A stretch of DNA of 64,000 bases from NCBI GenBank assembly GCA_951406725.2, contig OX597816.1, positions 180,296,001 through 180,360,000 of the forward strand, read 5' to 3'. Each line of letters starts with the position of its first letter. Positions within the stretch are counted from its first letter, which is position 1. Positions 1-64,000 of this stretch are shown one piece after another. Source of the stretch: Octopus vulgaris. Lineage: Eukaryota. The translations under genes were made by a program, and so were the position numbers. The notes beneath the pieces were generated by a model that saw only the letters and a program-made list of their open reading frames with translations, was not told the DNA's origin and made no database searches.

Positions 1-290
1 AACAGTTTCCAGAAAAAATACGTGCGAAGTGGGAATCGTAGTCACTGAGAATTGAATGCAGGGGTTAGTGTTGAGACTGGTGGCTATAATATGAGTGAGG
101 AGAGCAAGGAGGATCAGTGAATTGAGAGATGACTGTGAATGGGACCTGAGACTAGCCAGCTCCAAGGAGCAGGGGACAGACGGCTGTTGGAGCAGCTGGA
201 AAGGCAGAGAGGGAGGAGACAGTACATCTATGGTTCAAAAGGTAGAATTGATGTGTGAGAACAACTTCATGCTAATCAGTCGGGTGTGAT
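1..290 (-). mobile_element. Decayed LINE (CR1/Jockey-group) ORF2 C-terminal remnant
   Basis: Minus strand gives frameshifted pieces LNHRCTVSSL and CSLELASL, resembling the HRRxVSSL...CSSELA segment of such ORF2s. Confidence 0.5.
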
Positions 291-1080
291 ATGCAGGTGA
301 TTAGGTTGGTATTTCTTGTAGGTTGAGCAGTCGTATAAAGTTTCACTCTTTACATTTTAATCGTTCTTCTTTTTTGTTGTGGTGGTTATAGCAAAAGCAG
401 AGTTTGTGGTGGTTGTGATGGTTTATCAATTATTATTGAAACAAAAACCTGTTCAACATTTTCAATAATCTTTGATGTGTGCCTATCATTATTTGCATTT
501 ATTTATATTTTATTATCATTTATTTATTTTCCATGTATAGGTTTTAGTAGGATAGTTGTTCAAATCTAAATGTTAAGAGCTTTAATTTTTTTTTATAACC
601 AAACTGCAGAAATTTTCTAATAGTCTCATTCTCCAAGTTTTGTAAGCAAACATTATATGTAGGTCTATCTTCTCTTTGTCTTTTCCATCCCTATCTTTTC
701 CTCATGATTTGTTGCTCAGAAACAATTCTCTAACTCTTCAAATACATATTTTAAACAAAGTAATATGACTCCTCACTTCTTATCATAAAGCATTCTAATA
801 GGTTGAAGAAAATATCTATCCTCTGCTAGACATGACATTTAATCCAAGCTTTCATGGATAATGGTAATTCATTTGGATGAGATCCTCCTGAAAACCATTA
901 AGTAAGGAAGGAGAAGCAGCAGCAGCTTTTATGTCTTTTCTTGCAACATTTGAAATGCTGGTCATGTGGTCAATACTGCTGAACTTTAATCTTATAGCTT
1001 TAATCTTTATACCTCTTCTTCAGGTACAACTGTTCAAAATGTATGAAGTTAATGGTGTGTGTGTGTGTGTGTGTGTGCAT

Positions 1081-1368
1081 GTGGAAGCATGAACCTGGAG
1101 GTTAGGGCATCATACTCATGATTGCAAGATCGTGGTGTTGATTCCCAAACTAGCAGTGTGTTGTGTTCTTCAACAAAATGCTTCATTTCAAGTTGCCCCA
1201 GTCCACTCAGTTATAAATGGACAACCCTGCCATAGACTGGCATCCCACGCAATCTTTGCTGGCTGAGCCAGTGGGTGGTATCTTAGCAAAGTTACTACAA
1301 TACAAGGAAGTGCATTGTGACCAGCAGTGTATAATGGCATCTGATAGTCTGGTCAGTACAATGATACA
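1081..1368 (+). mobile_element. Degenerate tRNA-derived CORE-type SINE
   Basis: tRNA-like head then tgttgtgttcttcaacaaaatgcttcatttca...ccagtccactcag, homologous to the young copy at 17811. Confidence 0.65.
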
Positions 1369-2444
1369 GATACTCTCTCTCTCTCTCTGTGATAAATTGA
1401 ACTTAAAAGCCTTTTATCGGAGTGACATCATAGCATTAATTGGAACAGAAACTGAACAACAGGTTCTCTGATTCTTTTTAATAACAGAAAAGGAGTAAAA
1501 TGGAAGCCATAGAATCAAACAGAAAGTACAAAAACGAATAGAAATAAAGGAATAGCATAATTTATATCAAAATCTTGTTTTAAGTTTTTCTGTTTTATGG
1601 GAATTTTTGTTATTTTTACTTTTTCTTTACAAAATTGTATTAAATTTTTTTCCCCTTTAAATCTGATTTTATTCTTCCAATCAATTATGTAAATAATACA
1701 TGAAGGATGAAGTTAAACAGTTCAATCAAGGCTTAGTATTCACTCTCTTAGAAATCTCTTTATCGTGACATGCTAATGATATTCATTGTTTAATGCTTAT
1801 TCAATGGAAATTCTTAGAAAACAGACTACAATTGGTCTCCTGAAATTATAAATTTTTAACTTTGATATTTTGCTACTTTTCTGTCAAACAGAGCTCTTGT
1901 CTGAATTTTGGTTTTAAAAAAAAGAATAAGATCAAATAACAGTAATTGAGGCATTTTAAACTGATGAAAACTCAATCAACCAAATACAGACTTAATTCCT
2001 TAAATAGGTACAAATTACAATGTTTCTGTTCTTTATTTCTTCTCATTATATTTGTATCCCTTTTATCAAATTCTTCTGCATGTGCCATGAATAAAAAGAA
2101 CACAGCTAACAATCTGGTTTAAATGCTTTTGCAAAATTCCTGCCTTCCTTCTATTTTTAGGACTGAACCAGCAAATAGAATGATGACATTAAAGTTTCAG
2201 CTTTATATATTTGTTGTTAACAACAACAAAAAAAGGGAAGGGTTGAGGGTTGCTTTGCCACTTCACTAAGCTCCAATATTTGCTGCTCCTGTTTCTCACC
2301 AGTCAGTCTTTCACAACATGCCCATATTAGCTCTGCTTTGTTGCTTATGAGAAACAGCAGTTAATGCTGTTAGGTTTTCTGACACTCTCATGTCATTATC
2401 ACTATCATTTTGTAACTATTTTTATGTCTTATGATGACTATTAT

Positions 2445-3051
2445 TATTTGCTAGAGCACAGGACAAAATGTCTTGTATTTAGTTACATCTCTTTGTATTA
2501 TGAGTTCAAATCTCACTGGGTTTGACTTAACCTTTCATCTACCCAGAGTTTGTAAAATTTATGTCTTTGGGCTTATATTAGAAGAAATTATTATTAATAC
2601 TATAAAGATGGTGAGCTAGAAGAATGGTTAACATTCCAGGCAAAATACATATCAGTATTTCATGTCTTTCCATTCTGAGTTCAAATTCTTCCTAGGTTGA
2701 TTTTGCCTTTCATCCTTTCAGGGTCAATAAAATAAATAACAGTTGAATACTGGTGCCCAAAACTGCTGGCCTTGTGCCAAAATTTGAAACCATTAATAAT
2801 GTTGTTGTTGTTAGCAGCATCACCATCATTATTAGGGGTGGCAAGCTGGTAGGGTTGTTAAAGCATGTGAAGAAATGCTTTATGGTATTTTTTATGGCTT
2901 CTTACTTTCCGAGTTCAAATACTGCTGAGATCAACTTGGCCTTCCATTTCTTCAGAGTCATTAAAATACAGCACCAGTCAAGTTCTAAGGTTGACAATAT
3001 AAATGACTCACCTTCCTTCAATATTGCAGGCCTTGTGACTATCTAGGAAAT

Positions 3052-3052
<1 letters not shown>
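2445..3052 (+). mobile_element. Cluster of three degenerate SINE family B copies
   Basis: Repeated motif ctgagttcaaat...gttgactttgcctttcatcc...ggtcaataaaataa, each followed by an (ATT)/(AAT) tail. Confidence 0.7.
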
Positions 3053-3084
<32 letters not shown>

Positions 3085-3088
3085 TATA

Positions 3089-3126
<38 letters not shown>
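3053..3126. repeat. (AAT)n/(ATT)n inverted microsatellite
   Basis: An AAT run switches to an ATT run, so the tract is self-complementary. Confidence 0.9.
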
Positions 3127-3127
<1 letters not shown>

Positions 3128-3480
3128 TCTGCCTTAGCAAAGGTGGAGGTATTGTTTCCAGTTGTGTTTGGTTGTCTGTGGACAAGATATCTCAAGAACT
3201 CTGGATAGATTTGGATGAAACTTTCAGGGATGTTTGGCCTCATGACTTGCATGAACTGATTAGATTTGGGGATCAATCCAGTACTGGACAAGGATTCTGG
3301 ATTATTTTTCCTGTTTTTTTAATTTATTTTTGAGAGCAGTTGGGTTCGTTTTTAGTATTCTTGTTTGTGAGAGCAGTCAGGTTAATTTCAGATATTCTCA
3401 TTTTAAAAATCATCTCCAGCTAATTATTGAGAGGATGTTGGTGTTGCTTTGGTGGGGGTTTGTGCTGAGTGCTCTTGTTG
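3121..3480 (+). mobile_element. Non-autonomous Helentron-associated (HINE/DINE-like) element
   Basis: 5' tattacctctgcc-ttagcaaa-ggtggaggta hairpin, gtttggttgtctgt microsatellite, gatttggatgaaactt motif, 3' ttggtgggggtttg subTIR plus gctgagtgctcttgtt end. Confidence 0.65.
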
Positions 3481-4156
3481 TTGTTGTTGGTGGTGGTGGT
3501 GGTGTAGTAGTAGTAGTAACTTCTGGCTTTACATTCTGACTTACAAAGTTAATGGTTTTGACTTAGCATTTTGTTCTTTCAGAGCCAATAAAATAAGTAC
3601 TACCTGTTGAGCATTGGGATCGATGTTATCAACCACTCTCTCCTTAAAATTTCAGGCCTTGTGCCTGTAATAATAATAATAATAATAATTAGTAGTAGCA
3701 GTGTTTGTCAGCAAGTTTTACTGAATAAGAATTATAACTTTTTGGATTCTTTTACAAATGAGGGATGCCAGAATATTAGCATTTCTATTATTGTCCTGAA
3801 AGTAGACAGAAAATCTGCTCTAAGCATATCTTTGATTTCTTTTTTCTTTTTTTTTCCCTAGAATTTGATTGTGTTCACAATAATTTTCAAGATGGCTTCC
3901 TCTGTCAGAGGAGTAGGAAGAGCTTGTAACAAGAAAAGGGAGTTGTACTGAATACACTCCTTTGAAAGAAAATATTCATGTGATCTCCAAACACATAGAA
4001 ACAAGTTAAAAAAAGATGAATAGAATTCAAAGCATGAAGATAGGTAAAAATTACAATAATACAGATACACTCTTATATATAGTCACGCTCTAATGTTGGA
4101 AAATGCAAATTTATATATAAATAAAAGTAACAACAACAATAACATGTAGACACACC

Positions 4157-4233
<77 letters not shown>

Positions 4234-4389
4234 ATGGAGAAAACAAAAAAATTATCACAATTATAGCTTTGATCATGCTGTTAGTAACAGATAGGTTTTA
4301 GACATGGGTTATCTAGTTCAGAAGAAATTTACTTGTCAGAGTTTTGTAAATATGAATGGCCCTTTATCAGAGCCTTACCTTCAAGAGCA

Positions 4390-5100
4390 AAAAAGGATGA
4401 ATGTTAACTAGTTTTGCATCACCAAAATGGGAACAGGTCTCTTCATGCCCTCAAAAGAATAATTAGAGGTAGCTCTAGCAAATGTATGGTGTGATATTTC
4501 CCCTATTGATCAAGGAAAGGGACATAGAATCTTATGTCTAGCTTTTAAAAATGAGGATAGGGCAAAGATGCAGGCTGGGCTGGTATACCACTCACTTCCC
4601 ATATGGTAGTACCACAAGGATATTGGCAATGCATTGACTTTTGGCCTGTCATCATCAAGGACAGATAATGAGTACTGAAAATGACATCAAGGACATAGCA
4701 TTGGATGTTAGGGTCTCCATGAACATACAAGCCTTAAGGCTGTACCACATCTAAAGTGCTGGAGGAAAGGCTATGAAACTGGTGGTACAAGCCGGATGGG
4801 CTTGTTGATAGACATGTGGTGGTAATAGCCATCTCAGAACTTGCCGTCCAAAAGTTCTTGGGAAGTTGAGAAGGGGAAAGCAACAGAGAAAGCAGTAACA
4901 ATGCCTGTTCTTATTTCAACAATATTGCTAATCACCTCACCAGTTGTAGCTCCAAGAATGGCTGCAAGATTTGCCTGGTCCTCCATCACAAAAATGGACA
5001 ATCAAGAATCAGATGACCAGGAAATTAAGGTAGTTCCTTTCAGCGACACTACATCATCATCTTGTGATGAAGGGGAGAAAACAAATAAGGCAAGTAGCTA
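4390..5100 (-). mobile_element. Possible highly decayed LINE endonuclease-region remnant
   Basis: ORF 4545-4730 VHGDPN...LDVIF...STHYLSL loosely recalls the APE motifs GDFN/LDL/SDH; higher GC than the flanks. Confidence 0.3.
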
Positions 5101-7149
5101 ACTATCAGAGATGGTTAAAAATGCAAACAAAGTAAAATGGAGAAGGTGAGCAAAATACGTAAAACTTGACTCTTTGTCAGTGTTGCTGGTTATACATAGG
5201 AGGAGTTACATTTATGCAGTAACATGCTACTTGTGAGAATTATCTTTGATAACTACACAGATCTGTATTTAAATTACAATGAAGATGATGGAAATCTTTT
5301 CTTGCACAATCCAATACTTGAACTGCTCACAGATACTTTGGGGACAACAAGAGATCTTTAGAGTTTGCATGAAGTTCAGGGGGAAGCTGAAAGGGATCAG
5401 AGTTGTGGGAACCTGTGAGCTGACCTAAAATCTGTATGTTTTCCTTTGTGTCTGTGCTTCTATGTACTTATTTAATTATATTGTATAATTTAAAAAGGGA
5501 AAAAATATTCATACTATAAACAAAACACACCAGCCTTGTTTTGGATTATTTGTAATGGAAATGAATACAAACACATTAATTCATTCTAAAGAGATGCTGA
5601 AAATGGATTCAGAATTTTTGCATCCAAGCAATTTGGAATGCTGAAGTTGAACTTGATGTTTTACACTTAATTAACTCTCCTAGAAAAAGATCAAAGATGA
5701 TAAAATATATTTCATTTACAACTTCATTTATTAGGGCTAGTAAAGCTCTTCTTTGAATCCATTCATGATCTTTGAAGTAGAGATGGCCATTTAGGGATAC
5801 CTTTGCCTCCAGCTCATTTCATCTTAAGCTTGACTCCTGCACTGTCGTAGTCAGCTGGTAACTGACCATTGCTAAAATTTCTCCTTTAAAAAAAATGATA
5901 AAGTAACAGAGAGTGTCACATAGCCTATGACCCTATGCAAAACAACATCCGTTTCCAATTGCAAAACTGTGGCCTTCAGCCTTGAACCTACAGTTTTAGA
6001 TATTAAGATGTCTTTACCCCTCCCCTTGTTTTTATATAACCTTGTTTTGTTTGTCTCTATAGTTTGTAGCACCTTAGTATGCATATTTATTGAATAAATG
6101 AATGAATATTGATGGTAATAATAAATGCAAGATTATTATTGTTAATATTATTGTTATTATTCCTTCATGCGAATTCAATAAAAAGTACGCCTGCCAGCAA
6201 TCTCATTTGTGTGTTTGATAGCTGCCTTCCCTGTAAGAGTTGGGCAGTTAATGAGAGAGGGGGGGAGAGAGAGAGAGAGAGAGAAAGAAAGAGAGCGATG
6301 AATATTGATAGCTGGTTAGTATGTTGGCAATTGGTTGGAGAGATGTCAGGATGTGGAAGGCTGCAGGCTGGAGGTGTGCAATTTCAGGAAATCATTTGAT
6401 TCCTACAGGAAATTCAAGAAAATTGGCACATTCAGTTTAATGCTGTTTGAGTTGTTGCTTATTATTTTTATTATTATTATTAGTAGTAGTAGTGGTAGTG
6501 GTGGTGGTGGTGGTGGTGGTGGTAATAGTTATTGTTGTTTAGCTGCATGTTGGCCCTAATTAAGCAGACAAGCAATCACATGCATTCCAGGGATAATCAT
6601 CTAGGTCTTTTAAAAAAAATTTTTTATTGACATTGTGTACCTCAGACTTTGTTATTCACTGTCCTTCCTTTTTTGTAAGAAATACAGTGTGATTTGAGGA
6701 AGACTTGACTGCTATGTCTAACAAGTAGAGCAATCGCCTAGATACTTCCTTAGATGATGGTGGTGGTGGTATTTGGTTGTTTGAACCAAACTTTTAAGAT
6801 TCTGAGTTTGATCAGTGGAGAAAGAGAAAGGGAGAAAGAGAAGCTTTGGTGTTGAGAATGAGATGCTGGTTCCCTCTCCTAAGGTTGTTACAGTTTTCAC
6901 CATGTGCATGTGTGTCTCTGTACACATGTGTCAGTGTGTTTACATTTCCATTTGCATTTATAAAAGTTGTGATGGCCAAGCAATATTGTTGTCATCACTT
7001 CTGTCGATAAATCGCCCACTTGCAATATGATATCCCTTATAGGTAAGGGTTTAGCATCAGGAAATGCATTTGGCTGTAAAACAAAGCCTTGATAAGATAT
7101 CATCTAACTGATGCCAGCGTGTGAAAATGAATGAATAAATGAATACATA

Positions 7150-7500
7150 TATATACCTTTTATTTGTTTCAGTCTTTGGGCTGTGGTCATGAAAGCGTAT
7201 TAGTACAATTGGCCTCAGTGCTTATTTCTAAGTTCAATACTAATTCTATTAGACTATTGGTCTACTTTGCCAAATCACTAAGATAAAGTGATGTAAACAA
7301 ACTAGTACCAATTGTCAATCAGTGGTGGGGACAAACACAAATATTCACACACGCAAGAAACTCACACATACACATACATATGATAGACTTCCACACAGTT
7401 TCCATTTACCAAATTCACATGCAAGACATTGGTCAGCCTGGAGTTATAGTCAAAGACACTTACCCAAGATATTGTGATGTGGGACTGAACCTGGAATCAC
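7150..7500 (-). mobile_element. Degenerate SINE family A copy
   Basis: Reverse complement of the family A head (gggactgaacctggaa) and tail (ttgtttcagtc). Confidence 0.7.
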
Positions 7501-10436
7501 ATTTATTTGCAAATGTACAGTTTGGTAAATGGTTTTGGCCCTTGAGTCACTCTGTAACTTCTACTGATTACTATAAAATGCATATGCATGTGTGTGCTTC
7601 TTCCAAGTTGCAGGCAGTTGTCCTTCTCTCCATTCCTTTTATTCTCAAGGCAGTGAGTATCTTCTACACAAATGTTAAAAGGAAACACCAATATAGTTAA
7701 CCTTAACTAGAAATATCCAAGATTGCATCTCTACGTTGTACATTGTTAGACCAGGTCCTTGTATTTTGTGACTTTTCTCTTTAGGGTCTTCTTACATCTA
7801 TCTTTTCTTCTGACCATCTGTTCAGTTAGAATGATCCCCTTCACCTTTTTGAACCTTATGGTCATGTCCAGGATCTTTGACCAACTTGAGGAGTCCTTAG
7901 CAGACTCACCATCATCTCCTATAATTTAGCTGTTTTCAAGAGGCTCTTTGGTCTATCAAGAAGAGAGAGGCTTTGGTGAACTGGATAAACTGGGTTGTCT
8001 TACATATATTTGGTACTTTTTCCTTTCTCACACTCTAAGATGCCAACCAAGTGTTCACATCTGGAATGCCTTCATTCAGAGATCTGTTTGATCAGAGGTG
8101 AACCAGAACTGAACTACCTTATGACTTTGCAGCCATCTCGTGTAGAATATTTGTCTAGATATTTGATGTCATACTATTCAGAATTGTATTTTAAATCTGC
8201 AACAAATTTATTCTTTTTTTGATCAGTATAGTTTTGTGGAGTTTCCTAATGAACCAAAACCATACTAATTATATAGAACTCATAAGAGGTTTTCATATTG
8301 TCATCCTCCCTTTCTTGCTAGATTGGAAGTATCTTTTCAAGAAGTTTAATATACCACTCAATCATTCCTGCCCAAAAGCTAGATAGGTGATAATTTCAAA
8401 CAATAATTGAATTGATTAGATTCTTATAAAACTTAATTAACTAAGCAGATATAGATTCTTCTTGTAATATCTAACTGAATGTGTTATGAATCTGGCAGAA
8501 AGCTATCTCACGGTGGCCACAGTGGAAATAGGCAAACTAATCTCCTCAAGTTGCTTGAATATATTCTATAGTGCTGTTGTAAGAGTGGCACAAGCCTGCT
8601 TTTGTCTGTGGTTGGCACACCCTTATTTGGTTCAAATTTTCTAGATTGTTTGCTAAAATTAGAGCTAAATGGAAGTTAAGGTTCAAATGACAAAATTAAT
8701 TGGTATTTGGTGCACTATAAAAAAAAAAAGTTATCATTTGGCATAGCTGTTGAGTAGACAGTTTATTCTCTAAATATTTCATGGACAACAGTTGGATGTC
8801 TGTTTGGTTGTTCTTTCTAACAAACACCCTTCTGTGTGCCTCTTGTTATCAGTGGACGTTAAATTGTCGGAATAAGCATGTTTATATATCGTTTATATCA
8901 TTTTAATGTTTTTATGTTTAGAGAAATTATGTCCTTTTGTCATTGAAACACAAATTACTTTTAGTTTGAGATAAATCTCTACAACATTTAAACACACTCA
9001 TATGGAACATTAAATTTCTAATGTTTATAGCTGTACTCTCATCTACCTATTAATTCCATTAATTACTCTGAACAATTAAACATTTCTGTTTTGATAAATA
9101 TCCTGTCACTTTGAGAATAGAGTCTGAGAACTTAGCTCTTGTAATTTGTCTTAGACTTCATTATTTTCATTCTCAACTTCCTCTGCTTTTATATGGTGGG
9201 CAGCCTTAATCACAGGTTTGTCAGAGAAAGTATAATATAACTGCCTCTATTTTATTACTTGTGAGAAATTTTCATATCTTTTACTCATAAATCACTTCAG
9301 TTTCCTTTACTAATTACAAATGTGACACTTTAAAGCATAGGTACATCTTTATTCTCTACATCAGAGCATTGCATAAGTTATTAACTCTTTTTGAAGCTCC
9401 ATGAAGTGTCAACTAGTGCAAACAAAGCAGGATGTTGGTGTAACAGCAGCTATCATCCTTTGTGTGCCTAATTTCTCTATGGAAACAAAACTATGAATGT
9501 GCTTCACTATTTCATTGAGAATCACAGAGTTATTTCAGGTCTGTCCTAGTTTAACAATATGTAAATATATATAAAGTTATATGTCTAAACAAATGAGTCT
9601 CCATTAAGGCTTTTTCAGCAGCTTGAAACAAGAATCAGACCAACCAGTTTTATTGTCAACAACTCATCAGCATTTGGTTACTCGTTCTTTGCAAGATACT
9701 GAGAGATAGCAGCAGAAGACTACTTATTAGAATGAAAACAAGTGGGTACCTAGGCACACCTCATATAATGGTTAAGAATTATTACCCAACATTAATTACT
9801 AAAATACTTGGTGTACACAATTGAAACACCAGTAAAATAGCTATCTACTTTTCAATGGCATATGTATGTTAATTACTAAAATGCCAGAATAGAATGAATT
9901 TAGCAGGATTGTGAAATAATGGTTGAAGTTATAAAGTCTCATACTTGGCTCACATTCCTAAGTTTTGGGAATTGACCCTTCTGTCATCTGTGAAAAATGC
10001 TCCTGCTCTTTCTTTTCCTCTACAATCTGAACTCAAACAGTTTATGATCCTCTGAAATAGCAAACTGTGTACTATAACTACCCTAAAACCTTGGTATATC
10101 TGCTGATTAGTTCATTATCCTTAATGAACCTCACTACATAAACTTATTCCGAACAATTAGCTCTAAGCTTCCTTCTCAGACTGCAATCACCTAGAACCCC
10201 TGCTTAACTTGTTTTAAATATTGACTTCACCAATCTAGAAGTGCATGGAACGGTTATAGCAAACTGATTTACTTCTTCAGGCTGAAAAATAAACAGTGAA
10301 GAGCTACATTTTGGGATATTGGCCTTTACTTCTCTGCTTAAGGTTGTTTTGGGTTTTTTTAACTCTAGTAAGAGAATTGAGTAAAGATGTGAAGACTAAA
10401 GAACTTCTTTATCTCCAAACAAAAAGTATAATAATG

Positions 10437-10845
10437 TGTGGCAATAAGCATTCTTGTCAGTCACATGGTTCTGGGTTCAGTCCCACTGTGTGACATGTTG
10501 GGCAAGTGTCTTCTACTATAGCCTTGAGCTTACTAAAGACTTGTGAGTGGATTCGGTGGATGAAAACTGAAAGAGGCCTCTTGTATATATATGCACAATA
10601 TATATGTCTGTACGTGTGCGTGTATGTGTGTGTGCATATGAGTGTGTGTGTATATATATGTGTGTGTGTGTTTGTCCCCCACCACCTCTTGACAGCTGGT
10701 GTGTTCATGTTCCTGAGACCAATAAAATAAGTACTAGGCTTTAAAAAATAAGTCCTAGGCTCAGTTTGTTCATCTAAAACCCTTCATGTTGGTACCCCAT
10801 CATGGTCGCAGTCAAATAGCTAAAACATATAAAAGATAAAAGATG
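10437..10845 (+). mobile_element. SINE family A copy
   Basis: cacatggttctgggttcagtcccactg...gggcaagtgtcttctactatagcc, TA/TG linker, tail. Confidence 0.8.
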
Positions 10846-11027
10846 AAAGAAGATACTCTTGATTCTCGAAAGAAGGGCACTGATCGTGACAGTATAATTA
10901 ACTTCTCACAACACACTAACATTATCCAGTTTCTTAAAATATTATTGAACCAGTTTTTATCAAACCAAGCACTCACAGACTTCCTTGGTTTGTATCATTA
11001 CACTCAGAAATCTTTTCTTTTCTTCTA

Positions 11028-11368
11028 CATGGTTCCGGGTTCAGTCCCACTGCATGGCACCTTGAGCATGTGTCTTCTACTATAGCATTGCGCCAACCAA
11101 AGCCTTGTGATTGGATTTGGTAGATGGAAACTGAAAGCAGCCCATCGTATATATATGTGTATGTGTGTGTTTCTGTGTCTGTGTTTGTCCCCCCCCCCCA
11201 CCATTGCTTGACAACCGATGCTGTTACATTTACGTCCCTGTAACTTAGCAGTTTGGCAAAAGAGACTGATAGAATAAGTACTGGGCTTACATAGAATAAG
11301 TCCTGGGGTTGATTTGTTTGATTAAAAGTGGTGCTCCAGCATGACCACAGTCAAATGACTGAAACAAA
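11028..11368 (+). mobile_element. SINE family A copy (5' truncated)
   Basis: Same head, linker and tail as 12323-12734. Confidence 0.85.
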
Positions 11369-12322
11369 AAAATATATTCAATATTATATTTTACCATCTA
11401 GCAACAAACACAAAGCAATTTAAACTGGACCTTAACCACATTAATCTAATCCAGCCTTCTATCCCATTTCTAGACCTAATGATATTTAAGAAGGTTCTTG
11501 GCTTTCCACTTTTAAAAGTAACTCATAGAAATGTATTTCTTCTCTGCTCCATTCTTCTATCAATGTCTCTCACTGTGTCTACACATGTTCTCTACATATC
11601 TCTTTACATGATACACACCATATTATCACTAGTCATGGCAAACCATTCCTTAGTTTGTGATATTCGTTAAATTTTTTGCTCTACACCTGATAAAAATCTA
11701 TTTAGCAGTGAACTGCAATTGACCTTATAGCATAATTATGCCACTGATGTATTTTCTAGCAATAGTAAGCTGATAAATAGTCTTAGATATCAGAGACCCC
11801 ATAAATCCACAATCCATTATATTGCTGAACAATTTGGTACAGCAATTTATCTCATTGCTGAAAAACAGTTACAATTTGCAAGTTATTCTTGACATGCATT
11901 TTCGATAAATAAACTTCAGCTTTTAACACATCTGTTTGAAGAAAACTGATTATATTTCATTACTCTATTTTTTTCTTTCTCCTTTCTGTTTTGGTATTGT
12001 AAAGGTGCTGTTGTTAGTTAATCCCAGATCACCTCTGATCCAGCAAACTTATAATAAAAAAAATGTTCCAGCTGTGATCAACCTATCTTTCATTCAAATA
12101 TAACATATTGCGTATCTAGGATGGGGGACGGTCTGATTAATCTGTCAGCCTTTTTTTTTTTCTGTTAAAAGCAACTGGTTGATTCCTTATGAAGTCTTGT
12201 TTTAAACTTTAAATACAATGTAAGTGCAGAGATAATTTAACTCTCGGAAGATGAATGAATGGCTGGGCTATGACTAATGTCTACGGGAAATAACTAAGCA
12301 AAAAATAGACTACATCTTGAAT

Positions 12323-12734
12323 AGGCGCAGGAGTAGCTGTGTGGTAAGGAGCTTGCTTACCAACCACATGGTTCCGGGTTCAGTCCCACTGCATGGCATT
12401 TTGGGCAAGTGTCTTCTACTATAGCCTCGGGCCAACCAAAGCCTTGTGAGTGGATTTGGTAGACGGAAACTGAAAAAAGCCCATCGTATATATGTATATA
12501 TATATATGTGTGCGTGTATGTTTGTGTGTCTGTGTTTGTCCCCCTAGAATTGCTTGACAACCGATGCTGGTGTATTTATATCCCCGTCACTTAGCGGTTC
12601 AGCAAAAGAGGCCGATAGAATAAGTACTAGGCTTACAAAGAATAAGTCCCGGGGTCGAGTTGCTCGACTAAAGGCAGTGCTCCAGCATGGCTGCAGTCAA
12701 CTGACTGAAACAAGTAAAAGAGAGAGTAAGAGTA
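12323..12734 (+). mobile_element. Young full-length SINE family A (tRNA-derived, bipartite, central TA/TG microsatellite)
   Basis: aggcgcaggagtagctgtgtggtaag (A box-like), gggttcagtccc (B box-like), CpGs retained, ends gactgaaacaagtaaaagagag. Confidence 0.9.
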
Positions 12735-13224
12735 TACACATGTATAGAATATGTGCATGTATTTATTTTATGGTAAGCTTCCAGGACATCTCAATATTTC
12801 TGCAACTACTCAAGACAAGTTCCAATGCAGCCTTACAATAAATAGCAATCACCCATGAGGAACTGAATATAAATTGACGGAACATGTTAGAGAAATGCAA
12901 ATATTCATTTATATCCAACCTAACAAATACAACTTATGTTACTTAGGTAGTGAAGATATCTCTAGAGTGCTCTACTAAGAAAGGAGAGTGAGTACTCAAC
13001 AGCTAATTAGAAATTCGCTAGGAGCCATGATCACTGTCTTTGTGAAATCAATGTATGAAAAGAAAGAATCTTAATATAGTCTTATAAAGAAAATATATTC
13101 ATATATTTACTGTACAGTCTCTTTCCAGCGTATATAAATGTTTCTTCAACTGTTTACTTTTTTAGCTGCCATAAAAGGAGTTAGGTACCTATGAACCCTC
13201 ATTTCATACACACACACACACATG

Positions 13225-13591
13225 GGGCAGCCTTCCACCATACCACCCCAGTCAAACCATCCAACCCATGCCAGCATGAACAACAGACGTTAAATGATGA
13301 TGATGATGATGATGATACACACACACACACACACATATATATGTATAAGAAGATGCTATTTTTGAAAAGTGAAATCATAGTCATAGCAGATACTGGTGTC
13401 ACACAACTGACACCTGTGCCAGTGGCATGAAAAAGCATACATTACACTCTCGGGGTGGTTGGCATTAGGAAAGGCATCCAGCCACAGAAATCATGCCAAA
13501 TTAGACTGGAGTCTAGTGCAGCCCCTAAGCTTACCAGCCCTGGTCAAACTGTCCAACCTATGCCAGTATGAACAGCAGACATTAAATGATG

Positions 13592-13648
<57 letters not shown>

Positions 13649-13923
13649 CTGTTGCCAGCCTCGCCTGGCCCCCGTGCCGGTGGCACGTAAAAAGCACCAT
13701 CCATCCATGGCCGTTTGCCAGCTCCGTCTGGCACCTGTGCGGGTGGCACGTAAAAAGCACCCACTACACTCACGGAGTGGTTGGCGTTAGGAAGGGCATC
13801 CAGCCATAGAAACACTGCCAGATCAGACTGGGCCTGATGCAGCCTTCTGGCTTCACAGACCCCAGTTGAACCGTCCAACCCATGCTAGCATGGAAAGCGG
13901 ACGTTAAATGATGATGATGATGA
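13225..13923 (+). mobile_element. Three tandem 5'-truncated RTE-type LINE 3' ends
   Basis: Each ends ccaacccatgc.agcatg.a..cggacgttaaatgatgat(n); same tail as the RT-bearing copy at 35626-37120. Confidence 0.85.
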
Positions 13924-14379
13924 TATATATATATATGTTTGTATGTATGTATGTATGCATGCTTTTCTTTCAACAGTATTTCAAATAATTTTCTTCTAGA
14001 TTTTATATCTTGTAAAAATTGGATCTGCCATCTTCAGTGTAGAAACATCAAAAGACATTATTTTCAAAGGAATGAAAACAAAATAAACACAAGTTTAAAA
14101 AGCAAGAAGTATTTTGTGGTAGAATGTAGACATTGTGTTTCATAGTTTCTAGGTTTTTGCATACCTGTCCTTACCTAGTCTATTTGTAAAATCTTAACCT
14201 AATTAACACCACCACACCACTAGCAATTTGGAAAATCTTAAACTAATTAACACTCCTATGCCACTGATTTAATTAGCTTTTTTTTTTAATTAGACTAATA
14301 ATATTCAGCACACCAAATTAAAAAACATGTTGCTGTGAGAAAACTGAATGCAAAACCTTCACTTTACCACTATAGAAAC

Positions 14380-14419
<40 letters not shown>

Positions 14420-14604
14420 GAGTCTATCTGCACACATCAGTATGTTGAATGTCTTGTGTGTGTATGTCTCATATCTGTTCTGTGTACTGAATGTCTTTTG
14501 TGTGTTATTTTATTAATTAGTTAGACTGGTATGACGACTGTGGTTTTGTTCTATTTTAATTTGTTGTTTGTTGTTAGTGTAGTAAAATGTGAGCACATGG
14601 TGGG

Positions 14605-14758
14605 TGAAAAACCATGTGGTTGAGAAGCTTGCTTTCTAACCATGTGGTCTAGGGTTCAATCCAGCTGTGTGACACCCTAGGCAAGTGTCTTCCAAAACCC
14701 CCAAGCTAACCAAAGCCATGTGGATGGATTTGGTAGATGGAAACAGAAATATGCCCAT

Positions 14759-14805
<47 letters not shown>

Positions 14806-15003
14806 ATGTGTGACCCCACCATTTGGCAACTAGTGTTGATTTGTTTACATCCCTGCAAATTAGCAGTTTGGAAAAAGTGACCAATAGAATAAGTGCCAGG
14901 TTTAAGAAAAAGGGATAAGTTCTGGGATCAATTTGTTTCAAAGAAACCCTTCAAAGGAGTGCCCCAGCATAGCTGCAGTCCAGTGACTGAAAAAATTAAA
15001 AGT
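14605..15003 (+). mobile_element. SINE family A copy
   Basis: Family A head, (TG)n linker, tail. Confidence 0.8.
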
Positions 15004-15244
15004 GTATAAACTGATGTAGTGTCACACAGTAAGGGTGATGGAAGAAGAAGAGGAAGGTCAACCAAGCAGGCCTCTAAAGAAGTGAATTGAGTAGACGTAG
15101 AGAGAGTGTGTTATAATAATTACATAAGAATAAGTGATTGTTGTGAATTGATGAGTCTTTGAGTTGTCATGGTGTGATGATGAGTGAATTGCCAGTCAGA
15201 TGACCATTTTTTCTATGATGTCATGGTTATTTGTGTGCCTAGTG

Positions 15245-15612
15245 TAACTATGTGGTAAGAAGCTAGCTTCCCAACTTCATGGTTCCAGGTTCAGTCCTAC
15301 TACATGGCACTGTCTTCTTCTATAGCCTTGGGCCAACCAAAGCTGTGAGAGTGAATCTGGTAGACAGAAACTGAAAGAAGCCTGTTGTTGTGTGTGTGTG
15401 TATGTCCTACCACTGCTTGCCAACTGGCGCTGGTGTATTTACATTCCCCTAACTTAGCAGTTCAACAAAAGAGGCAAGAGAATAAGTACCAGGCTTTAAA
15501 AAAAATATGTATAAACAGAAAAGAAGTACTGGGGTTAATTCATTCGACTAAAAATTCTTCTAGGCAGTGCCCCAGCATGGCCGCAGTTGAATGATTGAAA
15601 CAAGTAAAAGAT
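15245..15612 (+). mobile_element. SINE family A copy
   Basis: Family A head and tail. Confidence 0.8.
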
Positions 15613-15735
15613 GGCAACAGCACAATGCTAGAAGCAGATACTTCAATGTAAATTTTTGTTTTTATTACATTTGGTGAGGGATTAACCACTGATCAGAACC
15701 GAATTGTTTTCTGTCTCTCAAGAGTAAAACCTACT

Positions 15736-15973
15736 TATTTCTTTATTGCCCACAAGGGGCTAAACATAGAGGGGGACAAACAAGGACAGACAAAGCGATT
15801 AAGTCGATTACATTGACCCCAGTGCGTAACTGGTACTTAATTTATCGACCTCGAAAGGATGAAAGGCAAAGTCGACCTTGGCGGAATTTGAACTCAGAAC
15901 GTAACGGCAGATGAAATACTGCTGAGCACTTCGCCCAGCATGCTAACATTTCTGCCAGCTCACTGCCTTCACT
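15736..15973 (-). mobile_element. Young SINE family B with 18-bp target-site duplication
   Basis: TSD tcaagagWaaaacctact at 15718-15735 and 15974-15991; body tcgaaaggatgaaaggcaaagtcgac...atttgaactcagaacg. Confidence 0.9.
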
Positions 15974-16251
15974 TCAAGAGAAAAACCTACTGTTTAGGAT
16001 GCATTTATGGCAATGTCATAAATGTGGGAGGTCACAGTCAGAGATCATTAGAAATTGAAATGCTTAGAATTAATAATGACTTTAAGAATTTTATTTGTAT
16101 GTCTGTGACTAGAGCATGAGTAGGAGAAGGCATTTTCTGTGATGTATAGTGATTGTGGATGTGTGGGGTTATAGTGTGTTGCATGTTTGTATTTCATGTG
16201 AGAAGTCTGTCTATGTTCATACTGTGTACATTAGATGTTGTGTGTGTGTAT

Positions 16252-16288
<37 letters not shown>

Positions 16289-16596
16289 GTTGTATCTGTT
16301 ATGTGTAGTGGCTGCCATTCATTAGTTATTGATCTAGTTACAGTAAAAGGTTTCAACATACAGCAAAAAAAAAATGACATGAAAGCAAAACAAAAAAGCA
16401 AAAATATGTAATTAAATTGCTTTTTCAGTTATAAATATCAGATAGATTAGGTTTTACCCACAAAAGAATTAACTCATTATTCTTTCTTGTGTTTTGTCAT
16501 GTGTGAAGCTAATTATAAAAACCTGTCTAAGTGGATTTGTTTAGAACTTTGGGTTCCAACTTACCTGGTTTCCACCACACCCACTTTAGGGAGTGG

Positions 16597-17808
<1,212 letters not shown>

Positions 17809-17810
17809 GT

Positions 17811-18149
17811 GTGCATGGCTCAGTGGTTAGAGCGTCGAGCTTACGATCGTGAGGTTGTGAGCTCGAATCCCGGACCGGGCTGCGTGTTGTGTTCTCGAGC
17901 AAGGCACTTTATTTCACGTTGCTCCAGTTCACTCAGCTGTAGAAATGAGCTGCGACGTCACTGGTGCCAAGCTGTATCGACCTTTGTCTTTCCCTTGGAT
18001 AACACTGGTGGCGTGGAGAGGGGAGGCTGGTATGCATGGGCGACTGCTGGTCTTCCATAAACAACCTTGCCCGGACTTGTGTCTAGGAGGGTAACTTTCT
18101 AGGTGCAATCCCATGGTCATTCATGACCGAAGGGGGTCTTTACCCTTTT
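17811..18149 (+). mobile_element. Young tRNA-derived CORE-type SINE (head resembles tRNA-Arg ACG)
   Basis: A box tggctcagtgg, B box-like gctcgaatcc, ttACGat loop, CORE-like gagcaaggcactttatttcac...cactcagctgtagaaatg; CpG-rich. Confidence 0.85.
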
Positions 18150-19083
18150 ATATATTTATACATACACATACCAATTTATCTTCCTGTTTATTTATCTATT
18201 TGTGTGTCTGTGTGTGTGTGCTTGTGTATATGTCTGCCTGTCTAGCCACACATATATATATGTATATAAATGTTGGTGACAGTGTTTAGAATGAAAAAGT
18301 AGTCAATATACAAAGTAGAGCGGTATATTCTATTAGAAGCTGATGCTTTTTAAGTCTTAACCCTGAGTTTCGTGTTACTGAATTTTCAAACAATTGAAGT
18401 TGGACTGCAACATGACAATGTATAAACAAAAATAGATGTAACACACCAAAAATGAAAGTCTCCCTTGCAAACAGAAAGCATACAGGGTCTCTGAAAACCT
18501 CTTTAAAAAAATGTATGTGTTTTACATTCAGATTTTCCGAAAAATTTAAATTGATTCATCCATTACAGAACATTCCTATTTGCTAAATTAACATCTCTAA
18601 AAATTTTTTTTTTTTTTTTATTGTTACTCTGGGATATATGAGCAATTTTAAATAAAAGATTAGAATAGGTGAATTCTTGTAGACATTTCCTTCAAAATTT
18701 CTTGAGAAATTTCCAACTACCAACTGGCTAAAATAGTTTATTTCCTACATCACAAATTTTCCATAACCTGACAGATGTTACATAATTTAAAAAATTGTGC
18801 TTTCATGTAGTCTATAATACACATAATACTAAATACATAAAAACATCGTATGTTTTTGCATGTGAACAAATGAATGTATGATATATTCTGTACATGACAG
18901 TTGAATTGAGAAATGTATGTCAGATTGCCTGATGTTTTCTTTCTATACCTTTTTAAACCAGTCGTATTTTAAAGAATTTGCAAATATTTTTGCTTATATA
19001 TTTATCATGCTGCTTTCCCATCTCAACTATTTAAACCATTAGCAGCATAAAACTCCGGAGTTAGAATTCAAGAAGCTTATCCT

Positions 19084-19140
<57 letters not shown>

Positions 19141-19144
19141 ATGT

Positions 19145-19370
19145 GAAGGTGCATGGTTTTGTGGTTAGGGTGTTTGTCTCATGATCATAATGTAGTGGGT
19201 TTGACTTCCAGACTCGGTGGCTCAGTGTGTCTTTCATTAATGCACTTCATTTCACAATGCTCCATCTGCATAGCTAAAAATAAGCTCAGCCAAGTGCTAG
19301 TGTAGATGGGAGAGTCAAAAAGGTGTCTGTGTCTACTACAGAGGCATCTAACAATGTTACCAGGCCATAC
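19145..19370 (+). mobile_element. Degenerate CORE-type SINE after a (TAG)n tract
   Basis: gaaggtgcatggttttgtggttaggg head; gcacttcatttcacaatgctcca core. Confidence 0.6.
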
Positions 19371-19489
19371 TTATTCACAGAATATGAGACAAAAGGCCTT
19401 GCATATTCAGATTACAGCCTTTTAAGCTCTTGTTTCAAATCCTGCCAAACTTTACTTTGCTTTGTATTATTCTAGTATCAGGAAAATAA

Positions 19490-19783
19490 AAAGATTAGTG
19501 AAGTATTCGCTGGTGCCAGTAGCCTCTGAGTGACCCCCATGCCGGTGGCATGTAAAAAGCACTATCTGAATGCCAGGGCCGCCTGACTGGCTCCTGTGCT
19601 GTTGTCATATAAAAAGCACCTACTACACTCTTGGAGTGGTTGGCATTAGGAAGGGCATCCTGCTGTAGAAACATTGCCAGGATCAGATTGGAGCCTGGTG
19701 CAGCCACTTGCTTTTCAGACCTCAGTCAAACCGTCCTATCTATGCCAGCATGGAAAGCAGACGTTAAACAACGATGATAATGA
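19490..19783 (+). mobile_element. RTE-type LINE 3' end
   Basis: gttggcattaggaagggcatcc...catggaaagcagacgttaaac tail. Confidence 0.85.
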
Positions 19784-20449
19784 TGTACATATCCCTAAAC
19801 ACATACTCCTTTTTGCCAATTCAAATAATAATGAACCTTGTACACAGGTTATGAGGTCTTCTCAGTGAATTCAATTCAGTTTGAAAGTCACTTGGTATGT
19901 ATTTTGCAGACACTGCAAAAAGGAGACAAAAAAATGAAGGTGAAAATAATCATCTCTAGTCAGATTTGAACTCATAAATGTAAGTCTTGTCTTTAGATAT
20001 TATGTCACCTTGTCATTTACGTTGCTGTTGGTTAAATCGAACTCTAATCTAGCCGACCTGTGATCAGTTATTCCAGCCTGGCCAATTCCATCTACTCAGA
20101 ATTAATTTTACTCAGACCACATTGTCAAGCATATCCTTCTTTTTTATTGATGGCAGGGCAGTGTTGGTTAAGGTTAGAGTTAAGAGATTTGTCTGCTGTT
20201 TCTTGCAGTCCTTGTAAATACTTTGAAACTCTTTCACTAGCTTGTCATTTGCATTGTCGATACTAAATATAATTAAGCTAGTTCTTGTCTAATTAGATAA
20301 TGCAGGATGAAGGAATAGTATTTGACCTGATGTGACAGTTAGATGTATTGTAAATCTAAATCTTAGTGAATGAAGTTAATTTAATATATAAAGCACAAAA
20401 CAAAAAGAAAAATTATGAATCAAAGAGGGGGAGTGTTGATATGATGAGG

Positions 20450-20785
20450 GAGGGTGGTGTTAATAGTGATAATGATGATGGTGATGATGAGAGTAACGTT
20501 GACAATTGTAGGGGAGTGATGATGATGCTTGTGGTAATAGATGATAGTGATGGTGGTAGTGAGAATGGTGGTGGTGGTGGTGGTGGAAGATGATGGCAAT
20601 AGCAAGGGTAGCGAGGTAGTAATGATAGTAATGGTGGTGATGATGGTGATGGTAGAGAAAAGTGGTAATATTAGACATTAGTGATGATGATGAGGATGTT
20701 ACTGGAAGCAGTGGCATTGGTGGTGATGTAGTTGGTGGTGATGGTTGGTTTTGGTGATGACATAGGGATAGTGGTATTGATGAGA
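20450..20785. repeat. Cryptic (GAT/GGT)n low-complexity tract
   Basis: Seen directly. Confidence 0.85.
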
Positions 20786-21000
20786 AAAGAAACAAGCAAG
20801 CAAAAAGTCAACAATGATGACTTGGAGACAATATCAGAGTGTGTTGATGCTAACGTAATATTGTCACATTATCGTTAGAGACACCTTATAAGGCCAACAA
20901 CATTAAAAGCAACAACAAATGTACAAAAAAACAAAAACTACTTAGGAACTGTGCAAACAATAAATTTACAAATAGTAACAATAATGCCAGTGGGGTGTCT

Positions 21001-21042
<42 letters not shown>

Positions 21043-22644
21043 GCATATGTGTGTGTGTGTGTGTGATATTGGTCTGTGCTTCTGTGTATCTGTATGTAAC
21101 TTTTTGGCTGATCTAACCTGTTCGTTACTGAGGCATTTCAATGTCTTTAGTTAATCAGGTTTGGTGTTGCAGCATAATTCACCACACTGAGTACATGACA
21201 AATACTGGTTGGGGAAGGAAGGGAAACAGATATATATATATAGAGAGAGAGAGAGAGGCTGAGAGAGAAGGAGGAAGGGATGGGGAGAAAGAGAGAGAGA
21301 AAACTTCAATTAACTGAACGTGTATATAAGCATGCATAAATGCATTTATGCATGCATGCTTGCAGGCAAACACACTTCTGAAATATCTTCTGTTGCTGCA
21401 ACTGCACTAAAGATACAAAAAAAGCTCACTCGTGCTGTTAGAGTGTTTTGGTGATGGTGACGAGAAGGAGTAAGAAAAGTTTAGAGGAGGAGGAGGAAGA
21501 GGAGAAAAAGTCAATTAGAGAGAGAAAGAGGCTGTTTTTGTTTTTTGTAGGATTTGTTTGAGATCACTAAATTTTTTCATTATTTTGTTTGTTTGTTTTG
21601 TTTCTTTTTTTTTTATTTATTTTTGTTTTCATTATTTTTCTCCCATGTAAACAAGATTTGCAGGTAATGTATTCATTCAGCATTTAGGGACTGATTCGTT
21701 CAAGAAATCAATACTTATGTCACAGTGGCAAAGATGATAATGGTTGTGGTTGAGTGTTGGTGGAAGTTGTCTGTATTGCATATATGCATGTGCTTGGGGA
21801 TATGTACAGATGTGTATCTGCTCATGAATACATGCTTTATCAAAGGGGATATGCATGATTATATCAAAGTATAAGCATGCGTTTGTGTGTCTGTGCATAT
21901 AATGTGAGTATGTGTATGTACATATGATAATAACTCATTGTGTATGCAACCATTGAATAACCAATCCTATCCAGTGTGCAGCAACAACACATCGAAAATT
22001 TGTGATTTTCTAAACTGTATGCAAAAAATGATCGGTCACCCATTGTTTTTAATCTCTACCTGCCTCAGCCATCACTTGCAAGCAAGTATGATTTGGCAGT
22101 ATGTGCCATGCTGTCACTAGTTGGCATATGTGTGTATGTAACCATCCTCTGACACCGATACCCTTTCAGTTCTCCCACCCTAGCAGAACTTGCACTGGTA
22201 CCTTACTGGTATTCCTTTAGCTGAGTTGACCAGGATCCACTTAGCTGTAAATGAGTAACCAGGGGGAATGTTGGGATTTCAATCATTTATACACCATGGA
22301 AACTAGGTAAGTGGCCCCATGAGTCAGTCCTAGAACTCATGACAATAATGTCCAGAGGTCAGGATTCTTGGGCACTTTACATGTGCCCAAGAATCCTGAT
22401 CTGGAGTTAAACTACTTAGGAGTCTCTATCTATTGTCATTCATCTTGATGAGAATTGCAATCAAATCTCCCTCAAATCACACTTCACTCTCCTAGAAAGA
22501 AGGGGACAAATTAAACAGTAATCGTAGTAATTCCTTGGAAAGAAAGACACCATGTTTGAAATGTCTTTGAACATATGTATACTTGATAAGGACTGACCTG
22601 AAATTGAATAATTAGATACATTATATATTCTGAGCACGCTTTCA

Positions 22645-22953
22645 GTTACAACAATGACGGTTCCAATTGATCCGATCAGCAGAACAGCCTGTTCGTGAAA
22701 TTAATGTGCAACTGCCTGAGTACTCCACAGACACATGTACCCTTAATGTAGTTCTCAGAGAGATTCAACGTGACACTGAGTGTGACAAGGCTCATCCTTT
22801 GAAATACAGGTACTACTCATTTTTGCCAGGTGAGTGAACTGGAGCAACGTGAAATAAAGTGTCTTTCTCAAAGACACAATGTGCTGCCAGAAATCAAACT
22901 TACGACCTTAAGATTGTAAGCCAAATACACTAACCACTGAGTTACATGCCTTC
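22645..22953 (-). mobile_element. CORE-type SINE with a different 3' tail
   Basis: Reverse complement of the head (ctaaccactgagttacatgccttc) and core (ctggagcaacgtgaaataaagtgtc). Confidence 0.8.
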
Positions 22954-23580
22954 GCTATTATATAATAGCTATACTACATATTCAAACCAGTGGGAGCCTC
23001 TATGTAGTATTGGCCTGGTAAAAGTAGTGTTCATATCTCAGTCAAATACTCTCTACCATCTTAAAAATACAAGGACACAATGAACAATGTAACCTTACAT
23101 TATTGCTAATCATGGCTTGGATGCCTTTGATCATAGACCTGCTCAATAATGGCTGGTGTGGTGTTAAACAGTGACAGATATATAGACACAGATGGAAAGA
23201 GGAGAACAGTTAACACTTCTAAACTGCTATATACAGTTAATCACAGTTTGTCAGAATATGAAGTGTGTTCCTTGACTAAACAGTATGGCGTTGCCTATTT
23301 GAAGCTATGAATATGGCAGTGTTTAAGAAGTTAACTTTACAACAGTGTGATTTGATCCCACTGCATGATAGCTTTAGCTAATGTTTTCTGCTTTGTAACC
23401 TAGTCAGTAAAATTCAGCAGACATTAAGTCTATGGAGATTGCACATTGTGTGTGTGTGTGTGTATGGAGGTGATTTCCAGCATTTTTAAGTGGACCACTT
23501 GAAAGTTATGGAAATCCTTTCCACATGAAACCATCAAATGTCAGTGTTGAGCTTCATTCTCAGTGTTTGATATCATTGTG

Positions 23581-23611
<31 letters not shown>

Positions 23612-24352
23612 TGATGTGACACTGGTGTTTGGACCAAAAGTACATCAAGTTATATCAATTTACAAAAGCTGACTTAGCCACCTAATAAATATTGATCGAT
23701 GAAAGCAGTATCTGACTAAGAACTTCAATTTATATATTAAAACATCCTTGAGGATGGTGTCCTCTCAACAACAACAGTACATCATAATTTTCTTCATATA
23801 CCCCACTTTTACATGAACCTGCATATATTCACATATATAGATATACTCCAGTGGCTTCTAATATGACTCAACCTACTAGAAATGGCAGTTAGATCTTTCT
23901 CATATCATACCCAGCCATCTTAAATAATAGGGCAGGGAAACATCAGATAAAGTATTTCTAGATATCTACATTTTATTTGCAAACAAAACAAACAAGATGG
24001 TCACAGCTGGCATGCCTTTGAAGCTAAACAATATTGACATGAGGTCCATAAACATCTCCTGCACAGTATTACATCAATTGCAAAATATGCCACACTACTC
24101 TACATCCAGCTTGTTTATGTCCTCCACTCAACTATAACCACATATATATATATATTCAGACATGCATCACGACATTCCATGAATCACCATGTCTCATCTA
24201 TGTTGTCTTAAATTTTTTGTTTTTTTGTGTGTGTGTTTATGGAACCATCTACACCTTTCCATATTCATTATTATCAAATCATTCTACATGAGTGATTTCA
24301 CTTGTTGAGGCTGTTGAGTGACATATGATGTGTGTGTGCATATATGTATGTG

Positions 24353-24388
<36 letters not shown>

Positions 24389-24937
24389 TGTGTGTGAACA
24401 TCTGTGCATTTATGGAAAGATAGACAGGCAGACAGGCAGGCAGGCATGTTATCTTACATCTTTCACATCAACTATCCCATAAAAGAACCTTTCTACCTGA
24501 TCAATTATTTTGATTGGCTGCCTTGCTACATAAAAACCATTTTCCATTCTCCAAATATTTGTTTGACAGCATCCAACTAGCTATTATTTACCCATACATT
24601 CAATGCTACTCTTTTCTATCCATACAGTTTCAAATCTATTCACCTAAACCACACAGGTAAACATGACAATCTCCAATTTCTGATACTTGTGATACATGTT
24701 GTAGCTGCAGAAAGCATCTATCACTGTTGGAAAGCATTCACTCTTGATACAAAATATACCAATCAGTATATGTAAATAAATGTCTATATCTGCCTGAGTG
24801 TGTGTTTAAATGTTGTGTTTTGAGGGATAGATCCATGATTATATGTAAAAGACATTTTTTTAATGACTTTCCAATAATATAAATTTTAATCAGATATTTA
24901 GTGTTATATGAGTCTGTGTATGTCTGATCTGACTACA

Positions 24938-25270
24938 TTATGGATGTATGGTAAGGAGTTTGCTTCCTAACCACATGGTTCTAGGTTCAAACCCACCCCC
25001 CTTGGACAAGTGTCTTCTATTGTAGCCATGAGCCAACCAAAATCTTGTGAGTGGATTTGATTGGTAGAAACTGAAAGAAGTTGTATGTATGTGTGTTAGT
25101 GTGTGTGTGTGTGTGGTGGCTCTTTGTCTGACACTATGCAATTGTTGTAAATGATTGTCACTATCATACATGCAGTGTCATTTATTTCCAATATTCCATG
25201 TGACCATGTTTGGCTATGGGGAAATATTACCTTGTTTGAAAACAGACAAGTGTTGGCAACAGGAAGAAAT
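24938..25270 (+). mobile_element. SINE family A head with alternative tail (RTE-like gttggcaacaggaag end)
   Basis: Family A head, then ttgtaaatgattgtcac...ggggaaatattaccttgtttgaaaacag; the same tail recurs near 57995-58220. Confidence 0.65.
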
Positions 25271-25562
25271 CTAGCACGAAAAAGTGGATTTTATATTGAT
25301 GATGATAGATGTATATATTGTTTACATCATAAGAATTTAGAAATTTCAAGAGGACATGAAACGATTCAGTTTAATGCTTGAACTTGAAGTAGATAAAGCT
25401 ATAAATAATCATTTTTACTCAAGATGTGGGTTCATGCTCCTTGGGCAGACTTTGATTATCTTATATCCAAAGGGTCTTTTTACCTAATATTTACACACAA
25501 ATATTTATCACTTAATTTACTTCAAGTTCATACATTAAAAATGAATGATACATACATATATA

Positions 25563-25700
25563 CAGTGGTGGGCGCTGCCAACCAAAAAGTTAGCTTTGCT
25601 AACCACTAATCTGCTAACTAGAAAGTTAGCTTCACAAACACTAAAACGCTAAACAGGTGAAAAAATTAGTGGAAGCCAATGCTAAATGATAACTGCTAAA
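25563..25700 (+). mobile_element. hAT-like DNA transposon terminus
   Basis: CAGTGGTGGG start followed by multiple gctaac/gttagc subterminal motifs in both orientations; the opposite end was not found. Confidence 0.5.
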
Positions 25701-25702
25701 AG

Positions 25703-26028
25703 AATATGGTTATACATTATATCTAATTATTATGATTAAATTTTATTTGATTTAAAATTAGGGTTTTATTTATTTTCTAAAGAATCAAACATTATCTTAT
25801 TGAATAGGCAATTCAGTTTATGTTTACATTTAATTTTTCATTCATCCTGGGTGATCTGTCTTATTTTAGCCTTTAATATTTCCATAAATTCTTGTGTACA
25901 CAGAAGACAGAATTCATTACCTATTCTATATGATTTCGTTTTACATATTATTTCCCAATAAATAAAACCCTAATTTTAAATCAAATAAAATCTAATCATA
26001 ATAATTAGATATAGTGTATAACCATATT
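25703..26028. repeat. 72-bp AT-rich inverted repeat with 182-nt spacer
   Basis: 25703-25774 is the reverse complement of 25957-26028 with about 2 mismatches. Confidence 0.9.
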
Positions 26029-27051
26029 TTTTTTATTATTTAGGATAACTAGAATATATCTACTTATTTATATATAAATGTAAGATAATATTATTAGTTA
26101 ACTTCTAATTCTGATATTTTAGTTTCTTAATAAAAATCTATGGTATATAAACTTTTAATCTTAATTTAGAAACTCAAGTTTAAGAATAACATCAATTTTA
26201 AGAATAATAGTATAATCAATATATATTAATTGTATTATAATTATAAAAATGATGAAAAATTTTACTGTCTTCTACTTAATTCAAAATATTTTTAATTATT
26301 TGAAAATTATATGTTGAGTAATTTAGTTTACCTATTTACCGACCTAGAAATTTATTATTTATCAAAGTCAACGTAAAAATAAATTGAATTAACCAGGAAA
26401 AAAAATTAGACAATTCCCATCATACACTAACTTCTGGCTTCTCCTGATTTATTATTATTATAAATAATAGAAAATACCTTTTAAGAACTTTTAAATGTTA
26501 ATAAGAATTATCTCCCCTACAAAGTAGCTCTCAATGTTGGATTATACAATTGATGGTAGCCATGTTTAATTCATGGAGAGAAAATTACCATACAGATAAG
26601 TTAACATTTCTTTTTACTAACATTTCTTTTTCCTACTTTTATTCCACATTGCTGTTCATTATTTACTAAAGTAAAATTATTCCAACGACTTCTAGTTATA
26701 TAATTTTAGTTTGTCATGTCTTAATATATGATGTAAATAGCAAAATAAGTTCATATAAGATAGACCTGAAGATTGGCAATATAACTGATTTAATATGGTA
26801 TTGTATAGAGACATTCTATTTCAGCAATATTGAGGAATATGTTGTCATGAAATGTGCGTAGTCAAGATAATGTAAAGTATATGATTTGTAATAAGAATTA
26901 AAGGTATTAATTTTGATAATTTGAAATAAGAATTGTAGGTATTAATTTTGATAATTTTAATATTTAGTCCTATATGAACATATTGTAGATAATGTCATTC
27001 AATGATGATTGAGTTGCTTGAGGGCGATTCTGTCTCTTAAACCTATCTATT

Positions 27052-27092
<41 letters not shown>

Positions 27093-27436
27093 CAAGATTA
27101 ACAGACCTAGACTGTATAAAGGTGATAGACTGTCACACACTTTCTAATGAGAAAAGAGAGAATCAACATTATCAATAACTGTTATATATATTTATGTGTA
27201 TGTTTGTCCCACCACTTTCAATTGGCAACTGATGTTGATGTGCCTCCTTAATTTAGCAGTTTCGCAAAAGAGGCTAATAGAATAAGTACTAAACTTACAG
27301 AGAATAAGTCCTAAGGCTGATTTCTTCATCTAAAAACCATTTAAGGTAGTGCTCCAGCATGGGCACAGTTGAATCACTGAAGCAAGTAAAAGTACGAGTA
27401 AAAGAATATACATATATATGTTTCATATTTAAGTCT

Positions 27437-27600
27437 AGGTGCAAGCATGGCTGTGTGGTAAGAAACTTGCTTCCCAACCACATGGTTCCAGGTTCAGTCC
27501 CACTGCATGTCACCTTGAGCAAGTTCTTCTACTATAGCTTTGGGCTGACAAAAGCCTTGTGCATGGATTTGGAGACAGAAACTGAGAGAAGCCCATCATG
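27437..27600 (+). mobile_element. 5' half of the SINE family A copy split by the Helitron cluster
   Basis: Head runs to gaagcccatcatg-(TA)n; the 3' half resumes near 34760. Confidence 0.85.
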
Positions 27601-28128
27601 TATATATATATATATCTCTTATTATAAAAGGCAGATTTTATCTGCCTCCCTTTGGGAGTTATACAAATCTACAATATAGGATTTCTTCAATTACAATTTA
27701 CCTAGCATTTTTAAGAGTACAATGCATCGCGTCATGCCAGGTCCAGTTTTTAAAATTTAAACTCCAATTAAGCAAAATTTACAGAAAACTCACATTCTGG
27801 TGTGTGTGTCAAATGCTTTTCTTAGTCTGGTTTACACCACACGCAAACGCACACACACACAGTGGGCAACGAATAAAATGAAAGTAAATTCACTTACTGT
27901 AGTGAGTGATTCTTTCACTCTGCCTCCCACTTCCGCTTTCCACACATAGACACGCAAATATATAAATAAAATTGTAAGCTAACGTGCATGTGTGTGAGTG
28001 TGTGTGTGTGTGTGTGTGTGCGCGTGTGTGTGTGTGTGTGAGGGTGTGTGTGTGTGTGCGTGTGCATGAGTGTGTGACAGGAAAGTTTTTTACGACGAAT
28101 ATAACACCTATATCCAAGTAGCAGAAAG

Positions 28129-28394
28129 ATAAGACAGTAAGGTGTGATTTGAGGGAGATTTGGCTGCTATTTCTACCATGTCTAGCTGCCATGTAGGGGT
28201 CTCCCTCATAGGTTCATACATACATATATACATAGATAAGACAGTAAGGTGTGATTTGGGGCAAATTTGGCTGCTATTTCTACCAGGTCTAGCTACCATG
28301 TAAGAGGTCCCCCTCATTGGCTCATATATATATACATACATAAGACAGTAAGGTGTGATTTGAGGGAGATTTGGCTGCTGTTTCTACCAGGTCT
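28129..28394 (+). repeat. ~105-bp x3 sub-repeat (also in units 2 and 3), derived from a dispersed repeat
   Basis: ataagacagtaaggtgtgatttg at 28129, 28236 and 28340; related motif also near 6685, 22455(-) and 63740(-). Confidence 0.9.
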
Positions 28395-28744
28395 GTTAGG
28401 CCTTCGCATGTAAACTCAAGCTTTCTCATGCCTTGAACATAAGACCAAAGCAGAGAATGTATTCTTTTATTCTTCTGCTTTTTCCAGCCATTGGTCTGTG
28501 GCCATGCTGGGGCAATGCCTTGAAGAATTGTAGTTTAATGAATCAACTCCAGTTTTATTTTTATAAGCATTGTACTTATTCTATCTGTTTCCTTTGTCAA
28601 ACCACTAGGTAAACAAACCAACATTCGTTGTCAAGCAGTGGTGGAGGACAATCACAAGCACAGACATGCACACACACACACATACATGCATACACATATA
28701 CACACATACATACATACATATATATATATGTGTGTATATATATA

Positions 28745-29002
28745 TTGCAGCGTGGAAGGTGTTTCTAAGCCATTTAAGAAACACACAAAAACCCTTACAT
28801 TCACTTCAACATTTAAATTTAATTTGCCAAAATATTTTCGTCGCTTTGAGACCGCGACCTGTTCACTGACAAAAATATCATGCTAACAGGTCGTGGTCTC
28901 AAAGCGACGAAAATATTTTGACAAATTAAATTTAAATGTTGAAGTGAATCTAACGTTTTTGTGTGTTTCTTAAATGGCTTATAAACACCTTCAACGCTGC
29001 AA
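28745..29002. mobile_element. Penelope-like inverted pLTR fragment (arms ~118 bp, 21-nt spacer), copy 1
   Basis: 28745-28863 is the reverse complement of 28885-29002; contains a hammerhead motif; further copies at 31074-31332 and 33421-33680. Confidence 0.75.
28823..28873 (-). ncRNA. Minimal type I hammerhead ribozyme motif, G3-C8 core variant (copy 1)
   Basis: UUUGUCA-GUGAACA-G-GUCGC-ggucucaaa-GCGAC-GAAA-AUAU-UU-UGGCAAA: stem I of 7 bp, stem II of 5 bp, palindromic stem III. Confidence 0.7.
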
Positions 29003-29164
29003 CTGTTTTCGTTCCAGCACACGATCTCAGATCAAGTCACTTGCTATGCAAGTACATCTCTGTAACTATATATATATTTATATATATATATATATGTATA
29101 TTGGTAAAAACAGTAAGATAACAAAAGAAAGAAAGAGACCTCAATATTATGTAAATAGAGGAAA

Positions 29165-29559
29165 TCTTTATATATAAAAGTGAGGTTGTGTGTCTGTCTC
29201 CTACGATTTAGATTCCTAACTACTCCCACATTTTGCGGTGCAGTTTAACCAAAACCGGGTATCTTATAGTCGTGATTCATATCGAGACCGTCTGGGTATT
29301 AGCGCGCGTCTACGATGAGTCTACGATTTAAAAAAAAATTTACCATCAATTTTTCCCATTTTTAATCCATTTTTGACATATATAAGGGAAGTAACTCTCT
29401 AAAATTTATTATTAAATCTCAGAACGTAAAAAGCTACAGTAACACCCCTCCCCCTTTGTGGTTAGCCATATTGAGATGGCTATTATACTTTACATCTCTA
29501 AAAATGCTTATATAATTATTTCCCTTACAAACCCGAGCAACGCCGGGCGATACTGCTAG
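29165..29559 (+). mobile_element. Non-autonomous Helitron C (395 bp), copy 1
   Basis: a|TCtttatatataaaag 5' end; 3' hairpin cccgagcaacgccggg plus cgatactgCTAG. Confidence 0.9.
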
Positions 29560-31151
29560 TCATATCTATAAAAGGAAGGATGTTTATGTGTATACGTGAT
29601 TGTAATTTATGCACGTCCACAAATTAGCAGACATGTCACTCCAATTTTAGGAGGATATTCTCCAACACCCTATCTGGGTTTTCTCAACTTATTTTTTTCC
29701 CCGAGGCACCCGTGGTTAGCGTAAATATCTATTTTCAGACATAGCTTTTAGCCACAAAAAATATCAGCCTTGATATTTACTTCAGTGAAAATCGTGTTAA
29801 TCTACAAATTTAACAACATTTTTTCCATTCATTTCTGTTTATGAACATGTATGCGTGCACAAAACATGCAATAGGTGTACGTACGTACGTGTATGTATGT
29901 GTGTTCGTGTCTGTTGCCTATAGATATTTATATTATATTATATATCTCTTATTATAAAAAGCAGATTTTATCTGCCTCCCTTTGTCAGTTATGGAAATCT
30001 ACAATATAGGATTTCTTCAATTACAATTTACCTAGCATTTTTAAGAGTAGAATGCATCGGGTCATGCCAGGTCCAGTTTTTAAAATTTAAACTCCAATTA
30101 AGCAAAATTTACAGAAAACTCACATTCTGGTGTGTATGTCAAATGCTTTTCTTAATGTGGTTTACACCACACGAAAAGGCACACACACAGTGTGCAACGA
30201 ATAAAATGAAACTAATTCACTGTGTGTGTGTTGACAGGTAGACAATAGAATGCAATGGCGATGGCGATGGCGATGTAATATTTGTTTCTGTCTATCACGC
30301 TGATAGATACATGAGTAAAATGTATGGCAAGCTAAGGGATAAGAGTGAGTGAAAATGTTCTTGGAAGAGAGTAAATAGCGAGAGTGATTTGAGGAAGACT
30401 TTACATTAAATAACCGTAGTGGCTTGTATATATATATATATACATACATAAGACAGTAAGGTGTGATTTGAGGGAGATTTGGCTGCTATTTCTACCATGT
30501 CTAGCTGCCATGTAGGGGTCTCCTTCATAGGCTCATACATACATATATACATAGATAAGACAGTAAGGTGTGATTTGGGGGAAATTTGGCTGCTATTTCT
30601 ACCAGGTCTAGCTACCATGTAAAGGTCCCCCTCATTGGCTCATATATATATACATACATAAGACAGTAAGGTGTGATTTGAGGGAGATTTGGCTGCTGTT
30701 TCTACCAGGTCTGTTAGGCCTTCTCATGTAAACTCAAGCTTTCTCATGCCTTGAACATAAGACCAAAGCAGAGAATGTATTCTTTTATTCTGCTTTTCCA
30801 GCCATTGGTCTGTGGCCATGCTGGGGCAATGCCTTGAAGAATTGTAGTTTACTGAATCTACTCCAGTTTTATTTTTGTAAGCATTGTACTTATTCTATCT
30901 GTTTCCTTTGTCAAACCACTAGGTGACAGGGATGTAAACAAACCAACATTCGTTGTCAAGCAGTGGTGGAGGACAATCACAAGCACAGACACGCACACAC
31001 ACACACATACATGCATACACATATACACACATACATACATACATACATATATATATATGTGTGTATATATATATTGCAGCGTGGAAGGTGTTTGTAAGCC
31101 ATTTAAGAAACACACAAAAACCGTTAGATTCACTTCAACATTTAAATTTAA

Positions 31152-31202
31152 TTTGCCAAAATATTTTCGTCGCTTTGAGACCGCGACCTGTTCACTGACA
31201 AA
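31152..31202 (-). ncRNA. Hammerhead motif, G3-C8 variant (copy 2)
   Basis: Same 51-nt sequence as copy 1. Confidence 0.7.
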
Positions 31203-31404
31203 AATATCGTGCTAACAGGTCGCGGTCTCACAAGCGACGAAAATATTTTGACAAATTAAATTTAAATGTTGAAGTGAATCTAACGTTTTTGTGTGTTTCT
31301 TAAATGGCTTATAAACACCTTCAACGCTGCAACTGTTTTCGTTCCAGCACACGATCTCAGATCAAGTCACTTGCTATGCAAGTACATCTCTGTAACTATA
31401 TATA

Positions 31405-31447
<43 letters not shown>

Positions 31448-31510
31448 TGGTAAAAACAGTAAGATAACAAAAGAAAGAAAGAGACCTCAATATTATGTAA
31501 ATAGAGGAAA

Positions 31511-31905
31511 TCTTTATATATAAAAGTGAGGTTGTGTGTCTGTCTCCTACGATTTAGATTCCTAACTACTCCCACATTTTGCGGTGCAGTTTAACCAAAA
31601 CCGGGTATCTTATAGTCGTGATTCATATCGAGACCGTCTGGGTATTAGCGCGCGTCTACGATGAGTCTACGATTTAAAAAAAAATTTACCATCAATTTTT
31701 CCCATTTTTAATCCATTTTTGACATATATAAGGGAAGTAACTCTCTAAAATTTATTATTAAATCTCAGAACGTAAAAAGCTACAGTAACACCCCTCCCCC
31801 TTTGTGGTTAGCCATATTGAGATGGCTATTATACTTTACATCTCTAAAAATGCTTATATAATTATTTCCCTTACAAACCCGAGCAACGCCGGGCGATACT
31901 GCTAG
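31511..31905 (+). mobile_element. Non-autonomous Helitron C, copy 2
   Basis: Same termini, 395 bp. Confidence 0.9.
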
Positions 31906-33498
31906 TCATATCTATAAAAGGAAGGATGTTTATGTGTATACGTGATTGTAATTTATGCACGTCCACAAATTAGCAGACATGTCACTCCAATTTTAGGAGG
32001 ATATTCTCCAACACCCTATCTGGGTTTTCTCAACTTATTTTTTTCCCCGAGGCACCCGTGGTTAGCGTAAATATCTATTTTCAGACATAGCTTTTAGCCA
32101 CAAAAAATATCAGCCTTGATATTTACTTCAGTGAAAATCGTGTTAATCTACAAATTTAACAACATTTTTTCCATTCATTTCTGTTTATGAACATGTATGC
32201 GTGCACAAAACATGCAATAGGTGTACGTACGTACGTGTATGTATGTGTGTTCGTGTCTGTTGCCTATAGATATTTATATTATATTATATATCTCTTATTA
32301 TAAAAAGCAGATTTTATCTGCCTCCCTTTGTCAGTTATGGAAATCTACAATATAGGATTTCTTCAATTACAATTTACCTAGCATTTTTAAGAGTAGAATG
32401 CATCGGGTCATGCCAGGTCCAGTTTTTAAAATTTAAACTCCAATTAAGCAAACTTTTACAGAAAACTCACATTCTGGTGTGTATGTCAAATGCTTTTCTT
32501 AATGTGGTTTACACCACACGAAAAGGCACACACACAGTGTGCAACGAATAAAATGAAACTAATTCACTGTGTGTGTGTTGACAGGTAGACAATAGAATGC
32601 AATGGCGATGGCGATGGCGATGTAATATTTGTTTCTGTCTATCACGCTGATAGATACATGAGTAAAATGTATGGCAAGCTAAGGGATAAGAGTGAGTGAA
32701 AATGTTCTTGGAAGAGAGTAAATAGCGAGAGTGATTTGAGGAAGACTTTACATTAAATAACCGTAGTGGCTTGTATATATATATATATACATACATAAGA
32801 CAGTAAGGTGTGATTTGAGGGAGATTTGGCTGCTATTTCTACCATGTCTAGCTGCCATGTAGGGGTCTCCTTCATAGGCTCATACATACATATATACATA
32901 GATAAGACAGTAAGGTGTGATTTGGGGGAAATTTGGCTGCTATTTCTACAAGGTCTAGCTACCATGTAGAGGTCCCCCTCATTGGCTCATATATATATAC
33001 ATACATAAGACAGTAAGGTGTGATTTGAGGGAGATTTGGCTGCTGTTTCTACCAGGTCTGTTAGGCCTTCTCATGTAAACTCAAGCTTTCTCATGCCTTG
33101 AACATAAGACCAAAGCAGAGAATGTATTCTTTTATTCTGCTTTTCCAGCCATTGGTCTGTGGCCATGCTGGGGCAATGCCTTGAAGAATTGTAGTTTACT
33201 GAATCTACTCCAGTTTTATTTTTGTAAGCATTGTACTTATTCTATCTGTTTCCTTTGTCAAACCACTAGGTGACAGGGATGTAAACAAACCAACATTCGT
33301 TGTCAAGCAGTGGTGGAGGACAATCACAAGCACAGACACGCACACACACACACATACATGCATACACATATACACACATACATACATACATACATATATA
33401 TATATGTGTGTATATATATATTGCAGCGTGGAAGGTGTTTGTAAGCCATTTAAAAAACACACAAAAACCGTTAGATTCACTTCAACATTTAAATTTAA

Positions 33499-33549
33499 TT
33501 TGCCAAAATATTTTCGTCGCTTTGAGACCGCGACCTGTTCACTGACAAA
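33499..33549 (-). ncRNA. Hammerhead motif, G3-C8 variant (copy 3)
   Basis: Same 51-nt sequence as copy 1. Confidence 0.7.
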
Positions 33550-33752
33550 AATATCGTGCTAACAGGTCGCGGTCTCACAAGCGACGAAAATATTTTGACA
33601 AATTAAATTTAAATGTTGAAGTGAATCTAACGTTTTTTGTGTGTTTCTTAAATGGCTTATAAACACCTTCAACGCTGCAATTGTTTTCGTTCCAGCACAC
33701 GATCTCAGATCAAGTCACTTGCTATGCAAGTACATCTCTGTAACTATATATA

Positions 33753-33795
<43 letters not shown>

Positions 33796-33858
33796 TGGTA
33801 AAAACAGTAAGATAACAAAAGAAAGAAAGAGACCTCAATATTATGTAAATAGAAGAAA

Positions 33859-34253
33859 TCTTTATATATAAAAGTGAGGTTGCGTGTCTGTCTCCTACGA
33901 TTTAGATTCCTAACTACTCCCACATTTTGCGGTGCAGTTTAACCAAAACCGGGTATCTTATAGTCGTGATTCATATTGAGACCATCTGGGTATTAGCGCG
34001 CGTCTACGATGAGTCTACGATTTAAAAAAAAATTTACCATCAATTTTTCCCATTTTTAATCCATTTTTGACATATATAAGGGAAGTAACTCTCTAAAATT
34101 TATTATTAAATCTCAGAACGTAAAAAGTTACAGTAACACCCCTCCCCCTTTGTGGTTAGCCATATTGAGATGGCTATTATACTTTACATCTCTAAAAATG
34201 CTTATATAATTATTTCCCTTACAAACCCGAGCAACGCCGGGCGATACTGCTAG
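33859..34253 (+). mobile_element. Non-autonomous Helitron C, copy 3
   Basis: Same termini, 395 bp, followed by T. Confidence 0.9.
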
Positions 34254-34387
34254 TATATAATATAACTAATTTAAATGGATTTCGCCCAAATTTGACATCT
34301 ATATTACTTAGTTTGGTTTGAAATAAAGAACTTGATTAGCTTAATAATCGTAACTTAATCCCGGGCAAGGCCACGTTATACTGCTAG
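34254..34387 (+). mobile_element. Additional Helitron 3' terminus
   Basis: cccgggcaaggccacgttatactgCTAG|t. Confidence 0.75.
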
Positions 34388-34746
34388 TATATATATAAAG
34401 CTGAAGTTGTCTGTGTATGGCAGGTTTGGTAGCCTTCAACTAACACTATCTCATCCGAGACCCTGTGGTGCAAGTTGACCAAAATAGAGAGTATGATAGA
34501 AGAAGGCTTGCTCTTCCTTCCGTAGAAGAAAAAATTATTTACTTCAAAAAGGTGCTTTTTTTCTATGAAAATCCCTATTTTTTACGATTATTTGACTGCT
34601 GTGTCACCATATTTCGGTGTATTTCAACGAGAAAAATGTTCACTTATAGAGAATAACAAGCTACATAATGCAAAATTTTTACTTTTCAAAAATTCCCTTT
34701 CTAAAGGGTCGAAACAAACCCGAGCAACATTGGGCGATACTGCTAG
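34388..34746 (+). mobile_element. Non-autonomous Helitron D
   Basis: tatatataaagctgaag...cccgagcaacattgggcgatactgCTAG|t; homologous to 61009-61408(-). Confidence 0.85.
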
Positions 34747-34759
34747 TATATATATATAT

Positions 34760-34950
34760 ATTTATTTGCCCTCCACCCACTTGACAATCAATGCTGGTGT
34801 GTTTATGTCCCTGTAATTTGGCAGTTCAGCAAAAGAGATTAATAGAATAAGTACTAGGCTTACAAAGAATAAGTCCTGGGATTGATTTGTTCGTCTAAAG
34901 GCGGTGCTCCAGCATGGCTGCAGTCAAATGACTGAAACAAGTAAAAGAAT
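34760..34950 (+). mobile_element. 3' half of the split SINE family A
   Basis: ttgacaatcaatgctggtgtgtttatgtccc...gactgaaacaagtaaaag. Confidence 0.85.
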
Positions 34951-35145
34951 GTGTGTCATGTGCTTTTCGTAGACTATTTTTTTTTTCCCTTTTCTCTGGA
35001 CCCTTCCTCTCTCTTCTCTCTGATGAAGAGCCATGCTTGAAACATTATACCACTCCTCTCTTTTTCCATTTTAAACTAACTTTCAACCTAATACATTCAC
35101 TGCTTTTGACCTCTGTTGTTTTCGTTTTTATTTCTATTTTCAATT
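34951..35145 (+). mobile_element. Penelope-like fragment with decayed hammerhead core
   Basis: CTGATGA-A-GAGC-cat-GCTT-GAAAC at 35020-35043; related to 46201-46418(-). Confidence 0.6.
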
Positions 35146-35625
35146 GTGTGTGTGTGTGTATGCATACAGAAACATCATTATTTCACATGAAAAATGTTGT
35201 CCATTTTTCCACTTGAAAGTGCATTGCCACACACATTCAGGACGACATAAGTTACTTCTATTGTCCTTGCTAACTGAGGTGTAATGAAGAGTTTACTGGA
35301 CAAAAATAACATTATGTTTTTATAGGACAGTGACTGTACATTAAATGCTCATGTTTCATAAAAATTAATACCCATAAGGCTGTTTACTGGTTTCCTAATT
35401 CATTGAAACACTTCTGGGATAGAATGTAAAATTGAAACAGAAATAATAAATGACAAATATAATTAGTTTCTAGTTATGCACTGTTAGATATCTCACTTTG
35501 TGTGTATATCTATCTATCTATTTATCTATCCATCCATCCATCCATCCATCCATCCATCCATCCATCTGTTTCTCTCCCCCTCCCTCCTTCTCTCTCCCTC
35601 TCTCCATATATATATATATATATAT

Positions 35626-37120
35626 ATCATCATCATCATCATTTAACATCTGTTTTCCATGCTGGCATGGGTTGGACGGTTTGACTGAGGCCTGGAGAGC
35701 CAGCGGCTGCACCAGGTTCCAATCTGATCTGGCAGTGTTTCTACAGCTGGATGCCCTTCCTAATGCTAATCACTCCAAGAGTGTAGTGGGTGCTTTTTAC
35801 ATGTCACTGGCACAGGAGCCAGTCAGGCAGGCCTGGTAATGATCATGTTCGAATGGTGCTTATTAAGTGCCAACTGCACAGGAGCCAGTAAGGGGCTACT
35901 GGCATCAGTCACAATCGGTTGGTGGTTTTTTTGTGCTACCAGCGCAGTAGTCAGTCTGGGGGTACTGGCATTGGCCACGTTTGATTGGTGCTTTTCACGT
36001 GCCACTGGCGCAGGAGCCAGTCAGGTGGACCTGGCATTGACCACATTCAGATGATGCTTTTTACATGCCACCGGCACAGGAGCCAGAAACTGAAAGAAGC
36101 CCATCATGTATATATATATATATCATATCTATAAAAGGGAGGATGTTTATGTGTATACGTGATTGTAATTTTCTACCCACACCTTTTCTACAGTCAGGGG
36201 CATCAGCCCCAGCTACAGTATTGGTTTTACTTGACTTAATAGGTCTTTTCAAGCATATCATATTGCCCAATGCATCAGGGCTATTCTTAACAGGGCTGGA
36301 CATGTGTGGCTGCGATCTCACTTTAGTTGCCGGGTCTTCTCAATCACAGCATATCTCCAAAGGTCCCGTTCTCCTGTCATTGCCTCTGTGAGGCCCAGTG
36401 TTCGAAGGTCATGCTTGACCACCTCATCCCATGTCTTCCTGGGTCTAACTCTTCCACAGGTTCCTTCTACAGTTAAGGAGTGACACTTCCTCACACAGCT
36501 GTCTTCATTCATACATAATGCATGACCATACCAGCACAGTCGCCTCCCTTTCACACCACATTTGATGCTTCTTTATGCCCAACTTTTCTCTCAGGGCACT
36601 TACACTCTGTCATGTATGCACACTGACATTACACACCCAGCAGATCATACTAGCTTCATTTCTTTCAAGCCTACATATGTCTTCAGCATTCATGGCTCAT
36701 GTTTCACTGCTGTGTAGCATGGCAATTTGCACACATGCACCATACAGTCTACCTTTCACCTTGAGCGAGAGGCCCCTAGTTGCCAGCAGAGGTAGGAGCT
36801 CCCTGAATTTTGCCCTGGCTATTCTTACTCTAGTCACTACACTCTCAGAGCAACCCACTACAGACTTGGTCACCAGGTAGCAGAAGCTATTAAACTACTA
36901 GTTTCTTCCCCTGGCATGAGATGGAATCTGTTTTCTGTACATCTTCAGTGTTTATTGCCCCTGTGCATCTGCCACACACAAAAACTATTTTCCTAGTTAA
37001 CCTTCCTTTGATTATCTTTCATGTGTCCATAGCTTACACCGGGTACATCGTATGGAGTTTCTACCCACACCTTTTCTACAGATTGGGCAGGACCATCTAC
37101 CTGAAGTGGGTTGTAATTTG
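35626..37120 (-). mobile_element. RTE-type LINE 3' portion (decayed RT C-terminus plus repeat-containing 3' UTR)
   Basis: ORF 36318-36554 RRLCWYGHA.CM...GRVRPRKTW...DLWR is the typical RTE ORF end; (CAT)n tail at 35626. Confidence 0.9.
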
Positions 37121-37437
37121 ACAGCCTTCCTACTTACTAAGACTATTCTCTTGCAAAATCACAAGTAAAAATAATTTCATAACTACATTTTAAAACCACA
37201 ACATAAGTGAGAAAACATATAATATATTTGGAGTAAAATATTTTAATACTCAAACAACACATTTTCTTCCCTACCAAAAATATGTAGAACACTGACCATT
37301 CTTAACTAACTAAAAGTATACCCCTTTAATAAACGGCTAACTTTACTTGAAGAATGTCAAACTGGTTTCCATCTGGGCAACTAAAATAACATGCTCCATA
37401 CATACAAACACACACACACACATACCTATAGTGTATT

Positions 37438-37620
37438 AAAATTGAAGCTGAGGGTTTTGTCTCATGACTCAAGTTTCATGCCAGTATGATCATCAGGCAA
37501 AACGTGTGGGAAACTTGAGTCATGAGACAAACTCACAGCTTCAGTTTTTAAAAAGAATGAACTCTACCTTCTACAACATGTATTGAGCACCCCTTTCTCA
37601 TTCATTTAACATTAATAACG
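37438..37620. mobile_element. Penelope-like inverted fragment with decayed hammerhead
   Basis: Arms 37438-37477 and 37510-37548; minus strand reads CTGATGA-tcatactggcat-GAAAC-ttga-GTC. Confidence 0.6.
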
Positions 37621-37874
37621 TATACACACTCACACACACACATGTAATCATTATCCTTTAATGTTCATTTTTGCATGCTGGTGTGGGTTAGATGAAATTT
37701 GTTGATGCAGATTTTCTACCACTGGATGCGCTTCTTGTCACCAATCCTCACTTGTTTCTAAGTAAGGTAACTTTTCTCCATGGCCAAATAAGTTTTTGCT
37801 AAGTTTTGGATGACACTTCTTGTATGAAAACTATCATGTAATGACGCAATGGGAAGACAAGGTGGGGAAGACGG

Positions 37875-37905
<31 letters not shown>

Positions 37906-38696
37906 TGCACACATGATGAGCTTCTTTTAGTTTTCATCTACCAAACCCACTCTGAAGACATTGGTTAACATGGAAGAGTGGGCATTAAATGATGATTTAT
38001 ATAAAACTTTAAAATGTTTAATTCCATTTTATTAAATGTTTTTAACATATTACAAAATAATACATACTGCATATAAATAATTTTTAAAATGCCTGATCCA
38101 AAATGCCTGATGTTCAAAACATAGAAAATCCAAAGACTATTTCATTTTAAAAATATTATAAAAACAGTTAAAAGTTTTTTTTTAAGATAATCCTCACAAC
38201 ATCTAAGTAGAATGAAAATGGCATCCAAATAGAATTGATTTTCAAGATTCCTCAAAAAATAGCTAATCATGTGGTGACTTTATACTAATAAGCATAGGTG
38301 CTAGAATAGCTCTGTTGATAGCAAGCTTGCTTTGCAACTACATGTTTTTTGAGTTTGAAGTTCAATCCCAGTGCATAGCACCTTTGGCAAGTATCTCTAG
38401 GTCAACCAATTCCTTGTAAATGAATTTGGCAGACAGAAACTGTGTGGAGGCCTATTGTGTGTGTGTGTGCATTTATACTTGGATCCATTCCACTGCTTGA
38501 CAACAGGTGTTGGTTTATTTATATCCCCATAGCTCAATAGTTCAGCAAAGGAGGTTTGTAGAAAAAGGATCAGACTTCAAATAATTAGTATTGGAATGAA
38601 TTTCTTTGACCCTAACCTTTCAAAACATTGCCTTGGTATTCCCGCAGTTGAAGGACTGAAATAAGTATCGGTTAAAGATAAGCATACAAATATATA

Positions 38697-39056
38697 CACC
38701 ATCCGAGCGTGGCCGTTCGCCAGCCTCGTCTGGCACCTGTGTTGGTGGCACATAAAAACACCATCCGAGCGTGGCCGTTCGCCAGCCTCGTCTGGCACCT
38801 GTGTCGGTGGCACATAAAAACACCATCCGGGCGTGGCCATTCGCCAGCCTCGTCTGGCACCTGTGTCGGTGGCACATAAAATCACCCACTACACTCTCGG
38901 AGTGGTTGGTGTTAGGAAGGGCATCCAGCTGTAGAAACACTGCCAGATCTGACTGGCCTGGTGCAGCCTTCGGGCTCCCCAGACCCCAGTTGAACCGTCC
39001 AACCCATGCTAGCATGGAAAGCGGACGTTAAATGATGATGATGATGATGATGATGA
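38697..39056 (+). mobile_element. Young RTE-type 3' end with 62-bp x3 tandem repeat
   Basis: caccatcc at 38697, 38759 and 38821; CpG-rich; (GAT)n tail. Confidence 0.9.
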
Positions 39057-40325
39057 TTTATTTGAAAATGACAGCTAAATATATGTTGCAAGATGTAGTG
39101 ATGTATAACAGAATCTCCAGTGTGCAGAACTTGAAAATCCAAAGACCATTGGGATCAAAATCAGAAATTAAGAAGTAGAAGGTGGTTCATGATTCACTAA
39201 TATTTTTGCTTATTTTTTTCATCTTGGAAATTCAAGGAATTTCCCATTCCATGCTGGTTTCATTTTTAATTAGTTTTCTTTAAAGATCGTTCCAAAGAGA
39301 ATTTAGTGTGCATTATGCATTCCATTGGCCATATATAGTAGTGAACATTATATACAAGTGTGTATCAAATATAAAGTGTGTGTGCGTGTATGCAATATTT
39401 TCATGTAGGTGTGTATGTACTAGTATCCTTGATTATGCATATAATAGTTTGAACTTATAGATCTAGGAATGCTTTTATGTGCATGCATATATAAATGTAT
39501 GTGTGAGTACTAGAGTATGTATTTGTGTATACTGACCTTAATAGTATGTTTAGGTACTAGTCTTCAGTGTTAAGCGTTATATTTGTCTATGTTAGTATGG
39601 TTATTAGTGTATATAGTTGTATTTGGCCATCCTCAACACTTGCTCACAAATGTTGTTAGTTACAGACCAAACAGTCTTCTTCAATATTCCTTAATCTATT
39701 TTACTGCTCTTTACCTCATAACATTGCTTTATTTTTTTTTTAAATAAAAATAATAATATTCTTACATTCTATTTCAGTTTATTTTCTCTTGGTATCTTTA
39801 CAGTTTAGCAGTCAGGCATTAGGTTCAGCTATATACAGTTTGGTTTAATTAAATGCAAATACAAATTGTTTTTATTGGGGAGCCACAAGAAACATTCAGT
39901 CAATGGCAGAACCCTCTTCTTCCATACCACATCCTCCATTCCACCACAAGAGCCAAGCGAGCTGCAAATTTGGCCAGACTGTTCATTTGATTTCTTTCAC
40001 TTTTACTTCTTTTACTTTTACTCCTCACTCATTTAACGACTGTTAATGCTGCACTACATACAACACCCCTGCTCCTTTTTTCTTTCTTCCACTCTTCCTT
40101 CCGTTACTTTTGCCTTCTGCCCTATTTCACCTTTAGGAAAAAGATGTATATCTACCCTTCATTTTAAAGGCAGCTTCTAACTGCTACATGATTGCAAGAA
40201 TCAAAACAAAAGTAACTCCAAAGTGGTCAGTAATAAAATAGCATACTCTATTTCTTGAAAAATTGAGTACTTTCTCTTTAAGTGAAACCCTAGTTAATAC
40301 ACACACACACACACATTTTTGTAGT

Positions 40326-40377
<52 letters not shown>

Positions 40378-42128
40378 AATTTATACTTAAATATAAGAGA
40401 GTTACCGCTAAGTGGTTAACTCTAGTGCTAAAAATAGCTCCTTTTTCTGGTATAGCCACTAAAAGTTGTTTCCAATAAGAAATAACATTACATTCAATGT
40501 TAGGAAAGTGAAATACAACAAAAAAATAGATTTACGCCGAACAATTGTTTTATTATTAATATAATATGCAATTTTACTCACATATTTATCTATAAATCAT
40601 CAGCGGCGGTTTGTCTTCGATACAATTTACTTGACCCTCACGAGCGTCAAATACCCATGCGGTTTAATCGATTGCATACATAGTTGTGATTCAGATTCCC
40701 CGCCAAAAGTAGAAAATGGAAAATGGAAACGAATACTGCATATAATATTTACTGCAGCATCATTAAATTTATAAATTCATAAATGAGGGTGAAAAATTAG
40801 ATATTAATTTAATAATGCCATCATTTTAACACCAAGTGGCTTAGCGTGTTTCTCCTTAATGCAACCTACTTTACAGAGTGTACTACGTGCTTTTTACATG
40901 GCATCAGCATTAGTGAAGTTCACTTTTAACTGGAAAACCTAATGAACTTTTATCATTGAAAGAAGAATGAGAGAGAGAGAGAGAATGAGTGATGATTTAA
41001 GTCAAGGTGTCTAGATGGTGAAGATGAGAAGAACAGGTTTATTGTTGTGCAAGAAGCAGAGTAGATAATGTTGGGCAGAGGAAGGAGAGGTCTAATGTCA
41101 AGCTTTAATGGGCAAGGAAGTGGGGTCTAGAATAGGAGAGTGTTGGGGAGAGTTGAATAAGAGAGGTCCACTGCTATCTCATGTTATATATAAGGGTGAA
41201 TATAAGCAGAAGGTGAGAAAAGAGAGCATGCTACCCTCTTAGATAGGTTAGAGAACCAGATTTCTCGTGGGTTTTTTTTTGCATAGTTTCTATGGCTAAA
41301 TGCCCTTCCTATAATGCCAGTTTAAAGATAAACTAGGAACATTTTATTATGGCACCAGAGCTTCTCATTCATCTTGGAGTAATAAATTATTACCAGTAAT
41401 GTATCAAGGTTAATCTAATTAGTTATACTCCTACCCAAAAAAGTGTAGCTATACCAGAAATCCTCAGTCATGCTAATCATAATATATATCGTTGCTATTA
41501 TGTTAAATTGGTATATGTCCAAATTTGGCCAAATGTGTCTTTTTCAATATTTAATTTGGCTTGCAATAGCCGGTTCTTTTGGTCAAACTATCATATCTCC
41601 AGCTGCTTCAGATGAAAATTGTCAAAGTGTAGTATAACAGTTTAGCATTTTTCAAAGTCTCACTTGCAAAAATGTTTCGGACTGAAAATCTCATACATGC
41701 AAGGAGTTCTGATTTTATGCACCCAACAAAGTATTATTGTTGAGCTGAATCTGTTGATAATGTAAAAAGAAATGGAATGGTGAAACTATTTTTTCGTTTT
41801 CTGAAAAAGCAACATTTTGGACTTACTACACTTTTGCATAATAGCAACAATATGTAATCATCTTTGTTGAAGCTAATTACTTTTCGTTGTATCATTGCTT
41901 TTAAAATATAAAATATCAACGTATCCTCAGCTGCTGAAAGATGAAGCATCATGTAGAAGAGTCTAAATAGTTATGAATTAAACTATGTATAAAACTGATG
42001 TTTATAATGGACTTATCCTGTATGACAAAGTAAAAAACTTATATGCAATATATTGTAGGTAAATATACAAATTTATTAAAAAATCTGCCTTATCATCCCC
42101 CAGCTAACTATTAGTTTATATACATATG

Positions 42129-42184
<56 letters not shown>

Positions 42185-42523
42185 ATGTATGTGTGTGTGT
42201 ATATACAAAATATTTAGAGGCTGGAAATAGGAATGATGGGATAGTCAGTTATGACTACAAAATTACTGATATCTATTGAAATAAACTAATTCTACAGTTT
42301 CTTTTAAATAATTTTCTCACATCACCTAATGAAGCTTTATATTTCACTTCTGTTGCTTTATCCTTTGTGCCCAGTGGGTTTTACTTAGAAATGACTCAGC
42401 TTAGAAATATAGGTTTTTAGTTTAAAAAACCATCTTGTATTGTATACCCATTTAAGAACAAAGTATCTGGTAATAATTTGATATCAACTTTATTGAAACA
42501 AAATATGGATGTAAATACATATA

Positions 42524-42739
42524 TTGGTTTCAAATTTTGGCACAAGGCCAGCAATTTTGGGGGAGTGGGAAAGTCGATTACATCGACCCCAGTGCTCTGC
42601 TGGTATTTATTTTATTGACCTCGAAAGGAGGAAAGTCAAAGTTGACCTCAGTGAAATTTGAACTCAGAACAGAAAGATGGATAAAATGTTACTAAGCATT
42701 TTGCCTGGTGTGCTAACCATTCTGACAGCCCACCGCTTT
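42524..42739 (-). mobile_element. SINE family B copy
   Basis: gtcgattacatcgaccccagtg...atttgaactcagaac as in 15736-15973. Confidence 0.85.
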
Positions 42740-43531
42740 GCAATGCAAATGTAATATTAAAAACAAGTTTCATTGCTTGGATTATTATGATCTTATAAAC
42801 TTATGTACAGCTAGATTGACTGTGCTAGAGAAAAGCAAGTGTTTAAGACATAGATTCATCTCAGTACCATTGATAGAGTATGAACCATCAACCTTCTGGA
42901 CTGTAGTTTAACATATGACTCATGTAGCTGTAATTTACATCTGATAAGTACCAAAAAAGTAAAAAGGAAACAAAAAAAAAGAAGGTAAAACCCTTTCTGA
43001 ATTCTTGATTATTTTGAAAACTAATTGAAACACAAAGGTAATCTATTCTTGTTATAAATCGGGTCAGAAGAGTCAGAAGAGTGGTTAACCTCCTGATTCG
43101 TTTCTTCAGTGAAGTTTGTTTTCTCAGGAAGGGAACAAGTCAACCTTTCTCCATCCATGACATGTAAATTAAAAACCCATTTCTGTGTTGTAAGGCTTAT
43201 TAACTTCTAGAGAAAGGTTAAATTCTACTTGCAATTTTAATTACTTCTGATTTCAGAAACAGAATCTTATCTTATTTTGACCAACTGATAAAAGGCAGCA
43301 AGCTGCCAGAACCACTGGCATGCTGGACAAAATGCTTTATGGATTCTTTATGCTTTGAGTTCAAGTTCCACTGTGGTTGACTTTGCCTTTTGTCCTTTCA
43401 GGGTCAATGCAATTAACTAGCCACTCCCTACCCACAAAGTATCAGGTGTTGTTCCTATAGAAGAAACGATTTTTTATTTTTTTATTTATATTTTTGGAAT
43501 GTTTTAAATAACTTGAATATCACACCATACT

Positions 43532-43870
43532 AGGCAAAGGCATGGCTGTGTGGTTAAGAAGCTCACTTTCCAACCACATAGTTTCAGGTTCAGTCCCACT
43601 GCGCAGAACCTTGGGCAAGTGTATTTTACTATAGCCCCAGGCTATAGGAAGGTGTAACCTCAGTGGTAGCCCATCGTGTGTGTGTGTATGTGTGTATTGT
43701 CCTTCTCACCCAAAAGTTGACAACCGGTGTTGGTTTGTTTACATGCCTGTAACTTAGCAGTTTAGCTAAAATGACCAATAGATTAAGAACCAAACTTAAA
43801 AGTATACTGGGGTCAATTTGAGCAACTAAACCTTTCAAAGTAAACTAAACCTTTCAGCATAGCCACAAAT
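43532..43870 (+). mobile_element. SINE family A copy
   Basis: aggcaaaggcatggctgtgtggttaagaag head plus tail. Confidence 0.8.
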
Positions 43871-44290
43871 CAGCATGTTATTCAAATTGTTTCACAACTT
43901 TTCAGATTTCTTGTTTATTCTTCCATTGAAAAATTACTTGCAGTAATGGCTTTCTATTCACACATTCTGGTCCCAAAGTCTTCTAAAGTATCTATGTCTG
44001 GTCATCAATTATTTATAGCTAATCTGAAATTATTGTATAGAAATCATTTTTGTAGTATTGACTACTTTTATCTTTTGAGTAATCAAGTTGTTTCTAACAA
44101 GAATCTTTGGGCTGTTTGCTTCTTTGGGAGTTTTTTCTCTTTTCATCTTCTATCATTGGGCCAGGTCTCTTGTTGGATGACCATTATCTTTCTGGGTCTG
44201 CTAGTCAGATCTCATTACACGTTTTCATTCCTCTTTCACCCTGCTGCCAATTCAATGGACTAATTTCTCTTTTATATATATATATACACA

Positions 44291-44324
<34 letters not shown>

Positions 44325-44415
44325 TATTTATAAATAGATAGATAAATATCTATATCTATCTATATATATATATATATATATACACATACATGTATGTATA
44401 TATACACACATCCGT

Positions 44416-44447
<32 letters not shown>

Positions 44448-44869
44448 ATGTGTGTGTGTACATACATACATACATACATACACATGCATGTTCTCTGTGT
44501 GTGTGTATGTGTGTGTGTATGTGTGTGTATACATGGTACAGTTGCAAGATGTTGGAAAAGTAGCAGGTGAAAAGTAAAATATCTTTTCCAGCTTTTTTGG
44601 CCTGTTTCCAGTCCGTGGCTCAACAACCCGTCCCCCCATCCCACTAATGCCACTATCATCACCATCATCACCATCTCTTTATCAGCAGCACTGCCAATAT
44701 CATCACACTTTTATTCAAGCTATTATCAGTCTCCTCACCAACATCGATATCATTATTTCATCACTCACCGAAAAACTTTTTTTTTTAAGAATTTAGATTA
44801 GAGGAAAGGACCTTTGAAGCTAGAGGGACTGTTTTATTTATCAACCATCTACTTTTTCATCTACTTTTT

Positions 44870-45345
44870 TCAGTCATTAGACTAAGGCCATGCTGGAGCA
44901 CTGCGTTAAAGGATTTTTAGTCAAATGAATCAATCTCAGTATTTATTTTTTTGTTTGTTTTTGCTTAGAAGCTTGGTACTTATCCTATCAATCTCTTTTG
45001 CCAAACCACTAAGTCATGGTGACGTAACCACAACATCTGTTGTCAAGCTGTGGTGAGGGACAAGACACATACATACAAGCACATATCTTTTGTCTTTTAT
45101 TGTTTCCTTGTTTCTGTCATTAGACTGTGGTAGCCATGCTGGGGCACTGCTTTGAAGAATTTTCAATTGAATTAATTGATCCCAGTACTTTGTTTTTAAG
45201 GCCTGTCACTTATTCTGTCATGCTCTTTCACTGAACCACTTAGTTACAGGGACATAAACACATCAATACCAGTTGTCTAGTAGTGGTGGTGGTGGTGGTG
45301 GGGAGGACAAAATTTACATGAAGACACACTCATACACACACACAC
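44870..45345 (-). mobile_element. Two adjacent SINE family A 3' halves
   Basis: Twice cagtcattagact..gccatgctgg.gcactgc. Confidence 0.75.
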
Positions 45346-45954
45346 ATTTTATTTTGTTTTTATATTTTGATTAATTTTTTAATAACATTTGGCAGTTAGT
45401 GGTTGTAAGAAATAAGTCATCAAATCAGGAATTCCAGAAGTCTGACATTCTGAGAATGAAAGATTTGGTGGGAAAAAGTAGTTAGTGTTGGAGATTTGGA
45501 TGTGGTGGGGTGGGTTTCAATATGACGGATGAATGGAGGCAATATAAATGATTCAGAGTTCCATCTCATGAATGGGGGTGGGACTATGTCTGTTACAATT
45601 CCACTCTGCTCTTGAGGTCTCTATTCCAAGAGGCAGAGGTCACAATACTAATAATCAAGGAGGAAAAGTGAAGAGACGGTACTTCTGTAAGCTTGGGGCT
45701 GGAGTGTGCCATTGAGCAACTTCATACTAATCAGGGGCTCAGTTTTTGAACATATCTGTATAAACCTTTCTACTGTAGGCACATGGCCTGAAATATTTGA
45801 GGGAGGGACTGGATATCAACCAACCCCAGTGCTGGTGCTTATTTATTTTATTGACCCTGCCAAAAGGATGATAGGCAAAGATGACTTCGACAGAATTCGA
45901 ACTCAGAGTGTAAAACTGGAAGAAATACCTCTACACATTTTCTCCAGTGTCATT

Positions 45955-46156
45955 TAGTCATTTACTAGTTTCAGGCATTTGACTGCGGCCATGCTGGAGC
46001 ACCATCTTTAGTCAAACAAATTATTTTTTGTAAGCCTAATACTTATTCTATCAGTCTCTTTTGCTGAACTGCTAAGTTATGGGGACGTAAACACACCAGC
46101 GTTGGTTGTGAAGTGATGGTGGAGGGACAAGCACAGAGACACTCAAATATATACAT

Positions 46157-46205
<49 letters not shown>

Positions 46206-46583
46206 ATCCAAACAAGAAAACATAAAAAAAACCCCAAAAAAACACAACAGCGCAAGGACATGGAACAAATAAAGTATTATTGGACGCTCGGGAAAGAAGG
46301 GAAGAAGGAGGGTTTAACGTTTCGAGCGGAGCTCTTTGTCGGAAACATAGGAGAAGGAAAGATCCCGAGAAGGGAAGACAGAGAAAAAAAATCGCCAGCG
46401 GTACTCACGAGGTCACATACACATATATATATTAGCGTTAGGAAGGGCATCCAGCCGTAGAAACATTGCCAGATCAGACTGGGCCTGGTGCAGCCTTCTG
46501 GCTTCCCAGACCCCAGTTGAACCATCCAACCCATGCTAGCATGGAAAGTGGACACTAAATGATGATGATGATGATGATGATGA

Positions 46584-46624
<41 letters not shown>

Positions 46625-46773
46625 GTTTCTTTCAATTTTCGTCTACCAAATCCACTCACAAGGCTTTGGTCAGCCCGAGGCTATATTAGAAAACAAAGTG
46701 CCATGCAGTGGAACTGAACCTGGAACTATGTGGTTGGGAAGCAAGCTTCTTACCACACAGCCACTCCTGCACC
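45955..46773 (-). mobile_element. SINE family A interrupted in its TA linker by a Penelope-like fragment and an RTE tail
   Basis: Tail 45955-46145, head 46620-46773; nested inserts at 46201-46418 and 46432-46590. Confidence 0.8.
46201..46418 (-). mobile_element. Penelope-like fragment with variant hammerhead core
   Basis: Minus strand GTTT-CCGACAA-A-GAGC-tcc-GCTC-GAAA-CG-TT-AAAC around 46312-46346. Confidence 0.6.
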
Positions 46774-46805
46774 TATTGTGCTAACAATTCTGCGTGCTCA
46801 TCACC

Positions 46806-47032
46806 TTAACTCTTTAGCATTTAATCTGGCCATATCTGACCAGAATATTCTACCTGTTTTCTGTTCAAACCAGCCAGATCTGGTCTCTCACACCTACCTT
46901 GCAATGTCATTCTGAAAAGAAACAATCACATTATTAAAATCGTGAAGCTGTGAGATAATGAATGATTAAGTCACAGCGATATGAATTAATAAGCAATATA
47001 TTTGACAGAATCCTATGAATACTAAGGGTTCA
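46806..47032. mobile_element. piggyBac-like MITE
   Basis: TTAA-ctctttagcatt ... aatactaaggg-TTCA: imperfect TIRs with a TTAA-like target site. Confidence 0.65.
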
Positions 47033-47347
47033 GGTGTCTCTATAATAGCAGCCCTCTCTCCAGATAAGGAACAGCGTCTCACTGTTGTGCTTTGTAAGTA
47101 ATTGTTGGATGTTGTAGTGTTCAGTCTCCTAGCAATAGCTTGACGAAACAGCAGTGGGAGATTAGATTTAATTTGTCTCCCGTAAGGAATTATTAACCAA
47201 ATATTTTTACTAGTATTCATAGCAATTCTGAGCTATTTTTCATTATTTTTTTCTAAAAATACTCTAGTAAACACGGTTATAGAACGAGCATACAGATGTA
47301 AGCATTGGCAGAAACATACTTTTAGTGCATATAAGTAGTCTCTATCA

Positions 47348-48470
47348 TCTCTCTCTATATAAACGGCAGTTTGTCTGTGTGTGTTTCTGTGTGTCTGTTT
47401 GGTTGTACCCCCACTCTGACCACGGCTTTCAACCGATTCTGATGAAACTTGACACACACATAGCCCAATGTCATAATTCAAAATTAACGCAGCGAAAATT
47501 TTGAAAAGTTCCCCCAGTTCTGAAAAAAAATTGATAAATTCGACATGGGGTCGAGAATCAGAAACACAAACCACAGACTGTCTAGGGGACGCAACTCGGC
47601 GTCATTTTTGACAGCACGAGTTCAGCTACTGTTTAAATAATGAATAACAAACCGCAACTTGACACATCTGTAAAGTATTTGATAACAAATGATGTGTGTG
47701 TGTGTGTGTTTGTGTGTGTTGACCAGAAAATACAGCGTCCTTGCTACCATATTTCGTAACGAGTGACATGTTGAGCGAAAATTTGTAACGAATGACATTT
47801 TTAATGCAAATAACGTTTCTTGACTTTCATATTTTTAAGAAAATCTTTATATATAAAAGACAAGTTGTGTGTCTGTCTCCTACGATTTAGATTCCTAACT
47901 ACTCCCACATTTTGCGGTGCAGTTTAACCAAAACAGGGTATCTTATAGTCGTGATTCATATCGATCCCTTCTGGGTATTAGCGCGCGTCTACGATGAGTC
48001 TCTATCATTATATATAGTTTAAACTTTAATTTCCTTTATATTTAACATTCACTATTAATATCCCTACTCTTTCTGTTAGCTACTTATGACGTTATATCAT
48101 ATAACGTTTTTTTAAACAATATTAATAGCGTTCTGTCTATCGCTATATGAATCCATCATTTTTTGTTAAAATGTCGTATTGACGAGTTTCGTTTTTTCAC
48201 TTTCCCGAAGAGAAGATTGCATTGTTTATACCTTTTATTCTTTTGAATAAGTATCAGTGGAATTTTCGAAACATATGTAGAAAGTAAAAATACTTGTTTA
48301 AACCTGCATTAACTCCATTTTTTATTCATATTATTCAAAATATTCAACGTAAACACGAAGTTTCAACCTTTATAAACAAGGAGTTACAACATCTTTACTT
48401 GTGAGATTTTTGCTGCCCTGGTAACTATTTATTTATTTTTCCGTGTTAATTGTTAACAAGGTAAAATACA
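47348..48470 (+). mobile_element. Helitron-like 5' region with a nested Helitron C 5' fragment (47844-48003)
   Basis: a|TCtctctctatataaacggcagtttgtctgtgtg start; 47844 onward matches 29165 onward; no 3' CTAG hairpin seen and the right boundary is uncertain. Confidence 0.6.
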
Positions 48471-48522
48471 CTCATCTATTTATATATATATATATATATG
48501 CATATAGATATGAATGTAAACA

Positions 48523-49342
48523 GATGGATGAGAGAAAAGTTGGACCCAAGAAGCTTCCGATGTGGTGTGCAAGAGAGTCAACTACACTAGTATGGTCATC
48601 TGGCAAGTATGGATGAGGGTAGCTGTGTGAAAAAATGCCACACCCTAGCGGTTGAGGGAACCTGTGGAAGAGATAGACCCAGGAAGACCTGGGATGAGGT
48701 GGTGAAGCACAACCTTTGGACATTAGGCCTCACAGCAGCAATTACTAGTGACTAAGACCTTTGAAAATATGCAGTGTGTGAGAAGACCTGGCAAGCCAAG
48801 TGAGACCATAACCCGTGGCCTATGACAGGGGTGTAACCAGCCCACTTATGCGTGTCTTTCCTTCATTGGATGCTAAACTCTGCTTGTGAAGACCTGTTGA
48901 GGCAAGTGAAATCGAAATCGAATTAAATTCAATAACTGGCACCTTTGCCAGTGGAGCGCTAAGAGCACTATCTGAGCGTGATTGTTGCCAGAGCAGCTGA
49001 GGGACTTCCGTGCCGGTGGCACGTAAAAATGCTGGTGACACGTGAAAAACATTTGAGCGAGGTCATTGCCATTGCTGCTGAACTGGCTCCTGTGCAGGTG
49101 GCACGTAAAAAATACCATTTGAGCATGGCCGTTCCCAGTACTGCCTAACTGGCCTTTGTGCCAGTGGCACATAAAAGCACCCACTACACTCTTGGAGTGG
49201 TTGGCATTAGGAAGGGCATCCAGCTGTAGAAATACTGCCAGATCAGATTGGAGCCTGGTGCAGCCATCTGGTTTGCCAGTCAAAATCGTCCAACCCATGC
49301 CACTAGGGAAAACGGACGTTAAGCGATGATGATGATGATGAT
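48523..49342 (+). mobile_element. RTE-type LINE 3' fragment
   Basis: Homologous to the reverse complement of 35626-36600 (gaacctgtggaagag..agacccaggaagac.tgggatgaggtgg); (GAT)n tail. Confidence 0.9.
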
Positions 49343-49532
49343 GTGTTACATTTCATGATTGATGTGATGTGACTCAAATTTATTAGGTTATATATATATG
49401 TGTGTGTGTGTGTATGTGTGTGTGTATAAACATATATACATACATGTGTGTGTGTATGTATGTATATACGTACATATGATGATGTGTGTGTCTGTTGATA
49501 GAAAGACAGGCAGTCAGATAATATATACTGCG

Positions 49533-49857
49533 GTGCAGGTGTGGCTGTGTGATAAGAAGTTTGTTTCCCAACTTCACTCCCACTGGGTGGCACCTTGAGC
49601 AGATGTCTTCTATCCTGACCCAACCAAATCCTTTCTTTTGTAAATTTGGTAGACAGGACCTTAAAGAAGCGTATATGTGTGTGTGTGTGTGTGTCTTTGT
49701 GTTTGTCCTCTCTACCACCGTTTGGCAACCAGTACTAGTTTATTTGCATCCCTATAACTTAGCAGTTTGGTGAAAGAGACCAATAGAAAAAATACCAGGC
49801 TTATTCCTTTGACTAAAACCTTTCAAGGTGGTGCCCTAGATTTCCTGCAGTCCATTG
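49533..49857 (+). mobile_element. SINE family A copy
   Basis: Family A head and tail. Confidence 0.75.
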
Positions 49858-49987
49858 GCATATATATAAATATATATAAATTCATAAAGAAGGATAATAT
49901 CGATATTTAAATATCGATCTTATCAAGTGGCCAGCATGGGAATAAATACCATACAAGGGTAATAATTTTTTTTACAACTATAAATAA

Positions 49988-50179
49988 GGGTATCTGAGAG
50001 ACACCACCATGCTTTTGAAGCAAAGCTAGAAATCCAGGATCTTGAATTTTCCAGTAATATTTTTTGCTAGTTTATTTTTTGTCTCTCTGTCTTATCTCAT
50101 GGTGCGATATGAACATTTAACGTGGTTCTTAGAGTCAGGGTTTGACTGCTTTTTCGGCATGGTGGTGTCTCACAGATAC

Positions 50180-50181
<2 letters not shown>
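49988..50181. repeat. 25-bp inverted repeat with hammerhead-like remnant (Penelope-like)
   Basis: gggtatctgagagacaccaccatgc (49988-50012) versus gcatggtggtgtctcacagataccc (50157-50181). Confidence 0.7.
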
Positions 50182-50239
<58 letters not shown>

Positions 50240-50269
50240 GTGTGCATGTGTGTCTATATAAATATATAT

Positions 50270-50920
50270 CATTATCATCATCATTGTTTAACATCCATTT
50301 TCCATACTAGCATGGGTTGGACAGTTTGACTGAGGACTGGTGAGCTGGGAGGCCACACCAGGCTCCAATCTGATTTAGAAAAGGTTTCTACAGGTGGATG
50401 CCTTTCCTAGCACCAACTACTCCAAGAGTGTAGTGGTTACTTTTTATGTGCCATCAGCACAGGAGCCAGTCAGGCAGAACTTGCATTGGCCACACTCAAA
50501 TGGTGCTCTTTATGTTCCACTGGCACAAGAACCAGTCAGGTAGTACTGGCATTGCCACAACTACAATTTCACTTGGTTCAACAGGTCTTCACAAGCATGG
50601 CATATTGCCTGATGATTGAAGGGTATTTTTAAATAGGCTGGTTATGCAACACTGGCATCATCCATGGCTACAATCTCACTTGGCTTGCCAGGTCTTCTCA
50701 GGTACAGCATATCTCCAAAGGTCTCGGTCACTTGATATTACCTCTGTGAGACCCAACGTTCAAAGGTCATGCTTCACCACCTCATTCTATGTCTTCATAG
50801 GTCTACCTCTTCCACAGGTTTCCTCCGTTGTTAGGGTGTGATACTTCACACAGCTGTCCTCATCTATATGCAACACATTACCATATCAGCACTGTCATCT
50901 CTCTTGCACACCACATCTGT
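50270..50920 (-). mobile_element. RTE-type LINE 3' fragment
   Basis: Collinear with 35626-36560. Confidence 0.88.
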
Positions 50921-53049
50921 ACATATATACATACATACACACACACACATATATATATATATACACACAGACACACACAGTTACACATATTGTCAAGTGT
51001 GTATGTGTATTTATAAACTGTAAATAAGTGTATGTGTTGCTTTAGATCACTAAACAGTCCTTTAGTATCTGAGAGAAGCCAGATTAGTGACAAGTTAATG
51101 AGGCAGTATGTTGAGGTTGTTGTTTGTCAGGGAAATTAACTTGGAGCAAGTTAGCAGCTATGATAATGATACTTCATTATCGCAGGAAACAATACACAAA
51201 AATAAATAATGACCAAGAGAATAGTGCTAATATATAATTTGTTGTCACTGATAGTAGGAATTACTGGATTGTCCAGGCAAGAGATGATTAGTCAGGTTGT
51301 CAGAAAGAAGATAATGAAAAGATTAAATTAACCTCGAGTTGCTGTGAAAAGTCTATTTTTTATTAAAGCTGCTTCACATTGACAAAACAAAATTTTGAGA
51401 GCTTTTGCTTTACAACACAGGGGATGTAGTTATAAGATGTATTAAAGGAGGACTGAACACATACATGCACGCATGCTCATGCATGTATGCACATTCGTAT
51501 TTCTAGATGTATTACTGAAGCAGTTGCATCATCAAATTAGCAGTGATGGCAATTGCGAATCTCTGTCTCCCCCTCTTGCAATGCTCATTATCGTTATCAC
51601 TTATCTATCATTACCTTTCTTTTTGGATATGGTTTTGACGTGCAGCAGATAAATGCGTGTATTTACCATTAGATAATATATGTGTGCTATCATAGTTTGC
51701 AACAGGAATGGTTGATCAAAGCTGAGGATCAATCATAAATTCTTCCTTTCTCTCAATTTCCTGTAATTCAGATTGCCTCATGGTCCCAGCAGACAAAATA
51801 GAAAAAAGTGTTGCCCTGGAGGATGGTGAGGGAGATCTGTTGCAACAGCCACACTGACTCATGGGTTTCCCTCCCTCTCTATCCCTCTTTCTCTCTCTCT
51901 CCCCCTCTCTCTCTGCTGTTTCATCCTCTGCAGATGTACTATGGTAGAAAAAGTGCAGGATTTCCTTTGCCTACCAATGACATGAACCACCATTTAGCAG
52001 AGATCAACTCACTGCACAAAAGCATTGAGTTGACTTTGTGTTCTGGGCTGGACAACGGCAATTTCTTTGAAACTGCATCATCTCCATCGCATCATCATTA
52101 TCATCACCATTGTCATCCTCAGTGCTGGACTGGGTCTAAAAATATTGTTTGCCAGAAGACTAAGAGGCCCCACCCACAACTACGATGCTATCATTTAATT
52201 TTTTTTTTTTTTTTGCGTTAAAAGTATTCTTTTCAACTGTCTACAAACACAGCCAGGCTGAAATAATTAATGCATTCTTCCAGGAGTGAATAAAAAATTC
52301 TCAAACTTGAGGGATGGACCCCTTAGATACTAACATGGGCCCCCATATATGGATTCTAATGGTGCAGGGGTCCACTTACCATCGGGCAAGCTGGCAACCT
52401 GGCCAGTCCACCACTGGTTGTCATGATTGTCATGTGTCTCTGCTAAATTATTTTCTCTCCTTCAACCTCGAGTCTTTCTCACAGTTTTTATTACTCTCTT
52501 TCTCCAGTCTGCTCTGATGTCATGTTACAATGGTGCACACTGCTAAGTCAGACGAGCAGCTTCTAGAATGCCAAACAATCCAATAATACTAATAAGTTTA
52601 GAAGCATCCATAGTACAAAAATCAATAGATATTTTTCTAGTAAACTGATCAATAACATCATGAAATTGTATATGCATTTATTCATCAGTTTTTAAAATTT
52701 ATTTTTTCCATCAGTACTTCAAAAGCTTTTTCATAATGGCATCAGTTTGGTGGGTCTGTTTGACCAGTTCATTTCATTTGCTTGCATTATCTAGAATAAC
52801 ACCAATTTCGTGTGGGCTATTTTTATTTGCATTCAAAATAAACACACAACGGAGCACTCAGCTGGAATTTGAGAGGCACAAGGTTCACTTCTCCGTAGAG
52901 GCTTGCTGGTTACATTTTATAGGCACAGGTGTGCCTGTGCAGTAAGAAGTTTGCTTCCTAACCACATGGTTCTGGGTTCAGTCACACTGCATGGCACCTT
53001 GGGCAAGTGTCATCTACTGTAGCCTCAGGCTGACCAAAGCCTTGTGAGT

Positions 53050-53620
53050 CGATGGCTTTGTGTCAGGTGTTGAGAGGCTAAAGTATTAGAATGGGTCAGG
53101 GACCAGTCCTGCATGTATCAGTGCACATTCTTGTTGTTGTGAGAATTACTCCAATTGAAATTCAATGTTGCAATCCCAGTTAAAATCATTCCACCACTTT
53201 CTTAGGGTTGTTCCATTGGTCCAATATATTTAGATTAGAGAGGTTAGCTGTGCAATGGAACAAATGTGGGTCATTATATGGAATGCCATTGCAACTTGGA
53301 CATATGTTCACAATTTCTGGATCTGTTTCACTACAACAGTCATTGCTTGAGATTTTCTTGAAATTTCTTAATAGAGTTACCTTCATTTTTCATTTGTAAT
53401 CTAAGTTTGAAGATCTTCATGGATATAGGTGACTTCTGTTGTAACATTGGACTATGTATTGTGAGACAAAAAGATTATGAGTGTGCTTATACTCTGAGCA
53501 TTTTTGTCTCTTAAAATAGATGGTTTTCAGCTGCCATTTTGTGACGACGACCTGTAGCTATTGAAGAGCTGTGTTTTGTGTAACTTGTATTCTTGTTTGT
53601 ACTTTTGCTATCATCCTCAA
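53050..53620 (-). mobile_element. Decayed I-group-like LINE ORF2 C-terminus (CCHC knuckle)
   Basis: ORF 53186-53386 ICPSCNGIPYNDPHLFHCTAN...LDQWNNP is a C-x2-C-x8-H-x3-C knuckle followed by a DLW.xP-like motif. Confidence 0.6.
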
Positions 53621-54434
53621 TGGCCACTTGCTCTCTCAATTTTCATCTACTTTGCTTTTCATGCTAGTTAACATTTGATACAAATAATGCTGACAGCTCC
53701 TTTTTTCCTTAATACACTGCTATAACTGTGTTGTTATAGTGACATAAGATTTTTGTGTTTAGTATTAAAATACTTCCATAATATACATATATCGTATTGT
53801 GATGGTGTTGTTATATCATTGCCTGTGTTAATAAAATAATATTGGTGTAAGAAGTGACACAAAGTATGCATAAAATTTAGGATTAGACATATTTAGTAAA
53901 GAACTTCTTATTAATTAACTTGATATAGTCTAGGACAAGAGTGCTTATAGAAGATCTATATCCCAACTATGAGATTAGCTCTCAATAACAGTTCAGTGTA
54001 AGACCTGTAGAGAATCATTACTTCCGACTCTTTCTGGAGGTATGGCAAGGAGCCTAATCCTGCTGTCACATAAATGACCTTCCAACAGAAACAATCAGGG
54101 TATGACCACAGTCTATAAGAAATTCACTTAGCCATAATCTTTATGCTCTCCAATGCCGTTGACTGTTCACCAATACATAAAGCTGTTCTTGAAAAGGAAG
54201 GCATAAAAAAAATCATCAAATTTGTCCAAACATCCCATATACATCCTAGTGTTTCTGAAAATTTTAAAACTGCCAGAATGTACTGCGACCAGTCAAAAAT
54301 TTAGGACAACTCATATGCCACCTCCCTATGTATAAAACCGAATCACTTCAGAGTCTAACTTTTAAAAGAAAATGACAGAAAGAGGTGATGCGTTGATATA
54401 TATATATATATATAATAAAGTCAGCAACTGGGTA

Positions 54435-54486
54435 AGAGTCACTGATGAGGATTAATCAAATTTGAAATCATCAATGGTCTGGCTCT
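54435..54486 (+). ncRNA. Type I hammerhead ribozyme motif with canonical core
   Basis: AGAGUCA-CUGAUGA-GGAUU-aauca-AAUUU-GAAA-UCAUcaAUGG-UC-UGGCUCU; predicted GUC cleavage after 54479. Confidence 0.8.
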
Positions 54487-54667
54487 GTCTTGCTTTTTGT
54501 AGGGAACTTGTCTCCTTTGTCAGTCTTTAGATAAGTGCTTGCCCATGGCTAAAAGTTGTTTTGACACTTACTTCTAGCAATGCTGGTGCTGAGTAGTACC
54601 TTTAATCACAGTAGTGACGACTATACTTGTACCTTGTAAAAAGTCACCTTAATAATTTACATATATA

Positions 54668-55629
54668 TTAGGAGTCCAACCCATGCTAGCATGGAAAGTG
54701 GACGCTAAACGATGATGATGAAGATGATTAGGTCATCCCATAAATAATGCAGTTTTTTTCAATTGCATGGACTAAAAGTCAGAGGGGGACAGGATAAGCT
54801 GCCTGTATCAAAGCAGGTAGTAATTTTGCATTATTCTTAGTGCAACTTTTGAAGAGTGCAGTTTGATTTTAACAGTTGTTTTTTCAAATTGGGTCAATGA
54901 GTTCCTCACAAACTTTCTGAGTTTAATTGCACACACATGTCTCATGAATGAACTGTTTTTGGACTGGTGATGAGAATAGTGACTGGTGATGAGAAATGGG
55001 TTCTCTATAAAAATGTCAAGTGCCGAAGACAGTGGATAGGGAAAGTAGAAACACTGGCACCCCAGGCTAAAGAAGGTCTTCACGCACGTAATGTGTTGTT
55101 ATCTGTTTGGTGGGATATGAAAGGTTTAGTCCCCATTGAACTTTTAAACTGAAACCAAATGATATCAAAGGAGATCTACTGTGAGCAGCTTGGGTGGCTT
55201 AAGTCAGTGCTTGAAGAAAAATGACCATCGTTGGTTTCTAGACAGAGGGTGTTCTTCCATCAGGACAATGCTCAGCCACATACAGCAAGGATGACATTCC
55301 AGAGACTGGAGCAGTTTGAGTGGGAAATGATGCCCCACCCACCATATTCGCTGGACATTGCCCCATCTGATTATCATTTATTCTGCAGTCTTCAAAATCA
55401 TTTGGACAGAGAAAATATGAATTCTGTAGAGGTCAAAACAGTACTGGAGGAGTATTTTCCATCACAAACAAGTGAATTTTGGAAGAGGGGCCTTTCAAGT
55501 CAACCAGGTAGATGGAAGAACATAGTAGAAAATGAAGGAGAGTATATTTCAGATTTTAAAAAAAACATATCTTAGTTTTGAAAAACAAAGAAAGTATAAA
55601 AGAAACGCATTATTTATGGGATGACCCAA
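54668..55629 (+). mobile_element. Internally deleted mariner (DD34D) element
   Basis: TIRs ttaggtcatcccataaataatgc / gcattatttatgggatgacccaa with TA flanks; transposase motifs inside. Confidence 0.95.
54960..55575 (+). pseudogene. Mariner transposase catalytic domain, disrupted
   Basis: RIVTGDEKWV, WWDMKG, HQDNAQPH, HPPYSLDIAPSDYHLF; in-frame stops; N-terminal HTH missing. Confidence 0.93.
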
Positions 55630-55663
55630 TACACACACACACACACACACATATCACAAGCCA

Positions 55664-55843
55664 CAGGCAAGGTTGTGTGATTAAGAAGGTTGCTTCCCCA
55701 CCATTGCAGTCTTGGGTCCAGTTCCACTGCACAGCAACTTGAGCAAGAGTTTCCTACTATAACTCTTGGCCAACTAAACCCTTGGGAGTGGGTTTGATAA
55801 ATGGAAACTGAAAGAAGCCATTATATGTATGTGTGTGTGCATG

Positions 55844-55929
<86 letters not shown>

Positions 55930-56081
55930 TATATATGTATGTATATGTGTGTGTGTATATATATATATGTGTGTGTGTGTGTGTATCTCTATATATGTGT
56001 ATATATATGTATATCTGTATAAGTGTGTGTGTATATATATATATATGTATATTTGTGTATATGTATATATGTAAGTATATG

Positions 56082-56112
<31 letters not shown>

Positions 56113-56230
56113 ATATATATATGTATATATATATACATGTATATATATGTAAATGTTTGTATATATGTATGTGTATATATATATATACACACACACACCC
56201 ACACACACACACACATATGTGTATATCAAT
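55664..56230 (+). mobile_element. SINE family A head followed by an expanded TA/TG microsatellite
   Basis: Head to ggaaactgaaagaagcc then ~400 nt of simple repeat. Confidence 0.8.
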
Positions 56231-56450
56231 CAACTACTGTAGTAGATGAATAATATTCTTAAGGCCACAATTTACTCACATGCATCATCTTTCAGAACTT
56301 GTCAGTAGTGCAGTTCTAACCAAATTGAAAACTGTTAATATTTTTGGCATAAAAAAAATTGAGATTTGATCCAGTAAAAAAAAGTCTACATCAAAATTAG
56401 TAGCAATGTTATAGGAGAGTAAGTAACACCACCAATCAAGTTTAGATCTA

Positions 56451-56750
56451 AATAACTTTTTTTATTTTAAAAGCAAAATATATTTATTTTAGCTTCAATG
56501 ATAGAAGAAAGCATGAAGAATTTCATAGTTTTGATCTCATGCAACAAAAATTTGTATCAAAAAAGTTGTGAGGTAAAATATCATGAAAAAACCTATAAGT
56601 AAGGCAAAAAATTGGATTTAAGTATAATTAACTTTTTTATTTTAAAAACAAGCTATATTTTTATTAAGCTTAAATGATAGAGCTCAATTCAGGGAATTTC
56701 ATGGTATCAATCTCTTGCAATGAAGTTTTAAAAGAAAGAAGTTATGAGCG
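56451..56750. repeat. Diverged ~177-bp tandem duplication (probable DNA-transposon subterminal repeats)
   Basis: taacttttttattttaaaa...agctt.aatgatag...gaatttcat.gt....atctc.tgcaa...aagtt.tgag occurs twice. Confidence 0.65.
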
Positions 56751-56939
56751 TTTGTTTCTCAAATTTGTGGGTGATAGTATAGTTCCATACTTTTTTTATG
56801 ACTATAGTTCTATAAGGGGACTTTTAATATGTCACTGGTGTCATTGAGGTAAGGAAAAAATTATCAATGACACTGCCAACTAACACATTTGACACATTAT
56901 TAATTAGCGTAATAGCATAGCCCTGGAAAAAACATGGAT

Positions 56940-57737
56940 TACATGGAAAAATGCAAGCAAGAGAAATAATATTCTTAAGATTATAAACCTGGAAAAAATT
57001 ACAGAAGAAGTTATTAGAATTGGAAAAATTCAGGACAAATTATTACATCTGGTAAAGTACAGAACAAGAAAATTTTTACTTAAAATATTTGCAGCTAAGG
57101 ATAAAATTTGAATAATAAAAAGTAACATTATAATTAAAATAGGTACTATCATTTTGCTAAAATATTGACACACTAGAATACTTAAAAATGAGAGCCAGAA
57201 GTACCAATATAGCTTAAGTTTTATTGCAAAGTAGAATAGTATATATGGTAGGCAAATTCATTATGTAAAAAATAGGCATTGGGTCAAGACTAAAAATGTG
57301 AAGACTTGGCAATATTTTAGGCAAGAACTCAAGCAAATTTTTCTGTGAATTTGTTGTTATATGTAGATTTTATTGTAATATATAACTAATTTTTGTATTA
57401 TTTTATTTATTGTACTAACTAAATATATATACTACTATTATTTCTTATAACCTATATTCAAATTTCTAATTATTAATTAATAATTTTTTTAAAAATTAAT
57501 TTTTTTAAAGTGCAAACAAATACAAGTAATAACTTGTAATAAAATTTTTAGTTTTAATAAAAGCCAATATTTTCTAAATCTAAATATTTTATTTGAAATT
57601 TTATCCTTAACTGCAATATTTTAAGTAAAAATCTTTCTTGTTCTGTACTTTACAAGATGTAATAAGTTGTCCTGTTTTTTTTTTTCTGGTTTATAATCTT
57701 GAGAATATTATTTCTCTTGCTTACATTTTTCCATGTA
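56940..57737. mobile_element. Foldback/MITE-like element with ~150-175-bp inverted arms
   Basis: 56940-57115 is the reverse complement of 57589-57737 (tacatggaaaaatg.aagcaagagaaataatattct.aagattataaacc...). Confidence 0.8.
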
Positions 57738-57831
57738 TATGTGTGTGTATACATGTGTATATATGTGTGTGTGTGTATACATGTGTATATATGTGTGTGT
57801 GTGTATATATATACATATGTGTATATGCATG

Positions 57832-57862
<31 letters not shown>

Positions 57863-58260
57863 GTGTGTGTATACATACATTCGTATACATTCATATAATT
57901 GAAAAAAATTCATTTTTAGCAGTTGAACTTGAAGTTGATAAAGTTATAAATAATAGCAGGTAAACATTGTGTTAAAAATCCCTAAGTATGTGTTTGTGTC
58001 TCCTTGTCTTGACATTATGTTAGTTGTAAATGAGTGTCACTGTCAAAAAGCAGCATCATGTGAAAACATGTCTGACCACGGGGTAATATTTACGTTGCTT
58101 GGAAACAGGTGGGGGTTGGTGGCAGGAGGGGCATCTAGTTGTAGAAGATCTGCCTCAGTATACTCTGGCTGATACATGCAAGTATGGAAGAGTAGATGGT
58201 AAAACAACTATGATGATGATGATATATACATGTGTATGTGTGTGGATGTATTTGTGTGTG

Positions 58261-58327
<67 letters not shown>

Positions 58328-58859
58328 ATTTAAGCCAGATTGTACTCTGTTATCATTCTTTACCCCAATGAAATCTATCCAGCTATCAATTTGTTTGTCT
58401 GTTTCATTGTGTGGCCACTTTTGTATCTCAGAACTATTACAGAAATCTAAATTGCTTTATCGATATTTACTAATCTATACACACACACACACACACACAC
58501 ATTGAATTTTTTAGTAAATTATTTTGATATTAACTGCAGGGAATAGTTGTATTCAACATATGTACTGAACAATTTGTTATGTGTATAAAAAAGAAATGGA
58601 ATAGCTGCATAAAGATGTATGGTGCAATAGATATACGCTTACACCCACTATGGTTTATAGTGACTCTTCATTTCAGGTATTAGCGACTATAATTATTATT
58701 ATTAGTGACTATAATAGTTAGCATTGGTAGTTGTAATGATATTGTTTTTGTTTAGCTCCAGATGAGCCCTGATTCAGCAGCCCTCTCGTTAAAGACAGTT
58801 GACTCATGACCATCCTTTCTTTGTAGGGTTAATAAGAATAAATAAATAAAAACCTGTGG

Positions 58860-59228
58860 AGCTGGGGCACTACCTTGAGACATTCTTAGTCAAATGAATC
58901 AGCCCCAGCACTTTATTTGTTAAAGCTTGGTACTATTTTATCGGTATATTTTGCCGAACTGCTAAGTTATGGGGACATAAACACAAATGCCAGTTGCCAA
59001 GTAGTGGTGAGAGATAAACACAGACACAAATACACACACACACACACATATATATTTATATGTACAACAGGTTTCTTCCAGTTTCTGTCTACCAAATCCA
59101 CTCTCTAGACTTTGGTCGGCCCTAGGCTATAGTAGAAGACACTTACTCAACATGCCATGCAATAGGACTGAACCTAGAACCATTTAGTTCTGAAGCAAGC
59201 TTCTTTCTACACAGCCAAGCCTGTACCT
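58860..59228 (-). mobile_element. SINE family A copy
   Basis: Reverse complement of head, linker and tail. Confidence 0.85.
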
Positions 59229-60144
59229 ATATGTAGAGAGAAATGTTTTATTGATTTCATTCATTAAAATTGTTAGTCTATGAATTGAATTAAAGAAGGC
59301 ACTCAATGGATGTAACCCTACAGTTTGTTATTTATCTATTCGTATTAATTTTTTAATTGTTACTACTTTGAATAAAGAAACTATTAACTCAGAGTTGCTG
59401 TCTTGGAAGTTTGGGAACCTCAAATTTGCAGCTGTAAAAAGTTAACATTGATATTGGTTCCCAGCCATAACTATAAATATATATATATACACATATATAT
59501 ATATATATATATATATATCTTGATCTTTTTGTTAAGCCAAGCAACAGAGGAGAAGAAAACCAAGTGCCTGTTTTCTAGAGATGGTTAATCAAATATATTT
59601 ATAACAAAAGCTACAATGAGTCTTTTCATCATCAAACATTTGTTTTACATCTGGGAATTGAATAAATCAAGATAGTATTAACATCTGACCATCAAGGACT
59701 GGGCTAGCCATGAATATTTTATGAAAGTTGAACCCAAATGTATGAACAAAAATGAATTAATGGATCTCTGCCTCTGTCTTACTCTCTTTGTTTGTCTGTC
59801 TCACCCCCCTCCCTGTCTAGAAAGAATGAATGATGGAAGGAGGGGATGAAAAGAGTTGTAGTAGATAAAAATAAAACCATTTTTATCTGCCAAAGCAGGT
59901 TTTAATTTACTTCATATATTGAATTTATAATTATATGCTTATGTTTGTCAACCTATTATGCTGAAACCAAATTTAGCCAACATAAATTACCAATATTTTT
60001 CTTTCATTATTAACGTACCCAAATGAAAGCTGTGTACATAATTTCAGAAATACTCTTGCTTCAATTTAAAAGAAAATGCGAAAAGAAACATCACTTCTCC
60101 ATTACTTTTATGATAGATTTATTTTTAAATTTTGTCTTCTCTAG

Positions 60145-60253
60145 GCTACCAAACTTCATAGATTCAAAGTGCATTCATATGGTAGCCCAACTTTCTGTGA
60201 CCATTGCGGCTCGCTACTCTATGGGCTGATTCATCAAGGCTTCAAATGTGATG
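60145..60253 (+). CDS. PRKCA: Internal coding exon of a conventional (Ca2+/DAG-dependent) protein kinase C, C1B domain (PKC alpha/beta/gamma; Aplysia Apl I-like)
   Basis: Polypyrimidine tract plus ctag| acceptor and G|gtaagt donor; phase 0 to phase 1. Translation [36 protein letters not shown] closely matches PKC-alpha [32 protein letters not shown]. Not in the ORF track in this frame. The symbol indicates the family; an invertebrate gene would be co-orthologous to PRKCA/B/G. Confidence 0.95.
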
Positions 60254-61008
60254 GTAAGTCATTGTTTTCCTTCTATATATTTTGTTATTGTTTCTCTTGT
60301 TAAACTAAAACAGTATTTAAAAAAAGTGAAGATTTTAGAGTCATTGCAGCATGCCATTAAAACCACCACAAGATATCGTTAGAAATGAATAGACAGCACA
60401 CCTTTAGGCACTTATTATTCAAAGGACTCTTTCCCTTTTCTCTATTGCTAAACTGTTAAAGATTTAGGATGCAAAAAAGAAAAATGAAATATTTTTTAAA
60501 GCTGTGAACTATCTTCTATCTTATCTCTTTTTTAAGAAAATTTGTAAAATAGTGAATTTACCTAAATTAATTTGTGCCTCAAGTTATGCTATGCTTGATG
60601 ATTCCAAAGGAGTATAAAACTTTACTGTACATGGTTACTAAAGAGAGAAGGAAAAAATTAAGAACTCTATGTAAGAAAAAGAAATTAAAAATTAAAAATC
60701 AACAATGCCGATTCTCTAAATTAAATTTAACCTAGAAGGGATTCTCTTCTCTTTAATAGTGAATCACTACCACATGTGTACAACTATGTCACTCCTAAAT
60801 AGTATTCTGGGTTCTGTTACTGGTACTTGATCTATTGATCTTGGAATAATAGTGAATTGCTAAGTTGTTATCAACAAGAATTTATTTTGTATTTCTATGT
60901 GACTACCAGCTTAACTGTGTTACACTAAAATTAGGCTTTGCTAATACAGATAAAAATTAAGACTGATTTGCTTTAAAGGGTTTGGATAGTTTCAATTTTA
61001 TCTATGAA

Positions 61009-61408
61009 CTAGCAGTAGCGCCTGGCGTTACTTGGGTTTGTTTCAATCCTTTAGAATTGCAATTTTTGAAAAGTAAAAAATTTGCATTATGTAGCTTGTT
61101 ATTCTCTTTAAGTGAACATTTTTCTGGTTGAAATACACCGAAAAATGGTGTATTCAAAGCAGTCAAAAAATCATTAAAAAATAGCAATTTTCATAGAAAA
61201 AATGCACCTTTTTGATGTAAATAATTTTTGGTGTTAACATGGTCCAATTTAAAATTTTTCTTCTATGGAAGGAAGAGCAAGCTTTCTTCTATCATACTTT
61301 CAATTTTGGTCAACTTGTGCTGCAGGGTCTTGGAGGAGATAGTGTTAGTTGAAGGCTACCAAACCTGCCATATACAGACAGCTTCAGCTTTATGTATATA
61401 TAGAGAGA
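61009..61408 (-). mobile_element. Complete non-autonomous Helitron D
   Basis: Minus strand a|TCtctctatatatacataaagctgaag...cccaagtaacgccaggcgctactgCTAG|t. Confidence 0.88.
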
Positions 61409-61513
61409 TAAGGTCGAATGTTACCAGTCATCCAGTCCTAACACTCCATGATACTTGAACTGTATCCTATTCACATATTGCTTGATTGTCCTACTTACTT
61501 CATCTAAGTTACC

Positions 61514-61902
61514 TCTTTACTCTTTTACTTGTTTCAGTCATTTGACTGCGGCCATGCTGGAGCACCGCCTTTTAGTCGAGCAAATCGACCCCGGGACTTA
61601 TTCTTTGTAAGCCCAGTACTTATTCTATCGGTCTCTTTTGCCAAACCACTAAGTGACGGGGACATAAACACACCAGCATCGGTTGTCAAGTAATGCTAGG
61701 GGGACAAACACAGACACTCATATATATATACATATATATGACGGGCTTCTTTCAGTTTCCGTCTACCAAATCCACTCACAAGGCATTGGTCGGCCCGGGG
61801 CTATAGCAGAAGACACTTGCCCAAGATGCCATGCAGTGGGACTGAACCCGGAACCATGTGGTTGGTTAGCAAGCTACTTACCACACAGCCACTCCTGCGC
61901 CT
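61514..61902 (-). mobile_element. Young full-length SINE family A
   Basis: Near-identical reverse complement of 12323-12734; possible tacctc TSD. Confidence 0.9.
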
Positions 61903-63322
61903 ACCTCAATATAATATCTTCAGTTAATTTTTTCTTTTAATCAGAAAAGCTAGGCAGTGCCACTGTCCCCCTCCCCTCTCTGTGGTTGTTGAAACCAGTG
62001 TGGTTGATGTTCAGTTCCTGAACACTACAATTCTTGATAGAAAATATAGGGAACGAAATATTATAGTGTGGAATTTGGTAGGTAGGAGACAGAAGGGATA
62101 ACAAAAGAAGGGAGAAACCATATAAAACTATGACGAAAGTAGCTTACGACTTCCTATTTCAGAGAGTAGAGACTGTTATAGTAATGGCAAAAGAATTATG
62201 GAGGAGAAAAAGCACAGCCATGTGCTTGCTGTGGTTGTAGTGTGTTTGTGAGTCAGTGTTTGAGTGGTTAGAGTATGTTGATGGATGGATTTTACAAATC
62301 AAATGTTTTTACAATTTCTCCTAAATAATGTAGTTTGCATCTTAGTTTTTTTACATTTTATTAAGGTTTCTTATTAGATTGCTAATGTTTTTTCTTAAAA
62401 AAGCCATAACACATCTGTCATCAAGCTTCTCTTCAACACTCAGAGCAGTGAATAAATTGTACGTTAACACGTTCCTTCGACACCTGGATTATTTATCATA
62501 TTTGCTTCTGGCTTCATCAGGTAATAATATGCTACAAATAGAATTCATCAGAGAAAAAGACTCTAGGTTATTCCTAATTTGAGTATAATTATCAAATTTG
62601 TTAACTGTCTGCTAGAGGTTTTCCACAGTATTTGTGATTGTACTAACATTCATATGACTCCAGGTCTAAATGATGAATAGTTCAGTGTCTGCAATAACTT
62701 TTCCAGAAATTTAGCTTTGTGTTCAACACTTCATATTCTATAGTATTCATTAGCTAAAAACCATCTTCGAAATACCTTGTGGTTAACATCCCCTAAACCT
62801 CCTTCTCCTCTTTTCCATTTACCCCATTTTTCACTGAACTAACACTCTTGTAGGAGTTACACATTGCACCACACCCCCACCTTCCTATTGCAGGTTCATC
62901 CAACTTCATTTCTATCTGTTATATTGATGTACTAAGGTCCTTACATTATAGGGTGTGTGTGTGTGTGTGTGTGTGTGATCAGAGATGGTTGAAAGGTTAG
63001 AAGTTTGCTTCACAAACATGGACACCTGCATTCAATTCCGTTGTGCACTCTCTGCATGTATCTTTTATGATAGCCTCAAGCTGGTCAGAGTTATAAGAGA
63101 AATGGTTCGAGGTGAAACTGTGGATTTCCATTGGAAAATATGTAGATGGATTGTAGATAACAAGCTTTGTCATACACACTGTTATACTAAATCTGCCTAA
63201 AAATTGTAAATGATGCATGTGACTTTGAAACACTCGACTCTTTACATGCAATTAGTGAATGGATCTCTTGTTTAAAAATCAGAAACACTCATTGTAGAAA
63301 CCAGCATGAGACCCTTCGGTCT

Positions 63323-63480
63323 TAGGTGTGGCTGTGTGGTAAGAAGTTTGCTTCCCAACCACATGGTTTCAGATTCTGTCCCACTGTATAGCATCTTGGG
63401 CAAGTGTCTTCTACTGTAGCCCTAGGCCAACCAAATCTTTGCGAATGGATTTGATAGATGGAAACCAAAAGAAGAGTGTG
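63323..63480 (+). mobile_element. SINE family A head
   Basis: ggtgtggctgtgtggtaagaagtttgcttcccaaccacatgg. Confidence 0.8.
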
Positions 63481-63936
63481 ATGTGTGTGTGTATGTATAT
63501 ACATATACATGTATGTGTCTGTCTAAGTAAATAGTGTTATTTGTAGTTGATGCTTATATTGTAAAAGTCAAATACATGTGTATAACTCCAACTCAGTTAA
63601 TCTTACTATTAGGAGTGACACTCATGGGTAGGAATGCTCTACAAGGAAATGCTGAGATCATATTACAAATTTTCATCAACATTGTTGCTGTATAAAATTA
63701 TGGCCTAACTCTAACAGATTCATGATGGTCATTGCAACCAAAACTGCCTGAAATCACATTCTACTCTTAAACTTTGAGAAAATGTATTGAATGATGTAGC
63801 TCCAGATACACTTTGTCTGAATAAAAGATGAGAGATTTAGATTGCCATTGAAATGCCTTTAATCATAGATCTGTTTTCCGAGAGCCAACTTGGGGCTAAG
63901 AATAATATTGTCATTGTGTAATATGAATATTGGTAT

Positions 63937-64000
63937 AGGCACAGGCATGGCTGTGCGGTAAGAAGCTTGTTTCCCAACCACATAGTTCTGGGTTCAGTCC
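63937..64000 (+). mobile_element. SINE family A head (runs off the window)
   Basis: aggcacaggcatggctgtgcggtaagaagc...gggttcagtcc. Confidence 0.8.

Follow-up and report, generated by a model that had tools for sequence, protein, structure and literature searches.

A tandem of 2.35-kb units in Octopus vulgaris is likely to have arisen through repeated insertion of Helitron-type elements at one spot and later unequal crossing-over, and not by one rolling-circle burst. The tandem belongs to a cluster of ~7.1 kb (27615-34746; coordinates are those of the window, meaning the whole 64,000-nucleotide stretch analysed) that interrupts a single SINE within its TA run. The 5′ half of this SINE, ending in (TA)7, forms the left flank (27436-27614, plus strand, 84.5% to 12322-12502 and 61903-61723), and (TA)7 followed by its 3′ half forms the right flank (34747-34948, plus strand, 87.6% to 12553-12721 and 87.7% to 61691-61521). 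The SINE copies at 12322-12502 and 61903-61723 run uninterrupted into their tails, unlike the host SINE head.

Layout of the cluster and its termini

All features described here lie on the plus strand unless stated otherwise. The first unit, U1 (27615-29559, 1945 bp), is a composite, Q1, made of the B1 head, which is a Helitron-type 5′ end starting with TC (27615-27894), a U1-specific segment X (27895-28128), a tail shared with the other units, and element C with its hairpin-CTAG end. X stands where the other units carry a segment Y, has no other non-microsatellite match in the window, and joins the tail directly at ATAAG, with no TA spacer. The U1 cargo within the shared tail (28129-29164) comprises a ~105-bp sub-repeat (2.7 copies per unit), a minus-strand SINE 3′ half (in each unit, 70-77% to other copies in the window), a ~260-bp palindrome with 103-nt arms (also in each unit), a TA run and a 66-bp A-rich piece. 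Element C (395 bp, reading A/TC...hairpin-CTAG) follows at 29165-29559, with further copies at 31511-31905 and 33859-34253, and all three are preceded by A.

U2 (29560-31905, 2346 bp) and U3 (31906-34253, 2348 bp) begin with the TC start of a different element, the 385-bp 5′ part of A (31906-32290, with an identical twin at 29560-29944). This is followed by a second TC 5′ end of type B (B2, starting at 29945 and 32291), Y, the tail and C. In U3, B2 through C makes up a 1963-bp composite, Q2 (32291-34253), which lies inside element A with an A at 32290 and a T at 34254. Beyond it are Z (34254-34387, 134 bp), which is likely the 3′ part of element A and carries a weak hairpin and CTAG, and element D (34388-34746, 359 bp, 82% to 61400-61009 on the minus strand), with a hairpin-CTAG end. 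The second 5′ end, sub-repeat, SINE half, palindrome and nested C ascribed to each unit by a first-pass annotation were all located; the range given there, 27615-34387, leaves out element D and the host SINE halves. The palindrome had been called Penelope-like, a name that examination for ORFs and against Rfam did not support: it has no ORF, and there is no hammerhead among the 11 Rfam hits on 28780-30960. Those hits all fall below the gathering score, are mostly miRNA hairpins on the palindrome, and were judged to be chance.

The elements of the stack are non-autonomous (gene-less), Helitron-type and of four kinds. A TC start after an A or a CTAG is true of A, B and C; D at 34388 has no TC start, and its relative at 61400 has one. 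Ends of the CTRR type, ACTGCTAG, occur at 29559, 31905, 34253, 34387, 34746 and, on the minus strand, 61009; the one at 34387 had already been noted and the one at 34746 is additional. Both U1 (A at 27614, T at 29560) and Q2 read TC...hairpin-CTAG with an A before and a T after, and neither shows a target duplication; no true empty allele came to light. The C 3′ hairpin (-4.5 kcal/mol) sits where canonical Helitrons have a GC-rich hairpin, ~11 nt from the 3′ end, although its z score is -1.0 and 29 of 200 shuffles are as good; the terminal hairpins of Z (z +0.4) and D (z -0.05) do no better against shuffles, and the one at 34387 is weaker than that of C. A 5′ copy of element C (158 bp, 95.6%), preceded by an A, lies at 47844, and within the window there are no dispersed copies of A, B or Q with matching termini. 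No stop-to-stop frame in 27.4-36.4 kb is over 121 aa, and the ORF list of the window contains nothing transposase-sized outside microsatellites. An exact-pattern scan of metagenome contigs for the A 5′ motif gave no match, nor did a pattern scan of viral, metagenome and prokaryote genome contigs for the degenerate 3′-end motif. Part of 27400-34800 is contained in 19 of the 24 sequencing runs listed (best share 0.71, 8 studies), which were not used as evidence. Helentron and Helitron2 elements are characterized by a TT 5′ end, subterminal inverted repeats and a TT target; membership in that group was rejected because the ends here are TC and CTAG at A/T.

Unit comparison, element A and the 36087 patch

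That units of 2346 and 2348 bp are joined exactly as hairpin-CTAG/TC was borne out. In the whole window the junction GCTAG/TCATATCTATAAAAG is confined to 29559/60 and 31905/6, and both joins are exact 3′-to-5′ with no host bases between units. Because each end coincides precisely with an element terminus, simple tandem duplication through random breakpoints was discarded as an explanation. Between U2 and U3 there are 10 substitutions and two 1-bp indels (99.5% identity); the tails of U1 and U3 are separated by 21-23 substitutions over ~1430 bp, and U2 diverges by only ~0-0.3% from its two "parents". Among 30 variable tail sites, private changes number 20 in U1, 0 in U2 and 10 in U3, and the count for U2 has a binomial probability of 5e-6, which rises to 8e-5 when one ambiguous site is credited to it. 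Left of 31232 there are 14 U1-private and 3 U3-private substitutions, and right of it 0 and 6. U2 is accordingly a mosaic that is U3-like on its left and U1-like on its right (Fisher 0.0008; permutation p 0.0024 for substitutions and 0.003 with indels), with the switch between 31232 and 31505.

The polarity count omits 2 of 23 substitution sites (30622 and 30792), where indel alignments are ambiguous, and several site polarities depend on a single outgroup. Three left-part sites are shared-derived in U2 and U3, compared with 0 of 6 right-part sites in U1 and U2, four of these six being of ambiguous polarity. The microsatellite lengths of U2 and U3 are equal, an odd result given the substitution distance between them, and one that puts the TA run at 31409 on the U3 side. 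The B heads (14 substitutions and 3 gap columns between B1 and B2) diverge by 5% and the tails by 1.6%, a contrast for which the Fisher p of 0.0005 was calculated with 15 head substitutions where the direct count is 14. We conclude that the units are of two different ages and that U2 is recombinant, as from an unequal crossover.

The end of the A 5′ part and Z form a split 24-bp palindrome (a 12-nt perfect inverted repeat). In a test chosen after the sequence had been seen, only 2 of 41,424 A-ending window positions matched this inverted repeat with Z besides the trivial self-match, and the other left partners for Z gave arms of 0 (X), 0 (Y), 1 (the 66-bp piece) and 6 nt (the SINE head), against 12 for A. 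Element A is likely an element of 385+134 bp split at the palindrome centre by a B-to-C composite, and because its two parts form the palindrome, 34387 would be the outer element's own 3′ end. The proposal that the last unit extends to the original 3′ end at 34387 is supported; a three-unit rolling-circle concatemer is not.

A patch of 107 bp (36087-36193) inside a unit of the 66-bp repeat consists of a SINE-head end, 49 bp of the A 5′ end and ~24 bp more. Its 44-mer has 2 mismatches to 27571-27614 and at least 6 to the other seven SINE-like matches listed, and it joins the SINE-head end to the TC of A with the same (TA)7 as at the locus. The last ~24 bp are identical (24/24) to 37058-37081, 0.9 kb away, and the host 66-bp-repeat unit resumes at 36194. 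The sequence suggests that the patch is likely a templated repair copy of the locus's own former SINE/A junction. CATCATG is also present in two other SINEs of the window, and the source might be another SINE/A locus. The A-end copy at 36122/36123 had been offered in support of TCATATC as a true 5′ end; the end itself is supported, but the copy is a 49-bp stub within the patch and does not look like an insertion in its own right.

Proposed order of events and alternatives

We consider the chances about even that a pair of B-to-C composites entered sites 385 bp from each other, one of these being A's own A/T, and that a crossover then made the middle unit. The splitting of the SINE by the cluster is the step seen directly. 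Element A would have lain directly behind the SINE head, a junction that the 36087 patch appears to record. A 3′-truncated B start may then have continued across ~1 kb of old repeats as far as the hairpin-CTAG of C, given that Helitron read-through to a downstream terminator is established in the available text of PMC4778049, and composite use of two Helitrons' ends is likewise described (PMC4224331, in part). The product would be a mobile composite, Q, whose mobility we infer, as the window contains neither Q1 nor Q2 a second time. Q2 would have entered the A/T at the centre of the palindrome inside A. In the weakest step, Q1, with its different B head, would have entered the A/T formed by the last A of the SINE and the first T of A; the greater divergence of the B heads than of the tails means that Q1 requires its own head-swap event. 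Finally, the SNP pattern suggests that an out-of-register exchange between Q1 and Q2 would have yielded U1-U2-U3, with the switch in a palindrome arm or the TA run (31232-31505). Transposase would be supplied in trans, none being encoded here.

Insertion at an A/T made of a flank and a resident TC gives CTAG/TC without a concatemer. With stacked insertion, every 5′ and 3′ end of the stack gets a partner; U1 starts with B and not A, and the split palindrome of A and Z is essentially unique in the window. Helitrons are known to insert near Helitrons (review, PMC12477314). Against stacked insertion, near-identical composites 385 bp apart are unlikely unless Q was abundant, the right part of U2 lacks sites shared-derived with U1 and its microsatellite lengths equal those of U3, and no local hopping was observed for Helraiser in the portion of PMC4778049 available.

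The leading alternative, one Helitron-made duplication in place followed by crossover, is possible, though we think it rather unlikely. Transposase would nick at the TC of A and stop at the intact hairpin-CTAG of C, 134 bp before the weaker end of A, and the resulting 2.35-kb circle would re-enter the donor by homology or at the A/TC boundary, with unequal crossover again producing U2. A separate B would later have entered the 5′ boundary so formed, and the 3′ part of B together with A-B2-Y of the first unit would have been lost in a deletion reaching from X to the sub-repeat. This accounts for the neighbouring copies and for the last unit keeping the 34387 end, and the hairpin of C folds better than that of Z; the TA spacer adjoining the deletion end is a plausible break site. 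Pairing of the A 5′ end with the C terminator, as first proposed, may hold for one such duplication step. Helraiser circles with exact end-to-end junctions have been shown (PMC5876387). However, the scheme requires an unseen deletion of >0.9 kb whose end coincides exactly with the first base of the sub-repeat, together with a boundary insert that by chance matches the family of the internal head (B), and U1 taken at face value already forms a full TC...CTAG element at A/T.

It is improbable, if compatible with any origin of U1, that assembly or polishing created the middle unit (a haplotype misjoin) and that the real allele is U1-U3. U2 would then be expected to look as it does, with no private change and the microsatellite lengths of U3, but what separates U2 from U3 is chiefly transitions (C>T or G>A in U3 at 6 of 10 sites) rather than errors of the indel type. 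The window, free of N, includes a 1.18-kb TA array; this hints at reads exceeding the 7-kb cluster in length and argues against such a product.

We give slightly less credence still to templated repair, whereby a full B would have inserted at the 5′ boundary of A (CTAG/TC), a break would have been repaired by copying the 1.43-kb tail of Q2, with entry at microhomology and exit via a ~30-bp 3′ end common to the families, and a crossover would have given U2. C and D do have 33 terminal bases in common at 91%, and the 36087 patch itself appears to be local templated copying from the region, yet two precise switches are required. A single rolling-circle concatemer of an A-to-C composite, with three units made at once as the first-pass annotation had it, draws on the two exact CTAG/TC junctions, the 99.5% identity of U2 and U3 and the arrays described in bats, plants and flies, but it is very improbable given a 1945-bp U1 that starts with the TC of B and lacks the A 5′ end, the unequal divergences and two ages, a mosaic U2 without private changes, and a circle that, ending at C, could not supply the 34387 end.

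Known systems and significance

Neighbouring Helitrons of maize in head-to-tail order, as described in the available part of Du et al. 2008 (PMC2267711), have the same exact CTAG/TC, produced by consecutive insertion at a host A plus the resident's first T; the maize pair is unrelated, whereas here the composites are related, enclose a 385-bp spacer and later underwent expansion. Tandem arrays of Helitrons, including those of plants, have been interpreted as rolling-circle concatemers (Pritham and Feschotte 2007 and work on plant arrays, as cited in PMC2267711, PMC5876387 and PMC11934779), and a tandem array is reported for Helitron-1_DPe (10.1101/2021.06.02.446622). As far as these excerpts describe them, such arrays share with this locus perfect end-to-end junctions, kb-size units and few copies, but here the first unit has another 5′ end, the units are of two ages and the middle one is recombinant.

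Seeding of satellites by double insertion and unequal exchange, in which two nearby copies, a dimer, are the substrate for gain, is set out in the accessible text of McGurk and Barbash 2018 (PMC5932611). "Helitron" has 0 matches in that text, and the junction marker used there is the target-site duplication, which Helitrons do not make. Composite or multi-terminus Helitrons (HelibatN539, PMC4224331; nested origin, PMC3288121; Helraiser read-through, PMC4778049) also use one 5′ end with another's 3′ end and have several termini per unit and captured flanking DNA, so far as the consulted portions go; the cargo here is old repeat debris with no gene fragment, and the mobility of the composite is presumed.

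The locus carries neither a gene nor any sign of function. Repeat growth of this kind is a known phenomenon, and the general ideas are already published in the cited parts of PMC2267711 and PMC5932611; greater importance would follow only if exact 5′-boundary targeting were common genome-wide. It is doubtful, though conceivable, that Helitron transposase targets the A/TC nick site of a resident element, so that new copies pile up precisely on older 5′ ends. If so, many "rolling-circle concatemer" arrays would be stacks plus crossover, and this locus would be a fossil of each step, its repair patch keeping the pre-insertion junction. Head-to-tail CTAG/TC junctions are often regarded as proof of rolling-circle concatemers, and SNP phasing among units together with a nearby repair patch can distinguish a concatemer from stacked insertion and unequal crossover. 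The locus also shows how the formation of a satellite from Helitron debris can begin.

Tandem units and their contents

The cluster contains two full units in tandem, U2 (29560–31905, 2346 bp) and U3 (31906–34253, 2348 bp), separated from each other by 10 substitutions and two 1-bp indels. The exact CTAG-TC joins claimed by the first-pass annotation were confirmed, as were both unit lengths, by sequence and scripts: GCTAG is followed directly by TCATATCTATAAAAG at 29559/60 and 31905/6. Furthest left lies U1 (27615–29559, 1945 bp), whose final 1.43 kb (the tail) is all that it has in common with U2 and U3. It starts with the second 5′ end (B), in a head that shows 14 substitutions and 3 gap columns against the B head of U2, and has middle X where U2 and U3 have middle Y. 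Across the 888-bp part running from element A through the second B head to Y, U2 and U3 are one event apart. Within the tail lie a 105-bp sub-repeat, half a SINE in minus orientation, a palindrome of 260 bp and element C; the annotation had also noted these parts and the second 5′ end.

The CTAG terminus reported at 34387 also exists, as the end of Z (34254–34387), a piece directly 3′ of U3. Z is followed by element D (34388–34746), which is 82% identical to a full relative at 61400–61009 (minus strand) with a TC start and a CTAG end before T, near an intact SINE copy (61521–61903). Within the window, the near-perfect palindrome of ~260 bp (28745–29002 in U1, with counterparts in U2 and U3) occurs only in the three tails. 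A 5′-only copy of C (47844–48001, 158 bp, 95.6%) is preceded by A and has no 3′ end. The 3′ hairpins lie at the expected position and fold no better than shuffles, and the ORF listing gave no long ORF in the cluster region.

A mosaic middle unit

Three-way alignment of the tails gave 30 variable sites, 20 private to U1, 10 to U3 and none to U2, with one ambiguous site assignable to U2. On the left side of position 31232 in U2, 14 substitutions were private to U1 and 3 to U3; to the right the counts were 0 and 6 (Fisher 0.0008; 0.0024 by permutation over cut points with 5000 shuffles, or 0.003 when indels are included). Of the 23 substitution sites, 21 were polarized by outgroup. In the left part, 8 were derived in U1, 3 shared-derived in U2 and U3, 2 derived in U3 and 2 without assignable polarity; in the right part, 2 were derived in U3, 4 lacked assignable polarity and none was shared-derived in U1 and U2. 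By these patterns U2 is a mosaic; unequal crossover between the U1 and U3 tails would yield exactly U1, a U3-left/U1-right unit, and U3. The switch would fall between 31232 and 31505, in a palindrome arm or TA run; this interval starts inside the right arm of the tail palindrome. Counting against a crossover are the equal microsatellite lengths in U2 and U3 and a right half supported by identity alone.

Element A and the host SINE

A perfect 12-nt inverted repeat links the last bases of the 5′ part of A (up to 32290) with the start of Z. Such an arm was reached at only 2 of 41,424 A-ending window positions, trivial self-match aside: the tested end and its twin of identical sequence, 29944. Other candidate partners gave arms of 0, 0, 1 and 6 nt; the test itself was picked with the sequence already in view. 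By inference, A measures 519 bp and was interrupted at an A-T site by Q2 (32291–34253), a B-to-C composite.

The SINE 5′ half stops at 27614 in (TA)7 and the 3′ half restarts after 34746. Because both halves match consecutive stretches of uninterrupted copies (12322–12502 and 12553–12721; 61903–61723 and 61691–61521), the entire 7.1-kb cluster is a stack within the TA run of one SINE. Elsewhere, a (TA)n array of 1.18 kb (about 588 copies) occupies 16623–17805, and a 62-bp tandem (×3.1, 96% matches; 38696–38886) lies within a copy of another dispersed repeat.

The A-like copy at 36123 had been taken as support for TCATATC as a true 5′ end; it does support this, but matches A over just 49 bp, inside a patch. 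The preceding 44 bp show 2 mismatches to the cluster's own SINE head end, with (TA)7 identical, and 6 or more to each of the other 7 SINE-like matches listed; the following 24 bp are identical to 37058–37081. The 107-bp patch (36087–36193) breaks into one 66-bp repeat unit: in the four units upstream the shared motif leads into TCAG or TAAG, and the interrupted one resumes TCAGGGG at 36194. The two locally matching pieces of the patch have short matches at both joins, and the patch resembles a locally templated break-repair insertion. The 36123 copy is likely a record of A once directly behind the cluster's SINE head, and U1 would then lie exactly at that A-T boundary. Another SINE-A locus could also be the source of the patch. 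The 66-bp tandem (×4.5; 35789–36086) lies within a further copy of the dispersed repeat that holds the 62-bp tandem; a dispersed repeat fragment at 36225–36593, 74–77% similar to 50567–50919 and 48805–48529, may be LINE-derived.

Origin of the tandem and related arrays

We favor, at about an even chance, a history in which U1, a putative B-headed composite, inserted at the boundary of A, putative composite Q2 inserted inside A, and crossover then made U2. CTAG-TC would arise without any concatemer because a host A plus the resident's first T is a valid target, as Du et al. argued for adjacent maize Helitrons (PMC2267711). Other studies document read-through and composites that combine the ends of two elements (PMC4224331, PMC4778049, PMC3288121) and growth by dimer then exchange (PMC5932611). 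The weak point is the need for two related composites to land 385 bp apart; Helraiser showed no local hopping (PMC4778049), though a review says that Helitrons insert near Helitrons (PMC12477314). The main rival, which is less likely, is that a circle running from the TC of A to the terminator of C re-entered the donor, with B insertion and deletion afterwards; it keeps the annotation's core idea for one step, and circles are shown in PMC5876387. It is rather improbable that U2 is artefactual, which would be compatible with any other origin, and templated repair is a slim possibility. The rolling-circle concatemer originally claimed, with three units made in one step, is very improbable: U1 begins with B, U2 appears mosaic, and the CTAG-TC junction needs no concatemer.

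Exact targeting of resident 5′ ends by new insertions is unlikely; it rests on one solid boundary insertion at the cluster, the D junction being ambiguous because D has no TC start. Exact-pattern scans of public contig collections gave no match, and no title on a cephalopod Helitron tandem array came up in literature searches. The repeat landscape of the window resembles that of an octopod genome, and PMC13282606 reports Helitrons with recent activity in Octopus vulgaris (8 families, 178 insertions). Helitron tandems are described in bats, plants, flies, frogs and cnidarians. Helitron tandem arrays are a phenomenon known from other animals and plants, and the present locus is one more case.

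Follow-up and report, generated by a model that had tools for sequence, protein, structure and literature searches.

The locus and its host gene

We analyzed a stretch of 64,000 nucleotides of the Octopus vulgaris genome, called here the window, which carries a hammerhead ribozyme motif within a repeat copy in an intron of a conventional PKC gene. The relevant features, in window positions, are the following:

54396-54413, no strand assigned: (TA)n run that borders the insertion on its 5' side; many copies of the family lie in a like context
54421-54660, plus strand: 5'-truncated single repeat copy, 240 bp, covering unit positions 1-252 of ~339
54421-54434, plus strand: 5' strand of the extended stem I, pairing with about 54489-54503 according to predicted folds and the differences from the family
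54435-54486, plus strand: type I hammerhead, predicted to cleave 3' of C54479 (54479/54480)
54435-54441, plus strand: 5' strand of stem I, partner 54480-54486; 7 bp, with a single G-U that is common across the family
54442-54448, plus strand: core C3-A9, CUGAUGA, intact
54449-54463, plus strand: stem-loop II, 5 bp including two G-U, loop of 5 nt
54464-54479, plus strand: G12-A15.1, stem III and C17, with GAAA at 54464-54467 and GUC at 54477-54479
60145-60253, plus strand: exon 4 (C1B domain) of the conventional PKC gene; Pfam C1_1, closest to PKC beta

The host gene is represented by five in-frame exons on the plus strand, of which the C1B exon is the fourth. The four further exons were found on the same strand in 200 kb of neighbouring sequence, and their in-frame join gives the N-terminus of a conventional PKC. 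The hammerhead lies in the sense strand of intron 3, which is 95,066 bp long, and its cut site is 5,665 nt away from the 3' splice site of this intron. Hence, the first-pass annotation was right to place the motif on the sense strand of a PKC intron, 5.7 kb upstream of the C1B exon.

Other repeats are found in the gene and in the window. Intron 1 contains two broken copies of a Penelope RT-endonuclease in antisense (G000:C3:180190379-180191941 and 180200270-180201730, minus strand), and intron 2 contains three more fragments of the 339-bp unit described below, all lacking the hammerhead (G000:C3:180227180-180227240 and 180242181-180242910). A 116-aa frame located 570 bp downstream of the repeat copy (55225-55572, plus strand) has no transposase match in Pfam, and carries motifs that we take to be those of a mariner-type transposase. 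Rows of tandem repeats recur at 28129, 30432, and 32779 in the region of about 28100-33800, with identical peptides spaced by 2346-2347 bp. This is a tandem duplication of ~2.35 kb, either genuine or an artefact of the assembly. Finally, a (TA)n array of 1.18 kb occupies positions 16623-17805.

Identification of the hammerhead motif

The motif has the elements of a type I hammerhead, i.e., C3-A9, G12-A14, A15.1-U16.1, H17, three helices, and an open helix I. The exception is the pair 10.1-11.1, expected to be Watson-Crick and usually G-C, which is a G-U in the window copy. All core nucleotides (CUGAUGA, GAAA, and GUC) and the 7-bp stem I initially reported at 54435-54486 were confirmed, as was the participation of G-U pairs in stems II (two) and III (one). 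In stem-loop II, the pairs 10.1-11.1 and 10.2-11.2 are G-C in the family and have become G-U by C>T changes at 54463 and 54462, respectively. Stem III (54467-54478) has 4 bp, one of them G-U, and a loop of 4 nt.

A strict type I descriptor identified this site only, both in the window and in the surrounding 264 kb, and no site in 100 dinucleotide shuffles of the window. It superseded a loose pattern restricted to the core, whose 11 matches in the window are at chance level (9.67 expected). The Rfam covariance score, which had been proposed as a check of the motif, did not back it: the scan returned no hammerhead family at the gathering score, nor at E<=10 on positions 54000-55000. Five weak Rfam matches to snoRNAs were dismissed as chance. 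Our covariance model R1 gives 72 bits to the window copy by construction, and hence this score is no evidence. The hammerhead is nevertheless a real feature of the sequence.

The hammerhead is part of an old repeat family

A DNA search of the genome from which the window derives gave 101 candidates, and all 40 that were scored match the repeat; querying with the full unit gave 1036. An exact pattern of 26 places, comprising the core and stem II, had 38 matches, against none for the reversed control. Relatives with an intact core number at least 38. The unit of the family is 339 bp long, has 40% GC, and contains no long ORF in any of the six frames. The other copies are mostly 75-86% similar, with a best value of 90% over 110 bp, which indicates that the family is old.

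Of the 51 non-redundant loci, 30 exceed one unit in length. The units are arranged head-to-tail, up to a maximum of ~2.1 units, with one hammerhead per unit. An inverted piece is present at the 5' end in 17 of the 51 loci, and in 3 of 20 further loci. The 5' ends are scattered and the 3' ends are concentrated in two ranges, picked after inspection of the data: unit positions 245-258 (32 of 71 loci) and 195-212 (16 of 71 loci). A (TA)n or (AAT)n stretch comes after most of them. The family thus shows the traits of Penelope-type insertion, i.e., an AT-rich target, fixed internal 3' ends, and variable, often inverted, 5' ends. It also has the size, the GC content, and the single hammerhead per unit of non-LTR retrozymes, and, at the family level, their head-to-tail tandems.

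In the family, stem III has the palindromic sequence ATCATCGATGAT, the triplet is AUC, and stem I extends for ~15 bp further past a small internal loop. Another subfamily, with A10.1-U11.1, combines the triplet AUA with different palindromes in stem III (ATCAGCGCTGAT and its variants), e.g., at L056:1702-1753 and L039:1580-1631. Among the 38 exact matches, the pair 10.1-11.1 is A-U in 25, G-C in 9, and G-U in 4.

We used 114 aligned pieces to study the variation of the family. The core deviates from the majority at 28 of 570 non-CpG sites, compared with 1877 of 14617 elsewhere in the unit, a figure that includes differences between subfamilies. The 11 core residues and H17 are intact in 29 of the 53 copies spanning the motif, a proportion favoured by the use of hammerhead-containing queries in the search for copies. 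Hence, an intact core is unremarkable in this family. Among 50 of the 54 spanning copies (the four with indels were excluded), 86.0% of the stem cells are paired, versus 83.2% in shuffles, and none of 500 shuffles was as high. Two-sided cells number 26, a value matched in 1 of 500 shuffles, while pairs with a two-sided change number only 5, which is not more than in shuffles (327 of 500), and the relatives are not independent. The replacement of G10.1-C11.1 by A-U in 15 of the 50 rows probably reflects a single event in one subfamily. Judging from these alignments, the 339-bp ribozyme family appears to have been under constraint formerly, and the window copy carries no sign of it.

The genome also contains hammerheads of other families: L116:6174-6236 (minus strand), L123:7147-7212 (minus strand), L217 (C2, about 94931500, minus strand), and L204, L205, and L213. 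One occupies the middle of an inverted repeat of 420 bp that adjoins a young Penelope copy, two have a short palindromic stem III, and one, which is minimal, has an older Penelope subfamily nearby. At L074:7066-7127, a degenerate match resembling a hammerhead lacks an intact GAAA.

The copy in the PKC intron is truncated and diverged

Homology to the family starts at 54421, directly after the (TA)n run, and ends near 54660, at the major fixed 3' end of the family. A short TA run follows at 54662-54668. The copy is a single fragment of 252 columns, or 0.74 unit. It is ~85% identical to the family majority, and the nearest other copy is 86% identical over 189 bp. We found no second hammerhead of the 339-bp family within 264 kb, and hence the locus does not carry two consecutive hammerhead units in this range, the arrangement by which Li et al. 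2026 recognize active copies.

There are four derived changes in the hammerhead: C>T at 54462, C>T at 54463, G>A at 54473, and A>G at 54477. All four proved to be minority letters when compared with paralogous contigs from four DNA runs. Three of the changes turned a Watson-Crick pair into G-U, one of these being G10.1-C11.1. The G>A change disrupts the 12-nt palindrome of the family stem III, and A>G at 54477 created GUC from the triplet AUC, replacing a U-A pair by U-G. With 25 substitutions in the 252 columns of the copy, the four changes in the ribozyme correspond to about the rate of the whole, and the stems have diverged as much as the remainder. In addition, the truncation removed the outer part of the extended stem I, and substitutions in its 3' strand weaken this extension.

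Comparison with the family also clarified how the motif decayed. The first-pass annotation called it near-intact, which applies to the core only. Its ancestral stem II, GGATT/AATCC, agrees with the family. The stem III palindrome that it proposed, ACCATCGATGGT, had to be replaced by that of the family given above: A10/U pairs at this position are the majority in the family, and among the copies listed an ACC start occurs in L037 only. Finally, decay by C>T accounts for the G-U pairs of stem II (54462 and 54463) and not for that of stem III, because the G of GUC was derived from AUC by A>G at 54477.

Contigs from DNA runs with three other organism labels span the unique flank and the element. 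These organisms differ by ~1-2% over both, which is too close for constraint to be read from them. Read depths suggest that positions 54473 and 54477 carry identical letters in organism B. For organism F, the DNA run gave no cover of 54238-54407 at 85% likeness and was excluded from the evidence. Four runs that we guessed to be RNA, in the form of assembled contigs, gave paralogous pieces and one contig of the flank, none of which crosses the motif, and are uninformative on expression and cleavage.

Predicted folding of the window copy

When positions 54425-54500 were folded freely, the minimum-energy structure differed from the hammerhead (z of -1.16). The 52-nt hammerhead fold has a predicted energy of -4.1 kcal/mol, which ranks 10th of 27 among the core-intact copies without indels. 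When the extended stem I is included, the window copy ranks 36th of 54; these 54 copies were retained from 77 extracted, after excluding 23 with indels or a changed core start. In four context lengths, the hammerhead fold lies 9.7-10.7 kcal/mol above the ensemble; these nearest-neighbour energies take no account of proteins or tertiary contacts, and the best copies are themselves 3-5 kcal/mol above the ensemble. In these models, the window copy thus has a middling to poor predicted fold compared with its relatives.

Hammerheads with a short palindromic stem III act as dimers (PMC4209133). The predicted duplex between two stems III amounts to -5.2 kcal/mol in the window copy, compared with -15.5 kcal/mol for the intact palindrome. 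The pair G10.1-C11.1, changed here, is described as highly conserved (PMC4209133). In the literature searched, and in the portions of it available to us, only indirect papers touch upon changes of this pair, and none measures them. The GUC triplet of a viroid hammerhead was cleaved better than AUC during transcription (PMC1636495).

Comparison with known hammerhead elements

Non-LTR retrozymes have been described in metazoans such as corals (220-240 bp), mussels (350-390 bp), and axolotl (Cervera and de la Peña 2020, PMC7229834), and also by Li, Clavereau and Pollet (2026, 10.64898/2026.07.22.740005). The octopus family resembles them in having a type I hammerhead in a non-coding unit of low GC (150-450 bp and less than ~45-50% GC in the known cases), prone to form tandems, with autonomous Penelope-like elements in the same genome and frequent solo or intronic copies. 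It differs from them in being old, in having AUC and AUA triplets and an A10.1-U11.1 subfamily, and in being known here from DNA, as fragments and arrays of up to ~2.1 units. In the literature searched, as far as its accessible parts extend, we found no paper on retrozymes in octopus, and supplements may list such genomes.

The palindromic stem III, which favours cleavage as a dimer, is shared with the hammerheads of Penelope pLTRs (PMC4209133) and of Poseidon of Anolis (PMC11167929). So are the insertion at AT-rich sites, the partial tandems, and the presence of two fixed 3' ends separated by ~45-50 nt (PMC4209133; PMC11167929). Unlike Penelope pLTRs, the 339-bp unit has no ORF inside or linked to it. 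The hammerheads described for metazoan pLTRs are usually minimal, whereas those of the family have a stem III of 4 bp, a stem I of 7 bp with an extension, and no bulge after A9.

The domesticated ribozymes of amniotes, RECK (PMC6155905) and the HDV-like CPEB3 (PMC10919898), are similar to the window copy in being solo motifs placed in sense orientation within a long intron. According to these sources, they have few copies, are strongly conserved, and their cleavage was demonstrated, whereas the PKC copy is one of many decaying copies and has weakened stems.

The hammerhead is probably the relic of a retrozyme

The hammerhead of the window is probably an inert relic of a non-coding retrozyme of ~339 bp that was mobilized by Penelope enzymes. 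The family itself is likely a non-LTR retrozyme of this type, which fits its partial tandems, its inverted 5' pieces, and its two fixed 3' ends at AT-rich sites. The assignment to retrozymes draws on the head-to-tail units devoid of ORFs, on their size and low GC, and on a hammerhead of type I. Non-LTR retrozymes are thought to be mobilized by the enzymes of Penelope (PMC7229834; 10.64898/2026.07.22.740005), and biochemical work on a Penelope-like element demonstrated AT-rich targets and two internal sites at which reverse transcription begins (PMC11167929). RT + GIY-YIG frames abound in the octopus genome, and many have 781 aa. The preservation of every catalytic residue and of the 7-bp stem I, together with the GUC triplet, is the counterpoint to this reading.

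We propose the following scenario. The multimeric RNA of a master element would have cut itself at each hammerhead, probably aided by the pairing of two palindromic stems III. A Penelope RT/GIY-YIG protein would then have copied the resulting monomers or circles into DNA from two fixed start sites. Penelope-like enzymes likely inserted the copy at an AT-rich spot of the PKC intron, after which it would have decayed neutrally. As a lone copy that folds weakly in our models, it is predicted to cleave too slowly to matter before the polymerase reaches exon 4.

Could the copy instead be the inert relic of a pLTR of an extinct autonomous Penelope-like element, rather than of an independent retrozyme? 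Most Penelope insertions are 5'-truncated and retain a single terminal repeat, and pLTRs are the source of retrozymes (10.64898/2026.07.22.740005). Fragments of the unit, or resembling it, were found in inverted orientation immediately 5' of truncated Penelope ORFs at L114:5464-5620, L138:2752-2988, and L171:334-475, and L051 has a Penelope fragment immediately 3' of a unit copy. Against this, the units directly adjoin each other, with no ORF in between, in 30 of the 51 loci, and in the sampled Penelope subfamilies the repeat did not flank an RT + GIY-YIG ORF in register. We found no unit in the position of a pLTR in 30 GIY-YIG loci, 20 widened loci, 48-50 loci of two subfamilies, and 20 downstream extensions. 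In all 20 Penelope loci that were extended downstream, the 339-bp unit is absent from the sense strand of the extension, and three of these loci show a different, minimal hammerhead. Diverged fragments of the unit occur near Penelope once in the 30 GIY-YIG loci and once in the 48-50 loci of two subfamilies that had been met beside unit copies. Their density, 2 in ~250 kb of Penelope loci, is no higher than the 4 in 264 kb around PKC. For this reason, the inverted fragments beside Penelope ORFs are probably explained by shared AT-rich targets, and template switching between both RNAs may also have contributed. A match of 26% in tblastn beside L022, L052, and L133 corresponded to a proline-rich stretch and was discarded. 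The 4-bp stem III and the extended stem I are likewise unlike the minimal hammerheads of metazoan pLTRs (PMC4209133). Since only some Penelope subfamilies were sampled, an extinct parent retains some chance. We consider a pLTR origin unlikely.

Taken jointly, the two variants make it very likely that the copy is an inert relic. This refines the proposal of an inert Penelope relic made by the first-pass annotation: inertness and the link to Penelope stand, and the element becomes a non-coding, retrozyme-like repeat of ~339 bp in place of the terminal repeat of the Penelope ORFs tested. One Penelope-like family of the genome is young, and its numerous open RT + GIY-YIG frames of 781 aa are ~95% alike (e.g., L116:2663-5005). 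Its cysteine motif suggests that it may be Neptune-like.

If it is not fully inert, the copy might undergo slow monomeric cleavage in a minor fraction of the PKC pre-mRNAs, by accident and with no selected effect. The intact core and stem I and the GUC triplet are in line with this, and some hammerheads of invertebrate retrozymes are active as monomers (PMC7229834). The G-U pairs in stem II (two, at its base) and in stem III (one) and the worn extension of stem I speak against it, as do the minimum-energy fold, which is not a hammerhead, and the loss of the highly conserved G10.1-C11.1 (PMC4209133). We regard such residual cleavage as improbable.

A role as a regulator kept by the host is the least probable reading. 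A polymerase needs a few minutes to transcribe 5.7 kb, and a regulatory role would require cleavage within that time. It is very improbable that the nascent PKC transcript is cut 5.7 kb before the C1B exon so as to tune splicing or output in the manner proposed for RECK and CPEB3, in spite of the sense orientation in a genuine intron, the intact core, the derived GUC, the insertion common to three other organism labels in the DNA runs, and the precedents of intronic ribozymes (PMC6155905; PMC10919898): chance suffices to explain an intact core (29 of 53 copies, and ~0.27 when computed from the divergence of the copy itself), each of the four derived changes weakens the pairing of the monomer or of the dimer, and the organisms sharing the insertion, only ~1-2% different, are too close to reveal constraint. 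The specific version in which a sense-strand retrozyme hammerhead gained GUC, cuts as a monomer before exon 4, and was kept as a lineage-specific brake on PKC output seems equally remote. If true, this would be one of the rare cases of a domesticated ribozyme, here in a signalling gene of an invertebrate, and a counterpart of the intronic ribozymes of RECK and CPEB3. The earlier suggestion that the motif could cleave the pre-mRNA and affect splicing thus finds no support, given stems as diverged as the rest, a middle-to-poor predicted fold, and no dimer partner nearby.

Significance of the copy and its family

In Xenopus, ~43% of the retrozyme copies are intronic, and cleavage in vitro was absent for 8 of the 9 genomic dimers that were tested (10.64898/2026.07.22.740005). 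A silent intronic copy is thus the usual case. The find adds another old retrozyme-like family to this genome and, as it stands, matters little. The family is a further example of Penelope-type ends on a retrozyme. It also provides a natural series of variants, with A10.1-U11.1 versus G-C, the triplets AUC, AUA, and GUC, and three stem III palindromes, which is of minor value. It also carries a warning: since over half of its decaying copies retain an intact core, the presence of such a core in an intronic hammerhead is no sign of function.
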